This document shows, piece after piece, positions 1 to 64,000 of a stretch of DNA of 64,000 nt. Made by a program: the position numbers and the translations under genes. Each line of letters opens with the position of its first letter. Position 1 is the stretch's first letter. Source of the DNA: Octopus vulgaris. Lineage: Eukaryota. The stretch is taken from positions 41,664,001 through 41,728,000 of the forward strand of contig OX597830.1 of NCBI GenBank assembly GCA_951406725.2, read 5' to 3'. Below the pieces are notes generated by a model. It was not told the DNA's origin. It saw nothing but the letters and a program-made list of their open reading frames with translations, and ran no database searches.

Positions 1-25
1 CTTCAGCTTTATATGTTTATATATA

Positions 26-271
26 CAGGTATAGAATCCTTTATCTGGAGATCTAAAATTCGAAAATCCCTCAAAACCAAACGTTTTTTTGTGAAGAGTG
101 AATCGCGTCATAACAGGGATCGTTTGGTGCGCAAACAGCTGACTACCAGACGTCTGTTTTCATGTCCAGTTTACAATCTGGGGCAGCTGACTTTTGTCCT
201 GAAATCCGAAAAAGTCCGAAATTCAGAACACAACTGTTCCAAAGTGGTCCGGATAAAGGATTGTGTGCCTA
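26..271. mobile_element. MITE, pogo/Tigger-like TIRs
   Basis: TIRs CAGGTATAGAATCCTTTATCTGGA / TCCGGATAAAGGATTGTGTGCCTA in a TA context. Confidence 0.75.
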
Positions 272-299
272 TGTATGTATGTACGTATGTAGCTATATA

Positions 300-1498
300 T
301 AGTAGTGGTCAAAATTAGGGCGGACGTCGGAGATAGGTAGCTCCAAGTAGGAATTTCTCCGTTTTGACAGAGAATTTTCAGATTTTTTTCACGGTCCCCT
401 TGATCTTTTTAACGTACAAAAATAAAATTTTTTGAGAAATTTTTTTCTAACACTATCATCCCCTGTGAGAGTGAGAAAGAAACAAGGAAGGTGGTCATAG
501 GATATGCTAGAAACAATAGCCAAATCTCTCTTTAATTACACCTTTTCGTCTGAACATATTTAATTTTTTTCTTTTTTACTAAAAATGCGTCTCATAGTTT
601 TTAAGTGCATAGGGCCCCCCAAAAAATCATCGTGCTTACAAAATCAACCAAAATTGGTCCGGGAAGGAGGGGTGAAAAAAAAAACATTTTTCGAAAATTT
701 TACTTTGTATGTGTCAAAGATGATCCAGATCATTTCCAAGGGCACCGTGAAAAATAAAAAGAAATCTGAAAAATTCCCGTCAAAACTAGAACGAGCTCGT
801 TGGCAAAGACTAACCTCACTTTTCGGTTCTTCATACAGATGACAGGTTTAATGGCGGGGGGGGGGACTGGGTATAAAGTCCTATTTCTTTCAAACGACGA
901 ACCACAGTCTTCCAAGACACATTGATTCTGTAATCACGATTTACTAGGCGAGAAATTCCTGCAGCAGTATCGAGGCGGTCTCTCAACGACAGCGTCTGGA
1001 TCACACAATCTTGCCGAACACTTGTTTTCCGTGGTCTCCCTTGTTTTTCTAATAACACAAAAAAAGTTTGTTTCTTCATAAAGCATTGAGTATTCTTGAA
1101 ACAACACTCTTTGATCTGTTAATGTCTCTGGCGATAGCAGAAACTGCAATTCTTTCTTTTTTCAATGTGACTACTCGCTTCCTGAGGCTTTCATCAACTT
1201 TACGTCGGCTTTCCATGGTTGTTAATTAACTTTCGCACTGTTAGATCAACTTTATTTACATAGGTCGGAGTGTTGCCAGATTTTACTTTTTGAAGTTTAC
1301 GCTCTACGTTCTCTCATTTTATCCATCTTCTATTTTTCACATAAACATTTTCTGTATTATAAATTATTCCTACAAAAATTATTGTAAATAATGAGCATAC
1401 TGTAAAGTATATACACCAAAAATTTTATTCGGAAAAATGAAGTAGAGAAGTAAATCTCTTTAATTTTTATTTTCGTTCTCTAATTTTGGCCACAATTA
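300..1498 (-). mobile_element. Degenerate Tc1-family DNA transposon
   Basis: TIRs AGTAGTGGTCAAAATTAG / CTAATTTTGGCCACAAT. A frameshifted transposase N-terminus runs from ATG 1216 (HTH, GRPRKTS.RQD, TVVRRLKEIGL, KNRKVRLVFA). No DDE domain seen. Confidence 0.85.
352..792. mobile_element. Foldback/MITE nested in the Tc1 element
   Basis: About 100-nt imperfect inverted repeats (gttttgac..ttttcagattt..ttcacggt vs accgtgaaa..aaatctgaaaa..gtcaaaac). Confidence 0.7.
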
Positions 1499-2292
1499 TA
1501 TATATGTATGCATTTCGAGACGTACATTCCTGAAAAAACCGGTGCTTTCAAACGAATTCTTTATGTAATAGATTCAACGACTCAGTGCTTGCGATATAAA
1601 ATGAATTTTTTAAAAAAGTAAATATGTTAGGCTGTAAATACAATCGATAAAGAAATTTAAATATGAAAAGCTACTTTTCAAACTACTAGAATATTTTTCT
1701 CAAGAGGAAGTAAGTCGTAGTAGAAAAGGGGTGGTTCACAATTTAAAACGCATAAGAAAGAGTTGAAGCTCAACTCAAATTTGGTTGATGTAAACATTAA
1801 CCCCAAATTTAATTTAAAACAACTATATCTTCGCATCTTTCGATAAATTTCCTCCGTGGCAACGGGAAAATTATAATTGAACTGGAGTACTGCATGATCA
1901 TTTATTCTTCCACCTTGCAACTCAACCCAAGATAACGAGTTGCAGTTGTCTCAACTAAAAGAGATCCCTGTCGTAAATCGTCAGAATACCAAAGGAATTC
2001 CAACGAAAGTGTTCGTAAAATAATGAAATTACTTTTTGCTGAAATATCATTTTTTATTCAAGGTAAGGTTTAAAAGAATTTCAAATTGTATATATTTTGT
2101 ATATATATTATGTATTCGTTTAAACACATTTGCAGTCGGAGAGTACCCACAGACACTTGTTAGTATATACAACCTTGCAACTATTTATCTCAGCTGTTCA
2201 ATTATTTTAGTTTTGTCATCTTTTCAATATACATAATGAACGGCAGAGGTAAAGATCATGGACCGCACCCGCTTAAGGTTTGTTTTTTTTTT

Positions 2293-2982
2293 TATATTAG
2301 AACACACTATATCGAGGGTGGAGATTCCGAATCTGCAAAAAAAAAAGCAGCAGTTCAAAATTTAAATCCCCTCCTCACCCCCATTTCTTAAATTTTCACT
2401 TTAAAAAAAATTCTTTTTCACGAAACACGTGGAAAAATACGGAGATTATGATTCTGAAAAAAGCAATTTTGTAAAATTTCAATTCTTCAAAAAAAAAAAA
2501 AATCATAAAATAAACACCCCTCCCCTCTGCCCTAAGACAAGAAGTTAAATTAAAGTGTTTTCTCTACTAATGTTTCATGACGAACATAACCCAACATGTT
2601 GTGGTTAAGGTCTTCTGGAATTAAGAGAGGTTTGTAAAAATTAGATTTTTTTGCACACGCACACACAACAAAATGACATTAATTTTTTTTTTTATTTTTT
2701 GGTAATTCGTATTTAGAAAGTTCATTCTCGGTTTGGCTGTTTCTAGCTTGTTAAATTTCCGGTTGGGGGCGTACTTCAAAATTGAAGATTTTGAAAACCC
2801 CTAAAACACGTTTTCATTCTTTGCCCCTCTGACAAAGAAAAAATGGGGGTAGGGGAAATTTCACTTTCTGTCATAGGGTGGAGGGGAGGGTGTTTGTCTT
2901 TTTTTTTTTAATTTAAATTTTGAAATGCAGATTCTTTTTTGCAGATTCGGAATCTCCGCCCTCGATATAGTGTTCTTATAAA
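2293..2982. mobile_element. Foldback/MITE
   Basis: TIR cactatatcgagggtggagattccgaatctgcaaaa / ttttgcagattcggaatctccgccctcgatatagtg, plus an inner inverted pair at 2508-2550 / 2856-2900. Confidence 0.8.
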
Positions 2983-2984
2983 TA

Positions 2985-3350
2985 AAATTTAGGGGAGGGG
3001 TATAGTTAATTACATCGACCCCACTTTCACTGGTACTTAATATATCGACCCCAAAAGGATGAAAGGCAAAGTCAACCTCGGTGAAATTTGAACTCAGAAC
3101 TTAGCGACGGGTGAAATACCTATTTCTTTACTACCCACAAGGGGCTAAACACAGAGAGGACGAACAAGGACAGACAAACGGATTAAGTCGATTATATCGA
3201 CCCCAGTGCGTAACTAGTACTTAGTTAATCGACCCCGAAAGGATTTTGAAAACCCCTAAAGGATGAAAGGCAAAGTCGACCTCGGCGGAATTTGAACTCA
3301 GAACGTAACCGCAGACGAAATACCGCTAAGCATTTCATCCGGCGTGCTAA
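2985..3350 (-). mobile_element. Two nested/adjacent tRNA-derived SINEs (family A)
   Basis: Reverse complement of gttctgagttcaaattcc (B box) ... gactttgcctttcatcctttcggggtcgat. Confidence 0.85.
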
Positions 3351-3542
3351 ATAATAATCCTTCTGTTGACACAAAGTCTAAAATTTTGGGGAAGGAATTA
3401 ACTCGATTACATGTTACGCACTGGGGTCGATGTGATCGACTTAATCCTTTCCCCTAAATTTCATCTGTCAAAATAGTTTTGAGGTATTTTTTTAATGTAA
3501 GAAAAGGGACTTCGGTCGATTCCCTTAAAAATCACTACTTAC

Positions 3543-3556
3543 TTGTCTGGCTGCAT
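3543..3556 (-). CDS. Possible first coding micro-exon of an unidentified divergent gene
   Basis: Minus strand reads aacaATG CAG CCA GAC AA|gtaagtag, a perfect donor. It lies in CpG-containing unique sequence with an ETS-type CCGGAAGT at 3660-3667. No second exon identified. Confidence 0.4.
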
Positions 3557-3758
3557 TGTTTCAGTAGTTCGTCGCTTGTAACGGTTGAGTCTTATGACAC
3601 TTGATAACCTACTTATAGGAAGCAAATTAGTAATAAAAACTACGACTGATAAATTCTCTCCGGAAGTAGGTGTTAGTTAGTAAACTTTGGACATTAACTG
3701 ATTAAAGGCTGCAAAAATGACATGCTAAGCACAAGATAACAATGTTTTATTGGTTGCT

Positions 3759-4170
3759 GGCAATCTTTCGTCTCTAGTAGACCTTTCCGTAAAAAATTTT
3801 TTTTTTTTACATATGGGCTTGCGGGAACTTTTGAAGTAATGAGAGCGAAAGAGACTAAGAGAAAGCGATTGTATGACGAGGGAAGTTCTTTTGAAGTTAC
3901 CGTGCATGGGAGCATTGATGGACATGTGTGTGCGTGTGTGTGTGTGTTTGATGGGGTGTGGGAGACTGACAGTATGTTGTGTAAGTGAAGTGCTTCTGTT
4001 AGTGTGTGTGAAGAGACAGAGTAATGTGTGAAAGAAAGAGATTAACTGAAATTTTTTACTCGGTGTATATGTATGTATATTACTTCAAAAGTTCCCGCAA
4101 GCCCATATGTAAAAAAAAAAAAAAATTTTACGGAAATCGACGGAAAGGTCTACTAGAGACGAAAGATCGC
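3759..4170. mobile_element. MITE with about 80-nt TIRs
   Basis: atctttcgtctctagtagacctttccg...catatgggcttgcgggaacttttgaagtaat is inverted at 4078-4170. Confidence 0.85.
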
Positions 4171-4176
4171 CAAGTG

Positions 4177-4575
4177 GGATCTTTTCGGTTTGAACGGCAG
4201 TTTTTTAAAATAATTTCCACGTAACTAAACACTTTTAAACTTCGTATACTGGTAGAATGTGCTTATAAAACATCTTTTTCTCTTGGCTTTATTGAGAAAA
4301 TTCTATAGTTTGTAAGATATTTGGGTTCTTTTTCTTCAATTTTTGCAATTTCAACCAATCAGTGACGTCTATTTAGGTAAAAAGCATTGTGCCGTATGAA
4401 TATGTCCTTCGTTTAAGAAACAGATTGGGTCTATTTACATTTCTGAAGCAAAAAAAGATACCCTCTAACCCTAAAACAGATTGAAATGCAATAGATCGAT
4501 ACTAGGGTCATAATTATGGGTGACAATTTCATATGACACCGCTAGAAAAAACTGCCGTTCAAACCGAAAAGATCC
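4177..4575. mobile_element. MITE
   Basis: TIRs GGATCTTTTCGGTTTGAACGGCAGTTTT / AAAACTGCCGTTCAAACCGAAAAGATCC. Confidence 0.85.
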
Positions 4576-5559
4576 GTCATTTTTTCCCTTTGCTTATATA
4601 TTTGTACAATAATGTAGTTACAACGAATTGGTAGGTGGCGCTTAATTTCGGTTCTTTACGTTGAGTTTAAAAACTCCCCATAACTTTGAAGTAAAATAAA
4701 GTCCCATTTAATACTGGAATTTATTTATATAACGCTTCGTAGATGCTAATAGAATTATAATAGGACACAAAGGTCTGCTAGTAATTGTCTCTAAATGTCA
4801 TTATGATTCCAGAAAACTGGTGTGTTCCTAAAGTCATAATACTTGAGGAAGATGAGAATTCAGATATAATAACAGGAGCTTTGTAAACGCGTACCATTGA
4901 CTATGCAGTCGCCTAACTTTCCCTCTCTCTCATAAACATATATATATATATATATATATATTGTTCAGATGGTTGAAAAGGAACACACAAGTTGATATGT
5001 ATAAGGAAAAAAAGTCTAGGTAGAAATTTTGAGCCTTGTGCCTAGACTAGAAAAGGATATTTTACATTCTGAAGTGTTCATAAACTACAAATAACCTTTT
5101 CAACTATAGGTACAAGGCCTGAAATTTGAGGGGAAGGGGCTAGTCGACTACATCGACCTCTCCCCCCTTCCCCCAGTGTTCAACTGGTACTTATTCTGTT
5201 GGCCCCTGAAAGGATGAAAGGTAAAGTTGGCCTTGGCAGTATTTGAATTCAGAACATAAAGATGGACAAAATGTGTCCAAAGTGCTAACGATTCAGCCAG
5301 CTTGCCACCTTTAAAAATTATGATTTAAAAATTTGTGGGTTTTTTTTTTTGGTTTTTTTTTAGTCCTAGGGGTATTTTATCCTTAGGGGCTTTTTCCCTA
5401 CACTCTTGTAGCTCAGCAGTTCTCAACTGGAGCCCATATGACCCTTGTTTTTAAAATTTATGTGTAATAAATTGGTTATACTTCTAAATTAGGCTAGCTG
5501 CTATGTTTGAATGCACCTATATATAATAAATGGGAAAGAAATTTCACTTGAATCTACAC

Positions 5560-5890
5560 TACTGGATAAGCCCGATGGACCCAGAACTGAGGGAATATTA
5601 ATCTGAGCCAGGACTCGCTTAATGATGAAGTTTAGCTTGTGAGGAGTGAAGCGACCAACATTTAGGTAGCAAGACAGACAGTGAAGACCTATTAGGTCGA
5701 GGGGTCTACTACAGTGGCATCTTAGTCCCCTGCAGACGTCAGCTCCCACTCTGAGTGCAATGGAGATGTGAAGTTCATCTAGACTGAGTAGACTTCTAAT
5801 ATTGGCCACAGGCAGGGCATCGATCCAGTCCCCCAAGAATTTTGCACAAGCTGAAAGTAGGTGACACCTGAAAATTGATCAGATTGATCA
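5560..5890 (-). mobile_element. CRE-clade (RLE) non-LTR retrotransposon fragment, zinc-finger region
   Basis: GDWIDALP...LRVGADVC...CHC...D..GLHCLSC...GRF..H.LN.II.R.L...IPSVL.P.GL. Confidence 0.75.
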
Positions 5891-6479
5891 AGGTGAGAGT
5901 TGAAAGTGGTACCTTAACACAGATTTTTATACTCTGTGTTTCCATTCACAAGTGGACCGTACAGGTATATAGATGCACACCACACACACACGTTGCAATA
6001 TCTGTACATCACTTCACATAAAAAGAACGTGGCCAATACCAGTGCCACTTTGACTGGCTTTCGTGCTGGAGGCACGTAAAAAGCATTAGGAAGGGCATCC
6101 AGCTGTAGAAACTCTGCCAGATCAGATTGGGGCCTGGTGCAGCCTCCTGGCTTCGCAGACCACCGTCGAACCCATGCCAGCATGGAAAACGTATGTTGAA
6201 CGATGATGATGATATATAATGTACTACATATAGATACATACGACACATGAATACACGCACACACACATCTTGATGATAAGATCTGACTTTAAAAATATTT
6301 TTCGTGCGAGACCTTCCAATTCTGTGGTCTTTTCCCTCTCCATGAGATAGTGATAGCTATTCTAAAACTACACCAAAGATGTTCCAGAATCGTTACTGCT
6401 GTTATATGGAAAAGATTACAATAACATAAAGGAAAAAAATACTATCCTTTTCCTTTCTTAGGGAACTTCAAGAGATAAC

Positions 6480-7130
6480 TATTCCAAAACTACCCTGTTC
6501 GTGTTACCTTACAAAGAATAAATAAATAGCTGTGCTGTGACGCTCGGTGCGTCGAGTTACGTCCCTTCACTTCCAACAGTAACTCTGGTAATTAAAGCGG
6601 GTGTCTTCCCCGAAAAACCCCTCTGAACAAAACAAGCTAACCGCAAAAATAGAGTAAAAAAGTATTTTTTCAAAACAAAAACAAAGTTTTTCGGTTTACC
6701 ACTATACAAAATAATACTGAAATATCACTGTTTTGTTAAAGGTAAGACTTTAAAAACATTTAAGGTGCCCAATTTATATATAAACACAATAGTCGTTTAA
6801 TTGTAGTCGCAATGGGAGGAGCCCGGAGAAACACAACTCCGTCCTACTGTATTGTAATTACTATAATAACACATGCTTTATTTCGTGTCAGTGATTGCTC
6901 GAGACCGATTTCACTTCTATTCAATTCTATCTTCTTATGAAATCGAATCCAAGAAACGTTATTAAAACTTAGTTAATGTTTCACGAACGAAGATAGAGGA
7001 ACATGAAATTATTCTTTGTATAGATTCGAAGAATAAATGTTATTGTTTATCTCTGTTACTTGATGGCAAATACATCAGTTTTTAGGTAAATAGTTACTAT
7101 TAGACCCGCCTCACGAGTCGACTGTAATAG
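6480..7130 (+). promoter_or_regulatory. Candidate FCSK promoter and non-coding 5' exons
   Basis: CpG-retaining unique sequence with donor aaag|gtaaga (6742), acceptor ttgtag (6806) and donor tttag|gtaaat (7086), upstream of the 10723 acceptor. Confidence 0.4.
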
Positions 7131-7913
7131 GGATAACGAAAGAAAAATATTAGTTTTCAGAGGAAAGAAATTACAGTAGTTTTTTTATTGAATGTTTTAA
7201 TTTTTTTTATATATATTTTTGTTCTTTGGTTTTAACCTTTTACTTTCTCCGTTATATGATTAGAAAGACGAAAAGCAAAAAGAAACTAATTTTACACAAG
7301 CTAGAAAAATGAACAAATGTGATTCGCTTCTAAACATAGGAAATAAGAAGTTACACAAACTCTTCCTATTTTTGCTCACAATATATCTTTCTATCGTCTG
7401 TCAAGTAAATAAAGATAAACATGCTAATCAAGTACAGATATGATGATGCAACCTACTTTTAAAAACAACGGTCACTTACCGTTGCAGAAGATAAAAATAT
7501 GAAATTAAGTTACAAATAAAAACAAGATCTGCATGCAACTTTGTCCTAAAAAACATGTAGAAATGTCGACGTAACCTGCTAAAACTATTGTATGACCCAC
7601 ATTTGGGTTATATATCTATTTTCATACCACTGCTTCAAGAAATATGTGAGCATGTTAAAAGTTATCACGTCTTATGTAAGAAAGATAACTCAAGTGTATA
7701 TTTCAGCATCACAGCTGTTATAAGGCTGTACCATGTAACGACAGTCGATGGACCGTTTTGAGCATCACACTCCTAACGTTTTTACCTGCGAGTAAATGTT
7801 AAACGTGTCGGGCATTAAGTAAACTATATGTGTGTGTATATATATATATATGTACGTGTTTGTGTATATGTATATATGTTTGTATATATGTGCATGTGTA
7901 TATATAGAAGTTA

Positions 7914-9235
7914 CAGGTGTGGAAGCAAGGATTAGAATCGAAGGGCCTTAGAGTCAACCTAGCTAAAACCAAAGTCTTAATAAGTAGGAAGGCAGACAAA
8001 CCACAAATCTCTTCAGCTAGATGGCCCTGCTCGATCTATAGAAAAGGCATAGGTAGAAACTCCGTAAGATGTACCCAATGTAAGCTATGGACACATAAGA
8101 GGTGCAGCAATATCAAAGGAAGGCTAACTGGGAAGATAGTTTTTGTGTGTGGCAGATGCTCAGGAGCAATAAACACTGGAAATGTGCAGAGAACAACTTC
8201 TGTCACATTCCAAGGAGAAAAACGAGAAGTAGTTGATAGCTTCACTTACCTAGGTGACCAAGTCAGTAGCAGGGCAGAGTTCAGAGAGCTCCTACCTCTG
8301 CTGGTGACAAAGGGCCTCGCTCAGAGTAAAAGGTAGACTGTATGAAGCATGTGTACGAACAGCCATGCTACATGGCAGTGAAACATGGGCCGTGACTGCT
8401 GAGGACATGCGTAAGCTTGCAAGGAATGAAACCAGTATGCCCCGTTGGATGTGTAATGTCAGTGTTTATACACAACAGTGTAAGCACCTTGAAAGAAAAG
8501 TTGAACCTAAGACATCAGATGTGATGTGTAAGAGAGACTGCGCTGGTATGGATGTGGACAGCTGTGTGAAAATGTCACACCCTTGCAGTTGAGGGAATCT
8601 GTGGAAGAGGTAGACCTGGGATGAGGTAGTGAAGCATGACCTTCGAACACTGGGCCTCACTGAGGCAATGACTAGTGACCAAGATCTTTGGATATTTGAG
8701 AAGACCTGGCAAGCCAAGTGAGACTATAACCCGTGGCCTATGCCAGTGGTGTAACCAGCCTACTTATGCATTGCTTGTGAAGACCTGTTGAGGCAAGTGA
8801 AATCAAAATCAAATTCACTGACATGGCCGATGACAGCACCACCTGAATGGCACCCATGCCAGTGGTACGTTAAAAGCACCATCCGAGCGTGATCATTGCC
8901 AAGGCCAATGACTGGCTCCCGTGCTGGTGACACGATCATTTCCAGCGTTGCCTTACTGGCACTTGTGCCAGTGGCACGTGAAAAACAACATTCGAGTGAA
9001 GTTGTTGCTAGTGCCGCTGGACTGGCTCCTGTGCAGGTAGCACATAGAAAACACCATGTGAGTGTGGCCATTGCCAGTACCGCCTGACTGGCACGTAAAA
9101 AGCACCCACAACACTCTCAGTGGTTGGTGTTAGGAAGGGCATCCAGCTGTAGAAACTCTGCTAGATCAGATTAGAGTCCTCAGTCAAACTGTCCAACCCA
9201 TGCCAGCATGGAAAGCGGACGTTAAACAATGATGT
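7914..9235 (+). mobile_element. 5'-truncated RTE-clade LINE
   Basis: [19 protein letters not shown]-x2-[24 protein letters not shown]; 3' UTR ends ggacgttaaacaatgatg; frameshifted. Confidence 0.92.
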
Positions 9236-10746
9236 GTGTGTATGTGTCTGTATATGTATGTAGGTGGCGAGCCAGCAGAACCGTTAGCATGCCGGGCAAA
9301 ATGCTTAGTAGTATTTCGTCTGTCTTTATGTTCTGATTTCAAATTCCACTGAGGTTGACTTTGCCTCTCATCCTCTCAGGTTTGATAAATTAAGTACCAG
9401 TTGTGTACTGAGGTAGATCTAATCAACTGGCTCCCTCCACCAAAATTTTGGGCCTTGTGCCTAGAGTAGAAAAGTGTGTGTGTGTGTGTGTGTGTTCTTG
9501 TATGTATGGGAGTATGTGTGTGTATGTATATATGTATGTGTGTGTGTGTATAAGGAAAATAAGACACGGTAGAAAATGCTAAAATAATTTTATCATGAAG
9601 AACACTTTAGTACCGGTTTCAGGCATTGAAAAATTAAATGAAATGTTTTTTTTAAAAAATATATTTCCATAGTTTTCAAATGCAAGGGACATTTTCCTTT
9701 TTTCTGCCTGTGTGTATATGTGTGTATTTATGTATATGTGTGTATGTATGTATGTTTGCATATGAACATGTATGCATGCGTATGTATCTGTACAATGGGT
9801 TTCTTTCAGTGTCTGTCCATCAAATCCCCCAACAAGTCTTTGGACGGCCCTAGGCTATAGCAGATACCTGCCCAAGTTGCCCCACACAGTGGGGCTGAAC
9901 CATGTATTTGAGAAGCAAATTTCTCACCATGCAGCCACTCCTGTACCTTCATATTATAAGTCACAAAGGCAAACATATGCATGTCCAACTTTCCACTTGT
10001 ATATGTCCTATAGAGATAATATTGTGAACTCGATAGATTGTTTTCTGCTTGACACTCCTAACGTTTTGCCTGCAAGTAAATATTGAAATTATCAGGCATT
10101 TAGTAAACTTTGGTCGTTAAATGATAAAAATTGATTAAAAGTCACATGTCATAGACGATTAAAAATAATTAAACCTTAGACGTTAAAATAATAACTAAAC
10201 TTTTAAACTGCAACTTGTGTTACAAGATATATGGGTATATAGTGTATAGTAAAAGGGATCAACTCTGGTACAGTACTACAATTTGTTTTATTGATTTTTG
10301 GGTGGATATTTTGGCAAAGTCAGTTCCAGTGCAATTTGAACTCGGAATATAAAGAACTGGAAAGAAACATTTATTCTTTTTTTTTTTTTTTTCTCGAGGA
10401 ATGAATTTTATGTGGGCACAACAAACTCTCTTGTTAGGATGAGCATCCAGCTGTAGAATCTGACAAAATTCAGATGCACAATGGTTCTCTGTCCCATCAA
10501 GGATAACAGTAACTCTCAATAAAATTTGACTTGAACTGTGATAACCCATTCAATCCATTGTAGCATGGACAGCAGATGTTAAATGATGATGATTGGGTAT
10601 AACTTAAGGGAGATTTAACTGTTAATTCCAACAGATCAATCAAACACTCTCTATCCCATTTTCTTGATTTCTGTTCAGTTTTCATTGAATCTACAATCTC
10701 GCAATATTTTTGTATATTTTCAGGTCAGTTCTTTTAAGAAAATGAT

Positions 10747-10831
10747 ATGGAGCCTAATCAGGCCAACTTCCAGTGGACTGCTATTGTGCTTACCTGCTCT
10801 GATAACCAATGGTCACAATCTGTGCAACAAG
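10747..10831 (+). CDS. FCSK: FCSK coding exon 1 (acceptor at 10723, 23 nt UTR)
   Basis: [28 protein letters not shown]; G|gtaaat; in-frame TAA upstream of the ATG. Confidence 0.88.
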
Positions 10832-11731
10832 GTAAATAGCTGCAAATATTTTTTCTAACAATTGCAGTGTGGAAGATGTTTGTAAGCCATTTAAGAACAC
10901 ACTAAAACCGTTAGTTTCATTCCAACATTTGAATTTAATTTGTCGAAATATTTTCGTCACATTGAAACTGTGACCTGTGAGCATGAAGTTTTGTCAGTGA
11001 ATGGGTCACAGTTTCAAAGTGATGAAAATATTTTGACACAAATTAAATTCAAATGTTGAAGTGAAATTAATGGCTTTTGTGTGTTCTTAAATGGCTTACA
11101 AATATCTTCCACACTGCAATTGTTTTTGTGTCAGCACATGATCTGAGATCAAGTCACTTACTATGCAAGTACATCCCTGTAATATTTATTCTAAATTCTT
11201 GCTATAAACTTTTCTTTGTTTCTCTGTTTCCACTTTCTTTCATCTGCAATAAACTTATTAAAGCCATTTATGGAAATTTCTATTCTCTTTGTAGAATTTG
11301 TCTAGAAGGGAGTTTGGTGTAATCTTTTGCCCAGTTTTATGCCAGCCCTTGGTCTTTGAGTGCCTTTAGTAAAGTTCACTATGCTTTAAGCATTTCAACC
11401 AGCTCTCGGGTTTGCTAATAATCTTATCCATTCCTACCACCAATTTCAGAGGAAAAAAAAGGTTATGAGCAGTGCCCTCTCACCTCTATGAAAATTTCTC
11501 CTGGCTAATAGAAACATTTTAAAATTCTAAGTTACCAAATCAAAAAAAATGTTGAATTCAAATTACCCATTTTGATGGCGTACAAGATGCATTTTTTTTT
11601 TTACAAAGGATATCTCAAAAATTTACTATGGGTCTTTTTATGAGAAGTTGTAACATCTTCACATCTACCTCTGACATCACCACCCAGATTATTATTGATG
11701 TTGTCACAGTTTCCATTATCATTATTGCATG

Positions 11732-11768
<37 letters not shown>

Positions 11769-14700
11769 TGTGAGAGAGAGAGTGATTGGAGACCAGATCA
11801 TAGCTGTATATTCTAAAGAGTTACAATGGTTTTGTTTGTTTTTTTTTCTGTTGACCTTGTGTGGATGTAGTGAATGTTTTAAATGTGTTCAATGATTTAG
11901 TGTGCTTTTGCTTCAATGTTTTATGGTGTGTTCAATGTCAGTTAATTCAATCGAATGTCAGGCCCAATAATTTTGAATATTTTATGATAGACTATATGTC
12001 GTTGTTATGTTAGGTATAAAATTGTATTTACTCAGTCCTGAGTGCATCTAAGGATTTTTATATCAGCTGTGCTCCCAGGTCATTTGCACTGTTTTTCTTG
12101 CAAGTAACTATTTCACATTCCTTTACTCATAAAGTTTGCTTTTCTCCTGTCACTTCTACATTATTTTAATCCACAGCCCTAGTCACCATTCCATATTACA
12201 CCACATTTTTTTATCTGTTAATTTCAGAATTGGATATAAGACAAGCGAAAGGCTTATTCCCAAAAGATGTAATTTTGCTAACCATTGAAGATCCAAAATC
12301 AAATGTTGGAAGTGGAGGAGCAACAATTAATGCTTTGTTGGCTGTTACTGAGCATATCTGTGCTAAAAAAGGATATACGGTAAGGAATTGGTTGAGTCTT
12401 ATTGTTTATTGCAGGTATTGATGCCATAACTAGAAAGCCTAGAGAAGCTTTGAGAAAGTTGTTTAACTTCTAATCAACCTTGATCATGCAGACCTATAAT
12501 CAAAGGTACTGTCAATTCGGATAGCTGGTCCCTCTGTTGGGTCGACATTTGGCAGGCTCTCTTTCTCCCTTGCATTCTCTTCATTTAACAACCTTTCATA
12601 GTGGTGTCACCAAGTCTCTCTCTTTGCAGCCTCATTAAATGCAAGTGATCCATCATCCATGTGGACACATTTCTCTCCTATGACATCATGATTCCCTCTC
12701 ATACTCTGTCTTGCAACATGAAACACTTCAAGTTTTTGGTCCTCACGGCACAGAACATTGGCAAAGTTTATCCTATCTGCTTCCACTCTTGCTAAGTAAA
12801 TCTGTCTCCTATCTTCCCTACTGGCAATTTGATACAGTTCCCTTCTACCACCGTTCTTCCAGTCCTTCCATGCTTGTTTCTTTTCCTTAATGTCTCTGTC
12901 AACTACATTGTTAAACCACCAGGTTAGGTTGAGAGGGTGCTTTGCACCATCCACAGATATGGTCAGTGGCCCTCAATGGGTTCTCCCATAGGAACCTCCA
13001 GTTGTCTTACACATTAGGTGATGCTATGTCTTCCTCTATTTCGGCAAATGCTTCGAGTAATATGTCTCTAAATCTCTGTCCATTCACAGGATCCTTAAGC
13101 TTCCAGATACTTCTTTTCCATGCTGGTCATCATCTAGGCGCCCATTTAGCCCTGATCCTAAAGTCACTAACTACTAACCTATGTTGTGGGGTGCATTCTT
13201 CACCTGGGAAGGTTTCAGCATTTCCTGGTGAGGATGTAGTCAATCTGACCAGTGTGTCCACCTGACTGGCAGGTTTCCTGAAGTTAGTATTACAACCATA
13301 AGATCATTTGCATCACAGAACTCCAGCAGCCTGATTCCTTCCTTGCTGTGGGAACCAAATCCATAGCTACCATGTACACCATGGAAGCCCCCTGCATGTT
13401 GTCCAACATGTCCATTGAAGTTACCAGCCACAAAGAGAAGGTCTCTGTCATTCGTTGACGAGGTAGTCTGCAAGAGGGTGTCTTAAAATCGATTTTCTGT
13501 TCATCAGGTAGCCCTGGCTACCGAAATAATGGTTGCTAATCCATGTTGCAAGCACTAAACTAAGCTTAAGTATTCTATCACAGACTCTGACTTACCTTGA
13601 TTACCTTATCAACCAATTTCTCTGCAAGAAGTATACATATGCCCCACCGACCCCTTCAGTGTTCCCTACCCAGAAAATCTTATACCTATGCTCTTTGCCT
13701 GTGAGGAACCTTGCAGAACCTCCTCTCTACCTTACTTCTTGGATGCACCACAAATTTACACGTCTCTGTTCAAGCAGATGTATGTGTACACATGCATTTA
13801 TGTGTACCCTTGTGTAGACATCATGCGATGGCTGTAAATGAGCATCACTGTCATACAAGCGAAGTTGTTTGTTTCCAATCATCTGTGAAAAACATGTCTG
13901 GCCATGAGGAAATATTACCTTGCTTGGAAACAGGTAAGGGTTAGCTACTGGAAGTGTATCCAGCCAATTCCATCCAACCTATGCAAGCACGAAAAAGTAG
14001 ATGCTAAATGATGATGATGTATATGACAGATTTTCACAGGTTTCTGACTCTGAAATTTTACTCATAAAGCATTGATTAACCTGGCTGTGAGAGAAGACAT
14101 TTAACCAAGATGCTAAATAGTAAGATTAAACCTACAATGACAGAGTTGTAAAGTAAACTTCTTTACCACACAGTGATCTCTACATCTATATTTGGCTGCT
14201 ATTTCTAGCAGACCAAGCAACCACATAGAAGTTCCATCACCATACATTTGTTGGTGGTGTTATCATAGTCATTGCTACCATCACTACTGCTGCTTGCTGC
14301 TGTTTCTATAACCAATAAGTAGAGCAATGACAAAAAGATACTTGAAATTTCATTTAAAGAATTTCAAAAGACATCTAAGAAAATGTTTCAATTATGCCAT
14401 TGAGTGTTTGTTGAAAATCAACAAAAGTTTGATGAAAAATATTCTCATGGTTTTCTTTAAATATAGTAAAAACTGATAAATTTTTTGTCTTTCAGGCTAT
14501 TAATGCTGATGTTCTCCAAAACTGCTACATACTTATTCTTCACAGTGTAAGTTGTATTTCTTCTCCTTATAATTCCATTCACAAACGACAAAGAACGAGG
14601 AGTTGTGCTGATTTTCTGTACTTGAGAAGACATGGCAAGCTATGTAAAATCCTGGCCATCCATACAGACAGGCTTGTCCTTTACAGATGCCAGTGCTACA

Positions 14701-17700
14701 TAAAATGCAGTTGTGCTATGTAAATAAGATGAAGTGTTCAGAGGTGCCTTAATAATCTTATGAGTTAAGGAATGTTGCCTTCACTATCACTTTGTACATT
14801 TGTTCCTTCTGAAATGATTTGAACCAACACAGGTTACAACTAATCTAATTAAATTCTAATGATTATCTTCATACATTATCAAGTTGAATATTATTGGCTC
14901 CTATATTAACTAAATATTTCAGAAAACAATTTTATCAATCAGAATAATAATCAAGACACCATATCAGGTAACACCATATCAAGTAATAATCCCTAATTCA
15001 TATAGTTATTCTAAAATTAGTCAAAACCAGTTCTTGGTTTGGCAGATTAAATATAACACTGCATTTCAAGAATCTTTTCTGTATTTAGCAATTTCACTGG
15101 AAAAGGTCTGATTACTACAAAAATTGTCTTTAAAAAATGTTTTAATTCAGTATAATAGTGTTATCCAAAGATATAACTTAAAGTGAATTGAATTAACTTT
15201 AAAAAATTTTTTTTTAAATGGTTGAGGTTCAGAATTTAAAAAAAAATCAATTTGCTAGTTAAAAACCAGTTGTTACTTCTCAGCAGATCAATAACATAGT
15301 TGATCAATTAATCAATCAAAACACTTAATTGTAACGTTTCTATTTTGATTTTTTGATTTTCTCTCTAATAATCTGTATTTAAATTCTAACTTTGGATTAT
15401 TCTGATTTCTGTCATTTTTCTAGTAGATTCTGTGCATGCCATTACAAAACTAAAATACTTCATTATATTACAATCTAAAACAATCCTATTAGGTGCCAAT
15501 ATGTCTTTGAAAGATGTCTATAACTCAGTTTTAATTGACATGCATAATGTGGAACTGAGCAGGAAAGACAATTATAAGGATTTAATCATATTTATAGAAA
15601 GTAAGAAAATAGATGGTGACCCCTATTTCAGCAACTAATATTCAACTATAAAAACTATTCAGATTGACTGGACAATTACTAACTGATGTGCTGTTGACCC
15701 TTTTTCAATAGGGAAATAACACTGGCAATTCTCCAGCTGGCGTCCCTTTTTTAAGCGTCCCCAGACTTGACAAATTTTCGTATCTGCTCATCGTTACATA
15801 AGCTAAAGCTCACATGTGGTGCTGAGTTACAATTCATGTAGGCTACAGAACACATCTTCAAGTGTGCATCAGGTGGTAAACTAGGATAAGCAATTCAGTT
15901 TTCGTGCCTTGGTCTTATTACTCTCTCTCTTTTACTCTTGTACTTGTTTCAGTCATTTGACTACAGCCATGCTGGAGCACCGCCTTTAGTCAAGCAAATC
16001 GACCCCCAAGACTTATTCTTTATAAGCCTAGTACTTATTCTATTGGTCTCTTTTGCCAAACCGCTAAGTTACATGGATATAAACACACCACCATCAGTTG
16101 TCAAGCGATGTTGGGGGGGACAAACACAGACACACAAACACACTCACACATATATACATATGTATGATGGGCTTCTTTCAGTTTCTGTCTACCAAAACCA
16201 CTGTGACATCTTGCAAGCATTAATTTCAACTCTTCTTATAAAGTGCATAACTGCATTGACACCTTATACTGAAATTTCAATAAACTAACAAGTGTACTAA
16301 GCAAACCAACCTGTATTTGGTAGAAACTACAGGCAGATCACACCATGCTATCTTTATATAATGCATGTGTCTTTAAATGCACATAGAAGTACACGTATGT
16401 ATTAGGTATGCATATAGATGTATGAATATGCATATATATATATATATATATATAATTCTTATAGACACCTACTGATATTATTTTAATCCCTGTTCTATGA
16501 AATAAAATCTTTCTAACATGCTTTTTAATTTTTCTTATTTCAGGGTCGATGTTATCCCTACAGTTCCTGTAGACACGCTTTCCTTCCATTACCTGTGAAA
16601 TACCAGAAATCAAGTTATGACTCACTTCTCTGTCTTATTGACATTACTTACAAAACTATAACTGAAAATGTAAGTAATTTTCTTACCATTATTTAACTTT
16701 GAAGCTACTTTAACAAAATAATTCTTCATATCTTTTAATGAAATATGTAATGAATGTTGGGATAAATCATTTACATTGGACAGATATGTGTCCTCATTTT
16801 GTTTGTTGTTACCACAACGTTTCGGCTGATTTACTCTCCCACCTTCATCAGGTGTCCTGGTAGAAATAATATAGTATGGGTTTATGTTGGTATACATACA
16901 TAGGTGCTGGCATGGTAGTGTGGTTCAGAAGCTCACTTTGTAATCCATGGTTTCAGGTTCAGTCCCACTACATGGCACTTTGGGCAAGAGTCTTCTATAA
17001 TCCTGGGCTGACCAGTGCTATGTGAGTGAATTTGGTAAATGGAAACTGTGGAAGCCTGTTGTGTGTGTATGTTGTGTTTATCTCCACCCCCAACTTGACA
17101 ACTTGCTGGTTTGTTTACATCCCCATAACAATGTTTTGGCAAAAACAGACCAATAGAATAAGTTCCAGACTTGAAATAAGCACTGGTATTCAACTAAATT
17201 CTTCAAGGTAGTTCCCTAATATGGCTGCTGTTTCATTTTTTGCACTGTTACTTGTAGCCTGGAAAACCTTATAATAAAAATCAGCAATTTTGACCTTGCA
17301 TCCGGTAATCTTTGGTAAAGGATTAAATGCTAAGATTAAACAAAAGTCAAGCAACAATTGACTGTCAATTTGTGTTTTGTGTCTATTAGTAAAACTGGCA
17401 TGTGACACCATCCTTCTTAAGAATTAAAAATGATACAAGTCTTTGAACATAGTCGAGTAATCCATCATTTGATTTGTATTGTATCTGAACAGATCAAAAC
17501 TACTGAGTAGCAAAACCATCATAAGATATTGGCATTGGATTGAACCTTGCTGCAATCAATGTAATTATCCTGGACAAAGTGCATAACTGTATCTGATTCA
17601 GCTTTACTGATTGACAAAAATGGGTTTCATCTCATTCTAAGCCATTCAGCAGTTCAGTTAAAATGGTTATTAATTTTTAAAATATGTGAAATTAAAATAC

Positions 17701-20700
17701 ATGCCCTAGCATGATCACAGCCTTTGGACTGAAACACATAAAAGAATTTACTCATAACGGTAATTTAAGACTAATATTTACTTATCGAGTACAATGTTTT
17801 AAAGCTGTTTATATACATTTCTCCTCATTAGTGAAATTTTGTCTTCATATTGTTACTTAGTCCCAGCTCAATGCAGATAAAGACAACACAGATTCTACCT
17901 AGTACTACATTATCCAATATACCCTTCTTTCTTCTCTCTCTCTAATTTAGCCAAGGGAGACTTGGCCTCTATTTCTAGCAGATTGAGTGATGGCATACAG
18001 GCCCCCTCATTGTCTTTATGTTGTCATATAGAACTGAGTCGGTATTAAATCAACAACATGCATACAACTAACCATGTCACAGATACCACTACTTCTTTTG
18101 ATCTGGCATCATTGCATACAAGAGATCTAAAGTCTTCAGATCTGACCTCACTATGTTCTCTCAACTTCTCTGCTGCACATTCCTTCTGCTATCAGTATAT
18201 GTTACCTTTGACACCCAGGAAATGTCTTCTGTATGTATTAAATATCATTACCAGTACAGCCATTATATAGATCTTTCTTCTACCATTGAGGTTTTAGCAT
18301 CATGTTGTGGCTCAGTCCCATGTTGCTTCTGATCAAGAAGACCTAACAAAGCAGCCTCCTCTCTTGTGATGCTTGGCCACACCATTTATAGATTTTATCA
18401 TTTTTACCCATATTTCTTCTTTTTTTTTTTTTTTTTTTTGCTGTATCTATTGTACTTGATAAGACGTATCAAGCTAAGTAAAATCACTGTCTTCCACACA
18501 TACAGGCTTGTCCTTTCGGGTGCTGGTGCCAGTGCTGCGTTAATGCACCCATGCTGTGTCAATGTACCCATGCCGGTGCTGCATAAACACACCCATATCA
18601 GTGGCACCTAAGAACCACCCAGAACATTCTGTTAAATGTTGACATTAGGAAAGGCATCCAGCTGTAGAAAACCTGCCACAACGGGCAGTTGGAGTCTGGA
18701 CAGCTTTATGTCAAACCGTCCAACCCATGCCAGCATGGAAACCAGATGTTAAACGATGGTGATGATATTTCTTTAAATGTTTGCTTTCTTTTCACAGATT
18801 GCTCAATATGCTCCCCCTGGTATCTGGGTGTGCAGCACAGATATGATGTTATGTGTTCCTGAGGGTGCTAGTACGTATTATTGTCAAAGAATTTCTTAAT
18901 TATCTATTAAGCTATGAATAAAGTTTATGTCTAAATTAATAACTATCTTTATTTTTAACTTGTTTCAGTCATTAGACTGGCCATGCTGGGGCACCACCTC
19001 AAACAATTTTAGTCGACTGAATCAACTGAAACTCATTCTGTCCATTTTTTTTGCCAAATTGCTAAGTTATGGGGATGTAAACATACTGACACCGGTTGTC
19101 AAGCACACACACACACAGATGGATAGACATTTAGATACAAGAGGATTCTTTCAGGTTCCATCTACTAAATCCACTCACAAGGCTTTGGTCAGCCTGGGGC
19201 TGTGGGGCTGAACCTGAATCCATTTGATTGGAAAGCAAGCTTCTTACCACTCAGCCATGCCTGCACCTATGTAAAAAAATATTTTTGGCAAGTCTTAATA
19301 CCTGATTTATAAAAGTTACAATGACCACCAGATATTTTAACTGCTTATATACAAGTGTCTTTTGCCATATATCCTTAGAGTGACCAATACCTTATGCCAG
19401 AATTTGGAAGATGGAAACTATGCAGAAGCCTTTCATCGATATACACCTACATATTTGTATGTGTGTGTATGTACACATTACATAGATCTGTGTGTGTTTA
19501 TGTTTACGCTGGTTGAGAAACCGTTATGTTGTGTCCTGTTCTGACCAGTAACTTAATGGCGGTGAACTAGCAGAAACGTTGGCACGCCGGGCGAGATGGT
19601 TTGCAGTATTTTGTCTGCTGCTACGTTCTGAGTTCAAATTCCGCCGAGGTCGACTTTGCCTTTCATCCTTTCGGGGTCGATTAAATAAGTACCAGTTACG
19701 CACTGGGGTTGATATAATCGACTTATTCCGTTTTTCTGTCCTTGTTTGTCCTCTCTGTGTTTAGCCCCTTGTGGGTAGTAAAGAAATAGGTTTATAAAAT
19801 TGAAATTCGTAAAAATAAGTACCAGATTGAATCAAGTATTGGATTGATATGATTGTCTAAGGCTTTGACAGTGCTGCTGCACTGTAATCATAATCCAATA
19901 ACTAAAAATAAAAACAGCAAAAGAATTAATTATTTTTATTATTATTATTAAGGTGGCCAGCTGGCAGAATCGTTAGCATACTGGACGAAATGCTTAGCTG
20001 CATCTCATCCATCTTTACATTCTGCATGCATATTCCGCCAAGGTTGACTTTGCCTTTCATCCTTTCAGGGTTGATAAATTAAGTACCAGTTACACGCTGG
20101 GGTCAATGTAATCGACAATCACCCAAAATTTCAGACCTTGTGCCTATAGCAGAAAGGATCATCATCATCATTATTATCATCATCATCATCGTTATTATAT
20201 AAGGTGGGGAGCTGGCAGAATGGTTAGCACACCAGGCAAAATGCTTAGTGACATATACATCTTTACATTCTGAGTTCAAGTTCCACTGAGGTTTACATTG
20301 CCTTTCATCTTTTCGGGGTTGATGACATAAGTACCAGTCACATACTGGGGTTTATGTAATCAACTTGTCCCCTCCTCCAAATTTCAGGTCTTGTGCCTAT
20401 AATAGAAAGTATAATTTTTTTTTTTTTTTTTTTTTTTTTTTTCAAGAATTCCAATGGACAGATGCAGATGTTTGTGCTGTTACATTTCCAAGTACTGTTT
20501 CATACTGCAAAGACCATGGTATATACAAGACAGATGCTCAGGTAAGTTATTTATCTCATTTCTATGTATAATTGTATATACCATCCATCATTTACTGCTA
20601 ACGATTCTCCATAGGTTACTATCAACTGCTTACCATCAACATTTCTCTACTCCTTACCATCGACTATTGGACCTCAGTGGTTATTATCTATCATCTTATC

Positions 20701-23700
20701 TTCCAGTTTTATCATCTACTGCAGGTCTTCACTGGTTGCTGTTACCATTTGTCTTCAATATTTCTTTGATGACTACCATCTATCCATTATCAATAAGTGA
20801 TAGTCATAGTTCTTGATAAATTTGGTTGCAAATATATATGCAGGTGTGGCTGTGTGGTAAGAAGCTTGCTTCTCAACCACATGGGTCTGGATTCAGTTCC
20901 ACTGCATGGCACCTTGGGCAAGTGTCTTCTACTAAAGCCTCAGGTCAACCAAAGCCTCGTGAGTGGATTTAGTAGACAGAAACTGAAAGAAGCCGATCAT
21001 ATATAGATATGTATATATCTATGTGTGTGTCTGTGCTTGTCACTCCCCCCCTCCAATCACCACTCGGCAGCTGGTGTTGGTGTGTTTACATCCTCATAAC
21101 TGAGCAGTTCAGCAAAAGAAACTGATAGAATAAGTACTAGGCTTAAAAAATATCCTGCGGTCAATTTGTTTGACTAAAACCCCTCAAGGCAGTGCTCCAG
21201 CATGGCCACCATCAAATGACTGAATAAAAGAATAAAAAGAATATTTCTTTAATTTACATTTGGATGACCTTACTAATGCCTTGCTTTAGGCTGTAATGAA
21301 TCTACAAAGGAGCTTGTTGTAGTGGTTCAGCCTGCTACAAATAGCAACCAAATCTCCCTCAAATTATCATCCTACTGTCTTAAAAATGAAAGATGCATTA
21401 AATAATGTAGTTCTAGATACACTTTATAGAAAGTAAAAAATAGCATCCTTATAACTGACCTAGGGTTAAATAACAGCAGCAACACTAATGGCTTGATCTT
21501 GTGATTGTAACCTATTTTTCATCATAATTTTTCCTGTATTCTATGCTGGCATGAGTTGTACACTTTCACTGAATTTGACCGGTCAAAGGACTATGTTGAG
21601 CTCAAATGTCTGCTTTGGCATTGTGGGTACCTTTCCCAATGCCAACCACTTCACAGTGTGCACAGGGTGCTTTTTTTATGTCACCAACACTAGTGTGGTA
21701 TCTGAGTAACTCTTGAAACAAGACCCCTTGATCGGACAGGGTGTGACATTGAGGGAGGTTGCTTATGTCAGGTGTTGAGAGGCAAGAGTGTGAGAGAGGT
21801 ATAGGAACAGGTGTCTAGCTGCTGGAGATATATCTGGAAAAAGAAAAGTAGTATTGACACAGAAGTGTCTGGATGTAGCTTCATGGTACAAGATGGTGAA
21901 CATGAAGGGGATGCAGACTAAGGAACAGATGGAGAGAATAGGAACAGAGAATCAGGTAAATTGCAAGAGTTTGAGGTGACCAAAAGGAGTAGAGGTGATG
22001 CAGTGAATAGCAAATGAGATGGAGCATTGTCAATAGCTCGATTTCAGCTCAGTAAATCAAGAACCATAAAGAAATGTCTTTCCTAACATCCTCATCGTTT
22101 TCACATCTACTTTTCCATACCATCATAGATTGGACAGAATTTGTTGAGGTCAATTTTCTACCTGGATTTTCCAAGTAAAGTAATTTTACTCCATGACCAG
22201 AGCTCCTTTCGCAGAATATAAGTTTTAAATTTTGGCACAAGGCCAGCAATTTTCCGGGAGCGAGTAAGCCAGTTTCATTGACCTAGTACTCAACTGGTAC
22301 TTATTTTATCGACCCTGAAAGGATGAAAGGCAAAGTTGACCTCGGTGAAATTTGAACTCAGAATGTGAAGATAGACAAAATGCTGCCAAGTATTTTGCCT
22401 GGCATGCCAGTGATTCTGCCAGCTTGCTGCCTTTCTTCCACAGAATATTGGAAATAAGGAACACCATTTGCATGACTGTGACATTCATTTACAAGTATCA
22501 TTTGATGTCAAAGCAAGGACACAATAACACACACATATAATGGGATTTTTTCAGTTTCCCTTTACCAAATCCATTATCAAGGATTTGGTCTATGGTAGAA
22601 AACACTTACTCTAAGTGCCATGCAGTGGGACTGAACCCAGAACCATGTAGTTGGGAAGCAAACTTTTCACACCTTCACTTGTGCCTTTTAGACATTGTAT
22701 AATAAGAGGATATTTTTTAATTGAAGGGTTTCACACTTGTTTCTGTTGTTGAGGCACAGGTCACTGAGCTGGCCTATCATTAAAAGCCTCCCACCCATAG
22801 TTGGCATTACATATCTAGGACTACATTATCCACGGCTATCATGCATTTCATATTCACAGGACTAAGAGAAATATTACTTTGCTTGGAAACAGGTGAGGGT
22901 TGGTAACAGAAAGAGCATCCAACTGTACAAAAATCTGCCTCATACAATCTCCTCTGATCCATGCAAGCATGGAAAAATGGATGTTAAAAACATGTAATTG
23001 AATAAGTTTCTATTTATTTTTGTTTGATCTTCCTTCACTGTTATATTTACTTTGTCTTTTTTTTCCCCTTTTATAGGGCTTTGTTGAGGACATCCTTTAT
23101 AAAGTTGATGAAAACGAGATTTTGAAATATATTGGCCCAAATGAAAATCCATTAATTGTAAGTTATTTACAAAGAAACAAACCTTTATAATACCTGTCCT
23201 GACCACATATTCTCTTTCTGTATTTTTATTTCTTACTCTGTGATCTCTTTTCCTTTCTTTGTCATATTAAATCAATCCAACCATGTGTGATAAATTAAAA
23301 ACCTCTATTTCTATATCTGTATGTGACATGTGTATAGATTAAATTCTGCATTATTTTGAAGGAATTTTGTATTTTGCATTAATACAGGCATGTAAGTAAT
23401 TTATTTATTATTAAATATAATAATATAAATTATTTACATGTTTTTAAGTTATGAAACAATTTGTCATGATATTAGAAATTTCTTATTGTTAAATAAAATT
23501 TCATCAAACTATTTCTCTCATTTATTACTTTATAAAAGAGTAAAGGGTAAAGAACTCCTTCAATCATGAGTGACCATGGGGTTGCACCTAGAAAGTTCCC
23601 CTCCAAGGCTCAAGTCCAGTCAAGGTTGTTTGTAGAAGACCAGCAGTTACCCATGCATACCAGCCTCCCTTCTCCATGCCAATGATGTTATCCAAAGGGA

Positions 23701-24594
23701 AGGCAAAGACCACTACAGCTTGGCACCAGTGATGTTGCAGCTCATTTCTACAACTGAGTGAACTGGAACAACATGAAATAAAGTGTTTTGCTCAAGAACA
23801 CAATACACAGCCCTGCTTGGGAATTGAACTCTCTACCTCATGATTGTAAACCCAGTGCTCTAACTACTGAGCCATGTGCCTTCGCATATATATATGTGAA
23901 GATCAAACAAATAGTGTGTGTTTGTGTTTAATTGGCAAAAGATAACCATCCCCAAATAATATATATCATCATCATTGTCATTAACATCCGTCTTCCATGT
24001 TGGCATGGGTTGGACACATATATATAATTTGGGGATGGTTATCTCTTGCCAATTAAACACACACACTATTTGTTTGATCTTCACTTTATCTTTATTATTA
24101 TCATTTTCAGTTTATTTGTCTGAGTTCTTTTGTCATACATTATGTGACCTCTTTAGTGACTTTCTGCCCCTCTTGTCTCCTTTTCTCTAATAATAATAGT
24201 AAAGTTAACATCTCAGCAACATTCTGGGCCATTTTTCTAGTTTTGAAAATGGTTCAAAAATGTTATTTAAATACTAGATAATACAAAAGTTATTCTAATA
24301 TTCTATTACTCTGTATTTCCTACAGGTTACTGGGATATTGATTTAAAAGTTATTCTATTATTCTATTATTCTATTACTCAGTATTTCCTACAGGTTACTG
24401 AGATACTAATTTAACAGTTATTCTATTCTGTATTTTCTACAGGTTACTGGTTTGGTATATTTCAAACAGAATGTGGCAGAAAAGATTCTTTCATTTCATG
24501 TGAAACCTCCATTAGATGGTTGCACTTACATTGGCCTTGATAGTGGACAAACGCCAAAACAGGTATAAGCATCATTAAAGTATCATCTATATAC

Positions 24595-24638
<44 letters not shown>

Positions 24639-24867
24639 TGGAGTAAACACATAAATGTGAAACAAGGTGGAAAAAAGAGTACTCAAATACCAGTGGTAGA
24701 GTAATATGCTTTATTTAAAGCAGCAGAAAATTCAACAAAACGTGTTACTCTGAGTTTCCCGTTCATTGGACAGTTTTTGCTAGATTCTAGCAAAAACTGT
24801 CCGATAAACAGCAACGGGAAACTCAGAGTAACAGGTTTTATTGAATTTTCTGCTGCTTTAAATATAG

Positions 24868-24902
<35 letters not shown>

Positions 24903-26229
24903 GTGTGTGTAATCGTGTGTCAGATATGCCAAAGTATTTGACACATGAAGCACTACTTAAATGTTATTATTTTTTACTTATTTGTTTCTCACCACTCCTT
25001 TGCAGGATCTTGCTTTTTGTAGCCATGCAACCAGGCTGTGTGATTAAGAACCTTGCTTCCCAATCATGTGGTCTTGGGTTCAGTTTTACTGTGTAGCACC
25101 TTGAACAAATGTCTTCTTGTCTTCTACTAAAACCTTTGGGCTGCCAAAGCCTTATGAGTGGATTTGGTAAAAGGAAACTAAAAGAAGCCCATCGCACGCA
25201 TGTGTGTGTGTGTGTGTGTATTCTTGGCATTACTTGATGGTTGTAAATGAGCATCATCAAACCAGTGCTTTTCACATGGCACCATTACCATATATATATA
25301 CAAAGTTAATTGACAAATAAAAAGACCCTAATTAAAGGTATTCTACCTGATTTTCAGTTGTCCCTCTTCTTTGATGTGTTGCTGCCAATGGCTACCAATA
25401 TAACAGAAGAAGATTTCGTATCTGGGAAAAGAGTTCATTCTTTTAAAGACTTTCCTATCAACGAAAACGGAAGTGGAGATTGGCAAAATGCTAAAGAAGT
25501 GCGTCAAATTTTGTGGAATGAATTGAATAGTTTAAAAATAATGACTTGTACGTATCAACTATTTTACTTTGCAATTTCTTTTTTTAAATTCTTTTATTTT
25601 GGAGTGAGTCAGTATTTGTGCTCTTACTGTACAACTGACTCTATGGTCCTAAACTCGGTTGTTGAATTTTGCACCCAGCTAATGCACATTTTTGTCTGCC
25701 TGTTTGGCAAACAAATACCACTCACTGACCCTTTAGTAAGTTATACCCACCTTTCTCTCTCTCTCTCTCTCTCTCTTTGTGTTTGTCCCACCACCCCACT
25801 TGACAACCAGTGTTGGTTTGTTTACATCCCTGTAACTTAGTGTTTTGGCTGAAAAGAATGATAGAATAAGTACCAGACTTAAAAATAAGTCCTGAGATTG
25901 GTTTGTTCAACTAAAAGCCTTCAGGGTAGTGCTCCTGCATGGCTGCAGTCCAATGACTGAAGCAAGTAAAATATATATATATGTGTGTGTATGTATAAAT
26001 ATATACACACACACACATACTGGGTTTTTTCCCGATCAGTCGCCATTATTGATCACTAAATCCATAAGTTTTTTTTTTATTCTCTCTCTGTTTGTTTCCT
26101 CATATTCCTTTCTGTTGAGGAGCGTAGGCTCAAAACATAAAAGACTTTCTCACTTTCCCAAGTATCAAACTAATACACCTGCTTGTTGTTCATACACCTG
26201 TTTCATCTTGTTTTACTGTAAATTACAAC

Positions 26230-26320
<91 letters not shown>

Positions 26321-28652
26321 ATGTATATGTGAGAGGGAAAGAGAAAGAAATACACACACATGCACACACACATAGTTGCAGGTATAGTCATGTGGTTAAG
26401 AAATTTACTCTGCAATCATGCAATTCTGAGTAAGCACTCCATGGCACCTTGGCAAGTGTCTTCAAATATATTCCCTGACATGTACTGTGGTTTTAAACAT
26501 GTAACGTCCATAAGAGAGATTATCTCAGACAGATATTGCAGTAAATTTATCTATGATGTATTAACATAGAGTATGATACATAAATGGCTATTCTCATTTT
26601 TAATCATAACTATTAATTTAACTCATTTTATTAAGATGCATTACATAATTAACATAAATATTGATCTTTTATTATATATATTTTAGGTGTGATAGAAGAT
26701 GGCCAATACCTCTATCTGACTAATTCAGCTCAAGACTTTCTCAGTCAGATCATCCACTGCCCACTTCAATCCCAGTCAAAACATTTGGTTTGGCACAAAC
26801 TCACCCATTCTTATATTGATGTAAGTTATTGTTATTAGTCCTTTTGAGATTAACTCCATCAGAAGCTGATACCTTGTTTCTGTGATACAAAGTCACTAGT
26901 TTAAAATATTCATATTTAAGTTAAAGCCTTCTATCATAGCTTCATGCAAAAAAAAACTCTTTGTTTTATTCTAAACCAAAAGCTACATTAATAATGGTAA
27001 AATTATTTTGATAAAAGAAAAAAGTGGTTAATGGAAGAAAAAGAGACAAGTAAATCAGAAATGCCTGAGTGGAGGTGGTACATAATCAATCAGATACAAG
27101 GAGCAGAGGCCATTGTGGTAGCTGCAGAAAAGGCAAAGAGAGGACACATGTTTGGGAGCCAGAATTTGGAATGCACTGTATGTGGCACCAGAAAATACAA
27201 ACCGGTCCTGAGCAACCTGTGGTTCATGGGACTTAAAGAATAGCATGCCTAATTTCATGCAGCCTGCTTCTCCCAGAAAGGCATGCTCACACATTATAGT
27301 CACAAATTTAAACCTTAGAATAAACACTGTACCCAAGATACGCAACAGGTACCTCTCTTGTTCCATGCTAGAATGGTCAGTAATAGGAAGAGCAAAGATT
27401 GTTTCACACACCCCACCCACCAAAAACTGGAATTATGAATTTTACAACAGTGAATTAAAAAGAAACTTAAAGAAAAAAATGCTCCTTATTTTTCTATGTA
27501 TTTACTGCAGTCTATTATGTATGTTATATTTCTTATCTTAAATCTCTGGTTTGTCTACAGTCTGAAGCAGACATCAGCGAAACTAGCACACTCATCAACA
27601 GTGTCATTCAAAAGAACATTGAAGTTGGAGAAAAGTCAGTGTTGATTAATTGTTATTTGGATGGCAAAATTCAAATTGGCAACAATTCCCTATGTAATGG
27701 CCTCCGTTTGGATCTTTCAAATGTAAGTAGCTAATCTAATAGTTGAAGTTACTAGAAAGGAGCTGTCTTTGCTCTGCCCATCTTCATAAAGTGGCCATTG
27801 GTTTGCAGTCTGTCTTTGGTGCTGTATAAACAACTGTGAGGAAAAACACTTAACTTTAAACAATGCTTTCTTGGCTTTTTTCCCTTTTGGTCCTAAATAT
27901 GTGAATAACAAATTTTTTACTAAAGTAACTTTTGTATATACACAATTTCATCTTTCTCTTCATCAGAAGCAGCACTTGTTCTATGCTGGCATGGGTTAGA
28001 TGGTTTGACAGGATCTGATGGATCCAGGGATTGCTTTGTATATCTGTTTCCTTATGATTTTTACAGATGGATGCCCTTCATAATGCCAACCACTTCACAA
28101 AGTGTACAGGGTGCTTTTTTCATGCCACTGGCACTATTAAGGTACCTCACAAGACTAAGACCGCAAAGGAAGGCTTGGTTTTATAGTTTATAAACTTATT
28201 TTTGTGCATTTTTCCTTTCTGTTAATTCATGCAATTTTTAAGGTAGTAGGAAGTAGATCAAAGCAGTAGCAGGGTCAGCTTTGGGTTACAACACCGCACC
28301 CAATACAATAAACTATTGCATTAACTATTCCATATTTGGAAACTTCTCATCATATCTGAAAGCGAATATGATTTCCTTTCTCAGATGTGAAGAACATGGT
28401 TTCAAAACCATGACCCAGACTCAAATTGCTTGGAGCACATCTCTTGTTTTATGATTCTTAATACTTTTATGTTTCCTGAATTTAAAGTAACTTTAGTTCT
28501 TTACATTTAACATGACCTTCATGAGTGCTTTCTGTCGAAGAGCGTAGGCTCGAAACGTAAAAGACTTTTTCTATTCCTGAGCGTTATACTAATACATCTG
28601 TTTGTTTTGTACACCACCTGTCTTCGTCTTTTGTTTTTTTCGTAAACTGTCC

Positions 28653-28711
<59 letters not shown>

Positions 28712-31278
28712 GATAACAAAAATTTTATTGCTTAAATTTTATGATATATTGGAGGATTAGAAAATGTTTATATATAATACATAAAAGATGGATTTTAAAA
28801 AAATAATAATTTTCTGTGTTAATTTAGAAAACTTTTTTTGGAATATTCTAATATAAATTTTTATAATTTCAGAAAAACAAATATATGAATTTTCCTAACA
28901 ATTTAGTCATTCAAGGTTTTAACATTCTTTTGAAATCCTTGGAAACCAGTAAATATATCATGACAGTTCATGGAATCAACGATTCATTAAATGTAAGCTT
29001 TTTAATTACTTTTTTTTGTTTGTTTGTTTTTGAAATTTTATAAAACTTTTTTTGAAATGCTTTTGATCCTTTCATTGCAAAATTAAATTCATTGTTATTC
29101 CAGTAAGGAAGTTAAATATTGTTATATTTTGGGATGGTATTTTTTTTTCTCTGTCAAATAAGCACATCCATTTTATATTTGTTCTTCACTTCAGATTTAT
29201 TATTGCTTTTATTTAAGTGTCCTTTGTCTGAACTCTTTCATCACCTCTTGTAACCTCTTCCTCAACTCTCCATCCCATGTGTCTCTTCCTGTTCTATTGT
29301 GGGATGGAGAGTCACTGAAGAGGTTACAAAATGTGTGCCAAAGATTTCAGATTTATTATTGTTCTTATTTGATTGTTCCTTTGTCTGAAATGAAGAACGA
29401 ATATATCCTGTATGTGCTTATTTGGCAAGAAAAAAAAAAGTCATCCTGAAATATAACAATATCTGTTTCAACATATGATTGCTCATCAGGAATCTTACAA
29501 AACAAATACATAAACAATGTTGAACTTCTACGACGAGCTGGCAGAAACGTTAGCACGCCGGGTGAAATGCTTAGCGGTATTTCGTCTGCCGTTACGTTCT
29601 GGGTTCAAATTCCACCGAGGTCGACTTTGCCTTTCATCCTTTCGGGGTTGATAAATTAAGTACCAGTTTCACACTGGGGTCGATGTAATCGACTTAATCC
29701 GTTTGTCTGTCCTTGTTTGTCCCCTCTATGTTTAGCCCCTTGTGGGTAATAAAGGAACAATGTTGAACTTCTACCAAAAAAATAGAATTGGTATTTTCTG
29801 TAAGTAATGTTGCCTCAATAAACTTGACATACCTCAACAGAAAATAGTTTCAAGTATGACATTCCCCCAACAAAAGATAGAGTAATATATAAAGCTGTTT
29901 TCTGTCGTTAAGGGTAATGAAATTCTGAATGGATATATCTGATTTCCACAGATAAAAAAAGGGTTACCTCTACAATTTTTAGAGAAGAATTAACTGATTA
30001 GGGTCCTTTACATGTACAATCTTTAGTGTGTGTGTGTGAGTGAGCTAAAAAAAAAGTATTTTCTGCTTAATTCCCGTTTCCACCCCACTCTAGAGATGTT
30101 GGTTATGGGAGTGGAGTGATTGAAGAGGAGATAACAGGGCTTACAGATGTTCTTAGTGATAGGCCAAAGAGTTGTATGCTTCATAAGTAATTTTGGAAAT
30201 GAACCAGAAGAATTTGGTGAGGTTGTGGATTAACTGGAGAGTTCATTCTAAGAGTGTAATGTCAGGTACAGTGAGCAGGTAGTTTGTTATCTGTCTCTCC
30301 TCACAAACACAACAAATTTGTTATTGAACTATTTTACACCTGCATATGCTTGAAAAATTTGAGTTGAATGACTTGACCCCAGTATTTTTTTTTTTAAAGT
30401 CTGATACTTATTCTATCAGTCTCTTTTGCTGAACTAAGTTATGGAGACATAACTACACCAACACCAGTTGTCAGGTGGTGGTCGAGGACTAACACACAAA
30501 TATAAATACAGTAGGTTACTTTCAGTTACTATCTATCAAGTCTACTCGCAAGGTTTTGGAAGGCCCAAGGCTATAGTAGAAATCAATTACCCACGGTGCC
30601 ATGCAGTGGGACTGAACCCAGAACCATATGGTTGGGACAAAAATAATAGCTTGTTACCTCTCTATTCTTGAATCAAACAGTCTCTTAGGCTTCCTTGTTA
30701 TTGTTTCATATTGGTGACCAGTGACTTGATTTCCTGTAGTCTTCAAAATTGTTTCTGTGTGTTTGTAGCTGTGTGCATATAGATGTGTATGGATGTAAGA
30801 TATATATGGGGGGGATTTGAAAATGCAGAGGACTTTTAAAGATGTTTATTGACTTGACCAGTTTCACTTTTTTTTTTTTTAATATTTTCAAAAATAAAGT
30901 GCAAGGCTTTGTGTAGCCTTTGTGGTGTTAAAAATTAGTTAACATAGATGTGTTAAAATACAGTGATAGTCTTTGACAATGATATGATGTTAAGAAATAG
31001 GATCTTTGACAATGTTAAGAAAATTTTATGAGAGGCTTTGTGTTTAAACAGTTTACATAAAAGTGTTCAAAATAAGCAATAAAATAAGTACATAATTGTT
31101 TATAAGTTCGTCAGAAATCATAATTGTTTATAAGCATATATACAGAAAGACTTTGTAGACAGTATTTGATAGGAGAAAGCATGTATGGCTCTGTCAAAAG
31201 TTCATCAGGAATCATATTTAAGTATTTATACAGAATTTTAGGGGAGTGACCAACCTTTTTTCTTCATCTCCAGTTTTG

Positions 31279-31309
<31 letters not shown>

Positions 31310-34300
31310 AGATCCATTCTGTCTGTGTGTGTGTCTTCTAGGATCTCAGGCATCCTCCATCCGATTGCGCTCAAATTTGATATGTAGATACCGATGATAT
31401 CAGGGTGTGTATAAGTCTTGAAAAAATTACAATTCCAGATGAGAATGCGATCGATAAAGCCATGGGAACATGCATTTGTACGTGCAAGTACATCAGCTGT
31501 TGCGATCAATACTGGCTGGCTTGAAATAATGCCACAAAATGGGATGGTCGGACAAGTTGTTTTAAGAAAATTTGGTTTAAATGTTTGACAACTCAGCACC
31601 GTCCATTGGATGGAGGGACATTTTGCTCGTATATATATATATATATATGCACGCATGCATGCATATGTGCATGTAGTTTGTGATGTATAGTGTGCATTTA
31701 TGCTTTTGTTTGGTTGTGTTTATAAGTTATAAATATGTTCATCTATTTGTATTAGTTATGATAATGAACCTGTTAATCTTGCAGGGTTCTTTAAATGCTG
31801 AGAATGCAACCTTCTGTAACCAGAAGTGGAAAGATTTTATCAAGAGGACTGGTATTAAAGAAGAAGAACTTTGGAACACCTCTGATGTAAATAACTATTG
31901 ATTTATATTCCATATGAATTTGCACTGAAAATGTTTCTGGTATTAATTTCAGAAACTATATTATTCCATATGCATTGCTTTTTTTTAAGGACAGTAAGGC
32001 CTGATTTGAGGGAATTTGGCTGCTTTTTCTTAGATGTTAAATGATTATGTATAGGATCCTTCATTGGCTCTCAATACCTTGTGATCTTTTATTTGTTTCA
32101 GTCATTAGACTACAGCCATGCTGGAGTACTGCCTTGAAATTTTAATCAAATAAATCAATCCCAGTACTTTGGGGGTTTTTTTTAGCCTGGTACTTATTAT
32201 ATCAGTCTCTTTTGCTGAATCACTAAGTTATAGGGTTGTCAAGTGGTGGTGGTGGGAACAAACACACAATATTTATTTATTTGATGGGCAGCTTTGTTTC
32301 CATATACCAAATCCACAAAGGCTTTGGTAGGCCTGAGGCCCTAGTAGAAGACACTTGCCCAAGGTGCTACACAGTGGGACTGAACCCAGCTCATGTGGTT
32401 AGGAAGCAAACTTCTTACCACACAGCCACACTTGGGCCAATGTTTAGTTGGTCATTCTGATTGGTTTTCTAATGACTTTATTCCCAAAGTAGAAAAATAT
32501 TGTAAGGATAAAAAAATTCCTTTCGAGATTCTTCTGATAATGGATAATGCTTCCAGTCATGCTGCATTTTTAAAGCATCACCATCAAAATATTACTGTTG
32601 TTTTTTGTTTTTTTTTACCTCCCAATACAACATATTTATTACTGCCTCTGGATCAAGGAGCCATTTCATCATTTAAATCTTACTATCTCCTTTTCACCTT
32701 TGAAAGACTCATCAAAGTGACTGATAAAGGAAATAGTCCTATGATTCAAGAATTTTGGAAAAGTTCCAATGTCTTTGTTGCAATAGAACTGATAAAGAAA
32801 GCATGGGATAAAATCACAGCAAAGAACATGAAAAGAATTTGGAAAAATCTCTGCCTCAAATTAACTGACAATTTTTTGAAGGATTTGATAATCTTCATGA
32901 AGGTTTTCAAAAAGAATCTGACTCAATCATAAATATTGCAAAGGAATTGAACTTTGAAATTTCACCTGAAGTTGTTAAAGAAGCTTTTTATGCTGACAGT
33001 GATGAAATCACAAATGAAGAATTGCTAGAAATGGAAAAATTTGAATGTGAAGAAGAAGAAGAAGAAAATGAAGAATCACCTGAAAGATGCTTCTCTGTAA
33101 AAAAGCTAAATGCAGTATTTCTTCACATTGAAAAAGTAATTGAAATCTTTGAGCAACAAGATGCTGATTTTGAAAGAAGCTCAACTGTTGCTACAAATTT
33201 AATGAGAGGTCATGCTTGTTATCATGAAAGTTACTGTGAAATGAAGAAGTCTTTTCAATGAACAACTTTAGATAATTTTTAATAAAGAGAACTAATATGG
33301 GCCAAACATCAAAACAAGAAGCAACTCAACAAATGGAATTGACATGCACTCAAGGGGCCCCAGTGATGGCAGATCTGATGGATACGAATTAAATTTCACG
33401 AGTTGAATTTTTTTGTTTTATACGTTTTTCTATTTTTTCATTCTTTAGTTTGTGATTTAATAAAAAATTATACTCTTGAATATTTCTATTTTTATCTTAA
33501 CCTTTTCTTTCAATTTTAGAAACTTTAAGAATCAACTTTTTTAGTGGGAACAAATTAAAGGTATATTTACAAATCTAGTCAGGAACAAATGAATTCATAA
33601 ACATGTGGTTCTGCCTATATATTTAACTTCTCTCTCTTTCTCTATCTCTCTCTCTCCCTCTCTCTCTTAATCTTTAAATTTCTTTATTTAGGATTCTTCT
33701 AAAAAAGTTCTTTGGACTGCAAAGCTGTTTCCTATTTTCCATCATGAAGAAAATGTTGGTATGAAAGAAATTCTGTGGCTGTTAGGTGAAAGCTGTGATG
33801 GAGCTGAAGTTCCCAAGAAGTAAGGTTTCATTAAATAATGATTTTATACATAGATCGATAAATAGATGAATTTTACTAGTCTCAATCATTGGACTGTAGC
33901 CATCCTGGGGCACCACTTTGAAGGGTTTTAGTCAAGCAGTTACACCCCAATGCAATTTTTTTAAATGTGATACTTATTCTATCAGTCTCTTTTTTCAAAC
34001 CATTAAGTTATGGAGATGTAAACAAACCAAGACTGGCTGTCAAGTGGTTGGTAGCAGTGTGGGGAACTAACAGACACAAAAATACAACACGCACACACGC
34101 ACGCACGCATGCACATATTTACACATATACAATGGGTTTCTTAGATGCACTGAAAAATTAATCAGATGACCATGGTTGTAATGCTTTTGATCTTTGGTCA
34201 GTTCTTTTAGGATTGACTGGAGATAAACAACAATATGTTAGAATTAGCAATCTGTAAAGGGTCAAGATCCCTTTTGGTCATGGATGACCATGGGATTACA

Positions 34301-37300
34301 CTTAGAAAGTTCCCCTCTAAGGCACAAGTCCGGACAAGGTTGTTTATGGAGAACCAGCAGTTGCCCATGCGTACCAGCATCTCCTCTCCATGCCACCGAT
34401 GTTATCCAAGGGAAAGGCAAAGGCTGATAACATCTTGGCATCAGTGACATCACAACTCATTTCTTCAGTTGAGTGAACTGGATCAACGTGAAATAAAGTA
34501 TCTTGCTCAAGAATACAACACACAGCCTGGTTCAGAAATTGAACTCACTATCTCATACTCTATGTGTGTTGGTTGAAAGCCTTTTAAACTGCAATATTTT
34601 CCTTGAGAAAGTATCTCTTATAAACTTAACAGTGTTAAAAACACCAAAATAGCTGCAGATAATGTGAAGGATACACAGCATTGGTGATGAAATTGCTGGA
34701 TCTGGATTTCTGCTTGCCAGCTAAATGCAGTGTCAGTGACCTTTCAGTCACTGTTTAACAGGTTGCAGTTGATGCTTGCTTGACATGAGGTGACAGGGAT
34801 ATTTGTTACCAAAGAAGCTAACGAGCAGAAATTTAGATCCAGCAAAATCACCACCAAACAATGGATGACCTTTGCCTGTTACTGATATTCTTCATTGTCT
34901 TGAAAAAATATCTCTTACAGACATTAAAGAGTCAAAAACAAATACCACAGTTTCAAAGGCTTTCAACATATATACAGTTAAGTGTGTATAAAGTTAGTGA
35001 TAGAAGCGGTATTAGTTCAAAATTAGCTAAGAATGAATTTTTAACACTTTAGAGTTTGGGGACACAAATCTTTCTCTGGGGTTCTGGAAAGGAGACAAAT
35101 ATTCTGAAAGTTATATTTGGCATGTCTTGGTTAATAATACTACTCATAGTATGAGTGAGAATTCATTAAAAGGGAATTGAAGCATGGGGTAAACTACCCA
35201 CATCAGTTATTAGCTGTTGGGACACTACATCCTTCAAAATTTACATACTTCCTGAAATTCACCACCCATACTCCTGATCTGCATCCCCCACAATTTTTTT
35301 GTTTTAAATGACTCCTTCACTGTTCACTTCTTGTGCATTATTCCATGTACTGTTCATGCACTTTCGACTACTTTTTTCTTATGAGTTGTAGTGCACCTGA
35401 GCACTGTATACAATAAGTTCATTATTATTATTATCATTAAGGCAGTGAACTGGCAGAACCATTAGCACACTGGGTGAAATACTTACCAGTATTTCATCTA
35501 TCTTTACGTTCTGAGTTCAAATTCCGCTGAGATTGACTTTGCCTTTCATCCTTTAAGGGTCGATAAATTTAGTACCAATTACGCACTAGGGGTTGATGTA
35601 ATCGACTGGTCCCAAAATTTCAGGCCTTGTGCCTATAGTAGAAAGGATAATTATTATTAAGGTGGCAAGCTGGCAGAGTCGTTAGCATGCCAGGTAAAAT
35701 GCTTAGTGGCATTTCATCCATCTTTATGTTCTGAGTTCAAATTCCACCGAGGTTGACTTTCCTTTCATTCTTTCGGGGTTGATAAATTAAGTACCAATTG
35801 AGCAGTGGGATCAATATATTCAACTATCCTCTTCCCTAAATTTCAGGCCTTGTGCCTATAGTAGAAAGGATAATTATTATTAAGGTGGCAAGCTGGCAGT
35901 CGTTAGCATGCCAGGCAAAATGCTTAGTGGCATTTCATCCATCTTTATGTTCTGAGTTCAAATTCCACTGAGATTGACTTTCCTTTCATCCTTTCAGGGT
36001 TGATAAATTAAGTACCAATTGAGCAGTGGGATCAATATATTCAACTATCCCCTTCCCTAAATTTCAGGCCTTGTGCCTATAGTAGAAAGGATAATTATTA
36101 TTAAGGTGGCAAGCTGGCAGAGTCGTTAGCATGCCAGGCAAAATGCTTAGTGGCATTTCATCCATCTTTATGTTCTGAGTTCAAATTCCACTGAGATTGA
36201 CTTTCCTTTCATCCTTTAAGGGTCGATAAATTTAGTACCAATTAAACACTAGGGGTCGATGTAATCAATTGGTCCCAAAATTTCAGGCCTTGTGCCTATA
36301 GTAGAAAGGATAATTATTATTAAGGTGGCAAGCTGGCAGAGTCGTTAGCATGCCAGGCAAAATGCTTAGTGGCATTTCATCCATCTTTATGTTCTGAGTT
36401 CAAATTCCACTGAGATTGACTTTCCTTTCATCCTTTAAGGGTCGATAAATTTAGTACCAATTAAACACTAGGGGTCGATGTAATCAATTGGTCCCAAAAT
36501 TTCAGGCCTTGTGCCTATAGTAGAAAGGATAATTATTATTAAGGTGGCAAGCTGGCAGAGTCGTTAGCATGCCAGGCAAAATGCTTAGTGGCATTTCATC
36601 CATCTTTATGTTCTGAGTTCAAATTCCACTGAGATTGACTTTCCTTTCATCCTTTCAGGGTTGATAAATTAAGTACCAATTGAGCAGTGGGATCAATATA
36701 TTCAACTATCCCCTTCCCTAAATTTCAGGCCTTGTTCCTATAGTAGAAAGGATAATTATTATTAAGGTGGCAAGCTGGCAGAGTCGTTAGCATGCCAGGC
36801 AAAATGCTTAGTGGCATTTCATCCATCTTTATGTTCTGAGTTCAAATTCCACTGAGATTGACTTTCCTTTCATCCTTTCAGGGTTGATAAATTAAGTACC
36901 AATTGAGCAGTGGGATCAATATATTCAACTATCCCCTTCCCCAAATTTCAGGCCGTGTGCCTTTAGTAGAAAGGATTGTTATTATCATTATTATTATTAT
37001 CTATGTACAGTCACTTGTTGAATTAGAAGAATTGTGAAGTCATGCATTTTCTTCTGTTTTTAACTTTATTTTTATTTATTAATTCTTCACTGTTTCAGAT
37101 GGAGAGAATCTTGGAGATTATCTTTATCAGAGATTTTAAAATTAGTCGACCTTAGCAGTGAATTTTCTCTTCGAAGGTAATTCAAAAAATTCTTTGTGTT
37201 TCATCAAAAAGCTTAACTGACTGTTAGAGATGAGACTTTGGTCTGTGTCAAGAATCTCTATCTGAGGTGCACTATCAATACATAGCTGCATAATTTTATT

Positions 37301-40300
37301 TCACATTCTTTTAAGCACAGTTGTTGCTGCTGTTTAGCACTAGCCAGCTTTAATTGAGCAGATTTATGATCATAAATATTCCAGGTGTGACCATCCCATC
37401 TTTTTTCTGTTCACAGTGCACCTAGAAACATTATTGTGTTCTTTCCTTTGATGGTAGGATGGGAATTTTTACTGAGATTTGGCTGCTATTCCTAGCAGGA
37501 TCAGTGACTGCATAGATCTTCCCTTGTTGTTGGCTTTACTGTTTATAAACAAAGCAAGCTGTCATTTAAATATATGATGTTTATGTTTTGAAATTATGTT
37601 CAAGCTTGCATTATATTATAATTAAAAGGTGGCGAGCTGGCAGAAACGTTAGCATGCCAGGCGAAATGCATAGCCGTATTTCAGCTGCTGTAACGTACCG
37701 AGTTCAAATTCCGCTGAGGTCAACTTTGCCTTTCATCCTTTCAGGGTCGATTAAATAAGTACCAATTACGCACTGGGGTCAATATAATCAACTTAATCCG
37801 TTTGTCTGTCCTTGTTTGTCCCCTCTATGTTTAGTCTCTTGTGGGCAGTAAAGAAATATATATTATAAATGTTCCACACATGATTACAGAATTCACAGCG
37901 CTTCACTCGTCTTTACAGAACTAGTTGAACTTTTACAAACTTGTGAGAATAGAGAAAGATCAAGAAAAAAGCAGAGGATTGAAAAGATCAGGTCTTCAAA
38001 AGCTTTGCTTTAGAAGTTTAAAACATGGAGACAACTGTGGCAGTGTTATACAATTTATCTCACCTATTTTACAGTTCCCTCTCTTTCTCAGCTGATGCTA
38101 TGTAAAACTCACCTGTGTTGGCACCATGCACAAAGTGCCAGTGCTGGTGCCACATGTAAAGTACCCAGTAAACTCTGTAATGTGGTTGGTGTTAGGAAGG
38201 GCATCCAGCCATAGAAACCATGTCAAAACAGACAACTGGAGTCTGGTGCAACTCCCTGACTTGCCAGTTCCTGTCGATCCATTTTACCCATGTCAGCATA
38301 TATATATATATCTTTGCCAATGATTATAGATTTTCTTAACTGAAAATTGAAGGCATACCAGTTCCAAACCAATTTTAAATTTACTTTTCTCAGAAAACTG
38401 TTCTATGAAATTAGTGAACAGCATGTGAAAACAACTCTTTTAAATGGAGAAAATAATGGTCTGCGATATATTTACAAAAGTGTCACACTGGAATCACAAG
38501 AATATTCTTTAAGCATGTTGAAGGCATTGGACAATGGTAGGACTTCTTTTATTTTCTTTTGCCTTTCATTTATATATTTTTGAATTTCATAACCATTTTT
38601 TAAAAAAATATCCTTCACTAATTAAAAGATCTTTTCTCTGCAGAAATAAGGGAAAAGGTAATTAGAAATGTTTTGATGTGGGTTTTTTTTTTAATGAAAA
38701 AAAAAATTTAAATCAAACCATTCAAAATCAAATGAAGAATAATATAAAGGTATAAGAATAGCATTCCGTTAATAATATAACATTTAAATTATCAAAATGC
38801 AGAAACAAATATTTCTTAGTCCTGATCAGTTTATGTATGGATAAAGTCTATCATTTGATATAAAAAGAAAATAACTTTTACACACACCCACACACACTAT
38901 ATCTGTCTATCTATTGATCAATCAAGAGAGAGGAGAGGGGTAGGAATGGTGACATAGTTAAGAAGCTTGCTTTGCTACCACATGGCTTCAGGTTCAGTCT
39001 CATTACACAGCACCTTGGGCAAGTGTCTCCTATAGCCCTGGGCTAGTCAATGCCTTGGGAGAGGGTTCAGTTGACAGAAACTGAAAGAAGCCTCTGTATA
39101 CATGTGTATATATTTGTGTCTCTTTGATTAGATACAGCATGATAGTTGAGTGTCGCTGTTATACAAGCAGTGTCCTTAATTTTCAGTATTCTACAAAAAC
39201 GTAACTGGCCATGGGGAAATCTCTCAAACAACATCCAAGCCATTCAAACATGGAAAAGTGGTCATTAAAACAATGATATATATAATATATATATATATTA
39301 TAATATAAAATAATACAAAATAATGATATATAAACATACATGCACATTCACATTTGAAATATCAATTCTATAACAATTGGTAGATACAAATAATATTGTT
39401 CAGAAAGAATCTTTAGAGCTCATCTAAGCCTTCAATTTTATTGTCTCTTTTCTCATAAGGAGACAGTAATTGGAAGAACATGAAATATCAACAAAACATC
39501 TCAGAGTTAAGAGAAATTAGATCGCAGAAATGAGGACAATAAACTAAATATTTTGATATTTTGAACTCAAATCCTGCCAGCTTATCTTTGGGATTAACAC
39601 AACTTTACTGGAATAATTTGATAAATTGTGTTCATCATCATCATTGTTTAACGTATGTTTTGCATGCTAGCATGGGTTGGACAGTTCGACCGGGGTCTGG
39701 GAAGCCAGGACGCTGCTCCAGTCTGATCTGACAGTGTTTCTACAGCTAGATGCCCTTCCTAACGCCAACCACTCCATGAGTGTAGTGGGTGCTTTTTACA
39801 TGCCACCGACACAGATGCCAGGGGAGGCTAGCAACGGTTATGATCGGTTGATGCTTTTTACATGCCACTGGCACGGAAGCCAGTCAAAGCAGCGCTGGCA
39901 TCGGCCACGTTCGGCACAGGTATCACAACTACAAGATCCATTTGATTTTTTGATGTTGATGTACTTGACTCAATAGGTTTCCTCAAGCACAGCAGGTCCC
40001 CCTATGATCCAAGGTAAGCACAGCAGGCTGTCCTGCAATCCAAGGTACTTTGGATGGGCTGGGGCTTCTATGCGAAGCTGGTGCAGGAAACAGCCATGAA
40101 CTCACATTATTTGTCGAGTCTTCGCAGTCACAGCATATCTCCAGAGGTCTCGGTCTTTCGTCATTGTCTCTGTGAGGCACAACATTCAAAGGTCATGCTT
40201 AACCACCTCATCCCATGCCTTCCTAGGTCTACCTCTACCCCGGATTCCTTCAACTGTTTGGGAGTGGCACTTCTTCACAAATCTCTCCTCATCCATCCGT

Positions 40301-43009
40301 AGTACATGACCATATCAGCGCAGATGTCTCTCTTGCATGCCACATCCAATGCTTCTTATGTCCAGCATTTCTCTCAGGGCACTTACACTCTGTCATGTGT
40401 GCACACTGACATTACACATCCAGCGAATCATGCTAGCTTCATTTCTTTCAAGCCTACGCATGTCCTCTGCAGTCACAGCCCATGTTTCACTACCATGAAG
40501 CATGCAGTTCGCATCGTACAATCTACCTTTCACTCTGAGAGAGAGAGAGAGACCCTTTGTCACCAGTAGGGGTAGAAGCTTTCTAAACTTTGCCCAGGCT
40601 ATTTGTATTCTAGTGGTGAAACTCTTTGAGCATCCACCTCTACTACTAACTTGGTCACCCAGGTAGCGGAAACTATCAACTACTTCTAGTTTCTCCCCCT
40701 GGAGTGTGATGGAATCTGTTTTCTGAGTATCTGTGGTGTCTATTGCCCCTGTGCAACTGCTGCACACAAAAGCTATCTTCTCGGTTAATTTTCCTTTGAT
40801 GTTACTGCACCTCTTATGCATCCATAGCTTACATTGGGTACATCTTATGAAGTTTCTACCTACACCTTTTCTACCGATTGAGCAGGGCCACCTACTTAAG
40901 GGTGTATGTGATGAGTTCGCCTTCCTACTTACTATAACTTTGGTCTTTGCTACATTGACTCTAAGGCCTTTTGATTCTAAACCTAGCTTCCACACCCAAA
41001 ATTTCTTCTCTAGTTACGGTAGTGATTCTGCTATGAGGGCCAGGTCATCAGCATAGAGAAGCTCCCAGGGGCAACCCGTCTTGAATTCCTCTGTTATTGC
41101 CTGGAGGACTATGATGAATAAAAGGGGACTGAGGGCTGAACCTTGGTGGACCCCTACTTCTACCTGGAATTCTTCACTATACTCATTGCCAATCCTAACC
41201 TTGCTAATGGCCTCTCTGTATAGGGCCTGTACTGCCCTTATTAACCATTCGTCAGTCTCCATTTATGAATATTAACCTTGTATTTAAGATGGAAACATGA
41301 TCTTGCTAAATATGGTTATACATAACATAATTACATTCTATTCAATGCTGCTTTATGCAACACTAGTTATTTAATTCCATGACCAAGCATCATGCACATC
41401 AGTAAATGTACTTTTTACTGTTCTTATAGATTAGCACTATCATTTTTATAGGGCTGTTAAAACAAGAATTTAATATTCATAGCTGACAGTGTGCAATGAT
41501 ACAGAAATGCATACATCCTACAATCAGCTGGTGTCATCCATAGCCTTGTGTCTGTGAGGAGAATTTGTGCCATGTCTATTTCTGCAGTGAAAGGTCTTCC
41601 CCTACCCAAGTGTACATGAATGTGATCAATATGGCTGTATACAATTACATAATATCGTGTCATTAATATACTGATTTGAATTCTTATAACATTCTATATT
41701 TATTAATAATGCTGTCAGTTAGCCAACCATCATAAATTAGTTGTAAGCTCCTTAGAAACCTAATCTGTAACACAGGTTCCGTTAGCTCAAGCCACACACT
41801 TGCAAATTTGAGCGAGTCAGAAGCCTAGAAATAAGAAATTCTGCTAAGTGAACTTGCCTTCAACATACTATACGGAAAGAAGTATTTCGTTGCAGCTCAA
41901 TGATCCATCAAGAATCACTGAACATTTTGATTTGATTTTTTTTTTCTATTTATATCATCATCATGACTCTATATCCTTTTTTCATAATGGCATGGGTTGG
42001 ATGATGTATAACAGGATCCATCAAGCCAAATGTCTGCTTTGGCATAATTTCCATGGCTGGATACCCTTCCTAACATCAACCACTTCACAGTGTGTACAGG
42101 GTGCTTTCTTTCAAGTAAATTGCTAGGCAACACCCACAAGTAAGAGGGAATGTAATAGAAAGGGACATGGCTTTATTTTAGGTGTTGAGAGACTAACAAT
42201 GTGTGTGTCTGTGTGTTTGTACATATATGTATGTATATATGTTTTATATATGCAAGTATTGTTGTTTATTTTCAGTTGCCATAAACTGTCAGGAAACTCC
42301 TGGGATTGCAGCCCGAACATTGGCTAACATAGCTGATTTGTTAGCAACTATGGCCAAGGGTTGTGGAGGGTTGCGTAGTGGACCAGCTGCTAATTCGGCA
42401 TGGAATAAAGCTTTCCAGTTTCTTGAGGTAACTTAAAATCCTCTTCTTAAAATCTTCCCATTGGTTTTTATTGCTTGTCAGCAGCGTCCCCACAGATGTA
42501 CATAGGTGCTTGGTTTTAGCAATGCACCTTGGATGTACAATGTCTGCAGTGTGTTAGTGGTAACTAAATGCCATTGTACTATCAGTGTTTGCTGTTGTTA
42601 TCTCTCTATATATAAACGGCAGTTTGTCTGTGCGTGTTTCTGTGTGTCTGTTTGCTTGTACCCTCACCCTGACCACGGCTTTCAACCGATTCTGATGAAA
42701 CTTGACACACACATAGCCCAATGTCATAATTCAAAACTAACGCAGCCAAAATTTTGAAAAGTTCCCCCAGTTCTGAAAAAAATCGATAAATTCGACATGG
42801 GGTCGAGAATCAGAAACACGAACCACAAACTGTCTAGGGAACGCAACTCCATCCTTTTTTAACTCTCAAAAAAAAATTTACCATCATTTTTTTCCTATTT
42901 TTTGGCTATAACTCTCTGAAAATGCTTTATAGTTATTTCCCTTACAAACCTGAGCAACGCCGGGCGATACTGCTAGTCTCTTAATATAATAATGAGCGTA
43001 GTGTTTTTT

Positions 43010-43049
<40 letters not shown>

Positions 43050-46000
43050 CCAGAATCGTGCTGGATGTGGAGGAGGAGAGAAAATAGTAATTCAGTGAAG
43101 GAGAAGTAGTGAGAGTAATAGCCCTGACTGAGAGGGAGTGAGAGAAAGTAATAGCAATGAAAGAAAGGAAGGGGTGAAAAATATTCAGCGTTTCAACTCT
43201 GTGTGAGTATATGTGTGTGCGTGTACAAGGGAAGTATGTGAATGTTTATATGTGTGATTATTATGTAACTTATTTATATATAAAATACTACAATTAACTG
43301 TCATTATTGATGATACATTGTCAGTTAGTATTTATGTATTTTTCCTTTCGATTATTTCCTTTGAAATCATGTTGACGTGCAGAATATAATTGACTGTAAG
43401 ATCAATAAATCAAAAGTTTAAAGTTACATTGATCTGTTTACTTTGGTAGCTATGGAGTGATAGATCAGTCATAAGTCCATTCAACTCAAGAGTGAATGTT
43501 TGACTAAGAAAGCTTTAATGTTAAAAAAATATTTTCTTTTCTTTTTGTTGGCATTTTGGTTTTGTCATTACAACAGCAATTATATCAATGGATATAAATT
43601 TATTTCATTCTTTGTGAAATGAAGATGGTGGGCTTTTCAGTTGTACATAATAAACAGTCTGGTCTCACAGTCTGCAATAAGAGCAAAAATAATTATTTCA
43701 CATTCTTTCAAAATCTTCTAAATTCCCATTAAAATATTCTGAAAATTCATCACAAATACACTTTCTGAAACTTATCAGCACCCAGAATGCAGCTCTTCAT
43801 ACTTGTTCTTTGAGTGGTTATTGTATCTCTTTTTTTCCTTTCAAAACATTGAATGGGAGACTATGGAGATAAATCTGTATTTTATGACAATCAGAAATGT
43901 TGATTTAAGTGCATTTATAAAAACATTTTTTAAATTATATTTTCTATATAATATTCATTTCATATAATTTTTCTTGTATTTTATGTATTTCTGGTTGAAC
44001 TGATCATTTTACAGTTTTTCAATTATGACTGAACCTCAGTCTAAATACTCCATTTAATAGTAGATGACCTGAATTTTTTTTGTTGTTTGTTTAATCTTTT
44101 GTGTGAGTGTGGGTGGGAGGATGATGCATGTACACATGTGCTATTGTTTGACAAAGCTTGCATAATTTTTTATTTTATTTATCGTAAATCATGAGCTGCA
44201 GCTTTTTAAGATCAATACATGATGTCCTGATGTCGGTCATAGAATAGTGTCAAGGATTTGAAGTCAATTTGTGAGAACTTACTGATAGTTGTTATTAACA
44301 ATGAGATTTTCATTTCACAAAGAGGATAGATTACATAGTATAAGTGCATGTGTGTGTGTGTGCGTATGGCAGAAATTTGATGTTATTCAAAATTTATTTT
44401 AAAGCATGAGCAATGAAGATATATTACCAACTCTGAGAGAAGGAGTAGCATTAAAAACTGAGAATATTCTAATAAACTGTGTCACACGAAATTGAGAGAC
44501 TGTCTGGGCAATAATTAATTTTAGTTATTGTATAAACTGGAGATTACAGTTATAGATTTAGGAAAATAAATTTCAATCTAATATATAATAAGCTTGTATA
44601 ATAATGTTATGTAAGGAGGATAACATCTGTTTCTTCCATTGTTTAAATAAAGACCTTGATTAATCCTTACATTTGAAGGCATCAAATAAACTGTTATATA
44701 ATGTTCTGTTTAGATGAACCAGATTGCTAATGGAATTAAATCTTTGGCAAAAGAACGAAACAAATGGCTGCACCGACCAGACTTGTTAATCCGAGCATCC
44801 AGACACTATGAAGGTGCTGCACAAATTCTAATTCGGCAAGCAGTCATGACTGGTAAAAAGGTAAAGCAAGAATAATTTAAATTACCTCCGTTAACACCTC
44901 TACCACCACTACTGTCATTACAAGACATTGAGAGAGCTTCTTTGCTGTCACTTGGCCTGCTAGAAATAGCAGCCAAATCTGTCTTGTATAACACCTACCA
45001 TTTGAAAAAAAAAAGAAAAAGGGAAACCAACGTTGGATAATGTAATAAATAGTACTCTTTACATCATGTCTGAAAGAAAAGATGGTATGATTATGGCAGA
45101 AATATCTTTGGTCATAGTTCTGTTCAATCTGAGCTGACCTGTGACTAAACAACCACCATTATTTATCAAGTTTGATCTGTCGAATCAATTGCCAATACTC
45201 AGTTGGTGAAGACTAACCTCTCAGCAGCTGCAATAAAGTTACCTCCCTATCCTTAATGCTTCTGTATAGTTGCTCCTAGATAGTTGAATGATCTTCCTTG
45301 CAAGAAAGATTATAGAATAACCTCCCTTTACTAAGTTTCTCAAAGCATCTGTGTCATGAGACATGATTTTTAATTATTCAAGAAGCTTAGCGTTTCTCTT
45401 GGAAGTTTCTTGAATGTCTAGCATTCTATTAATAAAAACAACTTGCTAACCCTGCTCTTCGCTTCTTAGTCTATTAGACTTAGAGCCATTCAGGTCATTG
45501 CTATGTCCATCTATTTCTCTATGCCACATGACTGAAAACCACCACTTAGCTTTTTCTATATTTCGTATCTCTGAACATTCTTGTATAGATTACTTCATTC
45601 AACTAGATTCTATGTTTTGATTATATATCATCATCGACCAGTAAATAAAATATATTTTTATGTAGTAAATATATATTTCTTGAATTCATTCATCTCTATA
45701 TGTAATAATATACATGCAGCCACATCAACACCTCGTACTGACTATATATAACCACTATACTCCCTGCCCCCTACACATACACACCAGACTTAGTCATGGC
45801 ATTTACATTCTTTTTTCTGCCTTGCAACTTACTTGTTGACCTCACTAGTGCTGGTGGCATGGAAAAAAAAAAGCATCCAGTACACACAGTAAAGTGGTTG
45901 GCATTAGGAAGGGCATCCAGCCATAGAAAACATGCCAAAGTTGACAATAGAGCTTGGTACAACCCTGCAGCTCACCTGATCCTGACAAACTGTCCAGCCC

Positions 46001-49000
46001 ATACCAGCATGGAAAACAGACATTAAATGATGAGGATGAAATAAGTACATTGCGCTTTTGTTTTCAAATATTTCCCATGTCAAATAAAGTGGTTGGCATT
46101 AGGAAGGGCATCCAGCTGTAGAAGTCATGACAAAGCAGACCTTGCAGCTCAATGCAGACTTCTGGCTCATTAGTTCCTGCTGAACCATCCAACCCATGCC
46201 AGCATGGAAAAAAAGGACGTTAAAATGATGAAGAGGATCATCCTTATGTACCATGCTCTGCTGGAGCCTCAGTAAACACATTTTTCTACTGTCGTTCCCC
46301 ATGTCCTTTTCCACAATGCAGCACAGCTGATTCTAAGAAATGAAGTGGGGGAAGGAATCAATCCTTAGTACTTAATTGGTATTTTACTTCACCAAGTCTG
46401 GAAAGATGAACTTAGCAGGATTTGAATTCAGAATGCCAAGTTCCAGAACAAATACCTCAAAGTGTTTATCCAATGCTCTAATAATTCTACCAACCAGCCA
46501 ACCACACTAGTATTATAATTGAGCTTAGTACATTTCACTAAACCCCTTTCATGGATTCTTGTGAGTATACACAGATAAATCTAACTTCAGAAAGAGAACA
46601 TTTTTGCTTTCCATTTCCTTTTATTTTTCTGAAAGTTTCTTCATATTTTATGAGAAAATGTATTTAACAAAACAAAACACACTTGAAATATTTTGATGCA
46701 CTCTTTCAATAATTCATTATTTATCTATTTATAATTTTCAGTTTGTAGAAGTGAAAGATGGCGTTTTGCCTGATTATGAAAAATGGATCACAGTGGAGTG
46801 CCCTGCTCGACTTGATCTTAGTGGCGGCTGGACAGATACACCTCCTATTACATATGAATGTGGTGGGGCAGTGACTGGAGTTTCTATCACCATTAATGGA
46901 AAGGTAAGGCCCACTATAACAATTATTTGAGATCAGAAATATGGTCAGTAAGTATAAAAGGTCAGTAAGTATTAGCAATAAAAGAGTTGGAAGGTCACCT
47001 AAGAATTAATACTGAGTCACAGACCACTACAAATCATCAGAAAAAGTAGCCAAAATGGCATGAACAATACATAAGATAATGTACAGGAATGAATCATTAA
47101 AAAAAAAATGATGGGAATCACATCAGGAGTATTATTGGTGAATTTCAGGAAGCATGGAAGTTTTGAAGGATGTAGTGTCTCGACAGTTAACAACTGATGC
47201 AAGTAGTTTATTCCATGCTTCAGCAATTCTGAGCATGAGAAATGTTCACAAGTCATGGGTGCTGTGTTGTTTTTTGATTTTATAAGCATGTCCACGAGTG
47301 TTAGACATATGGAATTCAAAAAGGTGCCCAAAGTTGTTTTTGGAAAGATGGTGGATAGTCTTGTGGGTGTTTACCGAGTCAGTAGCCACTTGTCAGAGTT
47401 TTAATGGGTCCATGCTTAGAGAAGCAAGATGTTCAGAGTTTGGCAGACGCCTGATGGTGGGTATTCGTTTGGTTGCATATTTCTGAACAGTTTCCAGGAA
47501 ATTGATATGATGAGCAAGACAGGGGCTCCAAACATGCTAGCCATGTTGGCTCATTAATTTTTAACTTCTGAAGCTATAGTTGTAACTGAATTAGGAAAAG
47601 GAAATAAAAATGGTGATTATTCAGATTTGTTGCTGTCACAATCTTACAATTATGGTTTGCTGGACTGAGTGGTGCATTGTGTTCTTCAGCACAAACACTT
47701 CATCTAACATTGCTCCTGTGCACTCAGCTATAGATGAGTTCTAGCAATAGCTTGAAAGTTAACTCTGCAATGGACTGGCATCCTATCCAGGGAGGAGTGT
47801 TGTAATCTGTCACTTATGAATGATGGAAACTGGGTGAAGCTCTAGCCTCCGAGAGATAAAAAATAAAATCTAGCATTCAGCTATAGATGAGTTCCAGCAA
47901 TAGCTGGAAAGTTAACTCTGCAATGGACTGGCATCCTATCCAGGGAGGAGTGTTGTAATCTGTCACTTATGAATGATAGAAATTGGGTGAAGCTCTAACC
48001 TCCCTGAGAGATAAAAAATAAAATCTAGCACTCAGCTATAGATGAGTTCCAGTAATAGCTGGAAAGTTAACTCTGCAATGGACTGGCATCATATCCAGGG
48101 AGGAGTGTTGTAATCTGTCACTTATGAATGATGGAAATTGGGTGAAGCTCTAACCTCCCTGAGAGATAAAAAATAAAATCTAGCACTCAGCTATAGATGA
48201 GTTCCAGTAATAGCTGGAAAGTTAACTCTGCAATGGACTGGCATCATATCCAGGGAGGAGTGTTGTAATCTGTCACTTATGAATGATGGAAACTGGGTAA
48301 AGCTCCAGCCTCCCTATTTGAGAATAAGATAAAACTGAAAAATAATAAAAGTTGAATTGCATTTGACATTATTCTTCTCAATTATGTCTTTATTTCATCC
48401 ATTCTACCTTATACAATGTGATAGTTTTGTTATCTGATAAAAAATAATCTGCTGGTTTAAATCGTTTAGTTAATAAGTTATTAAAATTTTGATAGCAATA
48501 GTTTGGCAGATTTAGAAGAAAAACAGACAAAATGCTATACAGTGTTTAGTTAGGCCTCTTTTATGTTCTGATTTTGAATCCTCCTGAGTTTAACTTTGTC
48601 TTTAATCCTTCCAGGATTGAATTATACTTCATTAGGATTGATTTTGTCTATGTAATTCACTATACCTCATTCCTCTGATCTGTTAGCCTTGTGCCTATGT
48701 TACGAAGCAGTAGTAAAATTTTAAGTGTTATTTAATGTTTTTTTTTTTCCCCTTATATCTTCTGTTTGTTTATTTTCATATTACTATAGAAACCAATTGG
48801 AGCAAAGGCAAAAAGAATAGAAAAGTAAGTTTTCTATTTTTTTTTTCATATTTCAATTCAAATGGAAAGTGAGTGTGTGTTTGATTTTTAATATAAGCAT
48901 AATGCTATAAATTTGCGGGGATCACGCAATCAATTGAATTATACTCTAAACTTAATTGATAATTATTTTACCAGTCAGGGTAAGTTGGAATTTAACTCGG

Positions 49001-52000
49001 ACTATAAAGGGTTATATTTTATATGAAATATGTTGTCAGTATTTTTTAGCCCCACCAAGGGTTAACTCATCTAACAGACCTTATGATTAGAAGCATTCCT
49101 GCTGTGACCATCTCAACTATTTTGTATATCAGGCACCACATTGTCCAGTGTATCCTTTTTAAGTTGGTAGGGTGTGATTTGAGAGAGATTTTGCTGATAT
49201 TTCTAGCAGCTTAAGTGACCATGAGGAAGCTTCCTTAGTTGGGTTTTTAAAACATATTGACACACTGGTGTCAACTGGCGAAGCAATATTTTTTTTGTAA
49301 AAGAAACAAAAAGTTTCTGTGAAAAGGGCAAGAATATTTTTTCATTAAAATGAAGTTTGTTTTGTTTTTTAAATTGATTTAATTATGATGATGGTCAGAA
49401 TTTTTAAGATGGAGGTGCCCTTGAGAGAAAATAGATTTTTGCTTGCATTAGAATTGTGAAATTTTCACAGAAGATAGATGTTAATAAAATAAACAATGTA
49501 ATATTTTATTGGAAAACAAGCAATTTACGGATTATTATGCCTGCTTTAATTCTATTCTCTTTTTACTTTTCTTTTGTGTAGTCCTCAGATTGTCATTGTA
49601 TATGGTAATGTCCATCTAGTCATTGAAGAGCTAAACCAGCTGGAAGATTATTTTAATCCTCATGCCCAAGGTAATATAGTTTCATGACTTCAGTGTCATT
49701 TGTTTCCACTTCTTCTTCATGTAATCATGTCCAGGCTGTCCATTGCTTGATAGACTGGGGGTGGGGGTTTATTGCCTTGCTTGAAACTCACGCAAGCAAA
49801 ACTGGCCACAACACCAAATGTTTCATGCAATGGAACATTTAATGAAAGACATGGTGGGGAGGTGGGTATCATAAGTAATCTTGAACTGAGCAATGTCTTG
49901 TGTTCTTGAGCAAAACATTTCTTTTCACATTGCGTCAGTCCACTCAGCTGTAGATAAGTTCCAGTAAAAGCTGAGAAGCTAACCCTGCAATGGACTGGCA
50001 CCTTATCCAGGAAGGAATGTTGTCACTTGAGTAATAAGTGAATAATCTTGCAGTAGACCAGAGTCCCATCCAGTGAGTAATACATGAGGGAAAAGTTCCT
50101 AGCTTTGGGTAAAAGAAAATACAGGAGGATCAGTTGATTATGATTTTATTCAACAAATACCCCTCTGAGATTTATACTTATTGCAGCAGTATTTCAGTTT
50201 TTCTAAACCCTGTAAAAGAACTTGGAAGATTGGGCCTCCAGCCAGGCCTTTCACTAAACCCTTAAAGCCAGAATCTCTTCAGCACCCCCTTGTATATGCC
50301 AGAGAAACCAAGAAACTGGCCCTATGTTCCTCATAGAGTAATATGGACTAACCCATCATATGTAATAGTGTTGAAAATCAGTAAGTAGTTGTAAATAAGT
50401 GTACACCGGTTGATATTGAGAAGAATAAAATTATTTTGATGTTAAATAACCCTGTGTTATAAGTTAACAAACTTATGTTTATCATTTCAATCAACATGTA
50501 GACTTCAATTTACCAAGAAGACTGTTTTTAATATTTGCAGGTGCTCTTATCAAAGCAGCTTTCCTCTCTGTGAATCTTATATGCCTTTCATCACCCATGT
50601 CTCTCAAAGATCAGTTAATTTCTAAATATAAAGGCGGCTTTGAAATTCATTCTTGGTCAGATCTTCCTCAAGGATCTGGTAAGTAAAATACACACACACA
50701 CAGACAAACACAATATATGCATATTTGTGTGTATGTGTTATATGATGCTCAATTATTAACTCATTAACTGCCAAATTTTTTTATTCATATTTTTTGGCTT
50801 TTCCAGGTCCTCAGGACTTAAAATAATATATAGTATTTAAATTTTCTCATATGTGAATTATTTTGGAAATTAAAAATTTTTGAAAAAGTTCCAAATGGGG
50901 ATTGCTGAAAAAATGCATATTTATCCCTTTCTATTCAATTGCAATAATAAACATTTTAGCTTTTCGGAAACTATAGTATCAAATGCAAATGTGTATGAAA
51001 TATCAATGAATGATATAAATGGGAAATGCAAAAAAAGGTTTTTTGTAGTTCAAAAATTGAGATTTATAATATAAAATGTGCTCTAGAATTAACCAGAGCT
51101 AATAATGACAAGGTTTATCTCCTAAATATTGTTAAATACACCTCTACAAATGCAGTGTACATAAGCAATTCACTTTAAATACAACAAACAACCAGCACTG
51201 AGACTGTTTTTAGCTGATCCCCAAATGGGTCTCATGGCAGGCAATGGGTTAAAACCTGTTCTGCTAATGTTTCTTGATTAACCACTTACCTCTGCAACAG
51301 ATGTTATCGGTGTTGGATTTAGATGTGAGGCCTCAGGCTTCTACTTCCCTACCATTCTCACAAATAAAATTATACATACATCTTAGCCAGAAGATCCTTA
51401 AATTTTGAAGCCTCTGACTTTTGTCTGTCAGATTTATAGATAAATCCAGCACTAGATGTGATACTTCGGGACATTGAAAAGTTTCGTTTAAAAAATCAGA
51501 TTAAGAGACACACATTCAGATTCACATGCACAAATGCATGCATGCACAAATGCATGCATGCACTTTCACATGCATGCACTTGCACGCACACACACACACG
51601 CTCGCGTGCGCACACACCTGCACATGCACACTCTTGCACATGCCCTTGCATGCACACACACAAATACGCATGCACTCACCCATACATATACACTTTGTAA
51701 AAAAAAAAATGTAATGGTAACTGTAGTGTAATTAGTATCACAGTCATCTGGTAATTGATAGACTTATGGTTCAAAACTCACCTGCAGTCTTGTCATTTTT
51801 TAATCTGATAAAATTTACATTTAGATGGTTAATAATATTCAATAGGTGCAAGTGTGTGGCTGTGTGATAAAAAATTTGCTTCTCAACCATTTGTTCCCAG
51901 GTTCAACCTCACAGTGTGGCACCTTAGGCAAATGTCTTCTACTATAGCCTCAGGCAGACCAAACCCTTGTGGGTAGATTTGATAGGCAAAAACTGTAAGA

Positions 52001-55000
52001 AGCCTGTCATATATATATGAGTGTGTGTCTTTGCTCTTCCCCACCATTTAACAACTGGTGTGGGTGTGTTTACATCCCTGTAACTTAGCAGTTCGGAAAA
52101 AGATACTGATATACTAAATGCCAGCTTTAAAAATAAGTAGTTGGGGGTGTAGATTCGTTCAAATAAAATTATTCGTGTCAGTGCCCCAGCATGGCTGCAC
52201 TTTAATGCCTGAAACAAGTAAATGAAAGATAGTGGTAGAGTTATATACAAACTGCTTTGCACTATTTAATTATGACCCTTTATAACTAAACAAAGTCGAC
52301 TTTCCCCTTTCGTGTTTCTGGTAGGGATAAAATAAAGTACCTGTCAAGTTCTTGGCCCGATATTACCTGCTTGTCTCCTCTCCTAAAATAAGTGGTTTTG
52401 AACCTGTTAGTTAGAATAGTCTATTGGAAAACACAAAGACATCAATTTACGTTTATCTACAGGAGTTCTTTCCCTTTAATACAACTATATTTTCTGGCCT
52501 TAAATAAACGTTATTATTGAAGCTGATAAATATCATGACATCCATAGCACAGGTGGCATGGAAAAAGCACACTGTAAAGTGGTTGGCATTAGAAAGGGCA
52601 TCCAGCTGTAAAAACTTTGCTAAAACAGACATTGGAGCTCCATGCAATCCTTGAACACACCAGATTCTATCAAGCCATCCAACCCATGCCAGCATGGAAT
52701 GTAGACGTTAAGATTACTTTGATGAGTCACTGCAGATTCATGTGAATTTCCTTTATTAATCTAAGCAACATTAGTGACATGTGCTATCATGTTTGCCTCA
52801 CTGTTCTCTCAAAAATGAACATAAATGTTAAACTATAACTACAATTTGTCTTAATCTTTGTTTCTGAGTGTGCATTATTAGATTTGAAAACAAATTATGA
52901 CTAGATTATGTCATGATAATACATGAACAGAATATTACATAGTAAATTTACCAGCATTGGTGGGTGTGCAGCTCTCACTTAACTTCTCAGAATATATAGC
53001 AATGAAAGTAATTGCTGTTCGTTAGAAAGAAAGAAAACACAGTCAGTGACAGACACTGATTAGCTGTTTTGTTACTGTATTTCTGTTGAAACATGCTACC
53101 TTTATTTTAATTAATTACAAACTTAATAAAGAACTTAGTAAAATAACTTTGGTTTAAATGCTAAAGGGTTAATAATGATAGTCATATCTAGCCAAAATAC
53201 TCCACCTGTTTTATGTTCAAACTGGCCAGATCTGGCCTTTCACACCTGCCCTACTCTGTTAGTCTAAAAAATATACAGCCATATAACTGAAATCTTAAGG
53301 CTGTGAGATAATGCAGGATAAATTCAAAGCAATGTGAATAAATAGGCATAAGTGGCACCTGTGCCTGAAGCATGTAAAAATCACCTTTTAAGTGTTGGGC
53401 CTCACAGAGGCAATGACAAATGACTGAGACCTTTGGCAATATGCCATGCTTGAGAAGACCCATCAAGCCAAGCAAAATCGTAGTCATGGCAGATACTGGT
53501 GGCACACAAATGGCACCTGTGTCAGTGGCACGTAAAAGCACCTGTTACACTCTTGGAGTGGTTGGCGTTAGGAAGGGTATCCAACCATAGAAGCTATGCC
53601 AAATCAGTCTGGCATGGCCCCTCAGCTTACTAGCCTTGGTCAAACCGTCCAATCCACACCAGCATGGACAACGGACATTAAAAGATGATGAGAAGAAAAG
53701 ATTTGATAGAATAATCTGAATATTAAAGGGTTAAAATGGTATTTGGAACATAAAGTAACTGAAGTTTGATGAAAGGTTGTTGTTTTTTTTTAGATCACTT
53801 TAACCCTTTTGCTACCATATTTCTGTTGAGATGCTGTGTGTTTCTTTCAATTAATTTGAAATGTAACAAAGAATTTAGTATAGTTATCATTCAGCTGGTG
53901 TTAGGACCATAAATTATGACTAAGGTTTGGTGGAAGATTTTAATTCAGAACTTTTGAAAATAAGACATTTGTACTACAGAGCTAGAGACGGCCTAAGCCA
54001 AACTGGCATCTCAGGCCAGTTGGTATCAAAAGCGTTAAAATCCTGCTAAACTAAACAATTAAACTTCTAATTTTATCTGGTTTACGAAATTTTTGCAGTT
54101 GAAATTTCTAAGAGATATTTCTTTCTTGTTTTTTAACATAGGTCTTGGCACGAGTAGTATCTTAGCTGGTGCTGTTATTGCTGCTGTTGTAACTGCTGCT
54201 GGAAAAGTTATTGATGCTAAAAGTTTACTGCATTCGGTGAGGATCATTCAATTTTAATATACTTAGCAGAAATAAATTTTGGCATAATTATGGTTTGGAG
54301 CATCCTCCTCACACCCAACCAAATTAGTTTTTGTGGCCAATGCCAGTGCTGCCTGACTGGGACCCATGCCAGTGGCACATAAAAAGCACCATTCAAGTAT
54401 GGTTGATGCCAGTACCACCTGACTGGCACCCGTGACGGTGACATGTAAAAAAGCACCATTTGAGTATGGCCAATGTGAGTACTGCCTGACTGGCACGTAA
54501 AAAGCACTATACGAGTGTGGCCAATGCCAGTGCCACCTGACTGGGCACATAAAAGGAACCATTTGAGCATGGCCAATGGCAGTGCCACCTGACTGGCATG
54601 CAAAAAGCACCATTTGAGCATGACTGATGCTAGTGCCACCTGACTGGCTCCTGTGCCGGTGCAAAAGCGCCCACTACATTCTCGGAGTGGTTGGCATTAG
54701 GAAGGGCATCCATCTGTAGAAATTTTTCCACATCAGATTGGATCCTGGTGCAGCCTCCCAGATGTAAACAAACCAAAATCAGTTATCAAGCTTCTTTCAG
54801 TTTCATCATCATCATCACCATCATCGTTTAACGTCCGCTTTCCATGCTAGCATGGGTTGGACGATTTTGACTGCGGGCTGACGAACCAGATGGCTGCACC
54901 AGGCTCCAGTCTTGATCTGGCAGAGTTTCTACAGCTGGATGCCCTTCCTAATGCCAACCACTCCGAGAGTGTAGTGGGTGCTTTTTACATGCCACCGGCA

Positions 55001-55674
55001 TGTAAAAATCTACCAAATCCATTCACAAGGTCAACCCAAGGCTATAGTAGAAGACACTTTCTCAAAGGTGTCATGCATTGGAACTGAACCCAGAACCATG
55101 TGGTTGGAAAACAAACTTCTTACTAACAACCACCCCTGCACAAAATCTTTTTAAAATTTTCTTTTTTAGTCATAAAGAAAAGAAATTTATACCTTTTCAA
55201 CCATTCAATAATCTGTTTATTATACGATACCATATTTTCTAGCCTACCGGTCAACATAGTACATAGTGTAAACATGGTGTGTAAACAGCATCACTGTCTT
55301 TCCAAACTATGCTGCGTTTCAGAATTTTTGGTCCTTCAAAATCTTTTTGGTGTTTAAGTTAATTTAAACATTTTTATCTGTAAATTTTGGTCTCAAAAAT
55401 TTAACTTGTATGCCAGAAAATACAATATCAATCAGGATAATGTCATAGATTATTTTGTTTATATATATTATGCAATAATCATGAGCAAATTATCGGCACA
55501 GGTATGGCTGTGTGTTAAGAGGCTTGCTTCCCAACCACAAGGTTCTAGGTTCAGTCCCACTGCTTGGAACCTTGGGCAAGTGTCTTCCACTATAGCCCTG
55601 GCCAACCAAAGCTTCATGAGTGGATTTGGTAGACAGAAACTGAAAGAAGCCTGTTGTGTATGTATGTGTATGTG

Positions 55675-55717
<43 letters not shown>

Positions 55718-58126
55718 GTATGTCTGTGTGTTTCTTTGTGTATGTGCTTCTCCCCCACTATCTCTTGACAACTAGTGTTAGTGTGCTTATGTCCCCATGA
55801 CTTAGCAGTTCAGCAAAAGAGACCTATAGAACAAGTACCAAACTTTACTGAAAATAAGTACTGGGGCCAATTTGTTTGACTAAAATTCTTCAGAACATTG
55901 CCCCACAACATGGCCGCAGTCTAATAATTGAAAGTGCACGTCTCTTGTATTTTAATTGTAATCAATTTTCCTTTTCCACTTATTTCATTGTGCAACACTT
56001 ATTGTTATTTGCTCTCACTACCATTCTCTGCATTCTTGTGCTCTCCTACAACTTTTTAATTTCAAACCTGAGTTCTCAGTAGGGAACCCTTTGTAGTGTC
56101 GCACAGATGCACCATATTGTGATCTCGCTGGCAGCCATCAGCTGCTCGAGACTGGAGCGAGATCTCACAAACTTCTGGTGGGCATGCACGATGAGACAGT
56201 AAGCCTTTCCAGAAGGATACCTATATAAGACAGCTCTTGAGCTTGTTCACTCTCTGTTCCCGCACGCCTCTCACACTAGAAGTAGCTCGTCTCACTAACA
56301 GCAACTCGCTGCCTCACACATACAACATGGTGGATGATACACTATGCTAGAAATGGTTAACGAGAGCCAAACTTCGAGCCAGTAAATAAATGTTATTCGA
56401 GCGCCTGTGCCAGTGGCACATAAAAAGCATCCACAGAGTGGTTTGTGTTAGGAAAAGCATCCAGCTGTTGAAACATTGCCAGATCAGACTGGAACCTGGT
56501 GCAGCCTTCTGGCTTCCCAGACCCCGGTCAAACCATCCAATCCATGCTAGCATGGAAAACGGACGTTAAATGACGATGATGATGATGATTTGTTATCTCA
56601 CTTTGTCTTCGACTTAATACTTCATTTGACTGGATTTAAATTTATAATGGGAGACACAAGATACCCTGTCAGTATCTTGGCCAACAATAGCCTCCCGTTA
56701 TAGAAGCAAAATATAAAATTGAAGGAATTAAAGACGTGAATTTTTAATATTTTTTTAAAATCCTAATTATAAATATGATAAACACATATCTAAAAGCTTA
56801 CCTCTGCAAAATTCTAAACTGATTGGAATGATTACATGTTTAAGAATTTAAGACAATTTTTGAGATAACATGTTTGCCAACTTGATTCCAAGTGAGATAT
56901 ATTCCAAAGTGAATTTGGTAGGTGGAAACTGTGGTAGCCTATTATGCATATATGCGTGTGTGTCTGTCTGTACACCTGTGTGTGTCAGTGTTTGTCCTCC
57001 CCACTGCTTGAAAATTATTACTGGTTTGTTTACACCTCTATAACCTTGCAGTTCAACAAAAGAGACTGTTAGAATAAATGGCAGACTTCAAAAAAAAAAA
57101 CAAGGTACTTGGATTGGTTTGTTTGACTAAACCCATCAAGGTAGTGCCACAGCATGACCACAGTCCAATACCTGAGACGAGTAAAAGGATACAACATTGG
57201 TGCTATGCTTCATCAACCTTGCTTTTTCCTTGGACACCATTTAGTGGAATGGAGAAGGGGAAACCTGCATCCATATTGAACTGCTGGTCTTTCACAAAAA
57301 TATTTTGTCTAGCTTGCACTTTGGAGAGAAGTTTTCCAGGTACAGAAATCTATGGCCGGCCATGACTGAAAGGGATCTTGGAATAGAAGAAAATTAGATG
57401 CAAATAAATTTGTTTCTTTAACATTCATTAAGGTTAAGAAAAAACATCCATGAAAAATATGTTAGAAACAATATTCAGCACATCTCAATACTTAATGAGA
57501 TATTTTGATGGATTTGGTTGGATCAGCATCATTTAACGTCCACTTTTCCGCGCTTGTATGGGTCAGACGAAATTTGTTGTGGCAGATTTTCTATTGTCAG
57601 ATATGTGTCCTGTTTCCAAGCAAAGTGATATCTCCCCATGACTGGATATGCTACCTTAGTAAACTGGAAATGGATGACACCTCTTGTATGATGGTGATGT
57701 TCGTTTACAGCCATCACATGATGTCAAAACGAGTACACAGACACACACACCCAAGCGCGCATGCACGTATACACACCCAAGTATACACACATACCCAGAC
57801 ACACACACACACATACACACACGCACACACATACACACACACACACACATACACACACACACACCCACACACACACACACACCCAGACATACACACACAC
57901 CCAGACATACACACACACCCAGACATACACACACACCCAGACATACACACACACACACACAGACAGACACACACACCCAGACATACACACACACACCCAG
58001 ACATACACACACACACACCCAGACATACACACACACACACAGACACACACACACACACACCCAGACATACACACACACACCCAGACATACACACACACAC
58101 ACCCAGACATACACACACACACACAG

Positions 58127-58168
<42 letters not shown>

Positions 58169-61100
58169 AGACATACACACACACACCCAGACATACACAC
58201 ACATACCCAGACACACACTTACATATATACAAGATGATGATAATACATGTATTAACTTTCCATGACACCATTGCTTTTCACCAGATCTTCCATCATAACA
58301 CTTATCAATCTTGTAAATAACCTCAACAAACGATAATCAATTTGTTTTTCCCTTTACCTTTTGAAACAGTACGGAGAGAACAAATCAAGGGCGACAACTA
58401 CGCAACACATCATCTGTTGGAGATGCATTTTGACGTTTGTTTGTTTGATTTAGTTCTTTACTTAGGTGTCGAAGGGGGAGAGGAGTAAATCTCTCACTCG
58501 CTCTCTCAAAATCTTTGTAACCCATCTCTGTAGGAAGATAGGGATTGCTTGCTGAAATTGTTATGGTTTGTATTTAGCTTAAACTCTTGTAGGTTAGTGA
58601 CCACAAGTAAAATGTTCTTCATCAAGAAGGATTGGCTCAAATATTTGATGTAGTTGAGGCAGGGTGGGGAATCAGGCTTTTCCAAACAGAGTAAGTTCGT
58701 TGAGGGATGATGGAAAAGGCAGATTTAATTGGAGTGGGGGTAACTTCAACTTTCTACAAGGTTTTTGTTTAGGATGGGCAGTTGTTTAGGACACGTGGGA
58801 TGGCCAGTTGCTGATTAGGTTACAGGATGTATGACAAAAAATTTCAGAACAAAGGATACTAAAATAAAGCAGAAGGACAAATATATAGTGCATGTGTTCA
58901 TTTAGCGAAAAAGAAAAAAGAAATTTCTAACTGATCATCCCAAAATATAACAATAGGTATATTAAGTATGAGCCAAATAAGGAAGTAACCACTTAGTCAC
59001 TTGACTCACCAATATGACAGCTGAATCTTCAATGGATCCCTTGTTGCCTTTAGACAAATATGAAACACAGCTGCAGTGTTTATGAAACATCTCTCATGTA
59101 CAATATATAATATAATATCAGAAACAAGGCATTGGAATGGCTGTGTGGTTAAGAAGCTCACTTTGAAACCACATTGTCTTAGGTTCAGTTCCACTGCACA
59201 GCACCTTGGAAAGGTGTCTTCTGTAATAACACTAGGCCTTATGAATGGTTTGGGATTCAGAAACTAAGTGGAAACCTGCCCCTTGTGTGTGTTTGTATTT
59301 GTCCCTCACAAGCACTTAACTGGTGCTGGTTTGTTTACATCCCTGTACTTAGCAGTTTGGCAAAAAAGATTGATAGAATAAGAACCAAACTTTAGAAGTA
59401 AGTATTGGGGTTGGTTTGTCCAACTAAACCCTTGAAGGGTGTTGACAGTGGTTCAATGACTGAAACAAATAAGAGAACCCCATGGCCATATCCATCTTAA
59501 ATATTCTGTTTTATGTTCAAATTGGTCAGGTCTGGCCTCTCACACCTACCTTACAATGTCATTCTAAAAATAAGCAATCACATCATTGAAATCTTGAAAC
59601 TACATGATAATGTCCAATTAATTCAAAACAATGTGATTAAACGAGCATTACATTTGACAGAATAATCTGTATGCTGAAGGGTTAAGATATGTACACTAAG
59701 TACCAGCAATATACTGGTGTTGGTTCTATTGATTAATCCACTCTTATGAAATTTGCTTTTTGTGCCTCTTCAGAATAAATCAATTATAACTCTTTTTCTT
59801 TCTCTAGGTCCTTTATCTGGAGCAACTGATGACAACTGGAGGTGGCTGGCAGGACCAAGTTGGGGGTTTATTAGGTGGTGTAACCCTGGGAAGTTCTTTG
59901 GCTAAAATACCATTGTTTATTGATTACAAACACATCAGTGTCACTCTAGATATCATAAAATTATTCAATCAAAGACTTGTACTTATTTACTCTGGAAAAA
60001 CAAGGCTTGCCAGAAATTTACTACAGGTTGTGTATTTTCAATATTCTCTTCTTTGTAATATTACAATTGCTGATTTCCCCATCTAAAAATGCTTTCTTTC
60101 TTTCTTATGGTTTTATTATAAGGATAAAAGATTGTTGAGAGAGTGGCTCCTATTTATTAGAACATGGATGTATTTGAACACAGGACCACGAGGCTTGGAG
60201 TTGTATCATCTAATGGTTTGAGATTGAAATCATCCTCAATTCCATAGAGTCCACTGGGTGCACTTGTAAGGTTACCTTGTGCCCTACTAGGCTAAAGGGT
60301 CCTTGCTATTTTAGGATGACAGAAGAACTAGGATGAGGGAAGAACAGTGATTAATTCTATTCATAAACATTTAAATTAGGAATATTTCTTTAACCGTTAG
60401 CTTCACATTTCTTTTTCTTGAAATAAATTCTTTGCTGATCAGTGTTATTATCGCAGTTTACAAATCCAAGCATGAAAATGTTACTCAACTTCAGAGTTTT
60501 TCACACACACACACACACATGAATGCATGAATGTACATATAAACTTATATATGAATACATACATGAAATTATATATTAATGATGTACACAAATACATGAC
60601 AGGTATACATAATACTGAAATACTCATAAATTAAACATATGCAGACAAATATATTAATATAACAAATTTTAAAAAATAATAAAAACATAATCAATGAATA
60701 GATAAAAGAAACAGTATGATGATACATGTTGATTTTATTAGGTATTTCTGTTTACTTAGAAACCTACAATGAACAAGTCATTTCAATGACACTAAACTAT
60801 AAATTTCACAGGGTACAACCTTAAAGTCGACACTGTTTCGCTAAATGCAAAACATTTCTGTCTCGCTATTGGATAAAAAACAATTTTTCCAATTTTTAAA
60901 CCTTTGTAAATCTTTCCTCCACAACATCATACCTTCATAGCAATAAGACTGGAAGACTACATTATCATAGCTGATTTTCAGATTTTTTTTACTTCCTTTT
61001 AAAAAATGCATGTTTTGCGAATCAGTTTGACTAGATCCACTTATTTATTTACATTGTTTTGAATTAATCATCATCATTTAACATCCATTGTCCATGCTGG

Positions 61101-63270
61101 AATGGGTTGGACCATTTGACCAGAGCTGGTAAGCTGAGAGGCTGCACCAGACTCCAGTCTGATTTGGATGGTTTCTATGGCTGGATGCTCTTCCTAAATC
61201 ATGCATTATATTCGTAGCTTTTGAGATTTCAATGATTTGACTTTACTTTTAGAATGACATTGTAGACAAGATGTGAAAGACTGAATCTGGTCAGTTTGAA
61301 GATAAAGCATGTCAAAGATTTTGGCCAGAGATCGCCAGTTTGAATACTAAGGAGCTGAAAGTTTAACAGTTTTTATTTTATTTTCAGAATGTTCTCCGTG
61401 AATGGTACGCTCGGAAACCTGGCATTGTTTCAACAATATATAATCTAAAACAATTAGCTCATGACTGTGCCACACACTTTAGCGAAGGTATGTTGTTTGT
61501 TTTATACAGGTTTCTTGAATAGTAGCAATAACATGTAACCTCTTTGATCAATGGAACTTTTATTTAAGACTTCCTCTATGTTTTCTTGAGCTTAGCTGTT
61601 TATTCTGAGGTTTGTTTCTTCAGGCTATTTCCTCATCTAAGATATGTTGCTGATTCAATACTTCAACACACTTACCTACCCCCTCACCTTTCCCATTGTC
61701 ATCTTGTATCTTGAAGGTGCCTGGCGAAATGCTTAACGGTATTTGGTCTGCCATTACGTTCTAAGTTCAAATTCCGCTGAGGTCGACTCTGCCTTTCACC
61801 CTTTCAGGGTCAATTAAATAAGTACCAGTTACGCACTGGGGTCGATGAAATCGACTTAATCCCTTTGTCTGTCCCCTCTGTGTTTAGCCCCTTGTTGGCA
61901 ATAAAGAAATGACAACCTGTTTTAGTGTCCCTACTATCATACTTTCACATCCCTAAATACTCTACTCCATTCAGTTGAGGGGGTCTTATCTTGCAAGTAC
62001 TTGGTGACCTCACTCACATGTGCTGGTAGCATGAAAAAAAGCACCAAGTACACTCTGTAAGCTGGTTGGCATTAGAAACAGCATCAAGCTGTAGAAACCA
62101 TACCAAAGCAGACAGTAAAGCTCAGTGCAGCCTTCTAGCTCAGCATGGAAAAAAAAAAAAAAGGATGTTAAGTGATGATATGTTTCAATTGATAAGTGAT
62201 ATCACCCTAAGACATCATCAACAACACAGCCAAGATGAAAAAAATTTTCTTCCTCCAGCACAAAAAGATCACCTGAAAACAATTGCATAGAATTCCAATT
62301 AAAATATTGATGAGGAAAATATTATAAAAAAACAAACACCACTTCATCTTCCTATACTTGTTTTATACAGAGCACAGACATAGCTGTGTAGTTGAGAAGT
62401 TCACTTCCCAACCACATGGTTCCAAGTTCAGTCTCACTGCATGGCACCTTGGGAAAATGTCTTCAACTTATAGTCTCTTGCCAATCCCTTATAAATAGAT
62501 CTGGAGATGAAAATTGACATCCCATGGTTTCACTTGTCACCATTTTGAGTGAATCAGTGATATGATGTTTACAATCCTTGTTGATTTTTTTCCTCTTGAA
62601 ATCTTATCAGCAGGCAAGGCTGTGTGGTTAAGAAGCTTGCTTCCCAACCTTGTGGTCTTGGGTTCAGTCCCACTGTGCATCAAGCATCTAGTATAGCTCC
62701 ACATTGTCCAAATCCTTGTGAGTCGATTTGGAAATTAAAAGAAGCCCAGTGTGTGTGTATGTGCTTGCCCTCATTCCCGTCAATGTTAAGACAACTGGTG
62801 TTGATTTTTTTTTTTTATGTTCTTGTAACTGAGCAGTTTTAGGAAAAGAAACGGAAACCTATAAAAAGCAACAGACTTGAAAAATACCAAGTTCAAATTG
62901 TTCAACTAAACCCTTCAAGGTGGTGCTCCAGCATGGTCACAAATGACTAAAAAAAATTTGTAACATTTCTCCTTTATAAAAACACAATCTTGTTATATTC
63001 TGTTACAATACATAAGTTAATTTAGTGAATTTCAAACTCTTTCAAGGTAATTTGGAATCTGTTGGTCAGTGCATAGACAAATACTGGACACTGAAGAAAA
63101 ACATGGCTCCTGGATGTGAACCAGCAGCTTTGAAAGAACTGATGGATATACTGCGACCATATAGCTATGGAATGAGTTTAGCTGGAGCAGGTGGAGGAGG
63201 ATTTTTCTATGCAATTCTTAAGGATTTAAGCATTAAAAGCCAACTTCAAACTATATTATCCTCAATAAAG
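10747..63270 (+). CDS. FCSK: L-fucose kinase (FCSK/FUK), 26 coding exons, 3' end outside window
   Basis: Exons splice in frame with GT-AG. The translation follows vertebrate FCSK as I remember it: [76 protein letters not shown] motif [29 protein letters not shown]. Confidence 0.97.
10857..11124. mobile_element. Palindromic Penelope-like short element with hammerhead-like motif
   Basis: About 120-nt arms in inverted orientation; hammerhead topology at 10992-11038. Confidence 0.65.
12228..12379 (+). CDS. FCSK: FCSK exon 2
   Basis: ttcag|(E)LDIRQAKG...[18 protein letters not shown]...KKGYT|gtaagg. Confidence 0.95.
12520..13745 (-). mobile_element. RTE LINE fragment, AP-endonuclease region
   Basis: [13 protein letters not shown] (GDFN-type motif), [41 protein letters not shown]. 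Confidence 0.88.
14496..14546 (+). CDS. FCSK: FCSK exon 3
   Basis: ttcag|[17 protein letters not shown]|gtaagt. Confidence 0.92.
16544..16669 (+). CDS. FCSK: FCSK exon 4
   Basis: ttcag|[18 protein letters not shown]...TITEN|gtaagt. Confidence 0.9.
16811..16856 (-). ncRNA. Minimal type I hammerhead motif in a Penelope-like terminal repeat fragment
   Basis: gacac CUGAUGA a gg..cc GAAA CG UU gtg; palindromic ACGU stem III; stem II degenerate. Confidence 0.6.
18798..18870 (+). CDS. FCSK: FCSK exon 5
   Basis: cacag|[24 protein letters not shown]|gtacgt. Confidence 0.93.
19556..20410 (+). mobile_element. Cluster of three family-A SINEs
   Basis: Copies at about 19556, 19950 and 20200, separated by (att)n/(cat)n tails. 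Further copies near 5100(-), 9262(+), 22220(-), 37626(+) and 61720(+). Confidence 0.88.
20447..20541 (+). CDS. FCSK: FCSK exon 6
   Basis: (T)n caag|(K)[31 protein letters not shown]|gtaagt. Confidence 0.92.
20838..21240 (+). mobile_element. tRNA-derived SINE family B (CORE-like), representative copy
   Basis: gtggctgtgtggtaagaagcttgct...ttcagttccactg...ccttgggcaagtgtcttc. Similar copies near 9810, 15930, 16900, 18955, 22540, 25030, 30360, 32090, 33880, 38940, 51845, 55495, 59128, 62610, 63305 and 63562, in both orientations. Confidence 0.85.
23077..23157 (+). CDS. FCSK: FCSK exon 7
   Basis: ttatag|[27 protein letters not shown]|gtaagt. Confidence 0.9.
23545..23880 (-). mobile_element. SINE family C (second copy 34265-34555)
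   Basis: Two similar copies: gaccatggg..ctagaaagttcccctc...ttgctcaagaa.acaa.acacagcc...gaactc. Confidence 0.75.
24443..24562 (+). CDS. FCSK: FCSK exon 8
   Basis: ctacag|[40 protein letters not shown]|gtataa. Confidence 0.94.
24638..24863. mobile_element. Palindromic Penelope-like element in (TA)n with two opposed hammerhead-like motifs
   Basis: Arms 24714-24783 / 24787-24863, each with ctgt CC(G/A)AT(G/A)A...GAAA ctc a gag TA aca. Confidence 0.7.
25358..25547 (+). CDS. FCSK: FCSK exon 9
   Basis: ttcag|[23 protein letters not shown]...[13 protein letters not shown]|gtacgt. Confidence 0.93.
26687..26820 (+). CDS. FCSK: FCSK exon 10
   Basis: tttag|(C)[18 protein letters not shown]...HSYID|gtaagt. 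Confidence 0.9.
27561..27722 (+). CDS. FCSK: FCSK exon 11
   Basis: ctacag|[48 protein letters not shown]...|gtaagt; beta-helix-like repeats. Confidence 0.92.
28527..28635 (+). mobile_element. Penelope-like terminal-repeat fragment next to (TA)n (second copy about 26080-26230)
   Basis: cttt CTGTCGA a gagc gtag gctc GAAA CG TA aaag. Confidence 0.65.
28873..28992 (+). CDS. FCSK: FCSK exon 12
   Basis: ttcag|[16 protein letters not shown]...[10 protein letters not shown]|gtaagc. Confidence 0.88.
29117..29462. mobile_element. Inverted-repeat Penelope-like element (related copy 23895-24200)
   Basis: Outer arms are inverted. It carries CTGAAGA g gttac at 29315 (+) and gaaga g gttac..gtgat GAAA gagt TC agac on the minus strand at 29226-29260. 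Confidence 0.55.
29532..29755 (+). mobile_element. Young family-A SINE with target-site duplication
   Basis: Exact 19-nt direct repeat aacaatgttgaacttctac at 29513 and 29756; CpGs retained. Confidence 0.92.
31302..31630 (+). mobile_element. Helitron-like non-autonomous element
   Basis: 5' tatataaga..tctgtctgtgtgtgt..ccgattgcgctcaaattt; 3' hairpin tccattgga then gctcgt. Confidence 0.5.
31785..31886 (+). CDS. FCSK: FCSK exon 13
   Basis: tgcag|[34 protein letters not shown]|gtaaat. Confidence 0.92.
32440..33618 (+). mobile_element. pogo/Tigger transposase remnant (DDE domain and C-terminus)
   Basis: WF...[48 protein letters not shown]; frameshifted. Confidence 0.92.
33692..33819 (+). CDS. FCSK: FCSK exon 14
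   Basis: tttag|[17 protein letters not shown]...EILWLLG...|gtaagg. Confidence 0.9.
34571..34968. mobile_element. MITE-like inverted-repeat element
   Basis: gttgaaagccttttaaactg / cagtttcaaaggctttcaac, with inner arms ttgctggatct..atttctgct / agcagaaatttagatccagcaa. Confidence 0.6.
35439..36980 (+). repeat. Head-to-tail array of 7 family-A SINE units (about 220 bp)
   Basis: Unit starts at about 35439, 35658, 35881, 36102, 36321, 36540 and 36763. Confidence 0.95.
37099..37176 (+). CDS. FCSK: FCSK exon 15
   Basis: ttcag|(K)[25 protein letters not shown]|gtaatt. Confidence 0.92.
38394..38536 (+). CDS. FCSK: FCSK exon 16
   Basis: ctcag|(R)[15 protein letters not shown]...MLKALDN|gtagga. Confidence 0.9.
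39633..41255 (-). mobile_element. RTE LINE, RT domain to 3' tail
   Basis: [45 protein letters not shown]; (gat)n tail at 39633. Confidence 0.94.
42276..42427 (+). CDS. FCSK: FCSK exon 17
   Basis: ttcag|(V)[22 protein letters not shown]...[20 protein letters not shown]|gtaact. Confidence 0.95.
42601..42976 (+). mobile_element. Non-autonomous Helitron
   Basis: A|TC start (tctctctatatataaa), subterminal cctgagcaacgccggg hairpin, CTAG|T end, no TSD. Confidence 0.85.
44714..44860 (+). CDS. FCSK: FCSK exon 18
   Basis: tttag|[49 protein letters not shown]|gtaaag. Confidence 0.95.
46742..46903 (+). CDS. FCSK: FCSK exon 19 (start of GHMP kinase domain)
   Basis: ttcag|FVEV...[26 protein letters not shown]...INGK|gtaagg. 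Confidence 0.96.
47120..47560 (-). mobile_element. CR1/L2-type LINE 3' end (more decayed + copy about 35050-35420)
   Basis: Minus strand reads [14 protein letters not shown]...[15 protein letters not shown]...SFK, a CR1 C-terminal signature. Confidence 0.75.
47720..48314 (+). repeat. Four-copy tandem repeat (153-155 bp) of a SINE 3' half
   Basis: Units at 47720, 47873, 48028 and 48183; a single related copy at about 49890-50030. Confidence 0.93.
48790..48824 (+). CDS. FCSK: FCSK exon 20 (35 nt)
   Basis: tatag|[11 protein letters not shown]|gtaagt; corresponds to vertebrate RPIGARARRI. Confidence 0.92.
49582..49670 (+). CDS. FCSK: FCSK exon 21
   Basis: tgtag|(N)PQIVIVYG...[10 protein letters not shown]|gtaata. 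Confidence 0.9.
50541..50678 (+). CDS. FCSK: FCSK exon 22
   Basis: tgcag|(G)ALIKAAF...[15 protein letters not shown]|gtaagt. Confidence 0.95.
54142..54236 (+). CDS. FCSK: FCSK exon 23
   Basis: catag|(G)[14 protein letters not shown]...KSLLHS|gtgagg. Confidence 0.95.
54333..54760 (+). repeat. RTE 3' UTR fragment with about 6 internal 50-70 bp repeats
   Basis: Repeated ggccaatgccagtgccacctgactggcac.taaaaagcaccatttgag, followed by the RTE tail; the same motif occurs at 8830-9110. Confidence 0.85.
56092..56395 (+). mobile_element. Solo-LTR-like segment
   Basis: Starts TGTAGTG; GC/CpG-rich; TATATAA at 56222 and AATAAA at 56385; the 3' end is replaced by an RTE tail. Confidence 0.55.
57742..58220. 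repeat. Compound (CA)n satellite with recurring cccagacatacac units
   Basis: Directly visible; it explains the HT/CV-rich ORFs. Confidence 0.97.
58590..58830 (-). mobile_element. Possible decayed Penelope GIY-YIG region
   Basis: Minus strand reads C....NCP, then KNLV.KVEVT after a frameshift, resembling the PLE C..CP...CL..N.VYK.V motif. Confidence 0.3.
59808..60026 (+). CDS. FCSK: FCSK exon 24
   Basis: tctag|[21 protein letters not shown]...[13 protein letters not shown]|gttgtg. Confidence 0.96.
61388..61487 (+). CDS. FCSK: FCSK exon 25
   Basis: ttcag|[16 protein letters not shown]...CATHFSE|gtatgt. Confidence 0.94.
63047..63270 (+). CDS. FCSK: FCSK exon 26
   Basis: tcaag|(G)[25 protein letters not shown]...[12 protein letters not shown]...SSIK|gtaagc. 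Confidence 0.96.
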
Positions 63271-63481
63271 GTAAGCAATTTGAAAGTTTGCTTTCTTGAA
63301 ATATTATGGTTTCAGGTTCAGTCCCACCGTGCAACACCTGAGGCAGAGGTCTTGTACTCTGGCCTCAGTCAAACCAAAGCCTTGTGAGTGGATTTGGCAG
63401 AGTGGAAATTGAAAGAAGCTTATTGTATGTAAGTATGTGCATGTATGTATATATATATATATATATACACATATATATATG

Positions 63482-63523
<42 letters not shown>

Positions 63524-63529
63524 TATATG

Positions 63530-63564
<35 letters not shown>

Positions 63565-63721
63565 GCACAGGAGTAGCTGTCTGGTTAGAAGCTTGCTTAC
63601 CAACCACATGGTTCAAGGTTCAATCCTACTGTGTGGCATCTTGGGCAGGTGACTTCTATAGCCACAGGCTGACCAAAGCCTTGTGAGTGGATCTGGTAGG
63701 CAGAAACTGAAAAAGTCTGTG

Positions 63722-63753
<32 letters not shown>

Positions 63754-64000
63754 ATGAATGAGAATAGATTTATATCCAGATAGAATTTTAGATTCTATCT
63801 GAACAATGCACTTGACACCACCCTAAAGAAGAGGCAACTAACAATAAGTGCACATAAAAATGCAAATTTTGCAGTGTGCATTAGTTGCTGCAGAAATGAA
63901 AAGAAGTAATTAACTGCTCAATAAAACTGAGGTTAGTAAATCAAATTAACTGGAGTTTTTTATTCACACATTGAGTTAGTTAGTATTAATAACTGGTAAA

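What the first reader, a model, noticed from the sequence alone, without database searches (positions are those of the whole stretch)
24638..24863. Inverted dimer with two opposed hammerhead motifs and a U4C core
Right arm (+, 24797-24834): CTGT CCGATAA acagcaacgg GAAA CTC-A-GAG TA ACAG. Left arm (-, 24742-24773): CTGT CCAATGA acgg GAAA CTC-A-GAG TA ACAC. The merged core is C-C-G-A-U-G-A (U4C). Stem I is CTGT/ACAG, and stem III has a 1-nt loop, which implies dimeric folding. The element sits in (TA)n between exons 8 and 9, so either strand would transcribe one motif. Each arm has a different core mutation, so this copy is probably inactive.
Basis: partly seen in the sequence, partly recalled or inferred. 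Interest (0 to 1): 0.72.

Follow-up and report, generated by a model that had tools for sequence, protein, structure and literature searches.

The report
Penelope stub with C4-variant hammerheads
This 230-base fold-back in an octopus fucokinase intron is one of thousands of head-to-head stubs of a Penelope-type jumping gene; its two ribozyme motifs are decayed, but they come from older subfamilies that spread with a C in place of a normally fixed U, which the youngest, intact subfamily likely regained.

Summary
The motifs are real and at the stated places. The element (24638-24867) is two head-to-head copies of the end (pseudo-LTR) of a Hydra-clade Penelope-like retrotransposon, in (TA)n of fucokinase intron 8. 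This layout is known: 27 of 28 sampled pairs have one long and one short end.

The C4 core is the true subfamily state (983 of 1,151 arms). Three older subfamilies carry C4. The youngest (3,513 arms, intact 711-aa ORFs) has the canonical U4, as do 58 of 77 outside Hydra loci. The subfamilies form one chain whose age order points to a C4-to-U4 reversion (about 65%). Only the U4 form is predicted to fold best as a dimeric hammerhead.

Stub ends pile up 9-14 bases before the motif, not at the cut site, so they were likely copied from uncut RNA. This copy is inert: both cores are mutated and locked in a -108 kcal/mol hairpin, and opposed motifs cannot form the dimer. Cleavage was not tested. This scan has noted C4 Hydra hammerheads and such stubs before, on other DNA.

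The parts
24588..24637 (.). (TA)n target microsatellite, left flank
24638..24784 (-). Long arm: pseudo-LTR from position -11 to +141 (first base of stem I = 0), including the 71-nt tail; 3 substitutions and a 6-nt deletion against a real sister copy
24638..24708 (-). 71-nt tail (+71 to +141), present on one arm only; likely lies between two reverse-transcription start sites (inferred)
   Evidence: PMC11167929
24742..24773 (-). Decayed hammerhead motif: C4 core, G5A (a CpG-type change), stem II deleted, one stem I pair broken
24784..24785 (.). Head-to-head junction; the arms begin at -11 and -12, inside the family-wide pile-up of 5' ends
24785..24867 (+). Short arm: pseudo-LTR from -12 to +70; 4 substitutions against a real sister copy
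24797..24834 (+). Decayed hammerhead motif: C4 core, G8A, one stem II pair lost; predicted cut after 24830
24868..24910 (.). (TA)n and (TG)n microsatellite, right flank
24445..24562 (+). Host gene L-fucose kinase, coding exon 8 (the intron 8 donor follows)
25358..25558 (+). Host gene L-fucose kinase, coding exon 9 (3' edge approximate)

Best explanation
This is a decayed head-to-head double copy of the pseudo-LTR of a Hydra-clade Penelope-like retrotransposon in a TA microsatellite, from a subfamily whose hammerhead motif carries C at core position 4; it was likely made by copying an uncut RNA twice and is predicted to be inert. Shown: family identity, autonomous partner, two fixed 3' ends (+70, +141), one of each per inverted pair, 5' ends piled at -14 to -9, C4 in three older subfamilies and U4 in the youngest. 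Inferred: the element's protein nicks both strands of (TA)n and starts reverse transcription at +70 and +141 near the 5' end of its RNA; both cDNAs run through the uncut hammerhead to the RNA start near -13 and are joined there. The C4 motif is likely a poor cutter, so transposition did not need efficient cleavage. The lineage later likely regained U4 together with a change that removes a competing fold.
For: Full-length copies carry the same motif at both ends, 3.3-3.5 kb apart, around an RT plus C-terminal endonuclease ORF. Hydra signatures RWK, DKT, CxCX5C, CxxC and CxH are all present. 27 of 28 inverted pairs have exactly one tail. Of 100 arms sampled by their 3' part, 25 begin at -13 to -9, none at -14 to -26 and none at +34, the first base after the cut. 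In 261 arms that reach the motif, 91 of 211 at risk end at -9 to -14 and 13 of 120 at -15 to -30. An anole Penelope protein nicks and extends both strands, starts at two internal sites that match the tail, and uses uncut RNA (PMC11167929). Core counts. Outside relatives: 58 of 77 loci have a U4 motif, 1 a weak C4 hit, and 20 shuffles none. Chain with no private sites in the middle subfamily over 340 sites; divergence 2.2, 1.7, 1.4 and 0.8% along it. The dimeric hammerhead is the best fold only for U4; C4 forms lie 1.8-6.2 kcal/mol above their best fold.
Against: No cleavage or RNA-end data. The RNA start at -13 is inferred only from where genomic copies stop; a 4-base palindrome at -10 could draw junctions there, although arms not scored as joined to an inverted partner also stop there (30 at -9 to -14, a rough classifier). 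Only the oldest-versus-youngest age difference is significant (p 0.001; neighbours p 0.06-0.49). At ORF residues 56, 458 and 511 the U4 subfamily, not the C4 one, matches most distant relatives, which fits a sister-lineage history instead of a reversion; residues 88 and 507 point the other way. Lack of copies starting at +34 holds for U4 as well as C4, so it says nothing about which cuts better. No tree with named Hydra references was built.
Confidence: 0.8

Rival explanations
1. Same element, but U4 was never lost in the surviving lineage: C4 arose once on a side branch that amplified and died out, while a U4 sister persisted at low copy number and expanded later.
For: One change instead of two at position 4. 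Three ORF residues (56, 458, 511) where C4 copies depart from distant relatives. The midpoint-rooted ORF tree groups the 10 C4 copies it holds as one clade.
Against: It would make the GGAA-loop subfamily the youngest C4 group, but it is the most diverged. It would also need the T before GAAA, seen in 28 of 52 outside motifs, to be regained. No old U4 copies were found.
Confidence: 0.3
2. The C4 motif is a working, protein-assisted hammerhead variant kept by selection.
For: C4 lasted through three subfamilies while the free position 7 changed and loop II switched between two GNRA loops. A viroid U4C variant is weak in vitro yet supports infection (PMC3088659). An anole Penelope hammerhead cuts only with its protein.
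Against: Few changes separate the subfamilies, so conservation of the other core bases is weak evidence. C4 creates competing pairings with stem II. No credible C4 motif among 77 outside loci or among the Hydra motifs listed in File S2 of PMC8557442.
Confidence: 0.3
3. The inverted dimer is itself a functional two-strand ribozyme unit or a non-autonomous element (retrozyme-like or MITE-like).
For: Such short palindromic stubs are very common; the 3' anchor has 8,267 exact hits.
Against: Junctions differ from copy to copy, so the stubs are independent products, not one amplified unit. The arms are unequal, one with the tail. Opposed motifs pair with each other. Retrozymes are head-to-tail repeats (10.64898/2026.07.22.740005).
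Confidence: 0.04
4. The motif is a chance resemblance to a hammerhead.
For: No Rfam hammerhead hit; single arms show no unusual stability; stem II is only 2-3 bp.
Against: Same place and near-identical stems I and III in outside Hydra elements with canonical cores; 58 of 77 loci on the sense strand against 1 antisense and 0 in shuffles.
Confidence: 0.02

Closest known systems
Hydra clade of Penelope-like elements, e.g. Hydra-2_Amil, Hydra-1_Ajap, Hydra-1_Obim (Craig et al. 2021, PMC8557442; seen: passages, section 11, supplement part 2 and supplement searches)
   Same: RT with C-terminal endonuclease, RWK, DKT, CxCX5C, (TA)n target, hammerhead near the 3' end, inverted 5'-truncated copy and tail. 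Hydra-2_Amil has the same stem I and nearly the same stem III.
   Different: All Hydra motifs listed there have U4. This family has a 2-3 bp stem II with A at 10.1, a 71-nt tail (30-40 described) and a 3.3-3.5 kb unit (under 3 kb described). It is a different family from Hydra-1_Obim, whose motif and N-terminus differ by eye.
Minimal and palindromic hammerheads of metazoan Penelope-like elements (Cervera and de la Pena 2014, PMC4209133; seen: parts 1-2 of 4, results and discussion)
   Same: Type I motif in pseudo-LTRs, palindromic helix III, dimer-dependent and weak in vitro; pairs on opposite strands 100-700 bp apart were already noted.
   Different: The core variant described there is U3-A8; I saw no U4C in the parts read. 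The conserved G10.1-C11.1 pair is missing here.
Natural U4C hammerhead of a viroid (Ambros and Flores 1998, seen only as cited in Perreault et al. 2011, PMC3088659; seen: passages and section 8)
   Same: Same core change; reduced in vitro, tolerated in vivo.
   Different: There one viroid variant; here the majority state of three retrotransposon subfamilies with about 2,160 exact-pattern arms.
Poseidon element of the green anole, PAc (Frangieh et al. 2024, PMC11167929; seen: parts 1-2 of 4)
   Same: Both-strand nicking, two internal start sites that define the tail, hammerhead not needed for insertion in vitro.
   Different: Different clade; its hammerhead overlaps the ORF start, whereas here the ORF begins 209 bases after the motif.

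Membership tests
Hydra-clade Penelope-like element | Single ORF with RT and C-terminal GIY-YIG-type endonuclease | tested here: met
   711-aa ORF at L180:5867-7999 with RT motifs at 313 and 344 and an endonuclease-like region from 580, read by motif; the local Pfam scan itself gave no family
Hydra-clade Penelope-like element | RWK and DKT motifs | tested here: met
   Residues 37 and 113 (definition)
Hydra-clade Penelope-like element | CxCX5C linker; CxxC and CxH around the conserved E and N | tested here: met
   Residues 562, 667 and 686 in L180; some intact copies have F at the second cysteine
Hydra-clade Penelope-like element | Insertion in (TA)n; pseudo-LTR tandems, inverted copy and tail | tested here: met
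Hydra-clade Penelope-like element | Generally shorter than 3 kb (descriptive, not strict) | tested here: not met
   Motif-to-motif unit 3.3-3.5 kb
Hydra-clade Penelope-like element | Placement in an RT tree with named Hydra references | not tested
   Reference sequences were seen only as cut text in the supplement
Canonical type I hammerhead | Core C3-U4-G5-A6-N7-G8-A9 | tested here: not met
   Window arms: C4 plus G8A or G5A. Subfamily: C4 in 983 of 1,151. Met by the youngest subfamily: U4 in 100 of the 100 listed of 3,513
Canonical type I hammerhead | GAAA, A15.1-U16.1 pair, NUH triplet and stem I | tested here: met
   Right arm and family; the left arm has one stem I pair broken
Canonical type I hammerhead | Stem II closed by G10.1-C11.1 | tested here: not met
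   A with U, C, G or A by subfamily; outside relatives often U-U, 22 of 52
Canonical type I hammerhead | Palindromic stem III allowing a dimer | tested here: met
   Two-strand folds of real copies form the intermolecular helix III; prediction only
Canonical type I hammerhead | Self-cleavage | not testable with these tools
   Only assembled contigs were available
Non-LTR retrozyme | Head-to-tail tandem units, each with a hammerhead | tested here: not met
   Head-to-head single pair (definition)

The most novel reading that the evidence does not exclude
A Penelope-like lineage transposed for three successive subfamilies (over 2,000 copies) with a crippled C4 hammerhead and then restored the canonical core, along with a base change that makes the active dimer its best fold, just as it produced its largest burst. 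That would be a natural loss-and-regain experiment showing the ribozyme is dispensable yet advantageous. The abundant stubs would be complete copies of the RNA's 5' leader, not random truncations.
Probability: 0.35. Interest if true: 0.65.

Novelty: new variant of a known kind. Interest (0 to 1): 0.42.

Why it matters
The role of hammerheads in endonuclease-bearing Penelope-like elements is stated to be unclear (PMC8557442). This family offers natural, near-identical C4 and U4 versions in age order, plus intact ORFs, so the question can be tested directly. C4 motifs also escape descriptors that demand the canonical core. The locus itself is ordinary debris in an intron.

Tried and rejected
Rfam scan: no hammerhead family, only hairpin-type chance hits. 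Pfam and PDB scans of the ORF: nothing. A splice-acceptor explanation of the 5' pile-up: rejected, because most piled arms keep the bases upstream of the candidate AG, and no spliced joint appeared in four RNA-guess contig sets (a blank there proves nothing). Cleavage-derived stubs starting at +34: 0 of 100. A closer protein outgroup to root the subfamilies: the best was 58% identical, and the shorter-length search listed nothing above 52%. Sequencing runs: no RNA holder on record, contigs only, so no RNA ends, circles, editing or presence/absence of this insertion could be read. Viral and prokaryote collections were not scanned. Lunse et al. 2017 on dimeric Penelope hammerhead variants and Ambros and Flores 1998 were not held. 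One alignment row (L105) had wrong coordinates and was ignored. One misaligned copy (L013, 30% divergent) inflates the C4 ORF mean, so that mean is not used.

Full report
Observation. The two motifs are in the sequence as described. The element runs from 24638 to 24867 between TA tracts. It has a 147-base arm on the minus strand and an 83-base arm on the plus strand, joined head to head at 24784/24785. The transcript is predicted to fold into one long hairpin of -108.2 kcal/mol, z -19.2. The host gene is L-fucose kinase: an exon here is 100% identical to a protein labelled Octopus vulgaris, and mapping that protein puts the element between coding exons 8 and 9. Positions below count from the first base of stem I (0); the predicted cut follows +33.

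Family. A search of the genome gave many 95-99% identical copies. Following longer ones upstream led to full elements. L091 has the motif at both ends 3,491 bases apart, an inverted truncated copy at its head, and a broken RT plus endonuclease ORF. Five fetched loci (L178-L182) hold uninterrupted ORFs of about 710 aa. The protein carries RWK, DKT, CxCX5C, CxxC and CxH, the signatures given for the Hydra clade (PMC8557442 section 11). That paper also describes the inverted 5'-truncated copy, the tail and the (TA)n preference as typical. Pfam and PDB scans were blank; 1,074 database proteins matched, the best at 58%. I built no tree with named references.

Is it a hammerhead? In 77 metagenome loci of related elements, my descriptor found a U4 motif on the sense strand in 58, one weak C4 hit, one antisense hit, and none in 20 shuffles. 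Several have the same stems I and III as here, as does Hydra-2_Amil in the published list, where every Hydra core has U4. So the motif is a homolog of the Hydra hammerhead, and C4 departs from the clade norm. Stem II is weak: two or three pairs with a GNRA loop and no G10.1-C11.1 pair.

Subfamilies. Exact patterns split the family by the base before GAAA and by loop II.
- A type: 3,513 arms, U4 in all 100 listed.
- G type, the window's own: 1,151 arms, 983 with an intact C4 core and 59 with U4. Among the first 100 listed, U4 and G5A occur three times each, as CpG decay would give.
- T or C type with a GCAA loop: 412 arms, U4 in 5 of 100 listed.
- GGAA-loop type: 601 arms, U4 in 3 of 100 listed.
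These are counts of arms that match exactly, so they are lower bounds. All uninterrupted full ORFs I saw belong to the A type.

Order. Over 340 comparable sites the G type has no private base, the T type 5 and the older A group 10, with one three-way site, so the types lie on one chain. Divergence from each type's majority, measured outside the search pattern on 29, 23, 30 and 30 arms, is 2.2, 1.7, 1.4 and 0.8% in chain order; only the two ends differ significantly, p 0.001. A T before GAAA, the state of the oldest types, is also the commonest outside, 28 of 52 motifs. This favours C4 first and U4 regained, which a CpG change could supply. Against it, three ORF residues make C4 copies look derived relative to distant relatives, two point the other way, and the midpoint-rooted tree shows C4 as a clade. 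I put reversion near 65%.

Folding. For the commonest real 50-mer of each type, the dimeric hammerhead is the lowest-energy two-strand fold for both U4 groups. For the four C4 groups it lies 1.8 to 6.2 kcal/mol above a fold in which core bases pair with stem II bases. This is a prediction. A natural U4C viroid ribozyme is reported as much weaker in vitro but sufficient in vivo (PMC3088659).

How the stubs form. Arms end at +70 or +141, and 27 of 28 inverted pairs have one of each. In 100 consecutive arms on one contig, chosen only by their 3' part (one search lists 100 of 8,267), 25 begin at -13 to -9, none at -14 to -26, and none at +34. Seven begin at +28 to +39, three of which look like internal deletions. 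Among 261 arms that reach the motif, 91 of 211 stop at -9 to -14 and 13 of 120 at -15 to -30, in C4 and U4 types alike (this set is not a random sample). Position -13 fits an initiator consensus (recalled, not from a call), and Drosophila Penelope has an internal promoter (PMC2377424, passages). An anole element nicks and extends both strands from two internal start sites and uses uncut RNA (PMC11167929). I infer that each stub is two cDNAs of the RNA's uncut 5' leader joined at their ends. The window's arms begin at -11 and -12. A short palindrome at -10 may contribute to the pile-up.

This copy. Each arm has its own damage, which fits decay after insertion from a C4 template. The motifs face opposite ways, so they cannot supply each other's helix III, and in the fucokinase pre-mRNA the sense motif is predicted to be locked by the other arm. 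Run data were contigs only and settle nothing about RNA ends.

Novelty. Opposite-strand pairs and dimeric Penelope hammerheads are published (PMC4209133). Searches for hammerhead with U4C and for octopus, Penelope and hammerhead found no report of C4 in a retrotransposon. However, the most relevant paper, Lunse et al. 2017, was not available, and I did not see the supplements of PMC4209133, which list many motifs. This scan's own unreviewed notes already record C4 cores in Hydra elements of other genomes and similar stubs in this one. What I add is the subfamily series with canonical U4 in the youngest, intact type. Verdict: a new variant of a known kind; an ordinary locus in a useful test family.

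Noticed in passing
window 24290-24450: Three tandem copies of an acceptor-like segment ending at the exon 8 splice site of fucokinase, 68 and 49 bases apart; possible alternative acceptors.
   Followed up: no
window about 16800-16855, minus strand: A second hammerhead-like motif of another family: canonical U4 core, G-C closed stem II, minimal helix III.
   Followed up: no
window 23925-24057: Another inverted repeat in intron 7.
   Followed up: no
window 35491-36985 and 47720-48315: Tandem arrays of 223-bp and 155-bp units at 93-96% match.
   Followed up: no
window 10747-63270: Exons matching a 1,086-aa bifunctional fucokinase continue beyond the 582-aa database protein, so that model looks truncated.
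   Followed up: partly
L131:2-1153: A different Penelope-like ORF with a CxxC-type linker lies next to a family copy.
   Followed up: no
L178-L182: Several otherwise intact ORFs have F in place of the second cysteine of the CxCX5C linker.
   Followed up: no
L178:5197-5310: In four RNA-guess contig sets the pseudo-LTR end is far deeper than the ORF body, likely from passenger stubs in transcripts; such hairpins could be A-to-I editing substrates.
   Followed up: partly
L250:2400: An outside Hydra motif with the U3-A8 core variant.
   Followed up: no
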